A stretch of DNA of 64,000 bases, from positions 1 to 64,000 of the IMG/VR virus record IMGVR_UViG_3300015207_000465, one strand, 5' to 3'. The translations under genes were made by a program, and so were the position numbers. Positions 1-64,000 of this stretch are shown piece by piece. The notes below the pieces were generated by a model that was given only the letters and a program-made list of their open reading frames with translations, did not search any database and was not told where the DNA came from. This stretch comes from a virus (taxonomy: Duplodnaviria > Caudoviricetes). Within the stretch, counting starts at the first letter, position 1; every line of letters starts with the position of its first letter.

Positions 1-19
1 AGTAATGCAAATTTACTGA

Positions 20-1438
20 TTATTTGTTGATTGCGGAAATGACAGCCATTATTTGTGCCGGAGTCATGCCTTTGAGTAGTTCTACTGCCAGCTCTTCTTT
101 GGACTCTGTGGACATCTCTTCCTGATTTACCGTGCTTTGTTTCTTGGCAAACACATTTCGGAGGGTTTCATCGGTCTTTGAGGTGTTAAAGCTACCCATA
201 TAACGCTCCGTGGTCGCAAGATTAGTATGACCAAGTATATTCTTGATAGCAGATGACTCAGCGCCGGACTCCTGTGCGATATGCGCGAAGGAGTGACGGC
301 TGATGTGCATTGACAAAGGTTTCTCTATTTCCGCTTGCTTTGCAATCTTCTTAAGATACTTATTGATAAGGGCATTCTTTGATGACACATCCTGATACAT
401 CTTGTGTCGCAGATCTGGTCTCATTCTGTCCTTATCGGCCTGCGTTACATAACCGGCATATTCGGCTTCGTTAGACAGGAGGGGAAATATATAGTCCGTG
501 GCTTTTGCGTCTTCCCTGTGATAATGTCGCAAAATCTCCACAGCCTGCTCTACAAGCAATAGGTCGCGCTCCTTATGATTCTTACCCATCTGATAGTGCA
601 GTCTTCCGGAAGCAGTGACATTTCCCCACCGTAACTGTATCAAATCGGCGGCACGGATGCCTGCGCAATAGTAGCTGAACAGGAAATAATTCTTGCAGTG
701 CCATATTACCGAGTCATTCTCCAACTCCAGATTTATGATGCGCTCCATCTCGGAATCATCAAGCTTCTCCTTTGTTGTCTTTACTCCCTTGTATTTGAAA
801 ACAAGGAACGGGTCCTTTGATGCCTCCATTATTCCAACCTCTATTGCGCGATGAACAAGAGTTCGGAGAATATTGAACTGGACTTCGATTGTATTGGGAT
901 GTAGAAGCTTCCCTGGCTCACGTTCATTCTCCCATTTATGGAGGAAATTGTCAAAACGAGTCAGTAGATCAACAGTCAAATCTTCAATTGTTATATCTGG
1001 CATACGCCTTTTCTTACGGAAGGCTTCAAGTTTATTTATGAGGCCGCAATACTTGCGCCAGTTTCGCCAACCGCCGTTGTCGTAAATCATCTGGGCCCGC
1101 TCCTTTGCAAATTCCATGAAAGAAGGGGATACAGCCTCGTTGTTCATCTCCTTTGTAACCTTTGCTGATGAAACCTCACCACTTTTATCAAGTTCCTTGT
1201 AAGTGTCTTTTGCGCGGTCAAGAATATCTACCAATTGTGCGTTCAGAGATTTTGCTCCAACGACATTAGCCCTGACCCAGTTTTCGCCACGGCATTTCGG
1301 ATTGAAGTCTCCCGGCTTATCTAATTCAACTGGAGTCTTAATCCTTTTTCTTTTGCCCGCCACTGTTACGCATAGCATCAGCATATACTTCTTATTGCGG
1401 TTCGGTTTATTGGATAATTCAAATCGGAAAGTAGCCAT
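20..1438 (-). CDS. Tyrosine recombinase/integrase (Bacteroidales type) of an element extending left of the window
   Basis: AGIRAADL, HISRHSFA and LGHTNLATTERY catalytic motifs; arm-binding and SAM-like N-terminus; start moved to ATG 1438 (MATFRFEL). Confidence 0.92.
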   Translation of the reverse strand: MATFRFELSNKPNRNKKYMLMLCVTVAGKRKRIKTPVELDKPGDFNPKCRGENWVRANVVGAKSLNAQLVDILDRAKDTYKELDKSGEVSSAKVTKEMNNEAVSPSFMEFAKERAQMIYDNGGWRNWRKYCGLINKLEAFRKKRRMPDITIEDLTVDLLTRFDNFLHKWENEREPGKLLHPNTIEVQFNILRTLVHRAIEVGIMEASKDPFLVFKYKGVKTTKEKLDDSEMERIINLELENDSVIWHCKNYFLFSYYCAGIRAADLIQLRWGNVTASGRLHYQMGKNHKERDLLLVEQAVEILRHYHREDAKATDYIFPLLSNEAEYAGYVTQADKDRMRPDLRHKMYQDVSSKNALINKYLKKIAKQAEIEKPLSMHISRHSFAHIAQESGAESSAIKNILGHTNLATTERYMGSFNTSKTDETLRNVFAKKQSTVNQEEMSTESKEELAVELLKGMTPAQIMAVISAINK

Positions 1439-1644
1439 ATTGTTTATTGTGATTGAGGGTTTAATAAGGGGTGTGTTTCTCCTTACTTGCAAAGTTAGCA
1501 CAAATAATTTTACTGGCAAAACAACTGGCAAATTTTATGAATTTTAAGCGCTTTAGAGAAATTTATTTTTATATCAAATATTAGTAAATCATTAAATATC
1601 AATATGTTTATGAATGTAGTTCAATGTAATAGAATGTAATATTA

Positions 1645-1708
1645 GTGGTTCTGTTCTGGGCACCACAAACCCCCATTTAACTCATTGAGTTTTAGGGGAT
1701 TTTTCATT
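1645..1708 (+). other. Probable att junction: tRNA 3'-end-like fragment (TTCTGGGCACCAC) followed by a hairpin
   Basis: GTTCTGGGCACCA resembles a tRNA-Leu 3' end; short direct repeats ACTGGCAAA x2 (~1512-1532) and GTGTACTA x2 (~1715-1733) look like arm-type sites. Confidence 0.45.
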
Positions 1709-1901
1709 GCTGGGGTGTACTAATTGTGTACTACTCAAAATAAAGTGTACTTTTGGGAGTGTACCAATAGCCCACAAAGCAAATCAAGCAATAGGCGGCT
1801 CTCCTACTGCTTGATTGATTTAAGTTGTTTCGTTGGCTTGATTGACTATGCGAAATAAGACACGCCAAAGGTACAAACAAATTCCGAGATATACCAGCAA
1901 T

Positions 1902-2183
1902 TCAATTTCGCATATTCTTGTTGTTGCCTATATCCGGCGTTATAAAATCGCCCAACTCTCCGGCTCTTGCCCATCCCAATATTGGTGCGCACTTTGCAAT
2001 TATGTCGTTAATGTCGGTCTGCATTGCGTCAATCTCATCGGCAAATTGATTGTCAAAGGAGCTATCCCACAAAATGCACTGCATTTTAGTCCGGAGAGAT
2101 ATTGCGCACTTGATTATATCCTCTATATCCGTGCTTAAAGGTGTATTGTGTTGCGCTGCTGATTGTTGTTTTCTTGTAGTCAT
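1902..2183 (-). CDS. Hypothetical protein
   Basis: ATG ORF downstream of a minus-strand TATCTTTG promoter motif (~2209-2216). Confidence 0.6.
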   Translation of the reverse strand: MTTRKQQSAAQHNTPLSTDIEDIIKCAISLRTKMQCILWDSSFDNQFADEIDAMQTDINDIIAKCAPILGWARAGELGDFITPDIGNNKNMRN

Positions 2184-2302
2184 AATGAAAGCGATTATCT
2201 ATGTTGGTGCAAAGATAACCGCTCTCAACGATAAAACCAAAAAACAATCTATGTATTTTATTGATATTCAGCAATATGTGTTTAACAAACACACATTGAA
2301 CA

Positions 2303-2767
2303 TCATTTACTTAGTAAATAATTAAGCAATTCAAGTTCTTCCGGGGTCAATCGCTCAAAACCAACATTCAAGATAGTATTTACCGAGTCAATGTCATTTT
2401 CTTTGTCCGGTCTGCCTATAGCCATATCCAGAAAGTGCATCATTAATTTTGCACTACCTTTCCTTGCGGATTGGAGTAATGCCTCTGCGACTACTATTAA
2501 CCATACCGGGGCTTGTTCTTGAGGCTGTTTTCCTTGCTCAATCAACGCCTCAAGTTCGGTGTATGATAGATTAATCAATATGGCTACTGATTTTCTAAAA
2601 TCCTCTTTGGTTATCGCATCGCCATATTTACGGAGTGTTTTTGCACCTATCAACGGTTTGCGTCCGTTGTTCTTTGGTTGATTCAGTGAGGTAAAGCGGG
2701 TGTTAACTCCCGCTTTATTTCCTCGCTGAAATCCTTTTGGGCGTTTGCTCGGGTATTTCATTGTCAT
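2303..2767 (-). CDS. Terminase small subunit-like protein (DUF5681-like N-terminus)
   Basis: GFQRGNKAG..RF..NQPKNNGRK N-terminus and helical C-terminus ending in a D..IGRP motif. Confidence 0.55.
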   Translation of the reverse strand: MTMKYPSKRPKGFQRGNKAGVNTRFTSLNQPKNNGRKPLIGAKTLRKYGDAITKEDFRKSVAILINLSYTELEALIEQGKQPQEQAPVWLIVVAEALLQSARKGSAKLMMHFLDMAIGRPDKENDIDSVNTILNVGFERLTPEELELLNYLLSK

Positions 2768-2791
2768 AATTTACATCCGTTTTAATGCCGT

Positions 2792-3508
2792 TTATAGAAT
2801 ATGGCTGAAATTTTCGCCGTTCAACGTCATTTCTCCGTCATACTTTATCTTGACTAAGCAAAATTGCCCCGGAGTAGCAACGGCCATAAGGTCATTACCA
2901 GTGATGCCTCTTGCTTCTTCAAGCTGGGAGTAGCCTTTGCGTTTGCTTGCACTCTTGACAGCGGTTTCAAATTCGGCCTTTGCCTTTTGAAGCTCAAGCC
3001 ATTTTTCATAAACGGCCTTGCGATTGTCGCTATCAATAAACATACAAAACATACTCTCCAGATATTCAGTGTGCCGGGGGTCGATTGTTATATTTCCGTC
3101 CTCAACGTGATAATAATTAAAATCAATCATTGAGCTTGCATCGTTGCGCCTACGCCATTCAACAATCTTATCGGCTTGGTTTCCGACAGCTTTGTTATAC
3201 TCATCGGTGCGCTCTTTTTTATAGAGGTCGGAGATAGTGCGCAAAAGCGTTGTAGGCAATCCTTTGAGCGCATCGCCAACGTGCTTTTCGGCGGTCATTC
3301 CCTCTAAGTTCTCGCCACTGTATAAGCGTTTGATTAGCTCATCGGTTGGCTCTATTCCGAGTGTCTTGAGGCCGTCTGCTAACTTTTGCAGTTCCTTTTG
3401 CATCCAAAGGTAGCGTCTTGCCCAGTTATCAAATTCCGGGTCTTTATGTACTAAAATACGTCTTTCCATTTTGTTAGTGATGTTTGGTCGCTGATTATTT
3501 TTTTCCAT
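2792..3508 (-). CDS. Hypothetical protein
   Basis: 238-aa ORF in the operon. Confidence 0.7.
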   Translation of the reverse strand: MEKNNQRPNITNKMERRILVHKDPEFDNWARRYLWMQKELQKLADGLKTLGIEPTDELIKRLYSGENLEGMTAEKHVGDALKGLPTTLLRTISDLYKKERTDEYNKAVGNQADKIVEWRRRNDASSMIDFNYYHVEDGNITIDPRHTEYLESMFCMFIDSDNRKAVYEKWLELQKAKAEFETAVKSASKRKGYSQLEEARGITGNDLMAVATPGQFCLVKIKYDGEMTLNGENFSHIL

Positions 3509-3668
3509 ACTTGGCTACATAATCATTTGCGGTTTTCTCGGAGCCGTCCTCTTTGTCCTTGTATTGCTTGAGTTGGCTTTTGAGATTGTTATTTTCTTCT
3601 TCAAGCCGGGCTATCTCTTTTAGATATTCGGCTTCTCTTTCTTCAAATGTCGCTTGTGGATTATTCAT
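3495..3668 (-). CDS. Small coiled-coil protein (57 aa, not in ORF track)
   Basis: Manual translation MNNPQATFEEREAEYLKEIARLEEENNNLKSQLKQY...; fills the gap between rep and the next gene. Confidence 0.6.
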   Translation of the reverse strand: MNNPQATFEEREAEYLKEIARLEEENNNLKSQLKQYKDKEDGSEKTANDYVAKYGKK

Positions 3669-3685
3669 TTCTTTGTTTTTTGTTG

Positions 3686-4372
3686 TTAAAACCTTTCCGA
3701 AAAATCGGCATTACTGTTTTTGGGGGTTATGATTGTTGGTGGCTGTTGAGCCGGAATCGGATAAGACGAAGCAAACTTTTTTCTACACCAATTCCGTATT
3801 GCTGCTTTCCAATCTTTCATTGGTGCGTTTCCTTCTTTCCAGCCTTTTGAGGTGTAGTAATCAAAAGCTTTTTCCGCCTCGTTATCCGCATCGCTTGATA
3901 AAGAGTTTTCAACAATATAATTCTTTATCTCTTGCAATGTGGGAGCAACAAAACGCGGAGCGCGTTTTGATTTATGGCTTTTGCCTACTTTATCCTCATT
4001 GTCATTATAATTTTCATTATCATTTACATTATAATTATCATTAGGGGTTAAAGTGGGGTTTTCTTGGGGTTGTGGTGGGGTTTTATTCTCTTGGGCTTGG
4101 GGTTGTTTTGGTCGGCCTCCTTTCTTTCCGTGTTCTGCTCCTTTGCAACCATTTAGGTATCGTTTGTAGTTCGCCTCTATTTGAGGTCTTATAACAAGCC
4201 ATACAGCCTGTAAAAGCCCCTTAAATTCCGGCTCTTGACCATTAAGCGCATAAAGAGTTATGCCACGATATAATTGTAGCTGCTCGGCCTCGCTTGCCTG
4301 CTCTATTGCGTCAAAAAATGAACGATAGAATACAAAGCTATTGGGGCGTTGCTCATTGTCTTTTGTTGCCAT
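3686..4372 (-). CDS. Phage-type replication initiator (DUF6291 N-terminus)
   Basis: SFVFYRSFFDAI, NG.KGGRP, Asn/Asp-rich linker, F..PTL.EI..Y..GW...MKDWKAAIRNW C-terminus. Confidence 0.8.
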   Translation of the reverse strand: MATKDNEQRPNSFVFYRSFFDAIEQASEAEQLQLYRGITLYALNGQEPEFKGLLQAVWLVIRPQIEANYKRYLNGCKGAEHGKKGGRPKQPQAQENKTPPQPQENPTLTPNDNYNVNDNENYNDNEDKVGKSHKSKRAPRFVAPTLQEIKNYIVENSLSSDADNEAEKAFDYYTSKGWKEGNAPMKDWKAAIRNWCRKKFASSYPIPAQQPPTIITPKNSNADFSERF

Positions 4373-4373
4373 T

Positions 4374-4625
4374 TCAATGATAGGGTAAGTAATAAAGTTT
4401 GTATCTTGTGCCGTGTTCAGAGGTGCGCCATTCATCAAGTACCCTTATGCCTTTATCTCTTAGGCATCGGATATGGCCGCGAGGATCGCTCAAATGCAGT
4501 CTAATAGATATGTCCGCTGCTGAAAATTGACCGCCTTGTGACAAGAGATTATAAACGGCTCTTTGCAAACGTGGCAAAGTTGGTGTATCTTTGCCGGAGA
4601 TTTCCGAGGGGGTGGCACTATTCAT
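4374..4625 (-). CDS. Winged HTH DNA-binding protein
   Basis: SAADISIRLHLSDPRGHIRCLRDKGIRVLDEW pattern. Confidence 0.7.
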   Translation of the reverse strand: MNSATPSEISGKDTPTLPRLQRAVYNLLSQGGQFSAADISIRLHLSDPRGHIRCLRDKGIRVLDEWRTSEHGTRYKLYYLPYH

Positions 4626-4915
4626 TTTGCGCCCCCTTTCTTCATACAGTAGGCGTTAGCCCTGTCATTTATTTCGGTGGCGGTGGCGGCTCGGTTACTC
4701 ATCAACCAATCTTCCAACTCCGTGCGCCTAAAATAGCACTTTTTGCCTAATGGCTTTGAGTGTGGAATTTCGCCCTGCATAGTGAGCTTATAAAGATGGC
4801 TTTTGGATATACCCATATATCGCGCCGCCTCATCGCTTGTAAGTACCTCTTTGGTACAAATCATTGTTTGCGCAGCCAGATTGTTAGAAATGGCCGTTAT
4901 TTCCTCATTTGTCAT
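4622..4915 (-). CDS. Excisionase/AlpA-like HTH protein
   Basis: LTSDEAARYMGISKSHLYKLT...IPHSKP.GK..YF...ELEDWL. Confidence 0.88.
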   Translation of the reverse strand: MTNEEITAISNNLAAQTMICTKEVLTSDEAARYMGISKSHLYKLTMQGEIPHSKPLGKKCYFRRTELEDWLMSNRAATATEINDRANAYCMKKGGAK

Positions 4916-5090
4916 AATCCATAGATTGAGGGTTAAACAAAGAGGCTCGGAGTGGGCGCGTCCGCTCAAACTTTGCCCCGGATAACTTGCTTTTCGCGTT
5001 GGCAATGCAAAGTTACTCCGAGGCGTAATGCGTTGCAAATAAAGCAAGTAGCAAATAGTAGCAACAACTATTTACTACTTTGGGAGTGTG

Positions 5091-5765
5091 TTATATTAAA
5101 TATGCCTGACCTGTCAATTTCTCAACAATAGATTTAACAGCATCTATATCTTGATGCTTTGGTGGTGTTACTCCATTGGTGTTTGAGTAATACTTATTGA
5201 AATTTGACCATTTTACAATGTCATTACCAAACTCCAATGTAAAGGCTGTATGCAATTTCTTGGCTGAATTGTTTGGTAGATATGCTTTCTTTACAAGCCC
5301 TTTAATAATCATTGCAAGCTGCCGTCCAGTAATGCCACTTTTAAGAAAATCCGCAAACACCCCGATAAAACGGTCTTTACCCTCTTCATCAAGCTGTTGG
5401 AGTATATCTCTAAATGATAAATCTTGATTAGCGGAAGGCATCTTTTTACGCTGCCGCCCCCATACTCTTAGCTCATCCATCATTTTGCAATAGTGGCTGA
5501 TATTTACCCTCGTATCACCGGGCATTTTAGCTTTTAGCATAAGACGATATAGAGGTGCCGAGGGATTGATTATGCCTATTAATTCCAGCTCGTTGTTGGC
5601 TTGGATATATCCGCTTATCTCGCCGGCCCATTGTGCCAACTTCATTAATCGCTCGTTGAGGTAAGTTGCATCTGTTGCAGTATCTAATAGATACTCAACC
5701 TCATCAATCAATACATTTACTTGCTTAATCAAGCTCATTGCATAGTATGGTGTTGCGTGTTCCAT
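5091..5765 (-). CDS. Hypothetical protein
   Basis: Long AT-rich ORF; start uncertain (5765 or 5795). Confidence 0.65.
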   Translation of the reverse strand: MEHATPYYAMSLIKQVNVLIDEVEYLLDTATDATYLNERLMKLAQWAGEISGYIQANNELELIGIINPSAPLYRLMLKAKMPGDTRVNISHYCKMMDELRVWGRQRKKMPSANQDLSFRDILQQLDEEGKDRFIGVFADFLKSGITGRQLAMIIKGLVKKAYLPNNSAKKLHTAFTLEFGNDIVKWSNFNKYYSNTNGVTPPKHQDIDAVKSIVEKLTGQAYLI

Positions 5766-5769
5766 TATA

Positions 5770-6075
5770 TTACAATTCTTGATAGAGTTTTTCAATATTT
5801 ATATCATCGCGGCGCATCTTCATTAATTTACACTCAATAACAAAGCGATAAACGCTCTTAGGGTCGCTCACATCGTGATTATTCTCTTTGCGCTGCCACA
5901 TATTAAGCCACTCTCCATAATTGGCTACAAAGGCAAATTCCGCGTCCCAGACGTGAAATTTAAGATACTCCATAGCCCAACTATCAGTTAAGGTAGAAAA
6001 AGGCGTATAAGGGTTAATTTCGCCCCCATTATAGAGCTTGCATAACTCCATTAATGTATTGTCGGTTATTGTCAT
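5770..6075 (-). CDS. Hypothetical protein
   Basis: ORF between a Zn-ribbon gene and the next gene; start uncertain. Confidence 0.55.
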   Translation of the reverse strand: MTITDNTLMELCKLYNGGEINPYTPFSTLTDSWAMEYLKFHVWDAEFAFVANYGEWLNMWQRKENNHDVSDPKSVYRFVIECKLMKMRRDDINIEKLYQEL

Positions 6076-6086
6076 TTCAATCTCTG

Positions 6087-6269
6087 TTAATCCCAAAGTA
6101 TAGTAATATCCGGAACGTCCGAAATATCAGTTGAGCCACATTCCGGGCATTTGTCACTTTCCTCGGTTTGGGGCTTTGTGTTGTCATCGTGTTGCTCAAA
6201 GCCAACGCCGCAAAGTTGAAGCCATTCAGCCCCACACTCATTACATTTGATTTTCTTTCCGGTTCCCAT
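6087..6269 (-). CDS. Small zinc-ribbon protein
   Basis: Two CxxC pairs (CNECG, CPECG). Confidence 0.65.
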   Translation of the reverse strand: MGTGKKIKCNECGAEWLQLCGVGFEQHDDNTKPQTEESDKCPECGSTDISDVPDITILWD

Positions 6270-6287
6270 ATTCGTGCATTTACTTGG

Positions 6288-7492
6288 TTAATCAATATTC
6301 AACTCCGGGAGGCTGTTAATGGCTGCTTGCTTGAGGCTATCAACGGCTCGGGTGTATTTCTCGGTGTGCTTTAATCCGCTATGCCCTAAAAGGCTTGCCA
6401 CGGTCTTTATATTCGCCCCATTGTTGAGAATATTGACCGCAAAGGAGTGACGGGCCAGATGGAACGTGAGATTCTTGTTGATCTCACAGATTCCTGCAAT
6501 CTCTTTGAGATAACAGTTCAGTTTTTGGTTCGTAATGATGGGCAGAAGTTTCCCATCGAGAAACTGCCCTTCATATTTATTGAGAATTTTGATTGCAGGA
6601 GGGAGCAGAGGTACGGTCACTTTCGTGTTGGTCTTCTGACGATGAGTGACCATCCATAAGCGACCGTCAAACATTTTCTGAATGTTATCGACACGGAGAT
6701 TGGCGAGGTCGATGTACGCCAGTCCGGTGAAGCAGGCGAAGATAAAGATGTCACGCACCTGTTCCAGTCGTTTAGAACCAAATTCTTTCGACATCATTTT
6801 GGTGAGTTCATCTTCGGAAAGGAATCCTCGGTCAACACGCTCGACAGATATCTTGTACCCGTTGAATGGGTCAACACCAATCAAGCCGGCTCTGATTGCC
6901 TTGTTGATTACCTGCTTAAAGAACTTCATACACTTGTATGTGGTGTTCTGGCTGTAACCATACTCTGTGCGCAGGAAGAACTCCAGATCAACGATGAACT
7001 GGTATTTGATTTCTCGCAGAGGAATATCTGTGATGTTGTACTTCTTCTTCATAAACTCCACCACTCGACGATACATTCGCTCGTATTTCTGGTAGGTGGG
7101 ATTGGCTTTGCTGATGCCAATGAGTTTCTTGGTGTCTTCAAGATGCTGTTCATATAACTTCAGCAAAGATTCTTCTCTTGCTGTTATGCCTATAAAGGCA
7201 TTTTTCACCATCTCGGCGGTAACATAGCCATGACGGTTGAGAATGTCATAGTAGTGTTCTTTAAGAACATGACGCATATCTTCGATGCGCTTGTTGAACT
7301 GGGCAATTTTTGAAGACCTGCCGATAGCCTTAGATGCCGAAGCATCCCATAACTCAGGCTCGATGGTGAGCGTAGAGTTTATTCGTTCATATTCACCGTC
7401 CACAGTGACCTTTATCATGATGGCACATTTGCCCTCTTGTTCACTTGGTTGCGACGAATCAAGAACAGAACTTTGAAAGTGCTCTTTTTCAT
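6288..7492 (-). pseudogene. Tyrosine integrase with a 1-nt frameshift near codon 19 and a chimeric C-terminus
   Basis: ATG 7492 reads MKKSTFKVLFLIRRNQVNK; the continuation EGKCAIMIKVTVDG is in the -1 frame; TGLAYID, HLARH and LGHSGLKHTEKY motifs present. Confidence 0.8.
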
Positions 7493-8007
7493 CTTTACGT
7501 TGGATTAAGTGTCGTCATTGTCCGCTTGTAAGGCGGTGGATGCAATGATAACGTGTTTAACATTAAGATGGATTGGTCACTTTGGAGAACAACATCAGAC
7601 ATATCAGACAGTTACGTCAGTTTTAACATCGAAGACATATCGCAGACGCGATATAAATCCAACTGTTTCAGTATGGTTGATGCGAAAAATCGGAAACTGT
7701 GTCGGACACCCATTTTAACACCCACTTTTCAAGTGGTTAAAATGTCGCTTAATTTCCGTGGATTGTCTGAGTTGTGTCTTTGGAACTATTTGGCAATGTG
7801 GATATTAGATTGCTTTTAGGCACTATTTCGGCACTAAAAGGGTTTTTCAAAAAGTTAGTGCCTGGTTAGTGCCTGAACTATGTCTGACGGGGTCCTTTTT
7901 ACGTCTTTTTTCGGTCCTTAATCGAAAGGAATAGACAAAAGAAAACCCCGGAACTACTTGATAGTCCGAGGTTTGTCTCGTTAAGTCCGATTTAGTTCGG
8001 TAGTACA

Positions 8008-8022
8008 TAGTGGAGCTGGAGG
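8008..8022 (-). repeat. att core, copy 1 (reverse complement CCTCCAGCTCCACTA, tmRNA 3'-end-like)
   Basis: Exact 15-bp direct repeat with 12103-12117; terminator-like hairpin at ~7940-7975. Confidence 0.8.
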
Positions 8023-8887
8023 GGTTTCACATCCAACATTCTAATCTTCTTATTTTCAGCTTGTTGCCTTAGTAGACCGAACAAATATGCCGAACAAAGT
8101 AACTAATATCGTAACTCCTTGCGCGATTATTTTGTGGATGCAAAGTTAATCAAAGATATTCAACTTTCCACTATCCTAAACCTATTTTTTTTCATCAGTG
8201 TAAGCCTTAAATTTTTCAAAATTCACCCATACACATTTTAACAGAGCCGAACAGTCAAACAAAATACCCTAACAAAAGTGGGATTTTCCACTAATTTTTG
8301 TGTCCGCCATAGTTGAACCTCATCATCGACAAGCAGGACGCCAAGAGCCGACATCAGCAGATGACCCCGATGAAAAGGCCACGAACCGCCACAAAAAATA
8401 AAAAATAACTGGGAGGGTATGCTCTTTGGGGCGGTGTCCGTATGTATAGTCCGGCCATTTTTTTCAATCTCATTTTTCTATACCCCAGCAGACACGGAAT
8501 AAATCTCATTATCACTCACTCATAAGTTACTGAAATATTTCCCCAGTGAGTATCGCCAAGCAAGCGCGCCTAATCGCTAATAAAGTGATACTCAGATAAA
8601 AAGACAAAAATCATAATAATATAGACCTCATCGACCACGCAAGCCCAAGCCCCCCCCACAAGAGGTTAGAATAATTATGCAAGACAATCACTGATTGTTA
8701 TAATTCATCCGATTTTGAAAGGCATCATTCGTTTAAAAACATTCAGACTGGCACAATGTCAAGACCATACAAAAGATTTTTTTTCACTTAAATACAAACT
8801 TCCTTTTAAACTACCGAGCTATTCGCAAATAAACCGAGAGGGAAAGACATTAACCAACTATCTCTAAAAAACGGTGCGAATACTAAT

Positions 8888-9172
8888 ATGGCATTGACAA
8901 AGCCAAAGACCCTCAAAGAAAAGAGGGCATTGCAGTTCGGGATTGACCTGCTGACAAAGTACGGTTATGGCTATACCGTACAAATCCCAGTACATCTCTT
9001 TGCGAGAGAACTGACGGCCAAAGGGTATAGAATATCCTTTATGACAATAATGTCGTACTGGCGTACCCTCATTCAGATGGGCTATACCACAAAGGAAATG
9101 GGAGCGCGTATCAATGGCGCTACATACAAACTCAACCGCTACGCCTTTAACAAACTCATCAACGCCCAGTAA
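8888..9172 (+). CDS. Putative winged-helix DNA-binding protein
   Basis: Basic 94-aa ORF, coupled (TAATG) to the RuvC gene. Confidence 0.6.
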   Translation: MALTKPKTLKEKRALQFGIDLLTKYGYGYTVQIPVHLFARELTAKGYRISFMTIMSYWRTLIQMGYTTKEMGARINGATYKLNRYAFNKLINAQ

Positions 9173-9624
9173 TGGAAAATCTCGGAAACACATTGGCCTT
9201 GGATTGTGCTACCCTTATGGGGTGGAGTGTGGCGGTTGAGGATAAATTAACCAGCTATGGAGAAACGCGCCTAAAGAATGGCGAAAGTGATTTGTGGCAA
9301 TTCCTCACAGACATCACCGCCCAGTATCAAGTCACGCGAATAGTTGCAGAGGGCATATTCCTAAACCGCAATGTCAAGACTTTCGAGCGTCTTGCAAACT
9401 ATCACGGCGTAATCAAACTCTTCGCCCAGCTAAACGGAATAGACCTCATCACCAAAGGCTATCAGCCTACAGAGTGGAAACGTACCCTCATCGGTGACGC
9501 ATACGCCGACAAAGAGAAAGTGAGGAACTATATCAACAAGCGACTAAGAACACACATCCAGTCCGATAACATCACCGATGCAATCGGTATACTTGTTGCG
9601 TGGGTATTAAGACAGAGGCGCTAA
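9172..9624 (+). CDS. RuvC-like Holliday junction resolvase
   Basis: LALDCAT..GW, IVAEG, P.EWK....G...ADKE.V and DNITDAIGI acidic catalytic pattern. Confidence 0.85.
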   Translation: MENLGNTLALDCATLMGWSVAVEDKLTSYGETRLKNGESDLWQFLTDITAQYQVTRIVAEGIFLNRNVKTFERLANYHGVIKLFAQLNGIDLITKGYQPTEWKRTLIGDAYADKEKVRNYINKRLRTHIQSDNITDAIGILVAWVLRQRR

Positions 9625-9626
9625 CA

Positions 9627-9810
9627 GTCCTCCCCCCCATAAAGGGGGAGGACATTATATAGTCTACACCTACTGTAGTAACATAGTCTGTATCGTATAG
9701 ACATAGAATGTGTCGCATAGACGGAGTATGCACAGTATAGCCCCCCTATAGCGTCGCGCCCTAAAATCACGGGAACAGACCCTGATGTTACTACACCTAT
9801 CGTAGTAACA
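9627..9810. repeat. GC hairpin, three tandem degenerate 20-bp repeats and a palindrome; candidate origin
   Basis: GTCCTCCCCC..GGGGGAGGAC; 20-mers at 9681, 9701 and 9721; TGTTACTAC..GTAGTAACA at 9786-9810. Confidence 0.6.
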
Positions 9811-9952
9811 GATTACATACAGACACCACATAATCAACGAATTAATGACCCGAACCCTTGCAGGACTGACGGAAATTTACTATCTTTGCATAGTCATAAG
9901 ATACAATATTACCGTCCAGTCCGTAGAGGGATAGGGCGGTATTATCTATCTT

Positions 9953-10393
9953 ATGACAAATAATTTTTATCTCTGTAACATCCTCACGGATTTTCAGCTC
10001 AAACTCTTAGACCTCATCCAGTGTCTAAGAGAGGACATCAAAAAAGCGGAGCTAAAGAACCCGCACCGCGACAATGAACCGATACTAACACTCCAGTACA
10101 GTTACATCGTGTCTTTGTTTGAATGCTCGCACGCCACTGTTAAAATCGCACTGGCCAGAATGGAGGAACTGGAGCTGATAACACAAGTTACTAAAAAGTA
10201 CAACCAGTGTACCACCTATCGGTATAACCCCAGCGTCTACGCCTCATTAGTCAGACAGGAAAAGAGGCGCAAATGTACCTTGACCACTGGGCGCAAAAAG
10301 CAGCGCGAAGAGGTAACAGCCAGCAAAGTGGTGAGATATATGAAAGGAAAAGCTATCACCAAGGCAGAAAAACTTAGGAAAAAGCCATCTTAG
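9953..10393 (+). CDS. Winged-HTH protein (candidate replication or regulatory protein)
   Basis: YSYIVSLFECSHATVKIALARMEELELI HTH-like segment; own TATCTTTG promoter motif at 9881. Confidence 0.65.
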   Translation: MTNNFYLCNILTDFQLKLLDLIQCLREDIKKAELKNPHRDNEPILTLQYSYIVSLFECSHATVKIALARMEELELITQVTKKYNQCTTYRYNPSVYASLVRQEKRRKCTLTTGRKKQREEVTASKVVRYMKGKAITKAEKLRKKPS

Positions 10394-10448
10394 AGGCTCG
10401 TAGAGCGCGTAAAATCTCTCGGATGAGGGATTGTATTTCTCGATAAAG

Positions 10449-10613
10449 AAAAGGCCGTACAGCGCATTATATGGCGTCGTACGGCCTTTTTAGTATCAAA
10501 GAGCCACTAAGGCCGTAGCGGGAATCCCCGCTACGGCTCGTTTTCAAGTAGTTATAGCTGGATAGAGCTAAAAATATGGGAGTGTGGCAACTGGAGAGCA
10601 GCCGACACTCCCA
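10449..10613. terminator. Three tandem hairpins between convergent genes
   Basis: AAAGGCCGTAC/GTACGGCCTTT, GCCGTAGCGG/CCGCTACGGC, TGGGAGTGT/ACACTCCCA. Confidence 0.6.
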
Positions 10614-10630
10614 CGAAATGAAACAAGCGG

Positions 10631-11905
10631 TTATCCGACATTAGAAACATAATGCTTTTGTAGCATATTCACGGAGGTACCACCATTCAAGGCTATCCTC
10701 ATTAAATTAGGGCTTTCACCCATACAAGCGTGCGTTAGAGCGGAACGCCTAAAGGTATAGAGCGTTAGGTCAAATTCTAATCCTAAGACCCTTTGAACTT
10801 TTTTTAGCCACACACGAATCATTTCGAGAGCGCGGTTTTTGCGATTGTTCCAGTTGTTCCAACTTTTAGCGTTAGTATAATCCCAGTCGTGTTCATTCAA
10901 CGCAAAGGGAAATATATAACCCTTAGAACTCTTGCCCTTGTATTTGGCAATAATCTGCAATGCCTTTTCAGAAAGTTCGGCCTTTGTGACTTTATCGCGG
11001 GACTTGGAGTTTTTTTTCTTTTCGGCCACATACCTCAAGTATGTCTTACCGTTCTCGGTAATTATATTGTCAGTGTGGGCGCGTATGCAATCCACTGGAC
11101 GTGTTTTGAGTTCATAAAGAAACATACACACATCGTGATATAGTTCCTTGTAGAAATCAGCCTTAACGCCACTTGGGGGGATTTTTGATAAATCCAACTC
11201 ACAGAACTGGCGGTATTGCTCCAGCGTTAGAGGGCACAGTTTTTCAACATCATCAGTCAAGGGCGCGCTATCGGCGTATCGGAAACGGAGCGAGTTATCA
11301 TTTAACTCACGCTCAAACGCCTTTTTATGGACTTGCTTGAATAGTTTCATCAAGTTATAATAGTTACTCCTACCCTCATTATCAGCAAGAGAGAGAACAA
11401 AGTTGCCGAACTGGATGAAATGACGGTTAGCAATATCGCCAATCGGAATGTTAATCAAATCTCCCTCACGTTCCAGTTTATGCAACAAGTTAACATAAGT
11501 TTGATATGCACGCGATGGACGCTTGTTGTTTTTTCCGTTCCTCATCTCATCTATTATTTGAGAGAGAAACCCGCCGAGTGTCAACACATCATCAGGCGCG
11601 GCGCCCAGTTTAAGAGCGTCGATGAATTGTTGAGGGGTTGTAATCTTAGGGTTAGCCAACAGCTTATCACAAAGGTCGCACACCCTGTCCAAGATTGGAT
11701 TATTAACTTTGGCCGTGTCTGTCCCGCTCTTGAACCGTTTAGCCTTTTTATCCCAAAAATCAAAATTTGGATTCGTAATGCCGTTAATGGGGAACGGCTT
11801 ACGCCCAGTGGACTGGCCTTTATAGCCAACTACAACGCATAGCACACCCTTTGCCACACTGGGAGCAGAGGGTGTGAGAGTGTAATAAATTTCTTGGTTT
11901 GCCAT
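10631..11905 (-). CDS. Divergent tyrosine integrase
   Basis: SAM-like domain, KTRPVD, YTFRRS and GTSVNMLQKHY motifs; adjacent to att. Confidence 0.85.
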   Translation of the reverse strand: MANQEIYYTLTPSAPSVAKGVLCVVVGYKGQSTGRKPFPINGITNPNFDFWDKKAKRFKSGTDTAKVNNPILDRVCDLCDKLLANPKITTPQQFIDALKLGAAPDDVLTLGGFLSQIIDEMRNGKNNKRPSRAYQTYVNLLHKLEREGDLINIPIGDIANRHFIQFGNFVLSLADNEGRSNYYNLMKLFKQVHKKAFERELNDNSLRFRYADSAPLTDDVEKLCPLTLEQYRQFCELDLSKIPPSGVKADFYKELYHDVCMFLYELKTRPVDCIRAHTDNIITENGKTYLRYVAEKKKNSKSRDKVTKAELSEKALQIIAKYKGKSSKGYIFPFALNEHDWDYTNAKSWNNWNNRKNRALEMIRVWLKKVQRVLGLEFDLTLYTFRRSALTHACMGESPNLMRIALNGGTSVNMLQKHYVSNVG

Positions 11906-12102
11906 TTATTTTTCCATCGTTTGGCAATTAATAACGATTCTTAGACCTTGCGACCCGAACAAATTCGCTCGATTGTTAGTCCTTAATCGGTTTTTAGAAC
12001 AAACGGTTTTTAAAATTTCAAAGCCGTTCACGGTGTTAACCGCCTAAAAATCCGTCAACTGCAAAAGGTCCAACCTTTAGTATAAAAGATTAGACCCTTT
12101 GG

Positions 12103-12117
12103 TAGTGGAGCTGGAGG
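12103..12117 (-). repeat. att core, copy 2; left end of prophage
   Basis: Identical to 8008-8022; ~100 bp from the prophage integrase stop. Confidence 0.8.
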
Positions 12118-12215
12118 CTCTACTGCAAAAATATCCATCCAATTTCACTCGTTGTAACTGACTTTCTTTTCAGCGATTTACGATATAATATTGACGGCTT
12201 TACTTTCATAGACTT

Positions 12216-13580
12216 TCATTCATCTTCATTTTCCTGCCCCACATTTTGCCCCACGTCTGCCCCAGCATTATCAAAGGCACTCATTGCCCTTTTTGCCGTA
12301 TCATCGACGATTTCCAAATACGGCTTCATGGCACGATAGTCGCTATGACCAGTCCATTTCATTACAATGCTTGGTGGAATACCCAACATAATGGCGTTGC
12401 AGACAAATGTGCGACGCGCTGCATGTGTGGATAACAATTCCCATTTGGGGTGAGTTTCGTCGATGCGGTTCATCCCCTTGTAGATTGTTATAGTGACAGG
12501 CGCATCAATCTTGCATTTCTTTCCTATGATTTTGAGGTAGTCGTTCATCTTCTGATTTGAGATGACCGGCAAAACCTTGTCGTCAGGAAACACCACATGC
12601 TCATACTTTTTCAGAATAGCCTTGGAAAACTTATTCAATTCAATAGTCAACGTATCGCTCGTCTTTATCGTAGTAAAGGTAAACGATGTGCCGTTGAAAT
12701 TTGAATGTCGAAGATTGCGCACGTCGGAATACCTTAAAGACGTGAAGCAGCAAAAACAGAACACATCCCGGACTTGCGATAGGTAATTCAGCTTGCCGAA
12801 ATCGTAATTGTAAATGGTCATAAGTTCATCCCATGTCAGGAATATAACCGCCTTACGAGCCATCTTGAGCCTTACTTTCTGCAAAACAAATTTATTCATG
12901 CCCACGTAGCCCTTCTCCTGCGCCCAACGGATAAACGCCTTAATAAAACCTATATCTTTCTTTATCGTTTGATTGGAAAGACCTATGCGATTTTCTTTGT
13001 CGGGTATGGATGACAAATGCGCAATAAAATCAGTCATGCCGGTTTCTTCCAACTGCTCAAATGTCAGTGTTGGCGACATAGCATACAGGTGGCGGCGAAT
13101 GGTCTTATTTTTCTTTAATGCGCTTTCACTCCAATGACCACTCCTAACATTATCCTGAATATACTTGTCGAAGATTGGAAAAATAGACTCGTCTTTGATT
13201 TCAACCGGTGCTTCTTTTTCTTCCGGTGTAGTCAGACGGGTAAATTCTTCCATAAACTGCTCCTTTGTCGGGACACAATCCTTTTCTTCAAACGACAAGA
13301 ATATTCCGTTTATAAGGATTTCAAAATCATCAATATCACGGTTAATGGTCGCTGCCGGGGTCTTGTTCTTTCCGTGTACCGATTTGGCACGACATCTTTG
13401 CAATGATAGCTCCCAGTATTCCGGATTTACATTATGATTTACACTCAAGCGCACACGCTGACCCTGCCAAGTGACAACACACCTTAATCGACCCTCCGGC
13501 TGTTTGGCTTTCTTGTCGGATTTGGCGGTCTGCTTCCTGACCTCTACGATAAACGAGATGCTACGCTTGATGGTAATCAT
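12216..13580 (-). CDS. int: Prophage tyrosine integrase
   Basis: TSLRYSD, THAARRTF and TGHSDYRAMKPY motifs. Confidence 0.95.
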   Translation of the reverse strand: MITIKRSISFIVEVRKQTAKSDKKAKQPEGRLRCVVTWQGQRVRLSVNHNVNPEYWELSLQRCRAKSVHGKNKTPAATINRDIDDFEILINGIFLSFEEKDCVPTKEQFMEEFTRLTTPEEKEAPVEIKDESIFPIFDKYIQDNVRSGHWSESALKKNKTIRRHLYAMSPTLTFEQLEETGMTDFIAHLSSIPDKENRIGLSNQTIKKDIGFIKAFIRWAQEKGYVGMNKFVLQKVRLKMARKAVIFLTWDELMTIYNYDFGKLNYLSQVRDVFCFCCFTSLRYSDVRNLRHSNFNGTSFTFTTIKTSDTLTIELNKFSKAILKKYEHVVFPDDKVLPVISNQKMNDYLKIIGKKCKIDAPVTITIYKGMNRIDETHPKWELLSTHAARRTFVCNAIMLGIPPSIVMKWTGHSDYRAMKPYLEIVDDTAKRAMSAFDNAGADVGQNVGQENEDE

Positions 13581-13594
13581 GGCGTTGTTCCTTT

Positions 13595-14245
13595 CTATAC
13601 CTTATTTATATCATTGGCTTGCGTGTAAATGTATCCGAGGACTGTGAAGATGCGACGCACGGAGTCAATAGGAATTTCAAACGGCTCGTAAATCAACTTA
13701 CCGTCGGGGTATGTCGCGCAATTAGATGAATACAGGGCGATGTGTGCTTCATCCTTGCCTTTTTGAACGCGCTTGACGATGCTGAACTCGTTTGTTTCCA
13801 CAAGGTAGTTATTGCCGGGTATAAGTAGGTTTGTATCGACTACGCGCTTCAATACGAGGATACACCCGGTAGGATACTCCACCATGTTGTCACTGGTGTT
13901 TCTTATCGCCATTTCAGCCTTTGGGAAGCAAGACCCCACATTTATTATATCAGCACAACGACCGCCCTCCTTATTATTCGCAAGCTCATCCGCGGAGTCG
14001 TATAAGGCAATCATGCCGGCGGCTTCGCTTTGCGTCATCGGGCCACTTTCAAACATAAGCCATTCGCGCCTTATTTCAGGGAACGCTTCAACAATCTTGT
14101 TGGCCAGCTTTGCGCTGATGCCGTGGCGACCGCTACGTATGTCGGTAAAGGTCTGCGCAGACGCTAAACCAACCCTTGCGGCCAATTCTTTCCATGTCAG
14201 ACCTGTCATCTGCTGAACTTGGATAAGTTTTTCTCCGTCAGTCAT
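13595..14245 (-). CDS. CI-like repressor (HTH plus S24-like domain)
   Basis: N-terminal HTH, SDNM..YPTG and IVKRV S24-like segments; divergent from cro-like gene. Confidence 0.85.
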   Translation of the reverse strand: MTDGEKLIQVQQMTGLTWKELAARVGLASAQTFTDIRSGRHGISAKLANKIVEAFPEIRREWLMFESGPMTQSEAAGMIALYDSADELANNKEGGRCADIINVGSCFPKAEMAIRNTSDNMVEYPTGCILVLKRVVDTNLLIPGNNYLVETNEFSIVKRVQKGKDEAHIALYSSNCATYPDGKLIYEPFEIPIDSVRRIFTVLGYIYTQANDINKV

Positions 14246-14254
14246 AGAGTTAAT

Positions 14255-14348
14255 AATTGTTAAATACTGATTGATGCTATTGCCAAATCAGTTTTTAGTT
14301 GTACTTTTGCGGTGTCGATACTGATTTAGAACTTAATAAATACTGATT
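14255..14348. promoter_or_regulatory. Immunity switch region with repeated TAAATACTGATT operator-like motif and TACTTTTG promoter element
   Basis: Motif at 14261, 14286 (reverse, 1 mismatch), 14317 (partial) and 14337; -7 box at 14302. Confidence 0.7.
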
Positions 14349-14415
14349 AAGTGATTGATTAAGTCCTTAATCTATTGTGACAACAAAGTTAATACTTATT
14401 TTGATTATAAACCAA

Positions 14416-14622
14416 ATGGAAATTAAGAAAATTAAACGCGGCGACAGATTGCAAGTAGCCCTTATAGAGCTATCAGTAGGCGAGCGTGTCAAAGTGCCGT
14501 ATCGCTATTTTTCTGAAAACTCTATCCGGTCAACCGTTTCACAGCTCAAGGTAGGCAAGCCCTTGGATTTCGATATAAACACGCAGTCAAATGTGGCGGC
14601 CATCATAACGAGGACAGCATGA
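14416..14622 (+). CDS. Cro-like small protein
   Basis: First rightward gene opposite CI. Confidence 0.6.
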   Translation: MEIKKIKRGDRLQVALIELSVGERVKVPYRYFSENSIRSTVSQLKVGKPLDFDINTQSNVAAIITRTA

Positions 14623-14942
14623 TGAGTGAGGTAGGAACTTTCGCAATCGGTCTTGACACGCCTATTCATTTGCTGACACCGCGCCAGCTTTTTGAAATGA
14701 TGACCGATTGGCAAGCGAAGACCCCAAAAGCAGAAGAAAAGCCACAACGACCGGAACGATGGTATGTGAACAGCATCGGCGAGCTTGCCAAGATACTCGG
14801 AACATCGGAGTCAACGGTCTATCGCATGAAAGCCGACGGCGTACTTGATGACTGCATCAGCCAGTATGGGCGATGGATGATGATTGATGTTGACAAGGTG
14901 CTTGAAAAATTTAAGCTGTCTAACCGACGGCGCAGGAAATAG
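14619..14942 (+). CDS. Excisionase-like protein (DUF3853 type)
   Basis: DTPIHLLTPRQL...IGELAKILGTSESTVYRMKADG.LD..ISQ.GR. Confidence 0.8.
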   Translation: MMSEVGTFAIGLDTPIHLLTPRQLFEMMTDWQAKTPKAEEKPQRPERWYVNSIGELAKILGTSESTVYRMKADGVLDDCISQYGRWMMIDVDKVLEKFKLSNRRRRK

Positions 14943-15027
14943 GGTGAGCCAAGAGAGGCAGTCCTTTGGCGAAAGCCATAAACACTAACATTCAAAGCCC
15001 GGCTAAATGCAAGCAAGCCGGGCATCT

Positions 15028-15129
15028 GAAAGAATAGCTCAGTTGGCAGAGCGGACATCAGTAAAACGGGGCAACCATGGAAATCCTCGTGGGGATGTCA
15101 GGTCGGTGGTTCGAGTCCATCTTCTTTCA
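15028..15129 (+). ncRNA. tRNA-like RNA with expanded (34-nt) anticodon loop
   Basis: Acceptor GAAAGAA/TTCTTTC, D arm GCTC/GAGC, stem GACATC/GATGTC, T arm GGTGG-TTCGAGT-CCATC. Confidence 0.75.
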
Positions 15130-15176
15130 CTAATGCAAGGCCGGAAGCAGTAAGACGGCACTAATAACTCACCAAT

Positions 15177-16130
15177 ATGATGGAAGACATCAAAGGGTAC
15201 GAGGTCGCACGTTTGCAAGACCCAACACCTATGCAGCTCGTTGAAACCATCGACAGCGCAGAAAGAGCCAACATCGACATTCAGGTCAGCACGGCTCACG
15301 CCTACCCGCGTAACTTGTCGCGGACAATAAACAACTCAATCGCCATCGCAACGATGGATAGGGAAACCGCCCAGACTTGCGGCTACGCCCTGCCACGTGG
15401 CGGTAAACCTATCACCGGCCCATCGGTACATTTGGCGAAAATCATCGCCCAGCAGTACGGCAACATGCGCGTGGAAGCACGTGTCGTAAACGTGACCGGC
15501 TCACAGGTAATCTCGCGTGGTACGGCGTGGGATTTGGAAAACAACTATGCCGTAGCCTTTGAGGTGCGTAGGTCAATCCTCACATCAAAGGGCGCACGTT
15601 TCTCGGAAGATATGATTACCGTTACCGGCAATGCCGCAAACGCAATCGCTTACCGAAATGCCGTCTTCGCAGTAGTGCCGAAATCAATCACCGACAAGGT
15701 GTATAAGGCGGCGCAGGAATGTATCACCGGCGACCTTTCTGACGAAACCAAACTCATCAAGCGTCGTGATGCGGCCATCAAGTATTTCAATGACCAGTAT
15801 GGCATTACCGAGGAAGAGGTAATCAAGCTCTGCGGCAAGCAGACGGTCAACCAGATAGGCGCGGAAGAAATCGCCCTTTTGCTTGGTATTCAGCAGTCGC
15901 TCAAGGATGGCGACACAACCGTAGACGAGGTAATGGCTCCCATCCGCAATAGCAAGGAGGCAAAATCAAGCAAGCTCACCGAAATGGCTAACCGCGCAGC
16001 CAAAGGCGCAAAGAAATCGCAGACAGCCAACCAGCCCACCGAGGCGTCGGCTGAAACAATCGACAAGGAAACGGGCGAGGTTAAGCCTGCCGAAAATGGC
16101 GGTATGCAAGCCCCTAACCCTCAAATCTAA
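15177..16130 (+). CDS. Putative phage recombination/annealing protein
   Basis: A.AYPR..YALPRGGKPITGPSVHLA phage motif; adjacent to lambda-type exonuclease. Confidence 0.6.
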   Translation: MMEDIKGYEVARLQDPTPMQLVETIDSAERANIDIQVSTAHAYPRNLSRTINNSIAIATMDRETAQTCGYALPRGGKPITGPSVHLAKIIAQQYGNMRVEARVVNVTGSQVISRGTAWDLENNYAVAFEVRRSILTSKGARFSEDMITVTGNAANAIAYRNAVFAVVPKSITDKVYKAAQECITGDLSDETKLIKRRDAAIKYFNDQYGITEEEVIKLCGKQTVNQIGAEEIALLLGIQQSLKDGDTTVDEVMAPIRNSKEAKSSKLTEMANRAAKGAKKSQTANQPTEASAETIDKETGEVKPAENGGMQAPNPQI

Positions 16131-16136
16131 TAAGCT

Positions 16137-16841
16137 ATGTCAAATCTGAATTATAATCAGGAACAGCGCACCCTTGATTGGTATCGCGCTCGCCTCGGCT
16201 ACATCACCGGTAGCCAAGTTGGTACGCTTATGAAAAGCGGAAGAAGCAAGGATAAGGTATTTTCTGACACTGCGCTCACCTACCTATATCAGCTTGCGGG
16301 GGAACGCTCCCTTAATGCCGAAATGGTCAAAGATGACGAAATGTTCAGCTACTACATCGACCAGACGAACACGCAGTCAAAAGCTATGCGCTTCGGCACT
16401 GAACAGGAAGAAAATGCACGTGCAATGTATATCACACTGACGAAACGCGATGTCAAGGAGGTAGGACTTTGCCAGCACCCCACAATCAAGTATCTCGCAT
16501 CTTCACCCGACGGAATAACCGCCGATGGCGACATGTTGGGCTGCATAGAGGTTAAATGCCCCACGCTGTCAACGTATAGCAAGTATGTTGCCGAAATTCA
16601 TGACAACGAGTCGCTCAAAAAAGTCAACCCGGACTATTACTATCAGTGCCAGAACCACATGGCCTGCACTGGTGCGGTATTCTGCGACTTTATTGTCTAC
16701 TGCCCATTCGTGGAAAATCCCATCCACATCGTGCGCATCTCACGCGACGAAGAAGCCATCGCCCTTATAATGGAGCGTGTGGAACTCGCCGAGCAAATCA
16801 TCGAAAGCAATTATTCACAACTTAATCCCCAAAGAGCATAA
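16137..16841 (+). CDS. YqaJ/lambda-type exonuclease
   Basis: QRTLDWYRARLG.ITGS, SSPDG, IEVKCP and YYYQCQ motifs. Confidence 0.92.
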   Translation: MSNLNYNQEQRTLDWYRARLGYITGSQVGTLMKSGRSKDKVFSDTALTYLYQLAGERSLNAEMVKDDEMFSYYIDQTNTQSKAMRFGTEQEENARAMYITLTKRDVKEVGLCQHPTIKYLASSPDGITADGDMLGCIEVKCPTLSTYSKYVAEIHDNESLKKVNPDYYYQCQNHMACTGAVFCDFIVYCPFVENPIHIVRISRDEEAIALIMERVELAEQIIESNYSQLNPQRA

Positions 16842-16843
16842 CC

Positions 16844-17185
16844 ATGGCCGACAACAATTCTATCCTGACAGGTAGCATCTGCCTGACGGACATCCCCAAA
16901 AGCCAAATGAAGAAAGTCATGTGCAAAGACGGCAAGGAACGCATCTTCTTGAATGTGGCCGTCATCACGAAGAAAACGCCCCGGACTTTCACGAACAACG
17001 GCGTAGCACGCACGTACACCCATTTCATCTCCTGCGCACCCAAAGAGGAAGAGCGCATTGATGGTGAAAACTACATCTTGGGCGACCTTGAAACACGTGT
17101 GTTCACGCCCCAAAGCCCGACTGCGGAAGACATCGCCGCCGCGCCCAGTGTCGCGCCCAACGAAACTCCCGACCCGCCATTCTAA
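16844..17185 (+). CDS. Putative ssDNA-binding protein
   Basis: OB-like GSICLTDIP..THFI..YILGD pattern with acidic PF C-terminus. Confidence 0.6.
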   Translation: MADNNSILTGSICLTDIPKSQMKKVMCKDGKERIFLNVAVITKKTPRTFTNNGVARTYTHFISCAPKEEERIDGENYILGDLETRVFTPQSPTAEDIAAAPSVAPNETPDPPF

Positions 17186-17204
17186 ATGTCAACCCGGCTA
17201 CATC

Positions 17205-17567
17205 ATGGAACACAATCCATGGTGTAGCCACAATTATTATCACATGCCGATGGCCAAGTCATTATCACACATCTTCAAGGCATTTCAAAAAACGAGCTTA
17301 TTCGGAAAATGGAATTTCAATAAGCTCCTACGACCCGCCGATAAACCTGTCGCCGGGCTTAATCTTACAATCTATTCTGACAAGATGGAATGTACGATTA
17401 CCGGCGATGAGATTAAAGTGGGCGGTGCGCTTGTAACCTTAATGTTGCGCCATGAAAAAGCGCATAGGATAATCAATAACGCAGTCGTAGCAGTCAATCG
17501 TGAAAAGGCACGTCAAGAAGCGGATAATGCCTTTAATGGCTTGACGGCTACCTTTAATCCAAATTAA
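17205..17567 (+). CDS. Hypothetical protein
   Basis: ORF in early operon; start uncertain. Confidence 0.55.
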   Translation: MEHNPWCSHNYYHMPMAKSLSHIFKAFQKTSLFGKWNFNKLLRPADKPVAGLNLTIYSDKMECTITGDEIKVGGALVTLMLRHEKAHRIINNAVVAVNREKARQEADNAFNGLTATFNPN

Positions 17568-17569
17568 AT

Positions 17570-17986
17570 ATGTTATTTGAAGCAAAATTAAGAGTCGAAA
17601 AGACCCTTGACTCCGGCGAACAGAAAGAGGTCAGGGAACACTACATCATGGATGCCGAACTATTCGCCGAGGCAGAAAAGATGATGTTTGAATTATATCC
17701 CAATCAGACCATCGACGTGTTTAGCGTCGCCCGCAGCGACATCAGGGAAATCATCAACGAAAAGGAAGAAGACAAGCCTTTCTTCAAGGCTACCGTCATT
17801 GACGTGTTTACGGATGATGAAACCGGCAAAGAAAAGGAAACCAAATACTACATGCTTGTATGCGCCGAGAACGTCGTAGAAGCTACCCTGCTTGTAAACG
17901 AATATCTCAAGCAAGGATACAATCTGCGCCTTGACGGAATAAAGCGTGTGAAAATTCTTGACTATATCCCGTATCAGCCGGCATAA
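17570..17986 (+). CDS. DUF4494-like protein
   Basis: FEAKLR.EK...G.QK.V.E.Y..DA..FAEAE; D.ETGKEK pattern. Confidence 0.75.
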   Translation: MLFEAKLRVEKTLDSGEQKEVREHYIMDAELFAEAEKMMFELYPNQTIDVFSVARSDIREIINEKEEDKPFFKATVIDVFTDDETGKEKETKYYMLVCAENVVEATLLVNEYLKQGYNLRLDGIKRVKILDYIPYQPA

Positions 17987-17998
17987 TCATACTGCGCC

Positions 17999-18832
17999 AT
18001 GTGTACTCCCAATCAGATAGTGGATGTGGGTTGGATACGCCTTTATCGCAAGATGACGGAATGGCGTTGGTATGGCTTGCCGAACATGATGGCTGTCTTC
18101 ATTCATCTGCTCCTAACGGCTAACCACAAAGACGGTTATAGCTTCGGTGTGGAGATAAAAAGAGGGCAAGTCTTGACATCGGAAGACGGCATTATGCGCA
18201 GCATCCGCATCAAGCGCGGAGCGTTGCGTGAATGTCTAAAAAAATTGGAACAATCTGGCGAAATTGTCAGAAATACAACCAACCGATACTCGCTAATAAC
18301 TGTCTGCAATTACGATAGTTACCAAGGCGGAATAAAGGCTAACAACCAGCAACCCGCCATCAGCCAACCAACGACCGAACATCAAGAAAACATCGAGCCG
18401 ACATCAGCCGAACATCAGCCAACCACAAACAAGAATAATAAGAAGAATAAGAATGATAATAATGAAAGAAAGGAAGAAGAGAGTATAACTCTGCAAAAAG
18501 CCAAGGAAGATTTTGATGCTTTTCGCAAAAAGTACCCCGGAACGAAGCGAGGGCTTGAAACCGAATTTGCAAATTTCAGAAAGAAGCACAAAGATTGGCG
18601 CGAGGTTATCCCTCTTTTGATGCCGGCGGTTTTATCCTACATCCGGCGAATGCAGGGAAGACCGCCCGAATACATCAAGCACCTCCAGACATGGATTAAC
18701 AACCGATGCTGGGAAATTGAATACGGAAACAATAACACAACGACAAATGGAAGCAATCGAACTAATCAACAGAATGGTATATCTCCAGCCGGATATGGCA
18801 TCCAAATGCCAGACGGAACTGAATATCATTAA
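17999..18832 (+). CDS. Replication initiator (lambda O-like) with internal origin
   Basis: GWIRLYRK..EW.WY, KRGQ, TNRYSLITVCNYD.YQ; C-terminal YP..R..YIKHLQTWIN...WE. Confidence 0.88.
   Translation: MCTPNQIVDVGWIRLYRKMTEWRWYGLPNMMAVFIHLLLTANHKDGYSFGVEIKRGQVLTSEDGIMRSIRIKRGALRECLKKLEQSGEIVRNTTNRYSLITVCNYDSYQGGIKANNQQPAISQPTTEHQENIEPTSAEHQPTTNKNNKKNKNDNNERKEEESITLQKAKEDFDAFRKKYPGTKRGLETEFANFRKKHKDWREVIPLLMPAVLSYIRRMQGRPPEYIKHLQTWINNRCWEIEYGNNNTTTNGSNRTNQQNGISPAGYGIQMPDGTEYH
18357..18480 (+). repeat. Iterons (11-bp period) plus A-rich tract; probable ori
   Basis: ACATC at 18379, 18390, 18401 and 18412, CCATC at 18357; followed by AAGAAT-rich tract. Confidence 0.7.
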
Positions 18833-19439
18833 GACAGTCTTCTTTGACACCCTTAAAAGTGTCTGCCATGATTTTGTCGTTGACGATGACAACCGCGCAA
18901 TCGTAGGCGACTTATTCAACTGGTGCATACGGAACACAAACGGCCATCTTGACCCCCGCAAAGGCTTATGGCTTTACGGCAATATAGGAACAGGCAAAAG
19001 CACATTGATGAAAGCCATAATCAAGTTTGCCGGCGATTACTGGCTACGCGATAGCGGTGAACACATCAAGCCACGATGGAGCAACGTGCCGATGTTCTGC
19101 GGAAGATATGCGATTGACGGCTTCTCGGTCTTCGATAGCATCCCTATGGGTCTTGATGAGCTTGGAACGGAAATAGCCCCCACAAACCATGTAGGCAATA
19201 AGCTGAATGTAGTGGCGCATCTGATAAACACCATCTACGACAACAACAGCGACATCCCCTATATCGTGACCACCAATCACACGCTCAAGGAAATACTTAA
19301 TCTTTACGGCGCGAGAACGGTAGACCGCATCGGTCAGCTTTTCAACCTTGTTGAAATCAAAGGTGCGACAAAACGCGATACATCTGCGATATGGAAACTC
19401 ATAAAAGAAGAAGACGAAAGGAGTAAAAATCCCCAATGA
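18747..19439 (+). CDS. DnaC/IstB-like P-loop ATPase (helicase loader)
   Basis: GNIGTGKST Walker A, LDELGTE, VTTN; overlaps the rep 3' end; start uncertain. Confidence 0.85.
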   Translation: MEAIELINRMVYLQPDMASKCQTELNIIKTVFFDTLKSVCHDFVVDDDNRAIVGDLFNWCIRNTNGHLDPRKGLWLYGNIGTGKSTLMKAIIKFAGDYWLRDSGEHIKPRWSNVPMFCGRYAIDGFSVFDSIPMGLDELGTEIAPTNHVGNKLNVVAHLINTIYDNNSDIPYIVTTNHTLKEILNLYGARTVDRIGQLFNLVEIKGATKRDTSAIWKLIKEEDERSKNPQ

Positions 19440-21355
19440 AATCTTATAGCGACTTTGGTATAGACATCCCATCCGGGCGCAATAGCGGCAAGATGAAAGT
19501 CATCTGCCCCAAATGCCATGACCAACGGAAGAATAAGCGCGACAAGAGCTTATCCGTGGACTTGGATAAGGGCGTTTGGCATTGCCATTACTGTTCTTGG
19601 AGCGGAACTATACATGTTGGCGAAAGGTCGCATGATGATAAGCCGAAAAAAGAATATCGCAGACCCACGGCTCGCCCTATCACCACATTGTCGCGCAGAC
19701 TCGTTGATTGGTTTAACAAGCGCGGAATATCCGAGCGTGTGCTTAAAGAAATGAAAATCAACGAGGGTGAACACTTCATGCCGCAGACCGGTGCGAAGAT
19801 GAACACCGTGCAGTTTAACTACTATTTGAACGGCGAACTAATCAACGTCAAGTATCGCACCGGCAATAAACTCTTTACGCTTGAAAGCGGTGCGGAACTG
19901 ATACCCTACAATCTTGATGGCATAGTCGGTCAGCGCGAGTGCATCATAACCGAGGGCGAAATGGATTGCCTTTCTTTCGTGGAAATAGGTAAAACAAACT
20001 GCGTCAGCGTGCCGAATGGTGCGAATAATAACCTTTCATATCTTGATGATTTCATCGATGGCTGGTTTGAAGATAAAGATGTCATTTACATAGCATCCGA
20101 CACGGACACCAAGGGATTGCAGTTGCGTGAAGAATTAGTGCGTCGTTTCGGAAGCGAGCGTTGTCGCATTGTTACCTACGGCGATGACTGCAAGGATGCA
20201 AACGAGCATCTTCAAAAGTATGGAAAAGAAAGCCTTGAGAAATGTCTGCGCGAAGCCAAGGATGTCAAGGTTGATGGCGTATTCACGCTTAACGACTACG
20301 AGGAAGAGCTTGATTCAATCTACAAGGATGGTCTTAAAAAGGGTTTTCTGGTAGGTCATCCCAACTTTGATGCCTTGTGTAGCTTTGAAACCAAACGCCT
20401 CGCGATAGTGACCGGCATACCGGGTAGCGGTAAGTCGGAATTTATCGATGAGATGTGCGTGCGCTTCAATATCCTATACGATTTCAAGGTGGCTTTCTTC
20501 TCGCCGGAGAATATGCCTATGGAATACCATGCGGTCAAGATTATTGAAAAGCTATGTGGCAAGCGTCTGCAATCAGTAGACATCAACGGCGAAAGCATAA
20601 CACCCGGACAATATAGCCACGCAAAGGAATATTATCGCGAGAACTTCTTTCACATCTTACCGGAAGACGGATACACGATAGACAACATTCTTGCAAAGGC
20701 GAAATACCTTGTCAGACGCAGGGGAATCCGCGTGTTGGTAATAGACCCATTCAACCGAATAGAAAACGAGCAATCAAGCAAGGAAAGCGAAACCCAGTAT
20801 ATCTCGCGTGTGCTTGACAGACTGACGAATTTTGCGCAGCAGAACGATGTACTTGTCTTTCTGATGGCGCACCCTACGAAAGTACGAAAGGACAACGGAA
20901 ATGGCGGCGTGCCTACCATGTATGACATCAATGGCTCTGCCAACTTCTACAACAAAGCCGATTTTGGCATAATCGTACACCGCGAGCGTGATGAAAGTAA
21001 GAACTACACCCTTGTAAGGGTGGAAAAGGTCAAATTTAGACACCTCGGTACGCCCGGCGATGCAACTTTCAAATTCAACACCATCAATGGCCGATATATC
21101 CCGTGGAAACAAAGCGAAAGCGTAGCCGTGGATTTCAGAGCGGACATGGAGGATATGATAGTGCTGAAAGAACGCGATGCGATAAGTCAGCCGTCACTAC
21201 CATCTGAACCGCCATGGGAAAACCTACCCGACACTCCGGCGGCTACATCCACAGCATCGACTGGCGGATTGTCATTCGCACCATCCCCGCCGCAAGCGGA
21301 AGACCCATTTATGCCATTCGGCCCGACTGACCCCGACGAGCCTTTGCCTTTTTAA
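19436..21355 (+). CDS. Primase-helicase (T7 gp4/Twinkle-like)
   Basis: Zn finger CPKC..CHYC, Toprim ITEGEMD..DTD, GIPGSGKS, VIDPFN, AHPTK. Confidence 0.93.
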   Translation: MKSYSDFGIDIPSGRNSGKMKVICPKCHDQRKNKRDKSLSVDLDKGVWHCHYCSWSGTIHVGERSHDDKPKKEYRRPTARPITTLSRRLVDWFNKRGISERVLKEMKINEGEHFMPQTGAKMNTVQFNYYLNGELINVKYRTGNKLFTLESGAELIPYNLDGIVGQRECIITEGEMDCLSFVEIGKTNCVSVPNGANNNLSYLDDFIDGWFEDKDVIYIASDTDTKGLQLREELVRRFGSERCRIVTYGDDCKDANEHLQKYGKESLEKCLREAKDVKVDGVFTLNDYEEELDSIYKDGLKKGFLVGHPNFDALCSFETKRLAIVTGIPGSGKSEFIDEMCVRFNILYDFKVAFFSPENMPMEYHAVKIIEKLCGKRLQSVDINGESITPGQYSHAKEYYRENFFHILPEDGYTIDNILAKAKYLVRRRGIRVLVIDPFNRIENEQSSKESETQYISRVLDRLTNFAQQNDVLVFLMAHPTKVRKDNGNGGVPTMYDINGSANFYNKADFGIIVHRERDESKNYTLVRVEKVKFRHLGTPGDATFKFNTINGRYIPWKQSESVAVDFRADMEDMIVLKERDAISQPSLPSEPPWENLPDTPAATSTASTGGLSFAPSPPQAEDPFMPFGPTDPDEPLPF

Positions 21356-21375
21356 CCAAGTAAATCATTATCACA

Positions 21376-22086
21376 ATGCAAAATATAGAACTTTTCAACG
21401 ACCACTTTCAGAATTATAAGAAATATCTGAATTGCAAGGCACAGCTTATCATCGCCGATGTACCTTACAATCTTGGAATAAACGCCTACGCATCTAATCC
21501 TAAATGGTATATCGACGGTGACAATCCTATGGTCATGGCTGACCCGCGGAAGAATTACGGCAGGATGCAGCCGTCGGCAGAGTCATCGCCTACGCTTTTA
21601 AGCACCGACTATAAGTCACCGCATTTGGTGGTAGAGCCAACGGAACAAGGCGTTCCCAGCGAGGTCGCACAGACAGCCGAGCAGTTGCGCATTATCGCAT
21701 CTGCCAGTCGCGGACAAGAGGTTGGCGTAACCATTAATCCCGATTTCAGCTTACGCCCTCACAAGCTGAATAAAGCCAAAGACGGAATAAGCGAATATTG
21801 CACGGACTACGACGAGGGTATTGGGAGTACAAACATATCCGCAAGACCCAATAGCGTGTATGGAAAGACCACACGCTTTCGTATCCGCAAGCTGACACCC
21901 CGCGAGTGCTACCGCCTCATGGATATGCCGGAAGAATACATCGACCGCTTGCTTGCGTCGGGCATATCAAAATCCCAGCACTACAAGTTGGCCGGAAATT
22001 CAATCGTTGTGGCGTGTCTTTACCATATCTTCAAAAGTCTTTTCACAAATGAAATCCCAGAAAATCAGCAGCTATCCCTTTTCTGA
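21376..22086 (+). pseudogene. In-frame chimera: amino-MTase N-terminus fused to C5-cytosine MTase C-terminus
   Basis: IIADVPYN motif IV then IRKLTPRECYRLM..YKLAGNSIVV motifs IX-X; no FxGxG SAM motif or PC catalytic motif. Confidence 0.75.
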
Positions 22087-22087
22087 C

Positions 22088-22819
22088 ATGCTCGGCAATA
22101 TAGAATTACCGGACTCCATCAAAGCAGAAATGGAAAAGCGCGGCATCAAGCCGATATTCACGAAGCCCCTAATCGACACCGGGCTTCAAATCAAACCCCG
22201 TGAGCCTATGCGTGAGCGCGAATTGTCTACGGAAGAATTTCTCAATCTATTCGACCGCAAGGAGTCGCTCAAGATGGCGTATGTACCGCATTTTATGACG
22301 CAGTGCGTCATCCACTATCTTGACTTGCTCGTGGAATATGCCCGTGCCAACCGGCTATCGGACTACAAGAAGCATACACGGAAGCTCAAGGACATCAAGG
22401 CTGAATATTTAGAAGCCCTGCGCCACGAAATGCCTCCGCACGTCTTTCAGAAATTCCTTGACCAGCGCGATGAATATCTAACAAGCTGCGGCGCAAATCT
22501 GACCCTTATGTATTTCACATTCGGAAATCAGATTTTGAAAAGGTATGGCCGCATTAACCATGAAGCCCTCTATTGCTACGCCAACATCATCCTTGCTTTC
22601 ATCAATTACGTGGAAGACTTTGACAGGGATGTGAACAAACGTATAGCGGAAAAGATGGGTATGCCCTGCCGCAATCACGGCGATGCCCGTCTGACCGCAA
22701 TCAAAGGCGTATGCAAAGACATTATAAAATCCTATCCCTTGGAAAAGAACGCCGACACTGACCTTTGCGTCGGTGTTATGGCAAACAAGGCTGCAATTAT
22801 GATTAACAATATGCTATAA
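22088..22819 (+). CDS. Hypothetical phage protein
   Basis: Long ORF with ATG right after the previous stop. Confidence 0.75.
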   Translation: MLGNIELPDSIKAEMEKRGIKPIFTKPLIDTGLQIKPREPMRERELSTEEFLNLFDRKESLKMAYVPHFMTQCVIHYLDLLVEYARANRLSDYKKHTRKLKDIKAEYLEALRHEMPPHVFQKFLDQRDEYLTSCGANLTLMYFTFGNQILKRYGRINHEALYCYANIILAFINYVEDFDRDVNKRIAEKMGMPCRNHGDARLTAIKGVCKDIIKSYPLEKNADTDLCVGVMANKAAIMINNML

Positions 22820-22838
22820 ACTAACCTCTTCATCACAA

Positions 22839-23639
22839 ATGGAAAAAATAATCATCGACATCATTGATAAAAAGGCGGCAAGGCAATATGCAAGGCTGAC
22901 ACCGACCAAACGCAAGGCCTATCGTGCCATGCTTTACGCAGGAGCGCAAATCACGCTGAATGGATGCTCGGTTAGGGAAATTGCCCCTGAAATCGGCTAT
23001 TCAGAAAGTGGAACATCCAAGCTGGCGCAAAAGTGGATAGAGCTGATGCGAGAGGGTGATGTTACAGTCAACCTGATTATTTCTGCCATCCACAAATTAC
23101 CGACAGGCAAGCGTTTTCAGCACGGAAAGACGAGTGAACCCAATCCCAAACCAAAAGCACAGGCAATACCCAAGCGTGAAACACACGACCCGGAGCCAAT
23201 CCCGGAACCTCTGCCGAAGCTGAAAGCAATCCAGCCCAAGGTCAAGAAAGTACTCGGCTTTATCATAACGCCGGAAGACGAGCTGCGCGAAAGGGCTGCG
23301 AAACGAGCCGCCATACTTTTTATGCAGTCATACGGAAAAGGAAGACAACCACGTATGCACGGCGAATACTACACTCCCGGCACTAATCCCAACAACGACC
23401 GCGAAAGCAAAAAGAAATGGCTACCCCTTGAAACCGCAGCCCTATATTATGGGTGCAAAGCGGAATACATCAACAATGCCGGTCAGTGCGGCATCATTGA
23501 AAGGCGTGTCTACAAGCGCAATGCCAGCCGCAACTATTATGAGTATAATGTCGCTGATTTAGACAAATTTATACGCGACAACCATCTCCTTCAACAACGT
23601 AATCACCTCAAAGAACGGAAGATACCAAAGAGCAAATAA
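22839..23639 (+). CDS. Hypothetical protein with HTH-like segments
   Basis: GCSVREIAPEIGYSESG; LETAALYYGC. Confidence 0.7.
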   Translation: MEKIIIDIIDKKAARQYARLTPTKRKAYRAMLYAGAQITLNGCSVREIAPEIGYSESGTSKLAQKWIELMREGDVTVNLIISAIHKLPTGKRFQHGKTSEPNPKPKAQAIPKRETHDPEPIPEPLPKLKAIQPKVKKVLGFIITPEDELRERAAKRAAILFMQSYGKGRQPRMHGEYYTPGTNPNNDRESKKKWLPLETAALYYGCKAEYINNAGQCGIIERRVYKRNASRNYYEYNVADLDKFIRDNHLLQQRNHLKERKIPKSK

Positions 23640-23751
23640 GAGTTAAAAATCTTGTTTGCTCGGTATTTTCTCTTGCATAATTAAAGTAAATGCTTTAACT
23701 TTGCGGTGTAATAAATAAAGTAGTAACTTTAATTAATAACTTAATACCAAC

Positions 23752-24054
23752 ATGGATTTATCCACAAATCAAGAGCCAAAAAAGGCTACAAAGGTCTGCA
23801 CAAAGTGCGGGCGCGAGTTGCCGGTTGACCAGTTCAGCCGTCGCAAGACATCCCCAGACGGATTACAGCAGTGGTGCAAGGCGTGTCATCGCATTGCTAA
23901 CAAACAGGCGAATAGCAGACGCCAATTACCCCCCCCCATCAAGGGCGACCCATCATCACCGCTTGCGGAATTTACACCGCGTCAGCTTATCGAAGAATTG
24001 CATAACCGTGGCTATCGCGGCGAGCTTCAATACCTCTACACAATCAAGGTCTGA
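23752..24054 (+). CDS. Zinc-finger protein
   Basis: KVCTKCGRELP...F.....DGLQ.WCKAC; own TAACTTTG promoter motif at ~23696. Confidence 0.8.
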   Translation: MDLSTNQEPKKATKVCTKCGRELPVDQFSRRKTSPDGLQQWCKACHRIANKQANSRRQLPPPIKGDPSSPLAEFTPRQLIEELHNRGYRGELQYLYTIKV

Positions 24055-24057
24055 GTT

Positions 24058-24564
24058 ATGATAAAAGAAATAAAGCCGGATATGGTGGAAAAGTGGGCTG
24101 AATGGCTTGACCACCAACCCAAGAACGAAGAGCTGAATGATGAACAGATGGAAACTTTCATCATGGCGGCTATGCACGAAAACGACATCGAAAAGAACGC
24201 ATAGTTAAAAGAAGCGGTGTTGAATGGTGGGCCATCACTGGAACGAATGTTTTACAACCGCGTCAAGTTTTGCCATACATACACCATTACTTTTGCCGTG
24301 GCGTTTGCCATCGCAAGTATCGCCCGGACTCCCGGCGAGATAACGATGTATGCCAACTATCTGCAATATAAAGCAAAGAAGATGGGAAAGGGCTTACTGC
24401 GAATGAATGACATCGGGATGCACATTTTACCCTGCGGTATATTTTCACGCGAAACAATGCGCGAGGCGTGGGATAGGCAGAAATGCTCACATGAGCTTGG
24501 CTCTGACAATATGCTTGACCACTATCAGGCGCAAGGAACAATCGAAATAAAGCCCAAAGAATGA
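24058..24564 (+). pseudogene. Hypothetical gene interrupted by one in-frame TAG (24202-24204)
   Basis: ATG 24058 frame reads 48 codons, TAG, then continues into ORF 24217-24564. Confidence 0.65.
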
Positions 24565-24851
24565 AATGGATATACACCAAATGCCACTCTTTTGAAGAAG
24601 CAAATGCCCTCGGTCATTTTATAATTGGCAAAGGCTACATGGGTGTTCAGAATGATAGCTATCGGTATTGCGAAGACCACATTAGATGGGCTTTGGAAAC
24701 AAATATCCGACACCGGCTGGAGTTTTGTTTTGTCGGTGTAAATGGTTGCCAGCTTGTAGTTGGAGCGCATAAAAAGGCGATGCGTAAGCAAGGCGCGATG
24801 CGCTACATAGAGAAAGAGCGAGTGTTTAAGGAATTAATAAGCGAGATATGA
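24561..24851 (+). CDS. Hypothetical protein
   Basis: ATGA-coupled ORF. Confidence 0.7.
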   Translation: MKWIYTKCHSFEEANALGHFIIGKGYMGVQNDSYRYCEDHIRWALETNIRHRLEFCFVGVNGCQLVVGAHKKAMRKQGAMRYIEKERVFKELISEI

Positions 24852-25513
24852 AAAAGATATGTTTCAGCGAAAAGTACGGTCTGCACGAAGCTGTTCTTGC
24901 GGGTCGGAAAACGCAGACAAGAAGACTGATACCGCAATCAATCCTTGACAAGATTGAGGCGTTTCAGCATTGTTACTACGAGGCCACGTTTGACCGCCTT
25001 GATGGAATAGAATTGCTTGAGCATTATTTCATCGTTGAAGCTACCGGTAAATTACCATTCAAAGTAGGTGATGTCGTGGCTATCGCAGAAAGGTATAAGG
25101 ATGCCAATATTCATTTCATCCCGGAAGAGGATGATGAATTTGGATGCTATTCTTTCCCCGCGGAACAGACAAAGGGGTGGGATAACAAGATGTTTGTCAG
25201 AGCTGACCTTATGCCGCATAGAATACGCATCAAGAGGGTATGGTTTGAACGTCTGCAAGACATATCCGATGAAGACTGTATCGCAGAGGGCGTAATAAAA
25301 GAAACGCGGCGCATCGCCACCGAAGCGGAACAATATTTGACGCATTACTACCCATGCCAAACGCTGAAAGATGCCGCATCGCAAGTCGGTTGGGGCGTAA
25401 CGTATGCAACGCCAAAGATTGCATACTCGGTCTTGATAGACCGAATATCCGGCAAGGGAACGTGGGATAGAAACCCCTATGTAATTGCCTACGAATTTGA
25501 ATTAGTAAAATGA
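24848..25513 (+). CDS. ASCH/PUA-like phage protein
   Basis: AVLAGRKTQTRR, ERLQDISDEDCIAEG, WDRNPYV..YEF. Confidence 0.8.
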   Translation: MKKICFSEKYGLHEAVLAGRKTQTRRLIPQSILDKIEAFQHCYYEATFDRLDGIELLEHYFIVEATGKLPFKVGDVVAIAERYKDANIHFIPEEDDEFGCYSFPAEQTKGWDNKMFVRADLMPHRIRIKRVWFERLQDISDEDCIAEGVIKETRRIATEAEQYLTHYYPCQTLKDAASQVGWGVTYATPKIAYSVLIDRISGKGTWDRNPYVIAYEFELVK

Positions 25514-25707
25514 CAAGGATTATAGCAAATTGCAGATGCGGAAAAGTTGCCATCATCCGAACAACGAACGCCTTTCGTGTACCGGAATTGCTGTGTAAGC
25601 GTGGATGGCGCATTATCGACCAGTTGAAAAGCTCCTACGACATAAAGACAAATTGGATGTGTCCGATGTGTGCGAAATTACACGATAAATACCTTAAAAG
25701 ACAATAA
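25510..25707 (+). CDS. Small Cys-containing protein
   Basis: ATGA-coupled; CRC and CPMC. Confidence 0.55.
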   Translation: MTRIIANCRCGKVAIIRTTNAFRVPELLCKRGWRIIDQLKSSYDIKTNWMCPMCAKLHDKYLKRQ

Positions 25708-25708
25708 T

Positions 25709-25957
25709 ATGAACCCCCAGAACGAAGAAATCAGGAAAAAGGCGATAAACGACCTTTTGAACGCAGACTCATTTATCTGCGTAACCGTAAAAGACAACAA
25801 CCTTGACATGGCATCACTGACCAACCCGGAACGGCTTGGAATGATGCTTTTGTCGATTATGCGCAGCAATCCGGCTTTTGCAAATAGCGTCAATCTCGCC
25901 GCCCTTGCCTACGCACAGGAAAAACTACACCATAATACTAACTCAAATCAGCAATAA
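25709..25957 (+). CDS. Hypothetical protein
   Basis: ATG just after previous stop. Confidence 0.6.
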   Translation: MNPQNEEIRKKAINDLLNADSFICVTVKDNNLDMASLTNPERLGMMLLSIMRSNPAFANSVNLAALAYAQEKLHHNTNSNQQ

Positions 25958-26043
25958 TCAGTATTTAGTGTGGTTTTTACTTGGTGGAATAAAAGTAATT
26001 ACTTAACTTTGCAGTGAAAAGATAAACCAAAAACTTGTAACAG

Positions 26044-26787
26044 TTGAAAAAGAAGCTATACATCTCACTGCCGATAAGCGGGCGCAATCTTGATGATGTC
26101 AAGCGTCGGGCAGAATATCTCAAAAATAGCATAATATCGGAAGAATACGAGGGTGTTACACCTTTCGACATCTGCCCTGATAGCACCTTGCCCTATTCTG
26201 AACTGATGGGGCGCGACATCACCGGCTTAATGGAGTGCGATGCGGTTTTGTTTGATTTTGACTGGAACGAGTCAAAGGGTTGTCGCATTGAAATGGCGGT
26301 GGCGCAAAACTGCAACATCCGCATTTACAAACTTGCAGACGATAGGATGGTGGAAGATGCCGACCAACGACTTTTTACCATGCAACTGAACAAACGTCAG
26401 CTTGAGGTGCTTTCAGAAGCCTGCGACTGCCATTCACGAAACATCTGCGGACAGTTGGATGTAGGTTTGGAATTGGTCATTGAAAAAGCTATTGCCCGGA
26501 CTTATAGCACGGCTGATTTTGAGCGTCGCCACGACATAAGGGAAACCGCAAGGATGCGCTTGTATGAAATCAAGTCACTTGTATGGGATTTAGGCCCCGG
26601 AACATCACATGGCGTTAAATACGATGATGCTGCTGACATTCTCTATGATATTCATCAGGTCATTAGGCATCACTTGTGGAAGCTCAAGCCACAACCAAAG
26701 TGCGACTATACAAATGATGCTTTCCCCGCTACTTTATTCGGAAGCCAGCCCGCAGTATCCATCAAAACCCTTGAAAGAGATGAATAA
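26044..26787 (+). CDS. DUF4406 (deoxyribosyltransferase-like) domain fused to an unknown domain
   Basis: KLYISLPISG..LMECDAV....WNESKGCRIE; TTG start after a promoter motif. Confidence 0.75.
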   Translation: MKKKLYISLPISGRNLDDVKRRAEYLKNSIISEEYEGVTPFDICPDSTLPYSELMGRDITGLMECDAVLFDFDWNESKGCRIEMAVAQNCNIRIYKLADDRMVEDADQRLFTMQLNKRQLEVLSEACDCHSRNICGQLDVGLELVIEKAIARTYSTADFERRHDIRETARMRLYEIKSLVWDLGPGTSHGVKYDDAADILYDIHQVIRHHLWKLKPQPKCDYTNDAFPATLFGSQPAVSIKTLERDE

Positions 26788-27055
26788 CGGATTTATCATT
26801 GTCGCAGATGTAAGCTCATCGTATTTCTCGGTGGCGCGACACGCCGGCGGCGCAACAATCAATGGCGAGTTGTTCATCTACTGCCCGGAACGAGATATTC
26901 TGGTAAGGGATGACTGGATGAAATTCTACCGACGTATGCCGTGGGATGATTTCATCACAGCGGTCAAGGTCGGCAAGAAACCCATATTACCAAAGAAGCC
27001 CACAAAGGCGAAGAAAGAAGAAGAAACCAATCAACCATCACTCTTTGACCAATGA
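26780..27055 (+). CDS. Hypothetical protein
   Basis: Overlapping ATG ORF in operon. Confidence 0.65.
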   Translation: MNNGFIIVADVSSSYFSVARHAGGATINGELFIYCPERDILVRDDWMKFYRRMPWDDFITAVKVGKKPILPKKPTKAKKEEETNQPSLFDQ

Positions 27056-27285
27056 ACATATTTGACAACATCCACGAATGGCTTGACAAGGTTGGAACAT
27101 ACCGAATGATAGTCGATACCATGTCGTATCAGCACACGGCTTTCATCGTTGAGGTGCGTGGGCTGCTGAAATGGCACGTCGTAAAAATCTTTATTAGCGA
27201 TGATGCCGAGTACGCACGGAACTGCGCCCAAGAGCTTCTTGAAATGCTTGAAGAAGAAATTGAGCCTACGGAAACAAAGAAATAA
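27052..27285 (+). CDS. Hypothetical protein
   Basis: ATGA-coupled ORF. Confidence 0.65.
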   Translation: MNIFDNIHEWLDKVGTYRMIVDTMSYQHTAFIVEVRGLLKWHVVKIFISDDAEYARNCAQELLEMLEEEIEPTETKK

Positions 27286-27707
27286 TGGCAAAGCAGAAAA
27301 CAATATTGCACATGTTTGCCTGCGAGGTTTTCCCTCGGAGGTTGTATGTTGTCAAGAAGCCGACCGCCGGATGGCTTGAGAAACACTTTCAGACCATTGA
27401 CGGCGAAAAGCTGACGGAATATACCGTGGATGATGCGAAAGCTGTGACGTATGGCGAGGTCTACAACATTGACACCATGAAATACGGCATACTTGTCGTG
27501 TTGTTGGAAAACGATATTTCGGTATCAGACTGCGCCCACGAAGCAACTCATTTCGCAATGGATATGTATTCTGCAATGGGCGAGGAAATCAACACCAATC
27601 ACCAAGAAATTATGGCTTATCTTGTAGGCTATGCCACTGACTGCATCTATCAGGTAGCCAAGAACCGATATAAACCGATGTTTGATGGAAGCAGAGAAAT
27701 ACCCTAA
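27285..27707 (+). CDS. HExxH metallopeptidase-like phage protein
   Basis: AHEATH...E.MAYLVGY. Confidence 0.65.
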   Translation: MAKQKTILHMFACEVFPRRLYVVKKPTAGWLEKHFQTIDGEKLTEYTVDDAKAVTYGEVYNIDTMKYGILVVLLENDISVSDCAHEATHFAMDMYSAMGEEINTNHQEIMAYLVGYATDCIYQVAKNRYKPMFDGSREIP

Positions 27708-28161
27708 TCCCAAATTGCCGACACTGGCCATACACTATCAGTTAGGCGACTGGGTGCAGGAATATTCACGTATAACCGGCAAGATGTCACCGCCTATGTA
27801 TATCGTGGCGATGCTCAAGGATACGCTTTATCTTGAAATTGACCCCGAACAGGGCGACCCCTTTGAGGTTGATTTGGAAGATGTGCGCCCCATCCCGCTA
27901 ACCAAGGATTTTCTTATAAGCATTGATGCTTACGGAAAGCGAATAGTCAACGAAGAATATGGCGTAACGGAAACCGTGCCGGGAGTAATATCCAAATGGG
28001 ATTTAAATGACTGGGTTGACATCCACAAATATAAAGACAAGTTCATTGCCAAGTACCACGGAAAAGATGACGAGTATCTTCATGTTGTCTATCTGCGATA
28101 CGTTCACGACCTGCAACATTTCTATCGCCTTTTTGAAATCGACAAACCCGTAATTTTATGA
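27682..28161 (+). CDS. Hypothetical phage protein
   Basis: GDWV..RPIPLT..L..RYVHDLQH family-like pattern. Confidence 0.7.
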   Translation: MMEAEKYPNPKLPTLAIHYQLGDWVQEYSRITGKMSPPMYIVAMLKDTLYLEIDPEQGDPFEVDLEDVRPIPLTKDFLISIDAYGKRIVNEEYGVTETVPGVISKWDLNDWVDIHKYKDKFIAKYHGKDDEYLHVVYLRYVHDLQHFYRLFEIDKPVIL

Positions 28162-28439
28162 TATGCCCTGTCTGCAAAGGTGTCGGCATGGTAGATAATC
28201 CGCGCTCCTATGATAAACCATCGTGGAAATTGTATGAAGACGGAATACCCACAAAGATAGAATGTAAACACTGCGGTGGATATGGTTATAGGGTCAGCGA
28301 TATAAGCGAAATCATCCCCACACTACGAATGGCGGTTAATGACCGGCGAGGTCTGACCGCAAAGGAAACAAAACAAATTCTTGATATACTAAATAACTGT
28401 AATGATGACAGCACCAATAAACGTAAAAATCAAACTTGA
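28158..28439 (+). CDS. DnaJ-like zinc-finger protein
   Basis: CPVCKGVG and CKHCGGYG. Confidence 0.65.
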   Translation: MICPVCKGVGMVDNPRSYDKPSWKLYEDGIPTKIECKHCGGYGYRVSDISEIIPTLRMAVNDRRGLTAKETKQILDILNNCNDDSTNKRKNQT

Positions 28440-28905
28440 AGACGGAGGCATCCTGCCAACCAAAGGAACACCGGGGTCTGCGGCTTACGATGTTTATCTG
28501 CCGTGCGACTACACCATCAAAGAGGGGCGGCAGATGCTCCCCTTGAACTTTCGTATGGAAATGCCCGACGGATACGAAGCGATGATTGAACCGCGTAGCG
28601 GTTTCTCATCAAAAGGTATGGAGGGCTATCTATGCTTATGGAACGACCCCGCGACCGGTCAGCTCATGTCTACCGGCTATGGGCGTTATGACTGCGATGT
28701 AATCCCCGGCAAGGTGGATGCGGACTATCGCGGCATCGTTGGCGTTATCGTAATCAACAAGGGTAAACAATTCGTAATGCGCAAGGGAACACGCATAGCG
28801 CAGATGACCATCCGCAAGGTTGAAAATGCCGAGTTTGTGCTTGCTGATACACTATCGAATACGGAACGCGGTACTGGTGGCTTCGGTCACACAAATTCTA
28901 TGTGA
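28402..28905 (+). CDS. dut: Trimeric dUTPase
   Basis: SAAYD, PRSG, GKVDADYRG, RIAQ and RGTGGFGHT motifs. Confidence 0.93.
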   Translation: MMTAPINVKIKLEDGGILPTKGTPGSAAYDVYLPCDYTIKEGRQMLPLNFRMEMPDGYEAMIEPRSGFSSKGMEGYLCLWNDPATGQLMSTGYGRYDCDVIPGKVDADYRGIVGVIVINKGKQFVMRKGTRIAQMTIRKVENAEFVLADTLSNTERGTGGFGHTNSM

Positions 28906-29408
28906 TGGCTGCTGACACGACATTGACCATAACGCAGATTGAGCTTGGACTCGCGCAGTATTTCAACTATCGGAACAACGTCATTGTGCCGAAAGTGTCA
29001 TGGGGTCTGCTTGACCATGAGGCCGACCTACTGATACTTAATAAAAGCGGCTATCTGACGGAAATTGAAATCAAGCGAAGCTGGGCTGACTTTCTTGCGG
29101 ACTTTCGGAAGAAGCACACTCACAACGACCGCAAAATATCATGGCGTTACTACGCAGTGCCGGTATCCATCCTTGATAAGTGCCGTCAGAAGCTATCGGA
29201 AATTGACCCGGAGCGCACATGGGGCATCATCAGCTACGAGGAGTCATGGGATGGCTATTGCGTACCTACTATCGTCATGCAACCCTACAACATAAACTAT
29301 CATTGTGGCGAAAAGAAGCTGTTTCTTGAGGAACAATTTCAACTCGCACGGCTTGGTGCAATACGCACATGGCCGTTAAAAGAAACCATAATCAGCAATG
29401 GAAAATAA
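28905..29408 (+). CDS. PD-(D/E)XK nuclease-fold protein (MmcB-like)
   Basis: HEADLL...EIEIK.S.ADF.AD..K. Confidence 0.7.
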   Translation: MAADTTLTITQIELGLAQYFNYRNNVIVPKVSWGLLDHEADLLILNKSGYLTEIEIKRSWADFLADFRKKHTHNDRKISWRYYAVPVSILDKCRQKLSEIDPERTWGIISYEESWDGYCVPTIVMQPYNINYHCGEKKLFLEEQFQLARLGAIRTWPLKETIISNGK

Positions 29409-30042
29409 ACCCAACATCATCGTTAAGAAGCATACGGGCATAGAGCTTGTTCAGCTTGCCGCCAGCTTCACATCCGGGCATGAAAGCAAGATTACATTGA
29501 AACGGGCCTATAAGACGGAACATTCTATCATTCGCACCCAGATATTCTCGGTTGAGTGCTATGGAATACCCTTGTTTGTAAGCACCCATTTCATCCGTCA
29601 CCACGTAGGCTCGCAGCCCTACCAGCTAACTTGTCGCATCGACCGACCCGGTGGCGGCAATCCCCATCTGAAAGAGCGCATCAAAGAGGTCAACGAGTTG
29701 CTTGCCAATGGAAAGATTGGGGAGGCTTGTGACATCCTTGACTGGCTTGCCGAAAATTCAGACCGATACACCAAAGTCAATCTTTTGCTTTTTGCAAATG
29801 CACAGGCTTTCATTGATATGGCTAAACTGCGCCTTTGCACCATGGCATCACCGGAAACACGCGAGCTATTCGGTGTCATCAAAGCCAAAATCGCAGAGGT
29901 AGACCCGGATTTAGCACCTTTCCTTGTGCGGAAATGCGTTTACCGTGGCGGTATCTGCTGCGAACAAAGATGCTGCGGCTACAACAAGACCGAAATGTTC
30001 AAGAAAGAATTGGAACAGTACAAGCTATTATTCGTGAACTGA
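29398..30042 (+). CDS. ThyX-like flavin-dependent thymidylate synthase homolog
   Basis: EHSIIR, VSTHFIRH, RLC..AS.ETR and CVYRGGIC motifs. Confidence 0.7.
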   Translation: MENKPNIIVKKHTGIELVQLAASFTSGHESKITLKRAYKTEHSIIRTQIFSVECYGIPLFVSTHFIRHHVGSQPYQLTCRIDRPGGGNPHLKERIKEVNELLANGKIGEACDILDWLAENSDRYTKVNLLLFANAQAFIDMAKLRLCTMASPETRELFGVIKAKIAEVDPDLAPFLVRKCVYRGGICCEQRCCGYNKTEMFKKELEQYKLLFVN

Positions 30043-30043
30043 T

Positions 30044-30472
30044 ATGGCGGCGGAAGAAGACAATGGAATACATTACATACAGTTTCAAGATGAAGTGTGC
30101 CGGCTTCGCTATATTATCAAGAAATATAAGGAACATGATAAGAAGCGTAACCGATACATGGCGCATCTTCAACGTATGTATGACACTCAGCGCGAAAAGG
30201 TAAAACGGCTTGAGGCACTAACGGAACGTCAGCATGAAGAAATAGACGAGCTGATGGATGCCTACAATGGCGCAAAGCCTTTAATCGCTGACAGGGCGCA
30301 CAGGGCGTATGTCTACGAATTAATCAAAAGGTCTACCGAGTCATCAAAGAATAAACGCACTGCTGACTATCTGACCGAAGAAAACGGAAGATTAAAAGAA
30401 GAAAATAACGGCCTCAAGGAGCGCATCAAGGCTCTTGAGGCAGTAATAAAATCACTACACAATGGAAAATAG
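30044..30472 (+). CDS. Coiled-coil hypothetical protein
   Basis: Heptad-rich ORF. Confidence 0.65.
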   Translation: MAAEEDNGIHYIQFQDEVCRLRYIIKKYKEHDKKRNRYMAHLQRMYDTQREKVKRLEALTERQHEEIDELMDAYNGAKPLIADRAHRAYVYELIKRSTESSKNKRTADYLTEENGRLKEENNGLKERIKALEAVIKSLHNGK

Positions 30473-30800
30473 CGACCGCATAATTGATTTCAGCAAAGAC
30501 ATGGCCGGCAATGAAAATACCGATGCCATTAAATTCAGGTCAATCGTGGAAGCGATGACTGAAAAGTATGTCGCCAAAAATCACGACTACGGCAACTCGT
30601 TTTCGGAGTCCATACAGGAATTTGGCGGCAGAATGGGCATGGTGGTGGGCTTCGCTCCTATCATGCACAAATTCAATCGCGCAAAGAACATCATCAAGGG
30701 AACGGAAGCTCTTGTTATCGACGAAACCGTTCACGACACACTGCTTGACATGGCAAACTACTGCATCATGCTTGCAATGGAATACGATAAACTGAAATAA
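30462..30800 (+). CDS. DUF1599 / nucleotide-modification-associated domain protein
   Basis: KNHDYGNSF..K..R..DTLLDMANYCIM. Confidence 0.85.
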   Translation: MENSDRIIDFSKDMAGNENTDAIKFRSIVEAMTEKYVAKNHDYGNSFSESIQEFGGRMGMVVGFAPIMHKFNRAKNIIKGTEALVIDETVHDTLLDMANYCIMLAMEYDKLK

Positions 30801-30801
30801 A

Positions 30802-30996
30802 ATGGATGGCAAGGCATTTAAGACGTGGCTATGCGCCGCAATCTTCGCAATCGTTCAGATGGGCGCAGACACGATAAAAGCGGCGTACACGGAACATTAT
30901 TTTCAGATGGTCTTGGAGGGCATGTCGATGCTGTTTATAGCTTGGCTTGTTTTCTGGGCATATCCTAAATTCAAACGCTCTTTTGGTAATGGATGA
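30802..30996 (+). CDS. Small membrane protein
   Basis: Two hydrophobic segments. Confidence 0.55.
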   Translation: MDGKAFKTWLCAAIFAIVQMGADTIKAAYTEHYFQMVLEGMSMLFIAWLVFWAYPKFKRSFGNG

Positions 30997-31408
30997 CAAT
31001 CGCCGCATACCACCACTAAACCTTGCAGCGGAAGCTGAAAGGATACGTCAAGCCGACATTCTATCCGGTATTTCAGAATACAATGGTATTCAGACGGTAA
31101 TGTGTCGCCATCAAATATCGCGTCGCGTATTGAATGAAATGGAAGCGCAATATCTGGGTTTGCTCAAACCATCGGAGGATGAATTGTTGAGAAGCCACGG
31201 AATTACAAACACCCGTGAATTTGTCTTCAATGATGTCCTTGAGGGAATCGCAAATAAGCTGGCGACGGAGCTTATCCGGCAAGGTCTTATGTTTGTGGAA
31301 ATAGCCGATAGCAAATACGACATCAACACATGCAACCTCACAGTGTCGGCATACGTTGTCAAGCCACCGATAAACCGCAAGCGATTAGACATTGACATAT
31401 CGGAATAA
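30989..31408 (+). CDS. Hypothetical protein
   Basis: Last gene of the rightward early operon; hairpin at ~31412-31444 follows. Confidence 0.6.
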   Translation: MDDNRRIPPLNLAAEAERIRQADILSGISEYNGIQTVMCRHQISRRVLNEMEAQYLGLLKPSEDELLRSHGITNTREFVFNDVLEGIANKLATELIRQGLMFVEIADSKYDINTCNLTVSAYVVKPPINRKRLDIDISE

Positions 31409-31461
31409 ACAAAGGGCGATTGGTTTTGATGCCGACCGCCCTTATTGTTTATGGCTGCTGA

Positions 31462-31896
31462 TTAAAGTGTGCGATGCGCCGGGTTTGGCTCTTCAAACTT
31501 GAGCATCATGTGGCAGAAAGTTCTTTGTGCGTTCTGGGCGTATTCCGAGCCTTTGCCGCGATAGATAAGATGATAGACATCATCGCTATCCTCCGGCACT
31601 TGCAGGGTAATCTCGCCCTTATACATTAAGGCTAAAAAGTCTTTTTTCTTCTTTCGGAAATCAGTCGGGCTTGAACCGGCAAGTGTGAAATCAAGGATGA
31701 CCTCTCGTGACGTATATTTAGGCTCGTCTTCCACAACGACACGCTTGCCGGATTCAAGCCTTGACTCGTTTTCGATGTTTTCCTTGAGGGTCAGTGGCTC
31801 ATTCAGCGCATCAAGAAAACCCTCGCCCATGCGCACCCCGTAGTCTTGATAGATGGTGCTGCTTCCGTTGATTCTTATTTCAGGTAGTGTTGCCAT
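31462..31896 (-). CDS. Distal-tail-like protein
   Basis: Follows tape measure; YGVRMGEGFL..LKE.IENESRLE.GKRV..FEEPNP. Confidence 0.65.
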   Translation of the reverse strand: MATLPEIRINGSSTIYQDYGVRMGEGFLDALNEPLTLKENIENESRLESGKRVVVEDEPKYTSREVILDFTLAGSSPTDFRKKKKDFLALMYKGEITLQVPEDSDDVYHLIYRGKGSEYAQNAQRTFCHMMLKFEEPNPAHRTL

Positions 31897-31897
31897 A

Positions 31898-34800
31898 TTA
31901 AAGATTTTTCGTGTTCTTTTTGATTTCCGCAATGTCAGCCTGCATGGTCTGGATGGGCTTCACAATCGCACCGGTGTTTTCGCTGATGGTTTGCAGTTCA
32001 ATGTAAATCTTGGCAAGCTGACGCTCTATGTTGTCCTGATGAACATTGAAACGGCTATATTCCATCGCTATCTGGAGTAATTCGTCGTTAAGGTCAGCAA
32101 GCGACATCGTGTGCTGGCTTTCGCTTGAACGGATAGACTCCACGGCAATCTGCAAGGCGGTAAGTCTACCCTCAATGGCATTACCGGTGTCTTGCGACAT
32201 TCCTGCAAGTGTACGGCTTGATGACTGCTGCGTGGTTGAACCATCCCAGCCCATAGCCTTTTTAAGATTATCGCGGTCATTGACGGCATCGCCAACGATG
32301 TTATCCCATTGGTTTTTGAGTCGTTCCTGTTCTGCGGCGGTAAGACCATCGTTGTCGTTCATCGCATCGGAGAAAGCCTTGTACCATTCCTTAATTTTCT
32401 TGTTGTATTCGGAGTTCATAAGGCTATTGATAACGGCCTGCTGCATCATCTTTTCAAAGTTGTTGGTGAAATCTTCCGTGTCAGACTCCATATCAAGCAA
32501 CATCGACTTAAATTCATCCTTGACGCTATCAAACGACACATCGGTAAGCGACTCGCGGAAAGCGTTCTCAAGCTCCTCAAGTTCCTTGTAGTATTCGATG
32601 TATTCATCCATGAACTGCGCGGCGTTCTTGTAACCGTCATCGGCAAGACCTTTGATTTTGGCGTAAAGGTCAGGTGCGCTCTGTGCTATCTTCGCCATCT
32701 GCTCGGATGTGAGGTTCCAAAAATCACCGGCACTACGCACCGACTTGTCGACGATTTGGGATATACGCGACCAGTCGCCACCGCTCATGCCCTTGTTAAT
32801 CTTGTAGTTTGACGAGTGATGGCCACCAATGCCAAGAAAGCCGTTTGAATACGCAGCTCCGGAACGTGCCATCATCTCCTGTGTGTTGCCCATTGATTTT
32901 AGCAAGTCATCCCTTTGCTGTTGATAAAGTGCGCCCATATCCGCAGTCGCGGCATCACGCATTTCATCGGCAAGATTATCCACCGCTTTCCTTAATGCCT
33001 CATTGATGGCGGTGAGCCGTTCTATATCCTCTTCAAGGTTTTTATCGCTATCGCCATTACCCCACCAGTCGAAAAGACCGCCCATAGTGAATATGGATTT
33101 GAATATTCCAAGGATGCCTTTATAGAGGCTTTCGCCAATCTGCTTGAATATTTCACCAGAAAGGATATTGTCAATAATACCACTAATAGCACCGAAAACC
33201 GAATCAAGGATGGAAGATATAAGCGTACCGACACCATCCTTGAGTATGTCAAGAATTTTCAGCACTGCGGCAATAATCTGACCAATAAGACCGGCTTTTC
33301 CAAGTCCTTCTGTAAGTTCAGCCGGCAATTCTTTTGCGATTGTCGCACCGGCTTCTGCCATTCCCTCATTAAGTTCTTTTGTGTCTTTGCCTATATCCTT
33401 GAGGGCTTTAAGACCATCAACAGCACCTTTCAGTTGGTCAAATGCGCCCCATAATTCGGCAAGCTGGGATAATCCTGCACCACTTAGGAATGTGTAGATT
33501 TCGCTGACCGGCTTGATTACATTCTTTGCAGTCATCGACAGCATTGTGCCACTGCTTTGAACGCGGTTTTGTGCTTCCGTCATTGTTTGCGTATTCGCAG
33601 CCACAACGGTAGAATAATTATTAAGCTCTTGATTAGCGGCGGCAAGTGCATCATTGAAAGGTTTCAATTCAGCGTCTGACTTTCCGCTATTACGTGCTTC
33701 TGTGAGTGCGCGGTCTGCACTATCACGTGCGGCGGTCAGACGTGCCAGTTCTGCGTTAACCAAAGTATCTTGTTCCGTAGCAATGCGCAATTCATTAAGT
33801 GCCGTCTGGTATTCAGAAAGCGCAGATGACAAATCTTTCCAAGACTCGTTTGCGCCAAGCTGACTACGAATGTTTTCCATTGCACTGATGACCGTCTGCT
33901 GGTTGTCAGCTCCGGACTTTCTGAAAGCATCGGATTTGACGTATTCCTGCAACTGCTTGTATAGGGGTTCAAGCTGACCACGCATAATCACGCCTACATT
34001 ATCGAATACGGAATACCAATCAATCTGACTTGTCAGAACCTTTGCTTCAAGGTCGCGCAGTTCCGTATCGCGTTGTGCCGTAAGCGTAAGCTCCTCGCCC
34101 TTGTTCTGGGCATTGCGTATCTTTTCGGCATATTCTTCTGCGATGGCGAGCTTCTTTTGCTGGAAAGTGCCATATTCTTTCAAATAATTACGCATCGCCT
34201 CCGCGTCAGCCCGGTAGACCTTTTGCAAGTCAGATGACTCGCCGTTTGCAATCAGCGAGCTTTGAGTGTCGTACCCAATATTTTCACGCGCCTGTCGTCT
34301 ATAACCCTCGCGCATTTCCGCAAGCTGGGCTTCGGAGAATTGAGCGTAATACTGATATTCGCGCCTATTCTTTCCACCTTTCAGCCATTCTTGCATGGCG
34401 TTCTTTTCAAGAGTGTCAGCTTCCTTTTGCAGTTCGCATTCAAGAGCCTGACGCTTCTTTTCGGCAGTAAATTTGATAGTCGCAATTTCCTTTTCAGAGT
34501 TATCCTCCATACGTGCGATTTCAAGTTCACGCTGGCGGTTTCTTTCAGCCTGCAAAAGTTCAGCCGTGCGCTTTTCCTCTTCAAGCTGTGCCTTGCGAAG
34601 CTCGTATGCCCTTTGTTTGGGGTCATCCTTGCCTTTGTTTTTCTTAGACTTATCGCGTTTGTCAAGTTCTTTTATTTGTTTTTCGTAATATTTATAAAGT
34701 TCACTGCTTTGGTCAACCTTTTGCATCTGAGCATTGATAGACTTGCGAATATTGGCAAAATCCTCCGTAGTTTTGGCTGTCTTTATCTGGTTTTCAAGAG

Positions 34801-37800
34801 CATCCTTTATGGCTTTCATTGCCCCTGTCTGACTGCTCTTATTGGCGTTGTAAGCACCTACACGGAGGTCGTTCTTCAACTGCTGATATAGACGTTTGTC
34901 AACATCAGACATCTTTGATTCATTCAATTTGGTGCCATATTGGTCTATGAACTGCTGGAGAATTGCCGACTGTTCGGAATTAAGTTGATACTTTTTACCC
35001 TCTAAAGAGAAATTACTGCGTAAACGCGCATTCTTTACAATCTTGTTATAAAGTGCCGCATCCTCTTTTGACATCTTTGTACCGGATGCAATTTTACCAT
35101 CCTTTCCATATTTTGCCACAAGCGACTGAAGCTGCTGACGTTCCTCACCGGATGTATTCAATACCTGACCACCTACTTCTTTCAATGAAATCTTTATGTT
35201 ATCAAGTTTGGAAAGTGCAATATCAAGATACTTGGTGTCAATGAAAGGTGTGGCAGTGGTATTGTCTATATCCTTGAGTTTATCCTCTGCCTTTTCCCCT
35301 TTCTGCGCGGTTTCATCAAGCGCAGTGTTATCGGTTGTGGGTGTTGCAGATGATTTGTCAACATCACCTATCTTTTCTTCCGCTTTCTGCGCGGTTTCAA
35401 TCAGGGAATGAATATTTATGGGGTCAGTAAGAGGTTTGACGGGAGTCTTGTTTATGTCATCCACGGCATTGGATACCTTTGTCAATTCTTCCGTAAGTTT
35501 CTTTGAATCGAATGTAGAATAATCAACCGGTGGCGCAGCGACCTTTGCGCGTTCAAGTTTATCATTGACAGCCTTAGCATTAGCCTGCGTCTGCTTAATG
35601 AAATTGTCGGCAGTAGTAATCTGCTTGGTAAGTTCCCCTACCAATTTAGACGTGTCCTTAATGTCAAGGATATAATCTTCTGCCATACCCATAGCCTTTG
35701 CATGATTTTTCGCTTCCTCGTTGGCGGTCTTAGCGATATTATTCTGCAAGGACGCGATGCGCTTATGGAGTTCGGCCATCCGGGAGGCATCGGCATATTC
35801 ACCCTTTGATGATTCCGCAGCATACTCCCTTTGAAGCTGCTCAAGTTCATTGATAAGCGGAAGCAATTCGGCTTTCTTTCTATCAACGGTATCTGCAATA
35901 ATACGGGCAAAACGCTCTGCATTGTCCTTAGCATCCTTTTTGCTTTCATCCGCAATGCTTTCAGCCATATCCTTGACGAAATCATCACCATGCTTCTTTT
36001 TGTCTTCCTCATAGGAAGCGATGCGGTTTGCAATCTGACGGGCTTCACCCTCCTTTTCAATCAGGGCGATAAGCTGTGCGCGTTTCTCATTAAGTTGGTC
36101 AAGCGTATCTTTTTCTGAATCAATCTGAATGCCATGATCTTTAGCAATTTTGGTTAACTCTTCAAGGGAATCCTTATAAACCTTGCTTTCTTTATTTACG
36201 GAATCAAGAACAGCATAAAGGGTGTTGACATTGCTTTTTGTCTTGGATGCGGCTTCACCGAAACGCTCCATGTCTGCGGTTGTTTCTTCCGATTCACTCT
36301 TAAAGGTCATAAATAGACCGATGGCGGTAGTTAGTGCAGTAATTAACAAACCAATTGGATTTGTGGCTATCGCAACTTTTAAACTATCGATTGCTTTTTT
36401 ACCGGCATTAACAGCACTATTCCATCCGTATTGCACAACAGTAGCAATCTTGTTCCCGGCAGTAGAAAGAGCCGTTGCGATACGTCCTCTGTCTGTTGCA
36501 ACCGTATTTGTATTCTGGGCAGTGGTATTTGTATTGGTCGCGTTAGTCTGCTGAATCTGGGAAATAGTATTAGCTTGGGTGGTGGCGGTATCCAACTCAG
36601 TCTCGGCTATATGGACTCTTTTTGCAGAAGCGTCAAGCTGGGTCATCAAAGCATCACGTTCCATCTGAGCCGAGGCTAATCCCTGCGCTGCGGCCGCTTT
36701 TTCTTCCTCAGTACCGATTTGTTCAGCCATATCTGCCAATTCTTGAGCCTCGTCAACCTTTTCATTGGCGACTTTAAGAGCATCGTTTATTGCCGCCTGT
36801 TCTTTTTTTGCGGCATCAACGGCTGCTTGAGCTGCTTCCTTTCTTGCATCCACCTCTTTACGCAACGCCTGTATCTTTTCAGCCATCTCCTCGGAAATAG
36901 ACCCGGTTTCAAGTGCGCCACGGACATCTTCATCAAACGCCATAAGTGCGCGTTGACGCTGATACTCCTCCATCTTGGCGATTTCCTCTTCAAAACCTTT
37001 AACGACTGCCTTGCTTCTTTCCTCCGATGCAACCTTTATGGCAAATTCACTTGCCATTGCGGATGCCTTGTAGATACCGAATGTGGCGATTGCTGTACCA
37101 AGTACACCACCTACCTTTTCGTAATTTTCCACCATCCATGTCGCACCCTGTATGACCTTGATGATTGCGTCTTCGGATTGTTTTCCGAGGTCGTTAAACA
37201 TAAGGTCGGTAGCGTCGCCAAGCATCGACATCTGCCCCGTAATTATTGCGGTGGCAGACTGAGCCATGTTGTAGAATTTACCGCCCTCGGATGTGGCGTT
37301 GATGAAAGCCTGCTGAACCATCTCGGCGGAAATCTTGCCTTGCGACATTTCTTCTTTAAGCTGACCGATGGATTTGCCGGTATCTTTTGCTAACTGGTCA
37401 AGAGGTTGGAAACCAGCATTGACCATCTGCATCAGGTCTTGACCCATCAGTTTGCCGGCGGCTGACATCTGCGAGAAGGCGAGTGTAAGCGATTGGAAAC
37501 GCTGCGCATTGCCCATTGACACATCGCCAAGGGCTTTCATAAACGGCAGAATCTTTGATTGGTCGATACCGAAGCCGAGCATCTTCTGCGCCGCGCCGAC
37601 TGTTCCCTGAAAGTCAAGTGGCGATACCTTTGCATATTCAGTCAGGTCAGCCATCATAGCTTTGCCCTTGTCGGCACTGCCAAGAAGTGTGTTGATGTTT
37701 GTTTCCATTAACTGAAACTGGCCGCGAATCTGCGTGACCTGATTCAGAAACATTCCAAGACCCGCTACGCCGGCTATTTGTGTAAGGCCCTGTATTGGAT

Positions 37801-38077
37801 CTGTAAGTTTTTGCTGTAAGTCGTTGACTGCGGCGATTGCTCCATTGACACCCTTGCGGATATTCATCTCAAGGGAAGCACCGGCTTGAGCGGCATCCAA
37901 GGCAAGACCACGGAATTTTGCCCTTGCAGACTGTAATTGTGCTTCAACAGCGCGAATGGAAGATATTGATGCTCCCGGCCCGAATGATTTAAGGCGGTTC
38001 TCAAGCATTGTTATCTCGGAGCGAAGTCGTGCGACCTCCTCGTAGTTGGAATATACGTCAAATGATAAAAGCGGCAT
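31898..38077 (-). CDS. Tail tape measure protein
   Basis: 2059 aa, helical; tape-measure domain LGDVSMGNAQRF..L.LAFSQMSAAGKLMGQDLMQM. Confidence 0.92.
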   Translation of the reverse strand: MPLLSFDVYSNYEEVARLRSEITMLENRLKSFGPGASISSIRAVEAQLQSARAKFRGLALDAAQAGASLEMNIRKGVNGAIAAVNDLQQKLTDPIQGLTQIAGVAGLGMFLNQVTQIRGQFQLMETNINTLLGSADKGKAMMADLTEYAKVSPLDFQGTVGAAQKMLGFGIDQSKILPFMKALGDVSMGNAQRFQSLTLAFSQMSAAGKLMGQDLMQMVNAGFQPLDQLAKDTGKSIGQLKEEMSQGKISAEMVQQAFINATSEGGKFYNMAQSATAIITGQMSMLGDATDLMFNDLGKQSEDAIIKVIQGATWMVENYEKVGGVLGTAIATFGIYKASAMASEFAIKVASEERSKAVVKGFEEEIAKMEEYQRQRALMAFDEDVRGALETGSISEEMAEKIQALRKEVDARKEAAQAAVDAAKKEQAAINDALKVANEKVDEAQELADMAEQIGTEEEKAAAAQGLASAQMERDALMTQLDASAKRVHIAETELDTATTQANTISQIQQTNATNTNTTAQNTNTVATDRGRIATALSTAGNKIATVVQYGWNSAVNAGKKAIDSLKVAIATNPIGLLITALTTAIGLFMTFKSESEETTADMERFGEAASKTKSNVNTLYAVLDSVNKESKVYKDSLEELTKIAKDHGIQIDSEKDTLDQLNEKRAQLIALIEKEGEARQIANRIASYEEDKKKHGDDFVKDMAESIADESKKDAKDNAERFARIIADTVDRKKAELLPLINELEQLQREYAAESSKGEYADASRMAELHKRIASLQNNIAKTANEEAKNHAKAMGMAEDYILDIKDTSKLVGELTKQITTADNFIKQTQANAKAVNDKLERAKVAAPPVDYSTFDSKKLTEELTKVSNAVDDINKTPVKPLTDPINIHSLIETAQKAEEKIGDVDKSSATPTTDNTALDETAQKGEKAEDKLKDIDNTTATPFIDTKYLDIALSKLDNIKISLKEVGGQVLNTSGEERQQLQSLVAKYGKDGKIASGTKMSKEDAALYNKIVKNARLRSNFSLEGKKYQLNSEQSAILQQFIDQYGTKLNESKMSDVDKRLYQQLKNDLRVGAYNANKSSQTGAMKAIKDALENQIKTAKTTEDFANIRKSINAQMQKVDQSSELYKYYEKQIKELDKRDKSKKNKGKDDPKQRAYELRKAQLEEEKRTAELLQAERNRQRELEIARMEDNSEKEIATIKFTAEKKRQALECELQKEADTLEKNAMQEWLKGGKNRREYQYYAQFSEAQLAEMREGYRRQARENIGYDTQSSLIANGESSDLQKVYRADAEAMRNYLKEYGTFQQKKLAIAEEYAEKIRNAQNKGEELTLTAQRDTELRDLEAKVLTSQIDWYSVFDNVGVIMRGQLEPLYKQLQEYVKSDAFRKSGADNQQTVISAMENIRSQLGANESWKDLSSALSEYQTALNELRIATEQDTLVNAELARLTAARDSADRALTEARNSGKSDAELKPFNDALAAANQELNNYSTVVAANTQTMTEAQNRVQSSGTMLSMTAKNVIKPVSEIYTFLSGAGLSQLAELWGAFDQLKGAVDGLKALKDIGKDTKELNEGMAEAGATIAKELPAELTEGLGKAGLIGQIIAAVLKILDILKDGVGTLISSILDSVFGAISGIIDNILSGEIFKQIGESLYKGILGIFKSIFTMGGLFDWWGNGDSDKNLEEDIERLTAINEALRKAVDNLADEMRDAATADMGALYQQQRDDLLKSMGNTQEMMARSGAAYSNGFLGIGGHHSSNYKINKGMSGGDWSRISQIVDKSVRSAGDFWNLTSEQMAKIAQSAPDLYAKIKGLADDGYKNAAQFMDEYIEYYKELEELENAFRESLTDVSFDSVKDEFKSMLLDMESDTEDFTNNFEKMMQQAVINSLMNSEYNKKIKEWYKAFSDAMNDNDGLTAAEQERLKNQWDNIVGDAVNDRDNLKKAMGWDGSTTQQSSSRTLAGMSQDTGNAIEGRLTALQIAVESIRSSESQHTMSLADLNDELLQIAMEYSRFNVHQDNIERQLAKIYIELQTISENTGAIVKPIQTMQADIAEIKKNTKNL

Positions 38078-38251
38078 GGCTGAGAATTGTTATTATTCAA
38101 TCAGCCAATTTACCTCCAAATAGCGTGTTACACATTATTTTCCGCGCACGTATAACGTACTATCAGAAAAAAGTCGTAACTTTGTGCTTTGAAAGGCAAA
38201 GGGATGTGTGCAGAGAGGGTCGATAAACCAAAAAATCAACCCTACTGCCAA

Positions 38252-38704
38252 ATGAATGAAAGTGCAAAAATCAACATCGGAAAAGTCGCCGCCTTGAAGA
38301 AGTTGCGCGAAAAGGTTATTGAACTTTCCGACGTAATGGAAGAATTAGGTGAGCCAATTCTTGATGACCTTTCTCTATTACCAAGAATTTACGAAGCATA
38401 CAAACGTGTATTTTCCCGCCGTGGATGCCCCGACGAGGCTATGGCTGTGCGCAACCGCAAGAAATTCCTTATGGTTGTGCTTTATCTTTATTCGCCAAAA
38501 GCCCTCGCCGGCGACAGGATGCGTATGGGATTAAGAAAACAAGTGTCGGAATTGTTCGGCTTGACAACAAGCACCCCAATTTCCGACAACTGCTCCGGTC
38601 TAATCGTGCAATATCACGCCTATGCGGATTTTCGCAGAGATGTAGACCTAATTTTTAAGGAAGTATTCGATACACTCCCGGATGAACTTTTTCTTGTTGA
38701 TTAG
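38252..38704 (+). CDS. Hypothetical phage protein
   Basis: RKKFL.V.LYLYSP.AL.G.RM..GLR pattern; TAACTTTG promoter motif at ~38177. Confidence 0.7.
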   Translation: MNESAKINIGKVAALKKLREKVIELSDVMEELGEPILDDLSLLPRIYEAYKRVFSRRGCPDEAMAVRNRKKFLMVVLYLYSPKALAGDRMRMGLRKQVSELFGLTTSTPISDNCSGLIVQYHAYADFRRDVDLIFKEVFDTLPDELFLVD

Positions 38705-39000
38705 ATAGCGGAATAACTCGGCAATTCAATAGCGTCAGACGGATAGCCCACCATCGCCAATGCTTCGGAAAGATATTCTCCCATACTGGCAATGGCGTTG
38801 CGCCCCGACATACCCAGCTCCCAAAAATACGACTGATAATCTTCCATCGTCTGGTTTAGGTCAAGATGATACTTGGCGAAAAGCTCCTTGATGATGGCGC
38901 AATCCTCATATCTTTCGGTAGACAGGGCATATTGGAAAATGATAGTCATAACCTGACTGCCATAATCCATCAACGCCTTTTCAAATTTACTCCGCCTCAT
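38701..39000 (-). CDS. Hypothetical protein
   Basis: ATG 39000 overlaps the end of the XRE gene. Confidence 0.6.
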   Translation of the reverse strand: MRRSKFEKALMDYGSQVMTIIFQYALSTERYEDCAIIKELFAKYHLDLNQTMEDYQSYFWELGMSGRNAIASMGEYLSEALAMVGYPSDAIELPSYSAI

Positions 39001-39289
39001 CGCAGGGAACAACTTTAAGCACTGCGCCACACTTGGGGCATTGGAACTCATTTGTAGGCTTGTTGGCGCAGGGCGCAGTGGCACGGATGGCTTCAAGCTC
39101 CTCGTCGGTAAGAAGCAGACTCCAGACGGGAACACCCAAAGCATCGGCGACCTTTACGAATGTTTCAATCTTGGGCATTGTCGCGCCGGCAATCTGGTTA
39201 AGACCCACAGTTGTCATCTCAAGTTTTTCCGCAAGGTCTTTCTGCATCATACCGGCTTCTTTGATGCGCTCTTTGATTCTATTCTCCAT
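38987..39289 (-). CDS. XRE-family HTH regulator with C-terminal zinc ribbon
   Basis: QKDLAEKLEMT..P.IET..KVADALGV; CPKCG. Confidence 0.85.
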   Translation of the reverse strand: MENRIKERIKEAGMMQKDLAEKLEMTTVGLNQIAGATMPKIETFVKVADALGVPVWSLLLTDEELEAIRATAPCANKPTNEFQCPKCGAVLKVVPCDEAE

Positions 39290-39471
39290 TTCTTCCTAAT
39301 TTGGTCGTTAAAGTAATCGTTATGCAAAGGTAGTAAAATAGGAATAAAGTTAAAGCGTTTACTTTGTTAATTATTGTTAAGACATAGAAAATACTTTAAT
39401 TAAAATTTGGTGGATTAAATTATTCGCTTTAACGTTGCATCGTAATCAAAAACCTAATTAAAGTAAAAGAT

Positions 39472-39807
39472 ATGAAACTTATAACAAAAGCACTTGAGAA
39501 GACCTTTGCAAAGTATCCCCTGTACTCGCAGGATGGCAAAGGCAAGAACGCGGTAGTAATCGCAAAATTCTTTCTGCCGGGTAGCGGCTGGACTTGGTAT
39601 GTAACCGAGGCAGAAAAGATGGAGAATGGCGACTATTATTTCTTTGGCTATGTTGACGGCATAGAGGGCGAGCTTGGCTACTTTACCCTGTCACAGCTTC
39701 AAGAAGTGCGCGGTCGCTTTGGATTGCGCGTTGAACGCGACATGTATTTCAACGTAGGCAAGACCACACTTGCAGAAGCCCTCAACGAGGTTGAATACGC
39801 AAAATAA
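39472..39807 (+). CDS. DUF2958-like protein
   Basis: PLYSQDG..KFFLP..WTWYVTE..FFGYV..ELGYF.L..VERD. Confidence 0.85.
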   Translation: MKLITKALEKTFAKYPLYSQDGKGKNAVVIAKFFLPGSGWTWYVTEAEKMENGDYYFFGYVDGIEGELGYFTLSQLQEVRGRFGLRVERDMYFNVGKTTLAEALNEVEYAK

Positions 39808-39878
39808 AATCATCAAGGCGAGCCACGTCACAATCGGCATGGCTCGCCTTTACGTCACATAAAAAAAACACAAATACG

Positions 39879-40091
39879 ATGAATGAATTTGATATGCAAT
39901 ACTTGGCTGAATACGTCGCAGAAGTATCAAGCGAAATAGAAGCCACTGTTGAGGTTGCGGAATGGAATAATGCCTACCACATCACCATCAATGGCAGACA
40001 CAAATACGCAAGCGCAAACCGTCACGAAATTGAGGCGTATCTCGCTGGATACAAGAACGCAATCAAGGATTTTAAGAACAACCAAATATGA
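39879..40091 (+). CDS. Hypothetical protein
   Basis: ATG ORF with A-rich leader. Confidence 0.6.
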   Translation: MNEFDMQYLAEYVAEVSSEIEATVEVAEWNNAYHITINGRHKYASANRHEIEAYLAGYKNAIKDFKNNQI

Positions 40092-40309
40092 GAACGATAG
40101 AATACAACAGCTTTGAAGAAGCCGTAGCCGCAATGGTGGAATTTCTGAAACAAGGTATACGATGCAAAGGCGTAGGCTGGACAACCCTGCAAGTCTGGGA
40201 TGATTGATGGAAGAAGCCCTATTTACGACTTTGTGTAATAGGTCGTAAGAGATAGATACCGAAATGTTTTATGATGCGAAATAAGACTTAATTTAGCGTC
40301 ATAAAACAT

Positions 40310-40382
40310 CGCGGGTTGGAGCAGTTGGAAGCTCGCCAGTTTAACTTGCTGGAGGTCGTGGGTTCGAGTCCTACACCCGCCA
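40310..40382 (+). tRNA. Initiator-type tRNA body with anticodon AAC (would read GUU)
   Basis: CGCGGGT/ACCCGCC acceptor with C1xC72 mismatch, A73, D stem GAGC/GCTC (A11:U24), stem CCAGT/GCTGG, loop TTAACTT, T arm GTGGG-TTCGAGT-CCTAC; CCA not encoded. Confidence 0.88.
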
Positions 40383-40413
40383 CAAATAAAAATCACTTTT
40401 ACAAACTTAATCG

Positions 40414-40767
40414 ATGAAGAAGTTAAAACTACAAATCAATGCAGCACACTTTCAGGAAATACTTGAAGGAAACGCAAAGGTAGAAGAACGTTTCGTCTAC
40501 CCCAACAACGTAGACCGCTACGTGACTGAATCCGATAACCCGGATGGAACTGTTACCATCACTCCGATACCCTATGACTGCATTGAATTTTCATGTGGAC
40601 GTAGTAAGAACGCACGAAAAATGACCGTCGCAGTCAAGGAAGCGCAATTCATCGTCTTGACAGACGAGAATGGCGAAGACATGACCTATGAAGAAAACGG
40701 AGTCGAATACGTGGTTTGCCAAGTATGGTACACACTTGGGAAAATATCAGATGTGGTTAATGCGTAG
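40414..40767 (+). CDS. ASCH-like protein
   Basis: L.LQI...F.EIL.G..K.EER..YD.I.F..G pattern. Confidence 0.7.
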   Translation: MKKLKLQINAAHFQEILEGNAKVEERFVYPNNVDRYVTESDNPDGTVTITPIPYDCIEFSCGRSKNARKMTVAVKEAQFIVLTDENGEDMTYEENGVEYVVCQVWYTLGKISDVVNA

Positions 40768-40808
40768 TGGTGTCAAGAAAAAAATAACCCCCTAAACATT
40801 ATCTCACT

Positions 40809-41048
40809 ATGCCCAGACAAACTACAACCCAGAGAAACATCGCCCGCGCCGTTGGCGCGCAGCGATACAATGGCGGTGGCCGCTACGGTAGCGGTGGCGG
40901 CGGTCGCTATGTAGGTGAACGCAGAAACGGAACGGCGACAAATAGCGGACGTCGCAATAGCCAACTTGGAACTCGCGAACAGAAACGCGCAGACCTCCGA
41001 TACGCTTTTCGCGATGCTATTCGCGCTGCCGGCGGAACAACCGGCTAA
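40809..41048 (+). CDS. Small Gly/Arg-rich basic protein
   Basis: GGGRY repeats; ATG ORF upstream of the PAPS-reductase-like gene. Confidence 0.65.
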   Translation: MPRQTTTQRNIARAVGAQRYNGGGRYGSGGGGRYVGERRNGTATNSGRRNSQLGTREQKRADLRYAFRDAIRAAGGTTG

Positions 41049-41059
41049 CCGCGAGTCGC

Positions 41060-41836
41060 ATGAATAAGTTTGAAGAAACCATGCAAATAATTCGGAGTAT
41101 CCGTCAAAAGACGGATACTGCCGTTTTATTTTATTCAGCCGGTGGAAAGGATGGCATCGCCTTGCTTGATATGCTTGCGCCGGTCTTTGAGAAAGTCATT
41201 TGCTATTACATGTGGCTTGTGCCGGGTCTTGACCATGTGAAGCCCTATCTGAAATGGGCGGTAACGAAATATCCCAACGTGGAAATAAGGCAGATTCAGC
41301 ACTATCAACGCGACTACTACGACCGCTATGGATTTTTTCAGCTTGGCGAGGGCAATCCCGACATCAAGCCGCGCAAAGTCGGCGAGGTGGAAGAGATGGT
41401 GCGCCAAGAAACAGGTATCAAGTGGGCGTTCAGCGGAATGAAAGGCGTTGACGGCTACATGAAACGTATGCGTCTGCTGACGTTCAGAAAAAGAAACGGA
41501 ACATACCTCACCGACAAGGGCATGGTCTACCCGTTGGCTGTCTGGACTAACAAGGAGGTGCTTCGCTACATTGAGATGCGGAATCTTATCAAGCCGTTTG
41601 TCTACAATCCCAAGGATGTAAGTCAAGGCTTCGGTGTGGATTTGCGCTCTTTACTTGTATTGCGACAACGATTCCCGCAGGACTACGAGCGCACCATCCG
41701 GGAATTTCCATTTTGTGAAAAACTTATCTTCGACTATGAGAACGGCATACTGCCGCATGGTCAGGAAAAGGAGGTGCTTGAAATCATCAAACGCATAGAA
41801 ACCGAATCAGAAATCGAATTAGAGAATGAAGCCTAA
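41060..41836 (+). CDS. PAPS reductase-family (PP-loop) protein
   Basis: YSAGGKDG, GMK..D...R, YPLAVWTNKEV. Confidence 0.85.
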   Translation: MNKFEETMQIIRSIRQKTDTAVLFYSAGGKDGIALLDMLAPVFEKVICYYMWLVPGLDHVKPYLKWAVTKYPNVEIRQIQHYQRDYYDRYGFFQLGEGNPDIKPRKVGEVEEMVRQETGIKWAFSGMKGVDGYMKRMRLLTFRKRNGTYLTDKGMVYPLAVWTNKEVLRYIEMRNLIKPFVYNPKDVSQGFGVDLRSLLVLRQRFPQDYERTIREFPFCEKLIFDYENGILPHGQEKEVLEIIKRIETESEIELENEA

Positions 41837-42713
41837 CAAGATAAAACAAGCGGAACAGCGCACCGTCAAGCGAAGCGAAATCAATTTCGCTTCATACAAC
41901 CCCCGCACCATCAGCGACGATGCGCGTAAGAAGCTCAAGAAGAATTTGCAGTCAGTCGGCTTACTTGGCGGTGTCGTATGGAACGTGCGCACCGGCAATC
42001 TTGTATCCGGCCATCAAAAAGTCGCCATCATGGATGCCGTCAATCGTTACAACCCGGAAACGGGCGAGAACGATTATGAATTTCGTGTTGAGGTCGTAGA
42101 CCTTGATTTGAAGACGGAAAAGGAGCAAAACCTCTTTATGAACAATAAGGCGGTGCAGGGTACATACGATGACGATATGCTGCGCTCCCTACTGTCGGAA
42201 ATAGATTACACCAATGCCGGATTTGACGATGTTGATTTACAGCTTCTCGGTCTTGGCGATTTTGGCGACTACGACACCCTTAATCTGGGAATCGGCGACT
42301 TTGACACTGCCGGCGAATCGCAGAACGGCGACACAGGCACACCCCCCGGTCAGCCGGAAACAAAAGACTGGTCAAAGAACGATGTCGTTGGCGAGCGCGA
42401 AGACCTTGCCATACATGACGAAATGACAAAGGAAAGTGGCGAGAACCACAAACTTGACCGGTCGGCTGGCTTCTATGAAGATAGTGAGGCGAACCAGATT
42501 GCACGCCACAACGAGGTGCAGAAAATCAAAGACCGCATCGCAAGTCAGAATGATGTTGACAAGGATGGCGGTATGCTGTCCTATGTTGTCATCAGCTTCA
42601 AGACACCGAGCGAAAAAGTCCGTTTCATGGAATCATACGGCTTCGACCCGATGGCGAAATACATCAACGGTGAAGAGTTCCAGAATAAGATTGAGTTCGG
42701 CGAAGACGAGTAA
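41826..42713 (+). CDS. ParB/Srx N-terminal domain protein
   Basis: YNPRTIS..LKKNL...GLLGGVVWN..GNLVSGHQ. Confidence 0.85.
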   Translation: MKPNKIKQAEQRTVKRSEINFASYNPRTISDDARKKLKKNLQSVGLLGGVVWNVRTGNLVSGHQKVAIMDAVNRYNPETGENDYEFRVEVVDLDLKTEKEQNLFMNNKAVQGTYDDDMLRSLLSEIDYTNAGFDDVDLQLLGLGDFGDYDTLNLGIGDFDTAGESQNGDTGTPPGQPETKDWSKNDVVGEREDLAIHDEMTKESGENHKLDRSAGFYEDSEANQIARHNEVQKIKDRIASQNDVDKDGGMLSYVVISFKTPSEKVRFMESYGFDPMAKYINGEEFQNKIEFGEDE

Positions 42714-42797
42714 AGTTTAATTCTTTTCTTTAATAATTGCTTGCGTAATTAAAGAATTTTGTTTATCTTTGCACTCTAAATAAGCGCTATTAAAAAC

Positions 42798-43067
42798 ATG
42801 AGTAATATAGAAAATAACAATAATTACTGGGCATTGCGATGCAAACTTAATGATGCACATAAATTTGTGACGCCGGAAGAAGTTGCGCGTTTTCGTAAGG
42901 ATTACGCAGATGTTTTTAGGTCTTACAAAGACGAAAACGGCTTGCGGGTTTATACCGACGAAGAAGTCCAGTTTGAAGCATACGAATATTACGACGATAA
43001 GGAAATCGCTACATTTATTCACCAAGGTCAAACGCCAAAAGGGTTGGCCGATACTATGACGATGTAG
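42798..43067 (+). CDS. Hypothetical protein (moron with own promoter)
   Basis: TATCTTTG motif at ~42764; ATG ORF. Confidence 0.65.
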   Translation: MSNIENNNNYWALRCKLNDAHKFVTPEEVARFRKDYADVFRSYKDENGLRVYTDEEVQFEAYEYYDDKEIATFIHQGQTPKGLADTMTM

Positions 43068-43068
43068 A

Positions 43069-43695
43069 GTTAAGAGGCCTAAGTTTAAAAAAAGTTTCAA
43101 CGAAGAGTTGAATCGTAAGTTGTCGGATGGTGGAATAAAACATCATCCCGATGGTTTATATCCTGCTGGGGTGGGTGAATTCCATAAAGCAATTAAAATT
43201 GCTAAAAGAAATAATGGTAATGGGTGGATGGTAGAGAAAAAGGGCAGGGGAAGTTATTCCGGGCTACGCCTCTTTATGTCTAAAGATAAGAAGATGGGAT
43301 TTGCCTTAGATGGCGATAATATAGTGTCTGTCTTTAGCTGTAAGCCAAAAGGAAGTAATGCGATGGGTAAAATTATCCCATTTGCAGTAGCCATGGGTGG
43401 CAGAAGATTGGACTGTTTCGCAGGTGGTCTTCAAAATCTTTATGCCAAGTATGGTGCGCGTCCAACAGGAAAAACACATTTCGACGAGCGATATGCGCCT
43501 CCCGGGTGGGATGGAAAGTCTCATCATCCAATTGTAGCGATGAGATTGCCAAACTCCCTTGAAAAATTGATTAAGGCTTACAACCCAAGACAAAAAGTCA
43601 GCCTTAACGGGGTGCGGTATTATTCTTCGTATAATGACATGGAAAATTCAGCGAGAAAGCGTGGTGCAAGGAATAATATTAAACAAAGCTCTTAG
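43069..43695 (+). CDS. GNAT-like domain protein; proposed GTT start
   Basis: DNIVSVFS..AVAMGGRRLDCF...L..LY.KYG..P....FDERYAPPGWD; frame open from 43060; first ATG far inside; TTG 43108 is the alternative start. Confidence 0.65.
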   Translation, partial: VKRPKFKKSFNEELNRKLSDGGIKHHPDGLYPAGVGEFHKAIKIAKRNNGNGWMVEKKGRGSYSGLRLFMSKDKKMGFALDGDNIVSVFSCKPKGSNAMGKIIPFAVAMGGRRLDCFAGGLQNLYAKYGARPTGKTHFDERYAPPGWDGKSHHPIVAMRLPNSLEKLIKAYNPRQKVSLNGVRYYSSYNDMENSARKRGARNNIKQSS

Positions 43696-43741
43696 AGGCG
43701 CACTTGGCGGTGGAAAATAACTAACCTACACAAATACGATT

Positions 43742-44335
43742 ATGGCAAAGATTGACGAACTTATCCCATTCATCCTTTACTTTGAAGCCGGCGTAAACGC
43801 GAAGTGCATGAGCCTGCCCCCGGAGCAGATATTTGCACAGGCACGGAAGACCGGCTTTGCGAATGACCCTGACGATGCCGGCGGCGCAACGATGTGCGGC
43901 ATCACGATTGAAACCTACAAGGCATATTGTCGGAAAAAAGGCTATCCCGTGCCGACGGTCGCAAGACTGAAAACTATCAGTTATGAGCAGTGGCGCGACG
44001 TGCTGAAAACGCTTTACTGGGATAGATGGAAAGCCGACGAAATCAGCAGCCAAGCCATCGCGAACAATCTCGTTGATTGGGTATGGGCGAGCGGTGTTCA
44101 CGGCATCAAGATACCGCAGCGCATACTGGGCGTAACGCAAGACGGAATTGTCGGCCCGAAAACGCTGGCGGCTGTCAATGCGGCAAACGAGGCGCAGTTG
44201 TTCACGGCTATCCACGAAGCCCGTATCAGTTTTGTTGACGGCATCGTGCGCAGAAAGCCGAGTCAGAAGAAATTCATCAAAGGCTGGAAACGGCGCATCA
44301 ACGCTATCACCTTATCCGGTCTGAAATTCACTTAA
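43742..44335 (+). CDS. Endolysin (GH108-like plus peptidoglycan-binding domain)
   Basis: FANDPDDAGGATMCGIT, YWD.WKAD.I, DGIVGPKTLAA, FIKGW.RR. Confidence 0.9.
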   Translation: MAKIDELIPFILYFEAGVNAKCMSLPPEQIFAQARKTGFANDPDDAGGATMCGITIETYKAYCRKKGYPVPTVARLKTISYEQWRDVLKTLYWDRWKADEISSQAIANNLVDWVWASGVHGIKIPQRILGVTQDGIVGPKTLAAVNAANEAQLFTAIHEARISFVDGIVRRKPSQKKFIKGWKRRINAITLSGLKFT

Positions 44336-44500
44336 CCCTATAAACGAAGAAAGGAGGTCACAATGAAATCACGCAAATCATGCGGCGGCAAGAAGAAGCC
44401 CGGCAAGGGTGGTAAATGCTGACAACGAAACGAAGATAAAGGTCAGTCGGAAAATTACACAATCCCCGGCTGACCATAAACCCTTAAAAAGCAAAGCAGA

Positions 44501-44701
44501 GTTAGACGCAGGAAAACAAGAGAACAAATAGAAGCCCAAGCATCGCGCCTCAGTGAAGCTAATTGGCGCAGGCGTAATGTGTGGGAAAGCGGCACCGCAT
44601 CCCGTAGGGCAAAAGAGTCACGCGACCGATTGATAGATAAAGCCGAGAAGCGTGCTTTAGTTCAAAACGGATTAAGAATGGCGACCGGGGGGGGCAAATA
44701 G
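44501..44701 (+). CDS. Small Arg-rich protein (66 aa, not in ORF track); proposed GTT start
   Basis: (V)RRRKTREQIEAQASRLSEANWRRRNVWESG...; in-frame TAA at 44477; no ATG/GTG/TTG until codon 27; A-rich leader. Confidence 0.6.
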   Translation, partial: VRRRKTREQIEAQASRLSEANWRRRNVWESGTASRRAKESRDRLIDKAEKRALVQNGLRMATGGGK

Positions 44702-44720
44702 CACACTCCGTTCAAGGATA

Positions 44721-44790
44721 TGCGTGTTAGAGAAGCGGTCATCTCGCCGTCATCAGACGGAAATCGCAAGTTCGACTCTTGCACACGCAG
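44721..44790 (+). ncRNA. tRNA-like RNA with 4-nt anticodon loop
   Basis: TGCGTGT/ACACGCA, GAGA/TCTC, CCGTC-ATCA-GACGG, GCAAG-TTCGACT-CTTGC. Confidence 0.75.
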
Positions 44791-44824
44791 CATAGAAAAA
44801 TAACGGAATTTCATTATCACGACA

Positions 44825-45496
44825 ATGCCGAAGAAGCGAATTAGCAACAAGACACCGCGCAAGCCCAAGGCAACACCCTCGTTTGACTACGAGAGTGAGG
44901 AATTTCTGTCGCGCATTGATGCACTTGCTTTTGAGGGCTTTTACAATACGGAAATCGCTGACGAATTGAACATTAGCCGATACGAATTGGAAATGGCGAT
45001 AAGTCAGTGCGAAAAATTGCGCAACACGATAGCGTCTGCCCGCGAGCGTGCGCGTGCGCAAGGCGCGGAAATGCCATCACCCGCTATGTTCGCAAAGGTC
45101 TGGGCTGAATGTAACGGAAAGCGCACCCTACTGATGAAAAAGTTCGGAATTGGCTGGACTAAACTGCAATCGTGGTTGGCGCAAGAGCCGATATTCGTAG
45201 ATATAATGGCGGAACGCGACCTTGAATTTCTTGAGCAGATTGATGTCGCCAGCCGCATCCTTGCATTGGGCGGTGTGAAAGGAAAGGACAACTTTGCGGG
45301 ATGGAGTCGCTACCCCGACAGTTGGATGATGCGCTATCATCTGAATACACTCGGAAGACGATACGGCTATGGCGAGAATCCTATCCAACAGGAAGCCGAA
45401 GACACCGACATTCCGAAGAATATTGAACAAGGAATCGATATTGAAAGCTGGATTAAGCAGGAAGTGGAACAAAAGAAGCGTGATACGGAACAATGA
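44825..45496 (+). CDS. Terminase small subunit (putative)
   Basis: HTH segments; ATGA-coupled to TerL. Confidence 0.7.
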   Translation: MPKKRISNKTPRKPKATPSFDYESEEFLSRIDALAFEGFYNTEIADELNISRYELEMAISQCEKLRNTIASARERARAQGAEMPSPAMFAKVWAECNGKRTLLMKKFGIGWTKLQSWLAQEPIFVDIMAERDLEFLEQIDVASRILALGGVKGKDNFAGWSRYPDSWMMRYHLNTLGRRYGYGENPIQQEAEDTDIPKNIEQGIDIESWIKQEVEQKKRDTEQ

Positions 45497-47745
45497 TAAT
45501 CAACCATGAGATATATTACCCCCTTTATACCGACAAGGAGCATTTCATCATCCTTGTTACGGGCGGTCGTGGCTCTGGTAAATCATTCGGAATCGGCGGC
45601 TTCATAGAACGCCTATCGTTTGAATTGAAGCGCAAAGGCTATTCCAATTCAGACACCGATAAGATAGTCCACAACGTACTTTACACGCGCTACACGATGA
45701 CGAGTGCCAGCATTTCCGTTATCCCCGAGTTCTTGGAAAAGATAGACCTTGACGGCACGGGCAGGTATTTCCGCACAACGAAATCGGATATTGTCAACAA
45801 GATGACCGGCAGCCGCATCATGTTCCGCGGCATCAAGACATCATCGGGCAATCAAACCGCCAAGCTGAAATCAATTCATGGCATCACAACCTTTGTATGC
45901 GACGAAGCGGAAGAATGGACTTCTGACCGCGAGTTTGAAACAATCGCCTTTTCCATCCGTCAGCCGGGTATCCAAAATAGGATTATCATCATAATGAACC
46001 CGACCGACAGTAATCATTTCATCTATCAGAAATACATCAAGGATACGCACCGGATTGAGTATTTTGACGGATTCCCCGTGCAGATTTCCACGCATCCGCA
46101 AGTGCTTCACATCCACACTACATATCTTGACAACAAAGCCAATCTATCGGAAGAGTTCATCAAGTCTGCACAGGAGATGAAAGAGCGCGACCCGGAACGG
46201 TACGCCCACATCTTCATGGGCAGATGGGCAGACGTAGCCGAGGGTGCGGTCTTCAAGAAATGGGGCATCGTCAAAGAATTTCCGAAAAACTGCAAACGTG
46301 TGGCCCGCGGTCTTGACTTTGGATATACCAACGATGTCAGCGCGTGCGTGAAATGCGGCATCATCGGAAACGACCTTTACATCGACGAACAATTCTTCAA
46401 GTCCGGGATGCTTTCTTCCGAGCTGATAAAAGCACTGCGCGAAGATGATTCTTTCGTCTACGCCGACAGTGCCGACCCGCGACTGATTGACGAAATCGCC
46501 CTCGGTGGCGTAATCATCTACCCGGTTGCGAAGCCAGCCGGAAGCATCATCGCCGGCATAGAAAAGATGAAATCGTTTGACAACATCTTCATCACGGAAC
46601 GCTCGCTGAATGTTCAGGACGAGTTCAGAAATTATGTGTGGGCGAAAGACAAAGATGGTAACTACATCAACGTGCCGGAAGACAGATTCAACCACTGCTT
46701 TACAGGCGATACACTAATCATGACAACAAAGGGACAAATACCCATCTCGGAAATAACCACAAATGACTATGTGCTAACATCAAATGGTTGTAAAAGAGTA
46801 GAAAACACATTTAATAATGGACTCAAGAAGATATTGCATATTCGGTTGATTTTTGCTAATTTTGTAGTTGAGTTAAAAGGGACACCAGACCATAAAATAA
46901 AGACAGTTGATGGATGGAAACAACTACAAGAATTGACAAAAGGGGATGTGCTATACTTGTGCAAACCTTTAATGGAAAGGAGTACTCGCTCTATCCCGGA
47001 GAAAGATACTTCTCGCGAGGATGTAAGCGATTACACCGCGTCGTCTGGGAGTATTATTACGGTGCAATCCCCAAAGGGTGTCACATCCACCACAAAGACG
47101 GTGATACCCACAATAACGAAATCGGAAACCTCGAAATCGTGGAGTGTAAAAAACACCTATCGCTACATGCTGAAGAGCACAACGACAATCCTGAAATGCT
47201 TGCCGAGCTGCGTGATAGAATGGATTATGCCAGAGGGTATGCAAATAAATGGCATCGTTCAGAAGAAGGCATCGAATGGCATAGAAAACACGGCAAAGAG
47301 GTGGCAGAGAATCTTGAGCCGATTGAATTTACGTGCCAATGGTGTGGAAAGAAGTTTATGTCCAAGCCATGTGGAGCTAACAAATTCTGCTCAAACGGAT
47401 GTAAAACGAAGTTCAGATACCATTCCGGTATTGACAACGAAACAAGAATTTGCAAGCAATGCGGCAAAGAGTTTGTCGCAAACAAATACTCACGAACTTA
47501 CTATTGCTCCCGGCGATGCTCGGGATTGCATAGCGCAGCCGTGCGTCCTGAAAGGGATAGAGATAGTAGCGGAAAATACCGCTAAAGTATACGACATACA
47601 GGTTGCTGACATACACGAATATTTTGCAAATGGAATACTCGTGCATAATTGTGTCGATGCCTCTCGCTACTATGTCTTGGGCTGCATCCTTGGCAAAATA
47701 CTCAAGCCGAAGAATGTAAAGAAATCTGATTTAGGAATATTCTAA
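45493..47745 (+). CDS. terL: Terminase large subunit (PBSX type) containing an intein
   Basis: TGGRGSGKS, CDEAEE, MNP, GLDFGY, ADSADP, and NH|CVDASRY split by the intein; spliced length 432 aa. Confidence 0.95.
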   Translation: MIINHEIYYPLYTDKEHFIILVTGGRGSGKSFGIGGFIERLSFELKRKGYSNSDTDKIVHNVLYTRYTMTSASISVIPEFLEKIDLDGTGRYFRTTKSDIVNKMTGSRIMFRGIKTSSGNQTAKLKSIHGITTFVCDEAEEWTSDREFETIAFSIRQPGIQNRIIIIMNPTDSNHFIYQKYIKDTHRIEYFDGFPVQISTHPQVLHIHTTYLDNKANLSEEFIKSAQEMKERDPERYAHIFMGRWADVAEGAVFKKWGIVKEFPKNCKRVARGLDFGYTNDVSACVKCGIIGNDLYIDEQFFKSGMLSSELIKALREDDSFVYADSADPRLIDEIALGGVIIYPVAKPAGSIIAGIEKMKSFDNIFITERSLNVQDEFRNYVWAKDKDGNYINVPEDRFNHCFTGDTLIMTTKGQIPISEITTNDYVLTSNGCKRVENTFNNGLKKILHIRLIFANFVVELKGTPDHKIKTVDGWKQLQELTKGDVLYLCKPLMERSTRSIPEKDTSREDVSDYTASSGSIITVQSPKGVTSTTKTVIPTITKSETSKSWSVKNTYRYMLKSTTTILKCLPSCVIEWIMPEGMQINGIVQKKASNGIENTAKRWQRILSRLNLRANGVERSLCPSHVELTNSAQTDVKRSSDTIPVLTTKQEFASNAAKSLSQTNTHELTIAPGDARDCIAQPCVLKGIEIVAENTAKVYDIQVADIHEYFANGILVHNCVDASRYYVLGCILGKILKPKNVKKSDLGIF
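46696..47649 (+). mobile_element. Intein (318 aa) in the TerL nuclease motif
   Basis: Block A CFTGDTLI, block B GTPDHKI, block F VYDIQV..HEYFANG, block G ILVHN followed by Cys+1. Confidence 0.93.
46914..47585 (+). CDS. HNH homing endonuclease with two C-terminal Zn fingers, nested out of frame in the intein
   Basis: LHRVVWE..G.IPKG.HIHHKDGD..NN.I.NL; CQWC..FCSNGC and CKQC..YCSRRC. Confidence 0.88.
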   Translation: METTTRIDKRGCAILVQTFNGKEYSLYPGERYFSRGCKRLHRVVWEYYYGAIPKGCHIHHKDGDTHNNEIGNLEIVECKKHLSLHAEEHNDNPEMLAELRDRMDYARGYANKWHRSEEGIEWHRKHGKEVAENLEPIEFTCQWCGKKFMSKPCGANKFCSNGCKTKFRYHSGIDNETRICKQCGKEFVANKYSRTYYCSRRCSGLHSAAVRPERDRDSSGKYR

Positions 47746-47756
47746 CACTACCAGAT

Positions 47757-49214
47757 ATGACAAACTATTTACAGCAACTCTTAACTTACTTCCGAAACCT
47801 TACGCTGAATAGCGTTGGGGTTAATCGCACACTTTATCAGTTACTTCAAGACAAGGACATCAACCGCGCCCTTGAAATGATGGAAAACCACGATGACGAG
47901 GTTGACCAAGCTATCAAGGAGTACAATCCGCAGACCCATGATGTTATGAAACGCCCTAACAAATTCCGAAAAGGCGAAGACCCATACATCACGGAAAAGC
48001 TACCGCGCACCCGCGCCCGCTACATCAACGAAATTGAGCTTTTCTTTCTCCTCGGCAATCCTATTGAATGGAAGAAAGAAGAGGGCGACGATGACGGCTA
48101 CACGCTTTACACGGATTTCTTGAAAGACCAGTATTTCAACTCGCGCATTAGACAGGCGAAACGCCTCGCCGGGTCGGAAACCGAATCAGCCCTTATCTGC
48201 CACATCTATCGCGACGATGATACCGGCGAGCGCAAAATTAAGATGAATGTCTTGGCGCGTTCCACCGGCTATCGTCTGCGTCCATTGTTCGATACGATTG
48301 GAAACCTTGCCGCCTTTGCCTACGGATACGTCACAAAAGAGGGCGGTCGCAGTGTTCAACACTGGGATTTCCAAACGTCAAAGATTTTGGCTTTCTGCAA
48401 AAAGTCCTCTATCGGCTGGGAGGTGGAAATATACCCCAATCCCACAAACAAAATCAACGTCATCTATTTCCGTCAGCCGAAAGCATGGGATGGCGCGGAA
48501 CAGCGCATCAACCGTGAGGAGATGCTTGACAGCAAAACCGGTGACACCAACAATTACTTCTCAGACCCCATCGCCGCCGCTTCCGCAGATGTCATTCAGT
48601 CTATGGTTGACCCCGCGAAACCCGGCAAGCTGATTCAGTTGACTGGCGAAAAGTCGCGGTTTGAATACATCAATCCGCCGCAGTCTTCGCAGACCCGCGA
48701 ATCGGAACAATCCAACCTTGAAAGGAGTATCCTTTTTGACACCTACACACCCAACTTTGATACCGAGGCTATGAAAGGCTTCGGAACATTATCCGGCGTG
48801 GCTATCCGCAACGCTTTCATCCTTGGCTACATAAAGCGTGACAACCGCAAGGAAATCTACGAAGAGCTTATCGGTCGCTTCCGCAACATCGTTATCGGAA
48901 TACTCATCTTTGAGCATCCTGACAAAAGGGCGGCTCTTGAGTCACTCAAAATCAAGTTTGAATTTGCGGAACCGTTCACTGCCGATAAACAAGCCAAATG
49001 GCAATCCATCGCCCAGTTGTTCCAAGCCGGTCTTGTTTCACTTGAAACCGCAGTAACAATGCTGTCGCTGACCGATGCGCCGGAAGAAGAAATCAACCGC
49101 CTGTTGAAAGCTGCAGAGCAGAAGCAAGAGCAGGATGCGCCAGCTTCCGAACCGGCAAAACAAGAACCGGCGATGCCTCTCGTTAGCGTTCCGCGCAACC
49201 CCATCTCCGCATAA
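47757..49214 (+). CDS. Portal protein (SPP1-like)
   Basis: Follows TerL; 485 aa; FLLGNPI, LSGVAIR, SLETAV; terminator-like hairpin at ~49238-49270. Confidence 0.85.
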   Translation: MTNYLQQLLTYFRNLTLNSVGVNRTLYQLLQDKDINRALEMMENHDDEVDQAIKEYNPQTHDVMKRPNKFRKGEDPYITEKLPRTRARYINEIELFFLLGNPIEWKKEEGDDDGYTLYTDFLKDQYFNSRIRQAKRLAGSETESALICHIYRDDDTGERKIKMNVLARSTGYRLRPLFDTIGNLAAFAYGYVTKEGGRSVQHWDFQTSKILAFCKKSSIGWEVEIYPNPTNKINVIYFRQPKAWDGAEQRINREEMLDSKTGDTNNYFSDPIAAASADVIQSMVDPAKPGKLIQLTGEKSRFEYINPPQSSQTRESEQSNLERSILFDTYTPNFDTEAMKGFGTLSGVAIRNAFILGYIKRDNRKEIYEELIGRFRNIVIGILIFEHPDKRAALESLKIKFEFAEPFTADKQAKWQSIAQLFQAGLVSLETAVTMLSLTDAPEEEINRLLKAAEQKQEQDAPASEPAKQEPAMPLVSVPRNPISA

Positions 49215-49437
49215 ATCTGCCATTGTTTCATATCTGGATGCGCCACGCTCTGTGTTAAGGGTGTGGCGCATTGTTTATGTAGACATCGCACTATCAGCCA
49301 ATTAAAGTATTTACTTATATTAACAATAGTTAAAAATAACAATATGCTTTAATTTTTTGGCTTAAAAATTTGGTAGATTAAAGCAAAAGCTATAACTTTG
49401 CATCGTAATCAAAAACAAACCCAATAAGTAATAAGAT

Positions 49438-49635
49438 ATGAAACGTTACAAAGTAAACAAGGTTGAAAACGGCAAGCAGACAACACTCGCCAGCTTCAAC
49501 ACCGCAAATGAAGCAATCGACTATGCTACTGCATGGTCAAACGAGATGGTCAAGGCAGCCAAGCTCAAGCCGGCAGAACTTGACGAACTGCGCAAGACCA
49601 TAACCCGCGAGGTTACAACGCTCAAAATTTTCTGA
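49438..49635 (+). CDS. Hypothetical protein
   Basis: Preceded by a TAACTTTG promoter block. Confidence 0.6.
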   Translation: MKRYKVNKVENGKQTTLASFNTANEAIDYATAWSNEMVKAAKLKPAELDELRKTITREVTTLKIF

Positions 49636-49904
49636 CCCGGATATGGATATACAACACTTGCGGAAGCCCCACTTTCGCAAGCTATTGTTTCTTCATTATC
49701 GACATACGCAACCGGGCAAGAGAATAAACAAGCGTAAAACGCCCCAGATTTAGCGTCTGACGGCTTTTGCGACCCCAAAATGATAAGACGTACCACTCGC
49801 ACGTCAAACGCCGTTAAAAACGTCTTTGTCGCATTAATATGGCTATTCTATATTGCCGACCATAATAGCCGGCGCATTGTCAAACAAAAAAAGATTGATG
49901 AAGC

Positions 49905-50108
49905 ATGACATTACAGGAGTTTCAGCAGCAATCCATCACCCATATCAACAGGGGATGGAACGGTGAACGAGCCGCACGTCTTCTTGCCAAATTTAACGAC
50001 AAGAAAGAGTGCGTGAGGATATTCAACCGGTGCAAACTTATCGCATATCGGAATTGCATCTCTATTGGCGATGCCCGGCATCACTTGATTAGCCACGGCA
50101 AGGTATAG
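49905..50108 (+). CDS. Hypothetical protein
   Basis: ATG ORF. Confidence 0.5.
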   Translation: MTLQEFQQQSITHINRGWNGERAARLLAKFNDKKECVRIFNRCKLIAYRNCISIGDARHHLISHGKV

Positions 50109-50139
50109 GCGGCAGCAAACAAAGATGGCAAAAATGACG

Positions 50140-50515
50140 TTATAATAATATTCTTATTATTCTTATCATTCTTATCATTCTTTTAATATATTATATTCTT
50201 TATTCTTGTTTATGGCTGAAAAAGTGTTTTTGCGAAAATTAAGCCTATTGCAAAAGATTGAATGATAAGGCGTTACAAAGGAATTTTGTTGGCGGTTTGA
50301 TGTTTGCTTGATGGCGATTTGCTGGTTGTCATTATTAAGTAGTCATAGTCTAACACACTGAAAGCAAATAAATTCGGCACTGCATTTTGTTGGTTGTTGT
50401 TGCCGATTTACTTAATCACTTTTATTAAGTAAAATCGTACAAAAATGGCGAAAAATAGCCCTTGATGGTTGTCTGATGTTTGCTTGATGTTTGTTTGTTG
50501 GTTGTTGGCTGGTTG
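50140..50515 (-). repeat. Second cluster of 11-bp-period CATCA-type repeats plus AAGAAT-rich tract
   Basis: TG(A/T/C)TG at 50287, 50298, 50309, 50320 and 50463, 50474, 50485, 50496; ATTCTT repeats at ~50149-50205. Confidence 0.6.
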
Positions 50516-50646
50516 TAAATTTTACAAAGTGCGACCTAAACGATTTAATTTCAGTGTATTGTGTTGGCGTTTTGTTGGTTGTAACAAAAAATCCACCGAA
50601 GTAGCGCAACGATGGATTAATAGGAAGCCGGGTAAGGATGATTGAC

Positions 50647-51264
50647 CTATGGTTGGACGTTTCCAAGAACGAAAACCGTCATGTCGCAGTCCTTCCTTGT
50701 GGCGATATACCCTCCTTTGGCGAGTTTTTCAAATGATGATTCCACATCCGTGGCATCTATTCCGAGCGTTTTTGATACCATCTCTATCGTAATGCAGAAA
50801 GGCGCATCCGATGCTGATTTAATGCCGTTCCGCAGATAGCAGTAGATGGCTATGTCGTTGTTATTCAATGGTTCATTTACGGCTGGTAATACCTTGCTGT
50901 TGGCAAGTTCCTCTTTCAGACTCTCCGCTATCCCTCGTGTTCGTCTGAAAGTTTCCGACAATGATTCCGGCGACCATTCCGCTTGCTTGCGTTCAAGCTC
51001 CATCCATCGCAGTATAAGTCGTGCGCGGGCTTCGTCGTTAAACTTGGTGGCGATGTAGAGGCACTCTTCCTTTGTCAGATTGTAGCACGGCAGGACGCGC
51101 CCGGTTGCGTCGATATATTCACTGAGCCGAAATTTTGACCCAGTGACTTTAACCCATGCCATTTCCATCTTTCGGATAGCTTCAAGGACATGACGATGTT
51201 GCTTGTTGGCGATTTCCGCTATCTGGAGCGAGGTCATTGTGGGTTGGTGAATAGGTGGATTCAT
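50647..51264 (-). CDS. Rha-family regulator/antirepressor
   Basis: MTSLQIAE..KQHRHVLEAIRKM..F.LSEY.D..GR.LPCY.LTKEECLYIATKF. Confidence 0.9.
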   Translation of the reverse strand: MNPPIHQPTMTSLQIAEIANKQHRHVLEAIRKMEMAWVKVTGSKFRLSEYIDATGRVLPCYNLTKEECLYIATKFNDEARARLILRWMELERKQAEWSPESLSETFRRTRGIAESLKEELANSKVLPAVNEPLNNNDIAIYCYLRNGIKSASDAPFCITIEMVSKTLGIDATDVESSFEKLAKGGYIATRKDCDMTVFVLGNVQP

Positions 51265-51502
51265 ATTGTTTTCGTTTTAGTTGATTTCAAATTCATCATC
51301 GTAAAGGTCGATGGTCGCGCCGCTGCTGAATTGGATTGTGAAGCGGTATCCGTTGCGTCCTACGATTGTTCCGCGATGGTATCCACGCCACGGCTTCTTT
51401 AACTCTACTTGTTTTCCGTATTCCGGGAAATCTATATCTTCTTCGTACATTATTATGGGTGTTGTGGGCGACCCGGCTTGACGAGCCGCCCGTTTTGACT
51501 TT

Positions 51503-51766
51503 TTATGCTATTACGGATGATTCAATCAGCTCGGTGTCGATGGCTGCGAAAGGTATGTCAACCTCGTTGCCGTCTTCATCGCACGTCCACACACGATAGC
51601 TGAATATGTCGAGAGTGGGTTTGTTCTGGGCGTAGACCGACACAACAATGTCGTTTCCGACCTCTATGGCGAGGTTGAAATATCCGTGAACCACCGGATT
51701 GAGTGCGGCTACTGCTGCGGCCACGGCAAGGGATGCTGTCTTTGAATCGAATTTGAATGATTGCAT
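51503..51766 (-). CDS. Hypothetical protein
   Basis: ATG ORF in leftward cassette. Confidence 0.55.
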   Translation of the reverse strand: MQSFKFDSKTASLAVAAAVAALNPVVHGYFNLAIEVGNDIVVSVYAQNKPTLDIFSYRVWTCDEDGNEVDIPFAAIDTELIESSVIA

Positions 51767-51792
51767 AGTCTTTGGTTTTATTGGGTTGATGA

Positions 51793-52122
51793 TTATATCA
51801 TTTTTACAAGGTTGCACTTTTTGAACGAGCGGTATTCCTGTTTGTCGGTATCGAAATACACTTGCACGGTTTCATTGGCTTTGCGACCCTTACCCTGTGT
51901 TTCAGGGAGGCGGTGTGGGTCAAGTGTGCCAAATGCCTGTCTGAGCGTCCCGTCTATTTTCTGATAGAAAAACTGAATGATGCCGCCACGCATGGCCTTT
52001 GTAAGTTTGGCGTTAAGCCATGCCGCCTTGAGGGCTTCGGCCATAGTGTAGCCGTTTCTCTTAACAAACATCCATGCGGTCTGCATAATGTTTCTAAGGG
52101 TTGATTTTCTTTCGTTGCTCAT
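51793..52122 (-). CDS. SH3 beta-barrel (DUF2693/WYL-like) protein
   Basis: EALKAAW..F.YQKIDGTLRQAFGTL..QVYFDTDKQEYRSFK. Confidence 0.8.
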   Translation of the reverse strand: MSNERKSTLRNIMQTAWMFVKRNGYTMAEALKAAWLNAKLTKAMRGGIIQFFYQKIDGTLRQAFGTLDPHRLPETQGKGRKANETVQVYFDTDKQEYRSFKKCNLVKMI

Positions 52123-52142
52123 ATCGATTGTTGTTATTGGGT

Positions 52143-52346
52143 TTAGAATATGTGATTGCCAGCAAATTCAGGTACTGCATCAAAACCGGCGATGTCGATG
52201 CCCTCATCAAGTATGAAAGAAGCGATGTTGTCAATGCTACTGTTGGCGTAAAGAATCGCCTCGTCGCGCTTGCGTACTACCTGATAGTAGGTCTTGCCGT
52301 AATCGCTGACCATCTCAATCTTATAGGGGTTGTTTCTTTTGTTCAT
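52143..52346 (-). CDS. Hypothetical protein
   Basis: First gene after a minus-strand TACCTTTG promoter motif at ~52372-52379. Confidence 0.6.
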   Translation of the reverse strand: MNKRNNPYKIEMVSDYGKTYYQVVRKRDEAILYANSSIDNIASFILDEGIDIAGFDAVPEFAGNHIF

Positions 52347-52510
52347 ATCTTTGTTGTTTGATTTGATGTTGCAAAGGTAAATCAAATAAATGTATCTTAG
52401 AAACAAAAATAAATCTTTAACATTTGTTTAACACTCGCGAAGTACATTTATTTGGTGGATTAAATTATTCTCTTTAACTTTGTGCCGCATAATTAAAGTA
52501 ATCACCAGAA

Positions 52511-52789
52511 ATGACGATACGACTAAAAGAAGTAATGAAAGAGAAAGGTGTTACAGGGCGCGAATTAGCGACTCGGCTTAATACGACACCTCAGTACATA
52601 AGCAACATTACAAGTGGGCGACAAAATCTGTCGCTTAACGGAATAGATGAAGTTGCAAAAGCATTGGGTGTTGAACCGTGGGAATTGCTTGTTTCTCGCG
52701 AGCAGCTCGCCAATTACAAATCCGATAGTCTTATGACGCAATGTCCCCATTGCGGAAAGCCAATAACAATCAAAACTACAATAGAATGA
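52511..52789 (+). CDS. XRE-family HTH regulator with zinc ribbon
   Basis: RLKEVMKEKG.T.RELA..ALGVEPWEL; CPHCG. Confidence 0.85.
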   Translation: MTIRLKEVMKEKGVTGRELATRLNTTPQYISNITSGRQNLSLNGIDEVAKALGVEPWELLVSREQLANYKSDSLMTQCPHCGKPITIKTTIE

Positions 52790-53508
52790 AACATTTACTT
52801 AAACCAGCAATCATCCTTGTTTTGGGAATGATTGTCTTATATCTCCAATCATGCGACCGACCTAATCAAGTTGATAATACGCTATTTGGGTTTCGTTTTG
52901 GGCAAACACAAATGGAAGTTGATAGCGTTGCGTCTAATAGAGGTTTCCGAAAACTTGCATGGGTCAATTCCACCGGTTATGAGGGACGACTTGATACGCT
53001 TGGTGTTAGATGGATGCAGATAGAAGCAAGGTTTGAAAAAGATTCTCTCTGTTCCATTGCACTACTCGCGCATAAGGATTCGGAAGATGATGGTCGTGTT
53101 TTCGAGAGTAAGATTAACGATGTGCTGGAAAACCATTTTCATGTATTCGGAAAGCGGTTAGAGCAAGAACCGTATGAAGAATATGGAGCATGGATTTTTG
53201 GCAATTACGTTGTTTCGTTTATCCCCAAAGGAGAATATTTTGCAGTTTTGCAAATATGCCCATATTCCGAAGATAATGCTAAAACGGCAAGGCTTGAATA
53301 CATCGACTATAAAATAGACGAGAACTTAAAGAAGCTCGCTAACGCTATGGCTGGTTATATTAAGGCAAGAGAAAGTGGTCAATCTACCATGAGGGAAGTT
53401 TATGTGGATGATGTACGCTCTGCAAATGGTTTTCTAAATAAACATTACGACCTTATGACCCCCAGACAAAAGGAACTCTTTGACAAACTAAGGAATATTA
53501 CTTATTGA
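52786..53508 (+). CDS. Putative lipoprotein
   Basis: MKHLLKPAIILVLGMIVLYLQSC signal peptide and lipobox; ATGA-coupled. Confidence 0.7.
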   Translation: MKHLLKPAIILVLGMIVLYLQSCDRPNQVDNTLFGFRFGQTQMEVDSVASNRGFRKLAWVNSTGYEGRLDTLGVRWMQIEARFEKDSLCSIALLAHKDSEDDGRVFESKINDVLENHFHVFGKRLEQEPYEEYGAWIFGNYVVSFIPKGEYFAVLQICPYSEDNAKTARLEYIDYKIDENLKKLANAMAGYIKARESGQSTMREVYVDDVRSANGFLNKHYDLMTPRQKELFDKLRNITY

Positions 53509-53729
53509 TTTATTTGGAATAAGCAAATAAGCGCATCAGTCATCACGACTGGTGCGCTTTCTTTGTTGTATCAATGTTGTATCAATTTCCAGATATGCTG
53601 ATAAAACAAATTCGGCAACGCATTGGTATTGCGCGGAATAGAATTTAGCATTGTAGTGCCACCAGTACCACTAAAAAGGCGACACGCCTCTCGGCGCATC
53701 GCCATAGGAAAGGGTGTGTGAAAAAGGGG

Positions 53730-55013
53730 TCATTGTTGTTTGATTTCAGCAGTCACGCCGTTAGTGTCGGTCACGTCTGCCGGGTTAATCGTTTTTGCGG
53801 TATCGGGATTTTCAGCAGCCACCGACAATCCTAAATCGCAGAAGCCCTTGCAAGCTCCGCGATAGCCGTTGAAAAATTCAGTGGCGGTCATGCGTCGCTT
53901 GTTCGGCATCTGCAATTCAAGTACGGAAAGAAGATTGTCGCCACAGGCGATGTATAGCTTTCGGTCTTGCCAGAATAGCTCGCCGGGCGCATGGTGGCCA
54001 CGCGGTATGTCGGTCTTTTCCGTTCTGAAAATCTTGACGCTCATGGCCTGCTTTCCAAGCATGGCCAGTGAAGTCCAAGCTGATGGGATTGGAGTAAGTG
54101 CGCGTATGAAGTCATAGACGTAATCGGCGGGCTTGAGCCACGGAATGATGCAGTCCTTGCGATGTAGCTTTGGCGCGTAGCATGGCTGGATGAAGTCACA
54201 GATAAGCTCCGACTGAGGAATGGGGTTGCATGAATGGGCTATGCGCTGGATTGCATCGTCTATCATTTCCGCGCCGGCAATGCGTAGCTTGATGTGAACG
54301 TCTTCCGCGTTATCATCTTCATCAATGCCGATGGCAAGATTGTTTATGATGCCGCCGGTGTCGATTTTGTCTTCAAGCATGAACGTTGTCACGCCGGTCA
54401 TGGCATTACCATCCTTGATTGCGGATGCGATGGTGGAAGCACCGCGATACATGGGCAGCATAGATGAGTGGAGGTTGATTGTACCCCACGACGGAATGGT
54501 GTATAGCGCACGTGGCAGTATTCTGAACTCCACTACTACGCCGAGCGTCGCATGAAGATTGTGGATGTGCCGCAGAAATCTATTAGAGTCAAGTTTCCGT
54601 GGTTGAAAAACAAGGATGCCCATAGATTCGGCATAAACCTTGACCGCAGATGGCCGCAGTTTCTTGCCACGCCCGCACGGTTTATCTTCCATAGTTACGA
54701 CTGCCGCGACATCATATCCGTTTTCAACAAGCATTTTTAGCGTGGGAAGCGCAAACTGCCCATTGCCGAAGAATATGATGCGTATTCCCTTGCGTGATAC
54801 AGGCTTGTCAAAATCACGTTCCGGGTATGAAACAATATCAGTTTCGTCAACAATTACATAACCGCCGGATTTCTTCAATCGCAGAAAGTAAGAGCCATCA
54901 TCTTTTGGGTATAAGATTTTGGCTTCCGTAAAAATACCGCCCCCATCATTACCGTGCAGGAGTCTGCTTGGAATTTGGACTGTCTGCCCGACGCGATAAA
55001 GAGGTGTTTTCAT
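53730..55013 (-). CDS. fmt: Phage-encoded methionyl-tRNA formyltransferase homolog with extra N-terminal domain
   Basis: IIFFG..FA, VVT..DKP.GRG.KL, INLHSSMLPMYRGA, TGVTTF..IDTG, YAPKL, QMPNKRRM; ATG 55013 coupled to the XRE stop. Confidence 0.92.
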   Translation of the reverse strand: MKTPLYRVGQTVQIPSRLLHGNDGGGIFTEAKILYPKDDGSYFLRLKKSGGYVIVDETDIVSYPERDFDKPVSRKGIRIIFFGNGQFALPTLKMLVENGYDVAAVVTMEDKPCGRGKKLRPSAVKVYAESMGILVFQPRKLDSNRFLRHIHNLHATLGVVVEFRILPRALYTIPSWGTINLHSSMLPMYRGASTIASAIKDGNAMTGVTTFMLEDKIDTGGIINNLAIGIDEDDNAEDVHIKLRIAGAEMIDDAIQRIAHSCNPIPQSELICDFIQPCYAPKLHRKDCIIPWLKPADYVYDFIRALTPIPSAWTSLAMLGKQAMSVKIFRTEKTDIPRGHHAPGELFWQDRKLYIACGDNLLSVLELQMPNKRRMTATEFFNGYRGACKGFCDLGLSVAAENPDTAKTINPADVTDTNGVTAEIKQQ

Positions 55014-55279
55014 CGCGGCGTGGCGGTTTTGATGTCGATACGTGCGCCGCACTGCGGGCAGATGATTGTTGCCGGGTTGGGTGCGAGGTAGTCTGTGAAT
55101 AGTGATGCAACTGGTACGTCAAGAGCTTCCGCTATCTTTTCAAGGGTAGAGATGTTGGGGCTATTCTTCTCGTTCACGATACTGCCAAGAGTCTGGGGAG
55201 CTATATTCATTTTTTCGGCAAGACTTTTCAGTGTCATACCTTTGGCGGCAACGATTGCTTTAATTCTGAATTTTGACAT
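55010..55279 (-). CDS. XRE-family HTH regulator with zinc ribbon
   Basis: TLKSLAEKM..PNISTLEKIAEALDVPV; CPQCG. Confidence 0.87.
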   Translation of the reverse strand: MSKFRIKAIVAAKGMTLKSLAEKMNIAPQTLGSIVNEKNSPNISTLEKIAEALDVPVASLFTDYLAPNPATIICPQCGARIDIKTATPR

Positions 55280-55467
55280 AAAGTATTTTACTGATTGGGG
55301 TTGTTTTGCTATGAGTATCGCAAAGTTACTCTTCCGCAGTCAGTTAAAACGAGTTCAGAGAGTGAAAAATTGTTAAATACTGATTTAAGTAATGGTTAAT
55401 ACTTGCACGATAAATAATATTAGTGTACCTTTGCAGAGGTCAAACTATAAACGACCACCTTAAAACA

Positions 55468-55788
55468 ATGAGTCAAGCAGAAAGCTACATAGAAGAGGAT
55501 TGCGACGATTACGCTTACGATAGCAATTATGACTTATACGATAGTCTGGATTGCGATGACGTAAGCTGCATGACCGACCGCCCCTCGCGATTTGTGCAAC
55601 GCCACATTTTACCCGGATTGCATCCCTTGATAGAAGAAATTAGGGCTAAAAATGCCGGTGCGAAGATGGGAGAAGAATTGCGATGCCCGGTTTGTGGAAA
55701 ACGATTTTTCAAAAAATCGTATCAGCAGAAATTCTGTTCTAACGACTGCAAGGTTAAATACCACAATAAACGACAGGTATGGTACTGA
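55468..55788 (+). CDS. Zinc-finger protein
   Basis: CPVCGKRF.KKSYQQKFCSNDC; promoter motif TACCTTTG at ~55426. Confidence 0.7.
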   Translation: MSQAESYIEEDCDDYAYDSNYDLYDSLDCDDVSCMTDRPSRFVQRHILPGLHPLIEEIRAKNAGAKMGEELRCPVCGKRFFKKSYQQKFCSNDCKVKYHNKRQVWY

Positions 55789-56138
55789 CTAAACAAATTG
55801 ATACCCCTTTATTTGGGCAGGCTCAAATGTTCAGCGAGTCTATTTCTACGTCAGTCATTCGCAAAGCTGTGATGGATGGGCGTAAAATTCGCCTTATGCA
55901 ACACGCCATTGGTCTTAACAACCCATATTCTAAAGTCAGAAAGGGCTGTTACACCGCTTACCGCAACTACTTTGTCGCTGGAAAAGGAGATGCAAGTTGG
56001 GATGAATTAGTCGCCGCTGGCCTTGCCACAAAACGCCAAGATACATTATACGAACTGAACACAGTTTACCATCTAACCGAAAAGGGAATAAACATCCTCG
56101 CGGAAATTATGAACATAAAAATCATAGAAGCAAAATGA
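55779..56138 (+). CDS. Hypothetical phage protein
   Basis: MQHAIG..YRNYF..WDELV..G.A..YHLTEKG. Confidence 0.65.
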   Translation: MVLTKQIDTPLFGQAQMFSESISTSVIRKAVMDGRKIRLMQHAIGLNNPYSKVRKGCYTAYRNYFVAGKGDASWDELVAAGLATKRQDTLYELNTVYHLTEKGINILAEIMNIKIIEAK

Positions 56139-56596
56139 TATACGAAGAAATTATGTATGGCATTAAGTGCAATCGTTGCCATGAAATCTTTGAGAATAGC
56201 GAAAGTTACACCGTTGCTGTTGATAAGGATGATTTTGAGGCAGAGGCGACGGAAGATGGCTGGCACAAGGATGGCGATGCGCACTATTGCCCCAAGTGTT
56301 ACATGGTAGATGAGAATGATGTGATAGTCGTAAAGCCGCGAATACACCATCTATTTTTCAAGTTTTGGAACTTGCTCAAGGCGTTTACCGGATGTGTGCA
56401 TCGATTTACCGAAACGGAAACACACTACACGCTGACAAATCATCATTGCTACAAACGATTGAATAAAGCGCGGATTTCAATCTTGCAAGAAGTCATCGCT
56501 GATTTCACAATCGAATATCGCACACCGGAAAGAATGGTCGGTCAGCCCTACGAAATAGAAACTATCAGCATCCCCAAAGATTTCAAAAGGCAATAA
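56135..56596 (+). CDS. Hypothetical protein with Zn ribbon
   Basis: CNRC..GW....HYCPKC. Confidence 0.65.
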   Translation: MIYEEIMYGIKCNRCHEIFENSESYTVAVDKDDFEAEATEDGWHKDGDAHYCPKCYMVDENDVIVVKPRIHHLFFKFWNLLKAFTGCVHRFTETETHYTLTNHHCYKRLNKARISILQEVIADFTIEYRTPERMVGQPYEIETISIPKDFKRQ

Positions 56597-56607
56597 ACCA
56601 AGCAACG

Positions 56608-56820
56608 ATGGCAAAAGCGGAAGAAATATTTGACCTGCTATACGAAATCAACAACAAGATAGCGGAACAAGAACTGACGGTAAGAGAGTCGGTGCGGTTG
56701 TATTTATCCCTTATCACGATGGCTTTCACAAAAGCCGGCGCAACCAAAGAGATGATACCATTTATCCTCAAAGAGGTGGGCGAATACTTGTCTGAACGGT
56801 TAAAAGAACAGTTAAAATAG
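56608..56820 (+). CDS. Hypothetical protein
   Basis: ATG ORF. Confidence 0.55.
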   Translation: MAKAEEIFDLLYEINNKIAEQELTVRESVRLYLSLITMAFTKAGATKEMIPFILKEVGEYLSERLKEQLK

Positions 56821-57027
56821 GCATCATGGAAACATTGACTGCTATGCAGATATTGGAGCTTAAAATAGTAGGCTACAATCCACCGAAAGACCAGATAACC
56901 CTTGATGATATTCTGCGCATATTGCCATCGGAACTAAACAAGGGAAAGCATCGCCAGTGGCATCCTGCCTTTCGGCTTCGTAGTAAAAGAAGACTAAACA
57001 ATCACATCAAACCCCACAACAAGCAAT

Positions 57028-58155
57028 ATGAAATTCTCTATCAACAACAAGGCTCTATTAAGCCGACTGCTTGCCGCTGGAAAGGCGGTCAGCAACCGAC
57101 CCACGATTTCCATCTTGAGTAATTTCCTGTTTGTCCTTGAGGGCAATGTTCTCACCATCACGGCATCCGACTCCGACAATGTGGTGGTGTCACGCATCAC
57201 CGTCAACGATGCAGAGGGCGCAGGCAAGGTATGTATCGACGCAAAACGTGTTACGGAATTACTCAAGGCAATGCCTGACTGCCCCGTGTCTTTCGACATC
57301 AACGACGCGACCCTCGCAGTGGTCATCCGTTATACCAATGGCAAGTATAATCTTTCAGGACTGCCCGGTGCGGAATACCCCATGGCAGACATCGACGACT
57401 CGCAGACCAAAGGCTCTTTCACACTGCCGGCATCGCAAATCCTTAACGCAGTTGATAAGGTAGGTTTTGCCGTAGGTAACGATGAGTTGCGTCAGACGCT
57501 GAACGGCATCTATTGGGATATTACGGAAGACGCAATCACATTTGTAGCTACCGACTCCCGCGTACTTGCCAAGTATCGCAGCACACAGACCGCCCCCGGC
57601 GTGACAATGAGTTTCAATCTGCCGGGCAAGTCAGTATCCCTTATCCGTGCCTTTATCGGAAAGCAGGCCGATGTCAAGCTGACCGTCACCGAAAGAGCCG
57701 CAGTCTTTGAGGGCGATGATTTCAAGGTGCGTACAACGCTTTACAACGGAAGATACCCGGACTACAACCGTGTCATTCCCACCAATCAGCCCATCACCGT
57801 CAACATTGACCGCATGGATTTCGCCAACGCCATCACACGTGTATCAATCTGCGCCGATGCGCAGTTATCGCTCCTGCGCCTTAAAATGACAAATGGAACG
57901 CTTGATGTCATGGCACAGGATATGAGCTTCAACGTAGGCGGCGAAGAGCGTATCACTTGCGACTACGCCGGCGATAAGCTGGAAATCGGTTTCAGCTCGT
58001 CATACCTCAAGGGTGTGCTTAACGCTATGGCAACGCAGAATATCGTAATGAAGCTATCCACGCCTGACCGCCCCGGCTTATTCTTGCCCGCGGAAAACGA
58101 CGAATACGGCGAGCTTACATTGCTTTGTATGCCGATGAGTATTCAGCAGGCGTAA
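57028..58155 (+). CDS. dnaN: DNA polymerase III beta sliding clamp (phage copy)
   Basis: 375 aa; ILSNFLF..LTITASD, FVATDSR.LA, GRYPDYNRVIP, IGFSS.YL, L.MPM. Confidence 0.93.
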   Translation: MKFSINNKALLSRLLAAGKAVSNRPTISILSNFLFVLEGNVLTITASDSDNVVVSRITVNDAEGAGKVCIDAKRVTELLKAMPDCPVSFDINDATLAVVIRYTNGKYNLSGLPGAEYPMADIDDSQTKGSFTLPASQILNAVDKVGFAVGNDELRQTLNGIYWDITEDAITFVATDSRVLAKYRSTQTAPGVTMSFNLPGKSVSLIRAFIGKQADVKLTVTERAAVFEGDDFKVRTTLYNGRYPDYNRVIPTNQPITVNIDRMDFANAITRVSICADAQLSLLRLKMTNGTLDVMAQDMSFNVGGEERITCDYAGDKLEIGFSSSYLKGVLNAMATQNIVMKLSTPDRPGLFLPAENDEYGELTLLCMPMSIQQA

Positions 58156-58319
58156 TGGAATACAATGCTCCGCTCAATGAAGAAAGTAATATCTAAAATC
58201 AAAGACATTCTTTTCATGGTCTACGCAGTCTTCGCCTGTCTTATCCTTGCGGTCATTCTTGGATTGACAAGCGATAAGACGGAAGAAGACTACGACCCAT
58301 GGGATTGCTATCAGTAACT

Positions 58320-58772
58320 ATGACAAGAGTAATCAAGTTTCGCGGAAAATCAATCGCCGATGGCAAATGGGTTTATGGCGATTTGGTACACACATCTACC
58401 CAGAAAGCGGCTATCTGGCCTACGGAAAAAGGACACGATGGCGGCATGGTAGAGGTCAGACCCAATACCGTCGGTCAGTACACCGGTCAGCGCGACCGCA
58501 ACGGAAACGAAATCTATGAGGGCGATGTTGTGCGTCAGGCATGGGAAACAACCATCACGGATGAAGATGGAGCTTTCTCTGCAAAAGGCAATCAAACCGG
58601 CATCGTTGTCATTCGTACAAGGGGCGTGTGCCTTTCGCCCTGCCTTTGCGAAAACGACATTTCGGAAGATGCAATGCTGACAAAGAACATCCCCGTGACA
58701 GGCAAACGCTCCGAAATCATCGGCAATAGCCACGATACACCATCTCTTTTTGAAGAAATCTGTAACTCTTAA
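58320..58772 (+). CDS. YopX-family protein
   Basis: IKFRGK..WVYGDL..TVGQYTG..D.NG.EIYEGD..IIGN. Confidence 0.88.
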   Translation: MTRVIKFRGKSIADGKWVYGDLVHTSTQKAAIWPTEKGHDGGMVEVRPNTVGQYTGQRDRNGNEIYEGDVVRQAWETTITDEDGAFSAKGNQTGIVVIRTRGVCLSPCLCENDISEDAMLTKNIPVTGKRSEIIGNSHDTPSLFEEICNS

Positions 58773-58786
58773 CACCCAAAAAAACA

Positions 58787-59806
58787 ATGAAAACCTACAT
58801 CGGAACAAAACAGCTCTGCGCAGAGCCTATGACCAAGGGCGAGGCGTATGACCGTTCACTGCTTCGTGGCGACATCGACGCTACGGAACGTGAAAATCCC
58901 GGCTATCACGTTGTCTATCCCGACGGATATGAAAGCTGGTCGCCCCAAAATGTGTTTGATGCCGCTTATCATGTTGCGGAAACACCCGTTGACCGCATCA
59001 ACATTCAGTGGTACGACATCGACAACAAGGCTGGCGAATATTCCGCATGGGCCTGCAATTTCTATACCGGATGCTCAAACAACTGTTCATACTGCTATTG
59101 CAAGCGTGGCGTTATGAGCCATGTGTGGAGCGATGAACCCAAACTTAAAAAGTGCTTCAAGGATGAAGCCGATGCACTTGCAGTATTCACAAAGGAACTG
59201 ACCGCCAATATCGACGAGCTACGCAATACAGGCATCTTTTTCAGCTTCACGACTGACCCCATGATACCCGGCAAGACGTTTGAATTGACGGTTGACGCAA
59301 TGAAAGTCGCGTTGACAAATGGCGTTCCGGTTCAAATCCTGACCAAACGTGCGGATTGGTGGGATACCGACACATGGAAAGACAATGAGCAATTCTTCGC
59401 TGATTACGCGGATAAAATTGCGGTCGGTTTTACATTGACATGCCGTGATGACCTTGAACCGGGCGCAAGTCCGCACAAGGAAAGAGTGTCGGCGATGTCT
59501 TTATGCGCAAGCTGGGGATTTCACACCTTTGCAAGCATTGAGCCGATTGTCGATATAGTCAATTCGGAACTTGCGATGTCGGATGTGCTACCGTACTGTC
59601 AGCTATTCAAAGTCGGCCTGATGAGCGGTGGTGCAAAACCCGACAAGGCGGCATTAAAGGAGATGCTTGATAGATGGAACAGCCGATTGGATAAGCTCGG
59701 CAAGAAAATCTATTGGAAGCAGAGCGTAGTTGATTATCTGGGCGATGATTTCACGTTCTGGTTAGACTCCTGCGTGGATGCCGACTACAACATATTTAGC
59801 TACTGA
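58787..59806 (+). CDS. Radical SAM protein with fused N-terminal phage domain
   Basis: YIGTK..AEPM..GYHVVYPDGYESWSP domain followed by GCSNNCSYCYC (CxxxCxxC), FTTDP, LTK, SIEP. Confidence 0.8.
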   Translation: MKTYIGTKQLCAEPMTKGEAYDRSLLRGDIDATERENPGYHVVYPDGYESWSPQNVFDAAYHVAETPVDRINIQWYDIDNKAGEYSAWACNFYTGCSNNCSYCYCKRGVMSHVWSDEPKLKKCFKDEADALAVFTKELTANIDELRNTGIFFSFTTDPMIPGKTFELTVDAMKVALTNGVPVQILTKRADWWDTDTWKDNEQFFADYADKIAVGFTLTCRDDLEPGASPHKERVSAMSLCASWGFHTFASIEPIVDIVNSELAMSDVLPYCQLFKVGLMSGGAKPDKAALKEMLDRWNSRLDKLGKKIYWKQSVVDYLGDDFTFWLDSCVDADYNIFSY

Positions 59807-60010
59807 TATTGTTTTAAGGTAAAGATAGATTGTTAATTAGTACTTTTGCGGAGCGTGTCGTTGTGAAACGATGCGCTTTCTTTTTGCCTATTCCGTATAA
59901 AGTTACGACTTTAAGTAAGTTGTCGTGAGTGATGCTTGCTTTAATAATGTGGTTGTCGGTTTTGGGTCGTAGTTTTGCGTAGATAAACTTAAACCCCCAA
60001 TCATATCCAG

Positions 60011-60757
60011 ATGAAAAATAAAATCTTTGCAAAACTAAAACAGGAGTATTCCTCTCTTGGGTTAGGCGACGAATATCTGATGGCAAAAGCCGATTCCCTT
60101 GCAGCGACCGGTCTTGTGACTGACGATAACGTCGATGCTGTCGTGGCATGTCAGCGTAAAGAGCTTGAGGGTCTTCAAAAGTCCAACGACAAACGTGTTA
60201 CCGACGCTCTTGAAAAGGAACGTAAAAAGCACGAAGAAGAAACTCGCAAAAAGGAGCAGGAAGCCGAGGAAGCGCGTCGCAAAGCGGAAGAAGAGGCAAA
60301 GGGCAAAGTGAAGCCCGAAGTTACCGACCCCGCCGGCGACCCGCGATACGACGAACTGAAAAAGCAGTTTGACGAAATCGTCGCCGCCGGAAAGAAGCGC
60401 GATGCTGAGTCGGCTGCAACCATCAAGGCTCTTACCGATAGGAACACGGAACTTGGCAAGGCGGTCAAAGACCTCACTGACAAGAATACCGCAGCGGAAG
60501 CAGCAGCTGCCAAAGCAGCACGCAATGCGATGATAGTGGCGAAAGCCAAAGAGTTGGGCGTTCCGCAGTGGCGTATCGACGAGGGCTTCATTATCGCGGA
60601 TGACGCGACCGATGAGGTTGTAACCGAAACGCTGACCAAGGTTGCGAACAACATCAACACCAATATTCTTCCGGGAAATCGTGGCATGTTCCCCATGGCC
60701 GGCAATGAGCCTACCAAGGATGAGCTTGCTTCGATGGCTGCAAACCTCGTTAAGTAA
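60011..60757 (+). CDS. Capsid scaffold-like protein
   Basis: Charged coiled coil upstream of the head genes. Confidence 0.7.
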   Translation: MKNKIFAKLKQEYSSLGLGDEYLMAKADSLAATGLVTDDNVDAVVACQRKELEGLQKSNDKRVTDALEKERKKHEEETRKKEQEAEEARRKAEEEAKGKVKPEVTDPAGDPRYDELKKQFDEIVAAGKKRDAESAATIKALTDRNTELGKAVKDLTDKNTAAEAAAAKAARNAMIVAKAKELGVPQWRIDEGFIIADDATDEVVTETLTKVANNINTNILPGNRGMFPMAGNEPTKDELASMAANLVK

Positions 60758-60779
60758 CAACTAAACCCCAACAAGAATT

Positions 60780-61211
60780 ATGAAGAATGACATCTCACCC
60801 AACAAGGAAACGGTTGTCTTCGGCAATGATTCCGCAGTAATCCGTAAGTACATCAGCGGTATCCCCGGTGGTCGTACTCTGGACTGCACCGGTTTCAAAG
60901 AAGACACCGTGCTGGCCGGCCACGTCATCATCAAGAAGACTGACGGCAAGTATGCCCCCATGCCCGTTAAGGCAGCAGTTCCGGCATCAGGCGAAACAGC
61001 CGCAACGCCCGCGAGCTACGACTCGCTTCCCGCCGGCGCAACCTACGTGGGCATCCTTTATCGCTCCATCAGCGTAAAGAACCCCGCAGCTTCCATCATG
61101 TACGATGGCGTCGTAAACGACAAATTAGTTCCCTATCCCATGACAAGCATCTTGACCGCGTTCAAGACCGCTTGCCCTCACATCATTTTTGAACAGGACG
61201 AGGAGGCCTAA
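60780..61211 (+). CDS. Head decoration-like protein
   Basis: DS.VIRKY..GIPGGRTLD..AGHVII; directly upstream of the capsid gene. Confidence 0.65.
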   Translation: MKNDISPNKETVVFGNDSAVIRKYISGIPGGRTLDCTGFKEDTVLAGHVIIKKTDGKYAPMPVKAAVPASGETAATPASYDSLPAGATYVGILYRSISVKNPAASIMYDGVVNDKLVPYPMTSILTAFKTACPHIIFEQDEEA

Positions 61212-61219
61212 GAATCAGA

Positions 61220-62308
61220 GTTAATCAGTCATTTTATTTCGATTACGCAAAGCGTTTCTTCCCCGGCCTTGTGCTGGCTATCGTAGAACGCCTCAACGAG
61301 AAGCGTGCCAATTCCGCTCTCACCTACCTTTACAAAGAAAAACTTCGCCCGCAGTTTTCGCTTGATGGCCGCTGGGCTTCCATCCTTGCGGAATACACCC
61401 GCGTAGCCGCCGACGTTGTGGCACTTGACTCCGAGCTTCCGCTCAAGAGCCGTGACACACTGGAGGTTGCTTCCGGCACAATTCCCAAAATCGGTATGAA
61501 GCTCTACCTGACCGAAAAGCAGATGAAAGACGTTGACTCGATGATTGCGCAGGGTGTTCCCCTCCAGACCATCATCGACAACATCTTCGCTGATACCCCC
61601 CGTTGCATCGAGGGCATCTGGGAGCGCATCGAAGACATCTTCCTTTCGGAGCTTTCGTCGGGTGTCGGCGTTTCCGAGCGCAACAACGGCACAGGTGTGC
61701 GCATCAACATGAATTTCTATGACGACAACCAGTTCGCTGTTTCCAAACTTTGGAGCAACACCGACGCAACTCCGCTTGACGACATCCAGAAACTTGTTGA
61801 CAAGTCCATTACCGACGCAAACACCATCATCGACGCATACGCTGACGACACCGCCCTCGGTCTTCTCTACAAGAACAAGCAGGTGCGTTCACAGTTCGCG
61901 TTCAATCAGGGCATCGCCATGACCGGTTCGACCACCGTGCCGGTGCTTGACTTTGCGAAGCTCCAGCAGATTTTCCTCACCAAGTGGAACATCAATCTGC
62001 ACCGCGTCGCCCGCCGTGTCAAGACCGAGCTTAACGGCGAAAAGAAAAACCATACCCCGTGGAAGACCGGAACAATTTCCTTTGTCTGCGATGAAGAGCT
62101 TGGCTCACTCGTATGGACTAACGTTGCCGAGGCTTCGCGCCCCGTTGAAGGCGTTGTCTATCAGACTGCCGACCAGTACATCCTCGCAAAGAAATATTCC
62201 AAGACCGACCCCCTCCGCGAGTTTACCGCTTCCGAGGCTATGGTTGTGCCTGTGTTGAACAACGTTGACCGCATCTACACGCTCGACACTCAGACAGTTC
62301 AGGAATGA
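61220..62308 (+). CDS. Major capsid protein; proposed GTT start (362 aa)
   Basis: Size and position; VAADVVALDSELPLKSRD..G.IPKIG; frame open from 61193 with no ATG near the 5' end; first GTG at 61271. Confidence 0.8.
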   Translation, partial: VNQSFYFDYAKRFFPGLVLAIVERLNEKRANSALTYLYKEKLRPQFSLDGRWASILAEYTRVAADVVALDSELPLKSRDTLEVASGTIPKIGMKLYLTEKQMKDVDSMIAQGVPLQTIIDNIFADTPRCIEGIWERIEDIFLSELSSGVGVSERNNGTGVRINMNFYDDNQFAVSKLWSNTDATPLDDIQKLVDKSITDANTIIDAYADDTALGLLYKNKQVRSQFAFNQGIAMTGSTTVPVLDFAKLQQIFLTKWNINLHRVARRVKTELNGEKKNHTPWKTGTISFVCDEELGSLVWTNVAEASRPVEGVVYQTADQYILAKKYSKTDPLREFTASEAMVVPVLNNVDRIYTLDTQTVQE

Positions 62309-62640
62309 AAGCGACCGTCCTCATACCTTTCCGCGACAAACACGACCACAAGGTAGTGTATTCGCCCGGAGATGTAAAGGAATTTGACAATGACCGTGTG
62401 GTGGCACTCGCCGCCCGCGGTCTTGTCAAACCCCTTGAAGAAGCCTCCGAAACCGAAGAAAGCGCAGATGTCAAGCCTGCAAAGGGTAAAGGCAAAGGTA
62501 AAGGTAAAAACGCCAAGAAAGATAAGGAAGCCCCCGCCGAGGTAGCTCCCGAAGCTGAAAAGGTGGATGCCGACACCGATACCGATACCGAAGCAGAAGA
62601 CACCGACGCTGATGTAGAAAATTCCACCGACAAAGAATAA
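62305..62640 (+). CDS. Small head-associated protein with Lys-rich and acidic tail
   Basis: ATGA-coupled to the capsid gene; FRDK....Y..GD...F..R...L..RGLV. Confidence 0.7.
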   Translation: MKATVLIPFRDKHDHKVVYSPGDVKEFDNDRVVALAARGLVKPLEEASETEESADVKPAKGKGKGKGKNAKKDKEAPAEVAPEAEKVDADTDTDTEAEDTDADVENSTDKE

Positions 62641-62646
62641 CAACCG

Positions 62647-62988
62647 ATGACTATCCGCGCTTACATAACCGACAAACTGAAAGCCTATGGAATTTCCGAG
62701 GCGCAGCTAATCGACTTGTCTATTGCATCCGGTCTTAACCTTGACTCTGATGTTGTGGCAAACGACCCCGCTGTTGTAGGCGTTGCGCTGACGCACACCC
62801 TTGAGGAGTGCATCCTTGCGCCGCGACTGTCTAATGTGAGCGAAAACGGTTTTTCGATGTCATGGAACTACGACTCCGTGGGCAAGTATTACCTATGGCT
62901 TTGTCGCAAATGGGGATTGACCCCTAACGATGATGTCATGGCGTTACTTGGCCTTTCCTCGATTATAGACCGCACAGACAACTGGTAA
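62647..62988 (+). CDS. Head-tail connector-like protein
   Basis: Position; NVSENGFSMSW. Confidence 0.65.
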   Translation: MTIRAYITDKLKAYGISEAQLIDLSIASGLNLDSDVVANDPAVVGVALTHTLEECILAPRLSNVSENGFSMSWNYDSVGKYYLWLCRKWGLTPNDDVMALLGLSSIIDRTDNW

Positions 62989-62993
62989 AAGCA

Positions 62994-63323
62994 ATGTACT
63001 ACGCTCCACACATATTGCAAAAGCTCGTGATACCCGAAGAGGTGTCTGATGAACTTGGAAGACCAATCCCAAGCGAAGCAGGCGACGAATGGGTTGAGGT
63101 GTGCAGATGCAGATGTGACCACAATGGGGATAAGGAAATCAAGATGCCCGACGGCACTGTAATAAGACCGGAATACCATATTGTCCTTGAGGGTAACACC
63201 CCCGACATCAAGACCGGCGATTATGTGCGATGCCTGAAAGCTGACGGAAGCATCCGGGGTGAGGGTCGTGCTATCAGACCAAGAACATTAAACTATCTGC
63301 CTTATGCCGAAATCTACGTGTAA
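62994..63323 (+). CDS. Head closure-like protein
   Basis: Position; DELGRPI..W...CRCRCD. Confidence 0.65.
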   Translation: MYYAPHILQKLVIPEEVSDELGRPIPSEAGDEWVEVCRCRCDHNGDKEIKMPDGTVIRPEYHIVLEGNTPDIKTGDYVRCLKADGSIRGEGRAIRPRTLNYLPYAEIYV

Positions 63324-63612
63324 ATTTGATTTTAGCGATGTAGCCCCGGCTCTTGCACGTTTCAATCGCCAAGTACGAAAGAAAGTGGAGGAGGTAGGGC
63401 AAGAAGCCGTGGAATACGCTATTGAAAATGGCGACTACCACGATGTCACAGGCGAAACACGCGCAAGCAATCATTACAAGGTTGACGGAAACAACAATCT
63501 GACCATCTATAATGACTGCGACCACGCCGCAGAGCTTGAGGCAAACGGCAAGGATGTGATTGGAAATGCGGCCTTATACGCAGAACAACGACTTAAAGAG
63601 ATTTTTGAATGA
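63304..63612 (+). CDS. Neck (HK97 gp10-like) protein
   Basis: A.ENGDY.D.TG..R.S..Y motif. Confidence 0.65.
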   Translation: MPKSTCKFDFSDVAPALARFNRQVRKKVEEVGQEAVEYAIENGDYHDVTGETRASNHYKVDGNNNLTIYNDCDHAAELEANGKDVIGNAALYAEQRLKEIFE

Positions 63613-64000
63613 TAACCACAACCGACGCAGCCAACATTCTTTACACCGCCTGCAAAATCTTTGGGATGCCCGTCTATCAAGCCGGGAACATTCCGGAGGG
63701 TAAGGTAGGCAAGGATGGCCGTGTGGTCATCCACGTCAAAGAACACACCCCCGGCTCCACTTGGAAAAAGGGATTTGTCGAAATCAATCTTTTTGCCGCT
63801 GACACGCCGAAAGGAAAGTCTGACCTAATCCGTCTTAATGAGCTTGAGCGAATGGCTGTCAAAGACCTCAAGGGCATGGGATGGCATGACGGTACGGCAT
63901 ACACCTTTTCCGTAGCTTCTACGATACCGATGGAAAACGCCGATTTGAAAGCCCACTACATCAATGCCAAAGTGCTTTTCAAGGTATTAAACACAATGGA
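63609..64000 (+). CDS. Tail terminator-like protein (runs to the window end)
   Basis: Manual translation MITTTDAANILYTACKIFG...; open to the end of the window. Confidence 0.6.
   Translation, partial: MITTTDAANILYTACKIFGMPVYQAGNIPEGKVGKDGRVVIHVKEHTPGSTWKKGFVEINLFAADTPKGKSDLIRLNELERMAVKDLKGMGWHDGTAYTFSVASTIPMENADLKAHYINAKVLFKVLNTM

What the first reader, a model, noticed from the sequence alone, without database searches (positions are those of the whole stretch)
53730..55013. Phage Fmt with intact catalytic residues, altered substrate-pocket motifs and an extra N-terminal domain
Catalytic N-x-H (INLH) and D (IDTG) are kept, but usual motifs differ: GTPxFA is GNGQFA, VVA(Y/F) is VVEF, and RGAAPI is RGASTI. 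From my recollection of the E. coli Fmt-tRNA structure these segments border the methionine side-chain pocket, suggesting changed amino-acid specificity (inference). A ~65-aa beta-rich N-terminal extension is unexplained and could bind RNA. The gene is coupled to an XRE regulator.
Basis: partly seen in the sequence, partly recalled or inferred. Interest (0 to 1): 0.75.

Follow-up and report, generated by a model that had tools for sequence, protein, structure and literature searches.

The report
Phage formylase paired with valine-initiator tRNA
A prophage of mouse-gut Bacteroidales carries its own, visibly altered copy of the enzyme that formylates the starter tRNA. This copy occurs only in phages that also carry a valine-type starter tRNA and begin their capsid gene at GUU or GUA instead of AUG, so it is probably the formylating part of a phage-private way of starting proteins.

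Summary
Window 53730-55013 (-) encodes a 427-aa Fmt homologue. It scores above the TIGR00460 cut-off, and its model matches solved Fmt at TM 0.86-0.91.

Kept: catalytic N/H/D, the SLLP motif, the tRNA-reading loop 1 (G41-R42) and the C-terminal OB domain.

It belongs to a monophyletic, phage-only clade of about 55 sequences (36-88% identity) with these marks:
- Substitutions at positions invariant in 83 cellular Fmt: T11N, P12G, A89E/D, A121S, P122T, T182A.
- A Tudor/SH3-like N-terminal barrel found nowhere else.
- In the AAC lineages, an ATGA overlap with an XRE gene (13 of 13 loci).

Every clade member whose contig reaches far enough lies in a phage with an initiator-like tRNA bearing a valine anticodon. 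The capsid gene starts at the matching codon: AAC with GTT, UAC with GTA. None of 41 sister phages with ATG-start capsids (17 at least 90% complete) has any Fmt.

- At least 16 Fmt-less sisters carry a GAC valine-type initiator tRNA, so the enzyme is not obligatory.
- Two of the three motifs are folate-site elements in the homologue FDH, so the "methionine pocket" claim is unproven.
- The N-domain is acidic to neutral, so it is not an obvious RNA binder.

Best reading: a dedicated formylase for phage Val-tRNAi. This scan had already noted the tRNA and GUU-start system on this same genome.

The parts
53730..55013 (-). Phage Fmt gene (427 aa, ATG start), a member of the 'long' phage Fmt clade
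54834..55013 (-). N-terminal Tudor/SH3-like beta-barrel (residues 1-60). The ordered linker, residues 61-77, lies at 54783-54833.
   Evidence: AF2 strands at 11-15, 28-37, 41-46 and 52-56. VIA-align Z 6-7 to Tudor, chromo, PWWP and KOW barrels. Atlas TM about 0.65. The profile is found only at the N-termini of Fmt-like proteins.
54261..54782 (-). Catalytic Formyl_trans_N domain (residues 78-251). It holds N180/H182/D218, loop 1 (G114-R115) and the clade-specific N84, G85, E162, S193 and T194.
53859..54170 (-). Formyl_trans_C (OB-fold, tRNA-binding) domain, residues 282-385. It follows the linker motif A280-P281-K282 (54168-54176), which is conserved in both Fmt groups.
   Evidence: net charge +5, like host Fmt at +4.
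53730..53858 (-). Clade-specific C-terminal addition: the conserved 'RGACKGFC' strand, then a disordered variable tail and the stop codon
55010..55279 (-). XRE/HTH_3 regulator (89 aa, C-terminal CPxCG motif), translationally coupled to fmt by an ATGA overlap
   Evidence: The overlap is conserved in 13 of 13 AAC-lineage loci.
40310..40382 (+). Initiator-like tRNA with anticodon AAC (C1xC72, G2:C71, C3:G70, A11:U24, A73), the presumed substrate once charged with valine
   Evidence: Its acceptor stem is identical in type to the host tRNAfMet.
61220..62308 (+). Major capsid gene starting at GTT, in the GA|GTT|A context, directly after an in-frame stop in relatives
43069..43695 (+). Candidate GTT-start late gene (208 aa, GAGTTA context)
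   Evidence: Context and ORF only; not tested by homology here.
44501..44701 (+). Candidate GTT-start small basic ORF (66 aa) upstream of terS
   Evidence: Analogous GTC-start basic ORFs occur in the GAC-type sister phages.

Best explanation
The gene encodes a phage-specific paralogue of methionyl-tRNA formyltransferase. It is made from an early, AUG-initiated XRE-fmt operon.

Its likely task is to formylate the phage's own initiator-like tRNA. That tRNA carries anticodon AAC and is most likely charged with valine by the host ValRS. The product, fVal-tRNAi, would then start the late genes that open with GUU, including the major capsid gene.

Shown:
- the family and the fold;
- the retained catalytic and tRNA-contact residues;
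- the clade-specific active-site substitutions;
- the presence/absence pattern across phages;
- the match between start codon and anticodon.

Inferred:
- that the substrate is Val-tRNAi;
- that the substitutions T11N, P12G, A89E/D, A121S and P122T adapt the enzyme to valine or otherwise raise its rate on this substrate.

Unknown: the role of the N-terminal barrel.

My odds: about 0.8 that the enzyme serves the phage initiator tRNA, and about 0.5 that it is truly re-specialised for valine.
For: 1. It is a true Fmt-type enzyme.
- TIGR00460 scores 217.8 bits against a cut-off of 201.5.
- The best solved relatives are all Fmt, at E 1e-45 and TM 0.86-0.91.
- G41, R42, N108, H110, D146, the SLLP motif and K206 are conserved in both groups. 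The residue aligned with N301 is kept in this protein and in most clade members.
- The C-terminal domain is as basic as in host Fmt.

2. It is a distinct clade.
- It is monophyletic (SH-aLRT 99, stem 0.57) and branches among Bacteroidota Fmt.
- dN/dS is 0.12-0.17.
- It differs from 83 cellular Fmt at positions 11, 12, 89, 121, 122 and 182.

3. It is a second copy. Lysogens keep a canonical host fmt as well.

4. Co-occurrence with the tRNA.
- Six of the ten IMG/VR records found with the Fmt carry the AAC tRNA, and G009/G010 carry the UAC tRNA. The other two, G001 and G003, are fragments (14% and 66% complete) without it.
- The four GTDB genomes that hold the Fmt each have exactly one AAC tRNA on the same contig.
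- Three lineages whose Fmt is only 40-45% identical also have the AAC tRNA.
- The capsid start codon matches the anticodon: GTT with AAC, GTA with UAC.

5. Absence elsewhere. None of 41 sister records with ATG-start capsids has an Fmt, 17 of them at least 90% complete, while the positive controls were found.

6. The tRNA body is not what differs. The host tRNAfMet has the same acceptor features as the phage tRNA (C1xC72 or C1xU72, G2:C71, C3:G70). What differs for a formylase is the attached amino acid.

7. Laboratory precedent. In E. coli an engineered i-tRNA-AAC starts proteins at GUU with Val or fVal. Formylation is a bottleneck there: FMT is about 60-fold less efficient on Val, and FMT overexpression gives a 3-fold gain (bioRxiv 10.64898/2025.12.21.695813).

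8. Nothing else is supplied. The phage has no deformylase and no class I aaRS, so the tRNA and Fmt are the translation parts it brings.
Against: - No biochemical data exist for any clade member.
- All Fmt-bearing phages form one syntenic lineage. The co-occurrence is therefore probably one gain followed by retention, not repeated independent association.
- At least 16 sister phages carry a valine-type (GAC) initiator-like tRNA, and probably GTC-start small ORFs, without any phage Fmt. Host Fmt evidently suffices for such a tRNA.
- Positions 89 and 121-122 align with the loop after beta-4 and the R-G-A loop, which line the folate site in FDH, and FDH natively has RGAS. The substitutions may therefore not touch the amino-acid pocket.
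- The new residues (N, G, E/D, S, T) are polar. They are not what one would naively choose to fit a small hydrophobic valine side chain.
- One clade member scores below the TIGR00460 cut-off (195.6 bits).
Confidence: 0.6

Rival explanations
1. Plain dosage booster. The phage Fmt has ordinary specificity and simply raises total formylation capacity. During late infection the heavy demand for initiator tRNA, phage and host alike, would then be met. On this reading the clade-specific substitutions are drift, or tuning unrelated to the amino acid.
For: - FMT overexpression alone improves GUU initiation in E. coli.
- GAC-type sister phages manage without a phage Fmt.
- All tRNA-recognition residues are unchanged, and the phage tRNA acceptor stem equals the host's.
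Against: - Six positions that are 99-100% invariant in 83 cellular Fmt are replaced by other residues. These replacements are themselves 88-100% conserved over a clade that has diverged to 36-40% identity, under purifying selection. That pattern indicates altered function rather than drift.
- A clade-specific N-terminal domain has been added and kept.
Confidence: 0.2
2. Altered one-carbon donor or cofactor handling. The substitutions change how the folate is bound, not which amino acid is accepted. Possible changes are a different folate form, a different polyglutamate length, or resistance to a shortage or an inhibitor. This would keep formylation running in the infected or lysogenic cell.
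For: - Positions 89 and 121-122 align with the loop after beta-4 and the R-G-A loop, which contact the pteridine or pABA and support the catalytic Asp in FDH.
- The RGAS motif is native to FDH.
Against: - The SLLP motif and the catalytic triad are unchanged.
- The T11N and P12G changes lie in the beta1-alpha1 loop. In GAR transformylase this loop binds the acceptor substrate (my recollection of established structures, not tested here).
- This reading does not explain the strict link with non-AUG capsid starts.
Confidence: 0.1
3. Lysogenic-conversion gene, or an enzyme with a non-tRNA acceptor. The XRE-fmt operon would be a prophage-expressed module that benefits or manipulates the host. Alternatively, the enzyme formylates some other amine, such as a sugar nucleotide or a metabolite.
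For: - The operon points away from the replication genes, as repressor operons often do.
- Contigs of one mouse-gut metatranscriptome cover fmt and its neighbours. This is weak evidence, because DNA carry-over is not excluded.
Against: - Loop 1 with R42 and the basic OB-fold C-terminal domain are tRNA-specific features. Both are conserved.
- ArnA and sugar formyltransferase models score far below their cut-offs.
- The gene's presence tracks the start codon of the capsid gene.
Confidence: 0.07

Closest known systems
Bacterial methionyl-tRNA formyltransferase (Fmt, EC 2.1.2.9; E. coli 1FMT/2FMT, B. anthracis 4IQF)
   Same: - Two-domain architecture, fold at TM 0.86-0.91, 32-35% identity.
- Catalytic N108/H110/D146 and the SLLP motif.
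- Loop 1 with G41-R42, the A-P-K linker, and a basic OB domain.
   Different: - T11N, P12G, A89E/D, A121S, P122T and T182A at positions otherwise invariant.
- About 75 extra N-terminal residues forming a Tudor/SH3-like barrel.
- An extra C-terminal strand and tail.
- Phage-borne, as a second copy beside the host fmt.
- Coupled to an XRE gene.
Engineered orthogonal initiation in E. coli: i-tRNA-AAC with ValRS and FMT overexpression (bioRxiv 10.64898/2025.12.21.695813; 10.1101/2021.05.25.445580)
   Same: - An initiator tRNA body with anticodon AAC.
- A GUU start codon, with Val or fVal at the N-terminus.
- Formylation as a limiting step, relieved by extra formyltransferase.
   Different: - The phage system is natural and conserved across a phage lineage.
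- It supplies a sequence-diverged Fmt rather than more of the host enzyme.
- It supplies no ValRS.
N-terminal hydrolase domain of 10-formyl-THF dehydrogenase (FDH/ALDH1L1)
   Same: The same formyltransferase fold. FDH natively has RGAS where the phage enzyme reads RGAST.
   Different: FDH lacks loop 1 and the tRNA-binding context, and it hydrolyses or transfers formyl to a phosphopantetheine arm. It scores only E 1e-17 against the phage protein, compared with 1e-45 for Fmt.
Sister phages with GAC-anticodon initiator-like tRNA and no Fmt (IMG/VR records G027, G030, G045-G050, G052, G053, G055, G056, G058, G063-G065)
   Same: The same phage family (capsid 60-64% identical). They carry an initiator-like tRNA with a valine anticodon and a UU-NAC-UU loop, and probably have non-AUG (GTC) starts on small basic ORFs.
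   Different: No Fmt gene, the capsid starts at ATG, and the tRNA has the classical C1xA72.

Membership tests
Methionyl-tRNA formyltransferase (TIGR00460 / EC 2.1.2.9) | Formyl_trans_N plus Formyl_trans_C two-domain architecture | tested here: met
   PF00551 at 78-251 (E 3e-29) and PF02911 at 282-385 (E 3e-19). Foldseek TM 0.86-0.91 to six solved Fmt.
Methionyl-tRNA formyltransferase (TIGR00460 / EC 2.1.2.9) | Score above the curated equivalog cut-off | tested here: met
   217.8 bits against 201.5 for the window protein. Across the clade it is borderline: 205.8 for the Muribaculaceae prophage and 195.6, below the cut-off, for the Lepagella prophage.
Methionyl-tRNA formyltransferase (TIGR00460 / EC 2.1.2.9) | Catalytic Asn108, His110 and Asp146, and the SLLP folate motif | tested here: met
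   N180, H182, D218 and L185-L186-P187 are conserved in at least 90% of both groups.
Methionyl-tRNA formyltransferase (TIGR00460 / EC 2.1.2.9) | Loop 1 insertion with G41-R42, which reads the acceptor stem, and a basic C-terminal OB domain | tested here: met
   G114-R115 are invariant or nearly so, and the loop length is kept. The loop's importance is described in PMC8843374 and PMC13234167. The C-domain net charge is +5.
Methionyl-tRNA formyltransferase (TIGR00460 / EC 2.1.2.9) | Family-wide conserved active-site residues G-T-P-x-F-A, A89 and R-G-A-A-P | tested here: not met
   N84, G85, E162, S193 and T194 replace T11, P12, A89, A121 and P122. These are 99-100% conserved in 83 cellular Fmt.
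Methionyl-tRNA formyltransferase (TIGR00460 / EC 2.1.2.9) | Formylates Met-tRNAfMet | not testable with these tools
   Needs an enzyme assay. The context predicts Val-tRNAi(AAC) as the main substrate.
Tudor / SH3-like small beta-barrel (N-terminal domain) | Five-strand barrel superposable on Tudor, chromo or KOW domains | tested here: inconclusive
   Z 6-7.2, 50-57 residues aligned, rmsd 1.8-3 A to many unrelated barrels. Atlas TM about 0.65. No Pfam hit. This is shared topology only.
Sugar-nucleotide / ArnA-type or PurN-type formyltransferases | Score above the family cut-off | tested here: not met
   ArnA 118 bits against 777, PurN 49.7 against 150, dTDP-sugar formyltransferase 23 against 238.

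The most novel reading that the evidence does not exclude
The phage runs a private, orthogonal initiation channel. A valine-charged initiator tRNA (AAC or UAC) is formylated by a formyltransferase that has been re-specialised from Met to Val, and it starts late genes, including the capsid gene, at GUU or GUA. The formylase would be the first natural Fmt with changed amino-acid specificity. Its N-terminal barrel would be a new accessory module, perhaps tethering it to a partner in initiation.
Probability: 0.45. Interest if true: 0.9.

Novelty: new variant of a known kind. Interest (0 to 1): 0.8.

Why it matters
Formylation of the initiator tRNA is treated as a fixed, methionine-only housekeeping step in bacteria. 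Here a virus carries a diverged formylase whose presence tracks a change of start codon and initiator anticodon.

If the enzyme prefers valine, three things would follow:
- It would be the first natural change of Fmt amino-acid specificity.
- It would explain how a phage can put its most abundant protein behind a start codon that the host initiator tRNA reads only poorly.
- It would hand synthetic biologists a ready-made part for orthogonal translation initiation, where Fmt on Val-tRNAi is a measured bottleneck.

The question is directly testable. Two lysogens are cultured isolates: Lepagella muris NM04_E33 and Muribaculaceae Isolate-036.

Tried and rejected
1. Checking the methionine-pocket claim from the literature. 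The two E. coli Fmt structure papers (PMC452207, PMC1171029), the ArnA transformylase paper (PMC2583347) and the human MTFMT mutant paper (by DOI) are not held.

2. N-domain homology.
- No Pfam hit.
- No similarity to the SH3-looking 57-aa ORF at 51277-51450.
- The feature search of the protein atlas scored only 0.75.
- Profile hits to long repeat proteins cover only part of the domain, in several stretches, and I regard them as spurious.

3. Five GTDB loci whose tblastn match seemed to reach upstream of the Fmt core (L065, L087, L113, L117, L122) turned out to be ordinary host fmt genes (GTPEFA, VVAF, RGAAP) with read-through into the neighbouring ORF.

4. Six IMG/VR contigs hold the AAC tRNA but no Fmt. 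These are not counter-examples. The two long ones end directly after the portal gene, before the fmt region, and the others are 7-13 kb fragments.

5. Expression. Only one listed run is a true RNA library. Its contigs cover fmt, the second XRE gene and the 255-aa ORF, but not the coupled XRE gene. Contigs cannot show level, strand or absence, and DNA carry-over is not excluded. I do not count this as evidence either way.

6. Records behind Logan and ENA loci cannot be searched whole. I reached the tRNA by a second look-up on a flanking gene instead.

7. I sent no complex-prediction job, because I do not claim that XRE and Fmt bind.

8. Literature searches found no description of a natural phage valine-initiator tRNA or of a specialised phage Fmt.
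Full report
WHAT IS THERE

The window is the first 64 kb of a 103-kb IMG/VR provirus record. A tmRNA gene with the tag GENNYALAA lies near the far end of that record.

The ORF at 53730-55013 (-) encodes 427 aa. Its ATG overlaps the stop of an 89-aa HTH_3/XRE gene as ATGA.
- Pfam finds Formyl_trans_N (78-251) and Formyl_trans_C (282-385).
- The NCBIfam equivalog TIGR00460 (fmt) scores 217.8 bits against a cut-off of 201.5.
- ArnA, PurN and sugar formyltransferase models score far below their cut-offs.
- The best solved relatives are six bacterial Fmt (E 1e-45 to 1e-38). They align over residues 76-385.
- An AlphaFold model built on 33 clade members has mean pLDDT 89.7. It superposes on those Fmt structures at TM 0.86-0.91.

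A DISTINCT, PHAGE-ONLY CLADE

A search of 5.8 billion proteins separates two groups.
- About 47 'long' proteins of 390-434 aa, 40-88% identical to the query, cover the N-terminal extension.
- Ordinary Bacteroidota Fmt of 315-330 aa are 40-45% identical and cover only the core.

A profile search with the N-domain added eight more divergent long members.

On a maximum-likelihood tree the long group is one branch (SH-aLRT 99, stem 0.57 changes per site) among Bacteroidota Fmt. Its internal branches are much longer than those of the host enzymes.

The gene is under purifying selection. dN/dS is 0.12-0.17 over the whole gene and 0.06-0.08 in the core.

Cultured or assembled lysogens (Muribaculaceae Isolate-036, Lepagella muris) hold a canonical host fmt (270-274 bits) as well as the prophage copy (206 and 196 bits).

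WHAT IS KEPT AND WHAT IS CHANGED

I compared 49 long members with 83 cellular Fmt, using E. coli numbering.

Conserved in both groups:
- G41 and R42 of loop 1. R42 reads C3:G70, and the loop is essential (PMC13234167 and PMC8843374).
- N108, H110 and D146.
- The SLLP motif.
- R118-G119-A120.
- The A-P-K206 linker.

The residue aligned with N301 is kept in the window protein and in most clade members.

Positions at which each group is at least 85% conserved for a different residue:
- T11 to N.
- P12 to G.
- A89 to E (D in the rest).
- A121 to S.
- P122 to T (P kept in a few).
- T182 to A.
- Position 9 to F.

The more divergent members keep GNG, the acidic residue at position 89 and RG(A/S)S(T/P).

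In the model these residues sit at the C-terminal ends of strands beta-1 and beta-4 and in the loop after beta-5. That is around the catalytic centre (inference from the fold topology).

WHETHER THEY LINE THE METHIONINE POCKET

I could not verify this. The Fmt structure papers are not held and I have no coordinates.

The nearest evidence available points partly elsewhere. In the homologous FDH hydrolase domain, the loop after beta-4 (residues 86-90) binds the pteridine. Arg114 and Ala116 of the R-G-A loop contact the catalytic Asp and, through water, the pABA moiety. FDH itself reads RGAS. So positions 89 and 121-122 may belong to the folate side.

The beta1-alpha1 loop (positions 11-12) is the acceptor-binding loop in GAR transformylase. 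That rests on my recollection of established structures and was not tested here.

THE N-TERMINAL DOMAIN

- Residues 1-60 form a four-strand small barrel, followed by an ordered linker.
- Structural searches give Tudor, chromo, PWWP, KOW and SH3-like barrels at Z 6-7 and TM about 0.65. This is a shared topology without functional meaning.
- A profile of the domain, run against 1.84 billion representatives, finds full-length matches only at the N-termini of 373-426-aa Fmt-like proteins, plus two fragments.
- Its net charge is -2 at the median (range -5 to +4). That does not favour a general RNA-binding role.

Its function remains open.

THE CONTEXT THAT GIVES THE ENZYME A LIKELY JOB

The phage carries an initiator-like tRNA at 40310-40382 with anticodon AAC. 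It has an unpaired C1xC72, G2:C71, C3:G70, A11:U24 and A73. The host's own tRNAfMet has the same acceptor features, C1xC72 or C1xU72. A formylase would therefore see the same tRNA end but a different amino acid.

The capsid gene has no canonical start. In five relatives the conserved N-terminus begins at GTT, directly after an in-frame stop or 'GA'.

In 77 IMG/VR capsid homologues the same aligned first codon is:
- ATG in 61;
- GTT in 13;
- GTA in 2;
- one aligns from residue 4 and has an ATG two codons upstream.

The two GTA cases belong to the lineage whose initiator-like tRNA has anticodon UAC. Start codon and anticodon therefore covary.

CO-OCCURRENCE

From Fmt to tRNA:
- Six of the ten IMG/VR records found with the Fmt have the AAC tRNA.
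- The distant pair G009/G010 has the UAC tRNA. Its Fmt is 36% identical but still has the barrel, GNG and VVEF.
- The two remaining records, G001 and G003, are fragments without it.
- The four GTDB species genomes with a long Fmt each have exactly one AAC tRNA on the same contig.
- Three lineages with Fmt only 40-45% identical (P0043, P0048, P0041) have it too.

From tRNA to Fmt: six extra contigs with the tRNA lack Fmt, but all end before the fmt region.

Negative set: none of 41 sister records of at least 30 kb with ATG-start capsids has any Fmt homologue. Seventeen of these are at least 90% complete. The three positive controls were found.

All Fmt-bearing phages share synteny (DnaN | XRE-fmt | ... 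portal-terL-terS). The pattern is therefore best read as one gain followed by retention down to 36% identity, not as many independent events.

AN IMPORTANT QUALIFICATION

At least 16 of the Fmt-less sister phages carry an initiator-like tRNA with anticodon GAC and the classical C1xA72. One carries a CAU initiator-like tRNA.

The three GAC-type genomes I examined have small basic ORFs that begin at GTC directly after a stop. These are conserved between genomes.

A valine-type initiator tRNA can evidently work with the host Fmt. The phage Fmt marks the sub-lineage in which the non-AUG start has spread to five ORFs with the GAGTTA start context, one of them the capsid gene.

This fits the laboratory finding that formylation of Val-tRNAi is slow, about 60-fold below Met, and limits GUU initiation, with a 3-fold gain from extra FMT. 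It fits the dosage reading as well as the specialisation reading.

REGULATION

- The ATGA overlap with the XRE gene is conserved in 13 of 13 AAC-lineage loci, including those with Fmt at 40-45% identity. It is absent in the UAC lineage.
- Both genes start at ATG and lie in the early or regulatory region beside Rha and DnaN. The enzyme can therefore be made before the GUU-start late genes need it (inference).
- The phage has no deformylase and no class I aminoacyl-tRNA synthetase.

VERDICT

Well supported:
- the link to odd-anticodon initiator tRNAs;
- the claim that this is a functionally diverged Fmt.

Still inference:
- the specific claim of a reshaped methionine pocket;
- the RNA-binding N-domain.

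I found no description of such an enzyme, or of a natural valine initiator tRNA, in the literature held. Earlier notes of this scan on the same genome had already proposed the tRNA and GUU-start system. I re-tested the capsid start and the tRNA features myself.

Noticed in passing
L161 and L162 (IMG/VR 3300035507_000038 and _000185); tRNA in L010 at 12647-12721 (-): In one sub-lineage the capsid gene starts at GTA (GA|GTA|AAT) and the initiator-like tRNA has anticodon UAC. Start codon and anticodon therefore covary between lineages: GTT with AAC, GTA with UAC.
   Followed up: partly
L237-L252 (IMG/VR records G027, G030, G045-G050, G052, G053, G055, G056, G058, G063-G065): Sister phages with ATG-start capsids and no Fmt carry an initiator-like tRNA with anticodon GAC and C1xA72. 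Small basic ORFs begin at GTC directly after a stop (G048:7362, G030:42819(-), G027:27912) and are conserved between genomes.
   Followed up: partly
L236 (record G060, 17777-17848): A related phage has an initiator-like tRNA with the normal CAU anticodon. This may be the ancestral state from which the valine-anticodon versions arose.
   Followed up: no
window 44721-44791 (+): ARAGORN calls a tRNA-like gene with a six-base anticodon loop ('tc', no amino acid assigned). It lies between the 66-codon GTT-start basic ORF and terS.
   Followed up: no
window 54786-55013 (-) compared with 53730-54785: Against its closest relatives (87-92% protein identity overall) the N-domain region is only about 60% identical, and its synonymous divergence is saturated (dS about 3, against 0.3-0.6 in the core). 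The 5' part of the gene therefore has a different, probably recombinant, history.
   Followed up: partly
window 52511-52789 (+) and 52741-53508 (+): A second XRE protein carries the same C-terminal CPxCG motif as the one coupled to fmt. It is followed by a 255-aa ORF with a lipoprotein-like N-terminus and no family match. Among the five related records compared, that ORF was found only in the closest one, G002 (98% identical).
   Followed up: no
L277, L278 (host genomes G019, G018): The host's own initiator tRNAfMet in Lepagella and Muribaculaceae has C1xC72 or C1xU72 rather than the textbook C1xA72. The phage tRNA copies this.
   Followed up: partly
G000 99516-99911 (-), outside the window: A tmRNA gene (tag GENNYALAA) lies near the end of the provirus record. 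This suggests integration at ssrA.
   Followed up: no
window 2624-2722 (+): ARAGORN calls a 99-nt 'tRNA-Ala (tgc)'. It looks doubtful because of its length and its overlap with an ORF on the other strand.
   Followed up: no
L140, L142 (loci of distant Fmt clade members): Next to DnaN these phages carry a Sequestin/Tad2-like gene (PF21825, PF11195), a candidate anti-defence protein.
   Followed up: no

Follow-up and report, generated by a model that had tools for sequence, protein, structure and literature searches.

The major capsid gene of a phage of gut bacteria (Muribaculaceae) very probably starts at the triplet GTT 61220, by means of a phage-encoded initiator-type tRNA with the anticodon AAC (hereafter tRNA(AAC)) and a phage homologue of methionyl-tRNA formyltransferase (Fmt). 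Unless marked as genome positions, coordinates refer to the window, i.e., the whole stretch of 64,000 nucleotides that was analysed. The features of the capsid region are as follows.

60780..61211, + strand: upstream head gene (phrog_38330, weak phrog_909), from the ORF listing and profiles
61190..61192, + strand: TGA closing the capsid frame upstream, from the sequence
61218..61223, + strand: start context GA-GTT-A, with conserved flanking bases
61220..61222, + strand: GTT, proposed true capsid start, aligned with the ATG of homologues and kept in relatives
61220..62308, + strand: major capsid protein gene, 362 codons plus stop (Phage_cap_E / phrog_29), from profiles and homologues
61223..61270, + strand: 16 codons between GTT and the gene-caller GTG (NQSFYFDYAKRFFPGL), conserved at the protein level
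61271..61273, + strand: GTG, gene-caller start, probably an ordinary internal Val codon, not conserved as a start

The capsid product matched Pfam PF03864 (25.2 bits, cut-off 22.9), which covers residues 62-355 only, and phrog_29 'major head protein' (E 3.5e-31), and 711 homologues of it were found. The gene lies in a head module with terminase and SPP1-type portal genes at 45493-49214 and is flanked by phrog_5824 and phrog_38330 upstream and DUF6706 downstream. An initial sequence-only reading had claimed that the capsid frame lacks a canonical start where one is expected, and the coordinates on which this rested (TGA 61190, upstream stop 61211, and GTG 61271) were confirmed. After the TGA, the frame reads T G R G G L R I R, V (GTT 61220), NQSFYFDYAKRFFPGL, and V (GTG 61271). 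No ATG, GTG, or TTG is present in the capsid frame within 61193-61270, and the sole in-frame start codon of NCBI table 11 in this interval is ATC 61214. Both the ORF listing and the public gene call P0002 (345 aa) start the gene at GTG 61271. The upstream head gene ends with TAA 61209-61211 in a frame other than that of the capsid gene; GTT 61220 lies 8 nt past this stop and GTG 61271 lies 59 nt past it. The neighboring head genes (at 60780, 62305, 62647, 62994, 63304, and 63609) all start with ATG, which overlaps the preceding stop or sits no more than 22 nt beyond it, just as had been remarked from the sequence alone.

Read from GTT 61220, the translation is V-NQSFYFDYAKRFFPGLV. ATG-type homologues open with M-[EN]-[KQ]-S-[LF]-Y-F, so that their M aligns with GTT 61220, a codon outside the table 11 set (ATG/GTG/TTG/ATT/ATC/ATA/CTG). 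The M and the GTT position coincide exactly in 62 of the 120 best homologue clusters and in 136 ATG-type loci for which DNA was available. The aligned codon is GTT in 28 loci, drawn from separate public assemblies (IMG/VR, GTDB, ENA, and JGI) and including two cultured isolates, and GTA in one more (L011). Most GTT-type loci have an in-frame TGA immediately before GTT, so that GTT is the very first codon of the open frame in most relatives. GTN-type loci group in a single clade, corresponding to one change on the tree; as this clade extends down to approximately 67% amino-acid identity, the GTT codon has been retained through deep divergence. The position of GTT and its conservation are thus direct observations, and they support the earlier proposal of GTT 61220 as the genuine N-terminal codon.

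It was considered whether the capsid protein might instead start at GTG 61271, with the 17 codons upstream representing an untranslated leader. GTG is a canonical start and is the one chosen by both gene calls, and the Phage_cap_E match is uninformative on the N-terminus. However, a check of conservation over these 17 codons, which the sequence-only reading had suggested, showed that it begins at GTT: pN/pS is 0.35 for codons 2-18 (pS 0.556, pN 0.194) and 0.28 for the remainder of the gene (pS 0.532, pN 0.148). Synonymous change is therefore as high as elsewhere in the capsid gene while the protein is conserved, and purifying selection acts on the 17 disputed codons as it does on the remaining gene. 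They also match the N-terminus of ATG-type homologues residue for residue. GTG itself is not maintained among relatives, in which the earliest canonical codon of the frame falls at alignment column 16, 18, 21, 25, 44, 48, or 58, and the next canonical start in L294 appears only at codon 47; no conserved downstream canonical start was found among capsid relatives. The opening of the frame exactly at GTT in most relatives further argues against a GTG start. GTG 61271 is probably an ordinary internal Val codon, and the leader hypothesis retains only a very slim chance.

Two other explanations would attribute the unusual codon to an artefact or to decay, namely that an original ATG was misread as GTT in sequencing or assembly, or that the prophage is dead and its capsid gene in decay. 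Such a reading could be suggested by the source record, which is a provirus with an estimated completeness of 87%. A change from ATG to GTT requires two substitutions, and recurrence of the same codon in the 28 loci of separate assemblies excludes an assembly error, a possibility that had been named at the outset as one that would refute the GTT start. The capsid gene is intact and under purifying selection, which argues against decay. We give practically no weight to either explanation.

The ATC at 61214, a rare table 11 start two codons before GTT, might also serve as the start. It is in frame and followed by AGA-GTT, the motif GAGGAGG lies 7 nt upstream of it, and the L010/L175 group shows the same ATC-AGA-GTT arrangement. 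Nevertheless, in most relatives the ATC is directly followed by TGA (ATC-TGA-GTT) or is missing altogether (L011, L012, L205, L207, and L294), which renders initiation at ATC extremely unlikely. Production of the capsid protein by fusion with the upstream head gene, or by frameshift, readthrough, or hopping from it, was also considered. The gap between the upstream gene and GTT is only 8 nt, and a -1 shift would enter the capsid frame in the window. Yet no slippery heptamer is present in 61193-61211, TGA abuts GTT in most loci, and the relation between the two frames is not conserved, since the upstream gene of L001 is in the capsid frame with two stops (TAA and TGA) between the genes. There is hardly any likelihood left for this explanation. 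Recoding or readthrough of the TGA was rejected as well, considering that there is no start upstream in the capsid frame and that its relation to the frame of the upstream gene varies.

We return to GTT as the start and to the bases around it. All GTN-type capsid loci share G at -2 and A at -1, A at +4 is likewise invariant in this gene, and GA also stands before the other GTT and GTC start candidates. ATG-type homologues carry TA, AG, TT, AC, or TC before their ATG. An A at -3 had initially been regarded as the typical start context; it is present in the window, but this position is T, A, or C among relatives, and it is GA at -2/-1 that is conserved instead. GAGGAGG (61200-61206) was examined as a Shine-Dalgarno candidate and rejected: it belongs to the codons for Asp-Glu-Glu-Ala with which the upstream gene ends, and L001 has GAAGAAG in its place.

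A tRNA gene whose anticodon reads GUU is located 21 kb upstream of the capsid start, which explains how GTT can serve as a start.

40310..40382, + strand: initiator-type tRNA, anticodon AAC (loop UUAACUU), from ARAGORN and Rfam RF00005 (47.2 bits)

ARAGORN labels this gene as tRNA-Val; however, a tRNA-Val should have a Watson-Crick 1:72 pair and an elongator body, and tRNA(AAC) does not meet this criterion. It has a C1-C72 mismatch, flagged by Infernal (RF00005) as a non-standard 1:72 pair, discriminator A73, and A11:U24 in a D stem (GAGC/GCUC) that is identical in host initiators. In the three host genomes, the best full-length matches of tRNA(AAC) are tRNA-Met(CAT) initiators, and other matches are short stretches only, mostly of the T arm. 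Its nearest host relatives are the Muribaculaceae initiators (CAU; L188, L189, and L194), whose 1:72 position is C1-C72 or C1-U72 and with which it shares 71-75% identity over approximately 80 nt, including the acceptor CGCGGG...CCCGC(C/U)AC, the 1:72 mismatch, A73, the D arm with A11:U24, and the T arm. It differs from these initiators in the anticodon (AAC rather than CAU, thereby departing from tRNA-fMet), the anticodon stem (CCAGU/GCUGG rather than UUGGG/CCCAA), and the loop (UUAACUU rather than CUCAUAA, giving U32, U37, and U38). All of these anatomical features are observed in the sequence. The Val identity elements A35, C36, and A73, as given in the identity rules for valyl-tRNA synthetase (ValRS) (bioRxiv 10.1101/2021.05.25.445580), are all present.

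The anticodon stem of tRNA(AAC) contains A29:U41, G30:C40, and U31-G39, so the three consecutive G:C pairs (29:41, 30:40, and 31:39) that form GGG/CCC in host initiators are absent. Such pairs are required for P-site initiation in E. coli (PMC6393288), and their absence from tRNA(AAC) speaks against our main reading.

This absence, together with the tRNA-Val label, could favor another explanation, in which GUU is read weakly by host tRNA-fMet and tRNA(AAC) is merely an unrelated elongator that supplements the supply for Val codons. The native E. coli initiator does recognize GUU weakly (bioRxiv 10.1101/2021.05.25.445580), but weak reading by the host contrasts with the very high output needed for a major capsid protein. 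The body of tRNA(AAC), its 1:72 mismatch, and A11:U24 are initiator-type, and its nearest host tRNA is an initiator. In addition, tRNA(AAC), Fmt, and GTT starts are found together, and the GA context suits U37/U38 of tRNA(AAC), not A37/A38 of the host initiator. Weak host reading is therefore an improbable explanation with a slim chance of being correct, and we continue to favor a dedicated role of tRNA(AAC) in starting the capsid gene at GTT. The second phage component is encoded on the opposite strand.

53730..55052, - strand: methionyl-tRNA formyltransferase homologue (Fmt), from PF00551 + PF02911 and TIGR00460

The phage Fmt contains both the N- and C-terminal formyltransferase domains (PF00551 and PF02911), scores 217.6 bits against TIGR00460 fmt (cut-off 201.5), and is 40-44% identical to host Fmt copies. 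The gene occurs in GTT-type relatives, at a syntenic place in L294 and L295, but in none of 19 ATG-type records. Among GTT-type records, G000, G001, G003, and G005 carry tRNA(AAC), as do the prophages of G011-G013. A search of 35 ATG-type phage records, 16 of which are at least 90% complete, yielded no AAC-type copy; one of these 35 records (G009) has a divergent GAC-type initiator tRNA instead. The two ATG-type host genomes yielded no AAC-type tRNA either. Thus, both tRNA(AAC) and Fmt occur in GTT-type relatives and neither occurs in the ATG-type relatives tested. The co-occurrence of the three parts is directly observed; within the capsid clade it is not statistically independent because of the single origin of the clade. 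One GTT-type record, G002, is without tRNA(AAC), which fits a truncated contig as judged from the position of Fmt. L011 remains unexplained: its start codon, GTA, should not be read by A34, and no tRNA was found in its 19-kb fragment. A pattern scan of IMG/VR revealed no UAC-anticodon tRNA of the same design, the three TAC hits not being tRNAs.

We also looked at other genes that might start at GTT. Profile alignments put the start of at least two further genes of this genome at GTT as well. A tail-tube-like gene at genome position 64030 aligns with phrog_14600 (residues 8-180 to profile positions 4-176 of 178); its GA-GTT is kept in relatives, and L012 has ATG at the aligned codon. A small late gene at genome position 89368 aligns with phrog_38535 (residues 2-77 to profile positions 2-77 of 82). 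Two further genes in the window probably also start at GTT, although the evidence for both is weak.

43069..43695, + strand: candidate GTT-start gene, 208 codons, context aGA-GTT-AAG, weak
44501..44701, + strand: candidate GTT-start small Arg-rich gene, context aGA-GTT-AGA, VRRRKT..., weak

The frame of the 43069 gene opens three codons upstream of GTT, its first canonical start is at codon 13, and its sole profile match is a weak one (phrog_2563) that leaves the N-terminus uncovered. Arg-rich genes similar to that at 44501 start with GTT in AAC-type loci and with GTC or GTT in GAC-type loci. The 44501 protein aligns from residue 1 with one GTC-start gene of G009, but only weakly (E 0.024), and shows no homology to the other GTC-start gene of G009.

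Recurrence in other lineages is likewise observed. L100, which represents an independent AAC-type lineage, has AGGAGG 6 nt ahead of the GTT of a ParB-like gene whose product aligns with phrog_9353 (residues 6-253 to profile positions 3-245 of 245). GAC-anticodon versions were detected on approximately 60 IMG/VR contigs by the pattern scan. Start candidates are GTC and GTT in GAC-type loci and GTT only in AAC-type loci, and none was found in control loci; this comparison of tRNA-bearing and control loci involves different genome regions and is more informative than a motif-enrichment test. In the latter, GAGTTA at ORF starts was found genome-wide at 5 of 33 sites (binomial P 9e-5), but controls in the same GA-NNN-A frame scored as high (GCC 7/39 and CAT 5/53), and thus the enrichment is not specific and is not relied on.

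Based on these results, a probable mechanism may be outlined. Host valyl-tRNA synthetase would charge tRNA(AAC) with valine, as inferred from A35, C36, and A73, and the phage Fmt homologue, whose specificity is also inferred, would formylate the charged tRNA. The host-initiator body with its AAC anticodon would then pair with GUU in the ribosomal P site, while the GA before GTT probably aids site choice by pairing with U37 and perhaps U38; both P-site use and this loop pairing are inferences. The capsid protein would begin with (formyl-)Val-Asn-Gln-Ser. The same device would start the tail-tube-like gene at genome position 64030, the late gene at 89368, and probably the genes at 43069 and 44501. 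If the capsid and tail-tube-like genes both start at GTT, synthesis of the most abundant virion proteins would depend on the phage tRNA and Fmt. Translation, charging, and formylation are all without direct evidence, and no biochemical proof is available yet; formylation, binding by IF2, and P-site use are supported merely indirectly, by the existence of a phage Fmt. Taken together, we consider it likely that a clade of Muribaculaceae phages runs a private GUU start built on Val-charged, formylated tRNA(AAC), Fmt, and pairing of GA with U37/U38, by which virion production is gated on phage parts and is invisible to host initiation and to gene callers, and that GAC versions act likewise at GUC/GUU. 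What purpose this might serve can only be inferred; late-gene timing, silence in the lysogen, and escape from host attack on initiator tRNA are untested ideas. Cultured isolates with such prophages are Lepagella muris NM04_E33 and Muribaculaceae Isolate-036.

If true, this would be a natural reassignment of the start signal, a part of the genetic code for which no natural reassignment by a dedicated tRNA is known, as well as a naturally optimized orthogonal initiation pair for synthetic biology. It would also affect annotation, in that GTT-start genes are miscalled by standard gene callers; among the 120 best capsid homologue clusters of the public protein collection, 58 have their start assigned to arbitrary internal codons. 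In full-text searches of the literature, we found no natural start-codon system of this design, only an engineered E. coli i-tRNA(AAC)/GUU system.

Several known systems resemble the one proposed here in part. Ordinary non-ATG starts (GTG, TTG, and the AUU of infC) are read by tRNA-fMet. As in these cases, a non-ATG triplet opens the gene; however, they are one base from AUG and use the normal initiator, whereas the phage GUU is two bases off and has a dedicated tRNA. Extended (fourth-base) pairing between position 37 of initiator tRNA and the mRNA base at -1 is the topic of one paper (bioRxiv 10.1101/2022.05.02.490318, also PMC10018350). The conserved A at -1 is similarly complementary to U37 of the phage tRNA, from which pairing is inferred, but the pair is inverted (A at -1/U37 in the phage and U at -1/A37 in the host). 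Certain gut phages recode stop codons with phage-encoded suppressor tRNAs (bioRxiv 10.1101/2021.08.26.457843; PMC9523058). In both situations, a phage tRNA alters the meaning of a codon for late or structural genes and gene callers break those genes, whereas here the start signal is reassigned and the tRNA is initiator-type; sense decoding of internal GUU is presumably unchanged.

The closest parallel is the engineered E. coli i-tRNA(AAC), which starts translation at GUU with either Val or fVal (Hutvagner et al., bioRxiv 10.1101/2021.05.25.445580; follow-up in bioRxiv 10.64898/2025.12.21.695813). Both systems combine an initiator body, an AAC anticodon, and genes with GUU as the first codon. 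The engineered tRNA is charged with valine by ValRS, and formyl-Val was observed; the weak points of that system are a likely hindrance of ValRS charging by its three G:C pairs and inefficient formylation of Val-tRNA (bioRxiv 10.1101/2021.05.25.445580). In contrast, the phage version occurs naturally and is kept throughout a clade, its tRNA is without the three G:C pairs and has the loop bases U32, U37, and U38, and it is accompanied by its own Fmt and by conserved GA at -2/-1 of start sites. Lacking the G:C pairs and carrying its own Fmt, the phage system differs from the engineered one exactly at the stated weak points of the latter, and it looks like a natural, virus-owned start codon otherwise found only as a laboratory design.

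The major capsid gene of this virus very probably starts at a GTT codon (61220), most likely through an initiator-type tRNA owned by the phage itself, although biochemical confirmation is missing. The gene encodes a Phage_cap_E type major capsid protein (PF03864, 25.2 bits against a cut-off of 22.9; phrog_29, E 3.5e-31) in a head module with terminase, portal, scaffold-like and decoration-like genes and DUF6706. The sequence-only reading had reported that a canonical start is lacking where one is expected, an upstream gene stopping at 61211, and neighbouring head genes that use ATG close to the previous stop, all of which were borne out. TGA at 61190-61192 shuts the capsid frame on the upstream side and is followed by nine codons, GTT 61220, sixteen codons (NQSFYFDYAKRFFPGL) and GTG 61271, with no ATG, GTG or TTG in this frame upstream of 61271. 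The upstream head gene (60780-61211), which differs in frame from the capsid gene, ends with TAA at 61209-61211, 8 nt from GTT and 59 nt from GTG, and the neighbouring head genes start with ATG throughout, overlapping the previous stop or lying at most 22 nt past it. GTG 61271 is the start picked by gene callers (public cluster P0002, 345 aa).

Searching a large protein collection returned 711 capsid homologues. Among the 120 best homologue clusters, 62 begin with M-x-x-S/T-[LFIV]-[YF], and their M falls exactly on the GTT of the window (for example, MNQSFYFQF...YFP.LV). The other 58 (within P0002-P0117), which take in all but a few of the closest relatives, are called from arbitrary, scattered internal codons and are 308-357 aa long instead of about 362, as would be expected if the whole clade had no callable start; such calls are systematic misannotations in public collections. 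We then read the DNA at 169 capsid loci (IMG/VR, GTDB genomes, and metagenomes) and on two contigs fetched by protein identity. The codon aligned to M is GTT at 28 loci (including the window), GTA at one and ATG at all others, with ATG one codon further upstream in three loci. Every GTN site has GA immediately 5' and A immediately 3' of the codon, and in most GTN loci an in-frame stop abuts it (TGA-GTT), so that the open frame begins exactly at GTT. On a tree of capsid loci built without the N-terminal columns, one change of state suffices for the GTN loci, which form a single group that extends to relatives of about 67% identity. In this group, codons 2-18 (pS 0.556, pN 0.194) resemble the rest of the capsid gene (pS 0.532, pN 0.148), implying that the stretch is protein-coding, and the first downstream canonical codon shifts among relatives (alignment columns 16, 18, 21, 25, 44, 48, and 58; codon 47 in L294, a capsid locus).

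Homologue conservation thus begins at the GTT position, as had been proposed, and the coding constraint on codons 2-18 together with the wandering downstream canonical codon excludes an internal start and favours GTT over GTG 61271 as the true N-terminal codon. An assembly error for ATG is excluded by the comparison of the 28 GTT loci, and decay of the capsid gene by the same comparison plus pN/pS. ATC 61214 cannot be the conserved start, since its next codon in most relatives is TGA. Nor do the data fit a fusion with, or frameshift from, the upstream gene, which is separated from the capsid gene by stops and lies in a variable frame relative to it. The single GTA belongs to a deep-branching relative (L011:3001-3003, IMGVR_UViG_3300035507_000185; context TGA-GTA-AAT) and should not be readable by A34; the tRNA is absent from this contig, which is only a 19-kb fragment.

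Two features of the window bear on how GTT might be read:
40310-40382: tRNA with anticodon AAC (ARAGORN)
53730-55052, minus strand: homologue of methionyl-tRNA formyltransferase (Fmt; PF00551 and PF02911, TIGR00460)

The AAC anticodon is the exact complement of GUU. Rfam supports the tRNA at 47.2 bits and flags its 1:72 pair as non-standard; it has C1 opposite C72, A73, and A11:U24 in the D stem. In three Muribaculaceae genomes with GTT-type prophages (Lepagella muris, Muribaculaceae Isolate-036, and a MAG), its best non-phage matches are host tRNA-Met(CAT) genes. The acceptor, D and T arms are common to both, including C1-C72 or C1-U72, whereas the whole anticodon stem-loop differs (stem CCAGU/GCUGG in the phage versus UUGGG/CCCAA in the host, with three G:C pairs lost; loop UUAACUU versus CUCAUAA). 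The shared arms and the changed stem-loop make tRNA(AAC) an initiator body carrying a valine anticodon; it has some of the features that define initiators but lacks two of them, namely the three G:C pairs and a CAU anticodon. The phage Fmt scores 217.6 bits against TIGR00460 (cut-off 201.5) and shares 40-44% identity with the Fmt of the hosts. In the longer 440-aa GTG-start ORF (53730-55118, minus strand) the match starts only at residue 91, so the protein carries roughly 55-90 extra N-terminal residues that are absent from ordinary Fmt.

The tRNA was found in four GTT-type records (G000, G001, G003, and G005) and in prophage contigs of three host genomes (G011-G013). GTT-type records without it are only small fragments and G002, in which the site, judged by the Fmt position, would fall past the contig end. 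No AAC-type copy was detected in 35 ATG-type phage records (16 with completeness of 90% or more) or in two ATG-type host genomes; one of the 35, G009, has a divergent GAC-anticodon version instead. All GTT-type records tested encode the phage Fmt, as do loci L294 and L295; the 19 ATG-type records tested lack it. This association traces to one clade and reflects co-inheritance rather than independent association.

Other genes may also start in this way. Beyond the window, GA-GTT opens ORFs at 64030 (phrog_14600, E 4.6e-64, residues 8-180 on positions 4-176 of a 178-position profile) and 89368 (phrog_38535, residues 2-77 on positions 2-77 of an 82-position profile), whose next canonical starts lie at codons 31 and 24, respectively; relatives of the former keep GA-GTT, and one (L012) has ATG at the aligned codon. 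The case is weaker for two further candidates, at 43069 and 44501. Scanning IMG/VR with a pattern for such tRNAs gave 87 stretches, 80 of which were examined, yielding about 60 initiator-bodied tRNAs with GAC and about 18 with AAC, on several different bodies. In L100, an independent AAC lineage, two adjacent genes have AGGAGG or GGAGG 4-6 nt upstream of TGA-GTT, one encoding a ParB-like protein that aligns to its profile from residue 6 onward. In the provirus G009, whose capsid gene starts with ATG, GA-GTC opens three small Arg-rich ORFs lying no more than 2.5 kb downstream of the initiator-type GAC tRNA (24756, 25609, and 26617 in G009 coordinates; L291:4233-6790), and AGGAGG precedes the last. 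Dereplicated candidates were counted by locus type.

GA-NNN-A candidates at ORF starts
AAC-type loci: GTT 7, GTC 0, all candidates 72
GAC-type loci: GTT 11, GTC 8, all candidates 215
Control capsid neighbourhoods: GTT 0, GTC 0, all candidates 97

These counts are as expected from wobble pairing, in which A34 recognises U, and G34 both C and U. Three GAC-type loci (L096, L101, and L155) share an ORF about 145 codons long that opens with GA-GTA-A (VTKINGYARM...). GTA should not be readable by a GAC anticodon, and translation of this ORF may instead begin at an ATG about 10 codons in.

Further tRNA-like and terminase features were observed in the window:
44721-44791, plus strand: tRNA-like gene whose anticodon loop is 6 bases long (ARAGORN, tRNA-?, anticodon 'tc'), unreported by Rfam at the gathering threshold, located between the candidate GTT-start Arg-rich ORF 44501-44701, whose stop it follows by about 20 nt, and the terminase region
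15028-15129, plus strand: tRNA (RF00005, 48.9 bits) with an anticodon-loop insert sized at 31 nt by ARAGORN and 35 nt by Rfam, called tRNA-Pro(ggg) with a 31-nt intron when ARAGORN allows introns
45493-47745, plus strand: large terminase gene whose C-terminal half also matches intein/Hint domains (PF14890, Hint_2, PT-HINT), probably an intein-containing TerL
2624-2722: 99-nt ARAGORN 'tRNA-Ala(tgc)' inside a minus-strand ORF, probably a false positive given its poor acceptor stem and the lack of an Rfam report

In the mechanism we infer, ValRS would charge tRNA(AAC) with valine, as expected from A35, C36 and A73, and phage Fmt would formylate the Val-tRNA. Formylation, together with the 1:72 mismatch, would keep the tRNA off EF-Tu and direct it to the P site, and U37/U38 may pair with GA at -2/-1. 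The main mechanistic doubt is the loss of the three G:C pairs; according to work in E. coli, a stem without them does not initiate normally (PMC6393288).

Full-text searches, which left most subscription journals uncovered, turned up no report of a naturally occurring initiator tRNA whose altered anticodon matches start codons. The nearest known systems are the host initiator tRNA, phage stop-codon recoding by suppressor tRNAs (bioRxiv 10.1101/2021.08.26.457843; PMC9523058) and engineered initiator-anticodon mutants. An engineered E. coli i-tRNA(AAC) demonstrates that the principle works, with Val and fVal N-termini; its authors traced the low efficiency to a stem kept rigid by three G:C pairs, a negative ValRS determinant, and to poor Val-tRNA formylation, which extra formyltransferase relieved (bioRxiv 10.1101/2021.05.25.445580). 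The phage system differs from the engineered one in exactly these two points, which is suggestive rather than proof.
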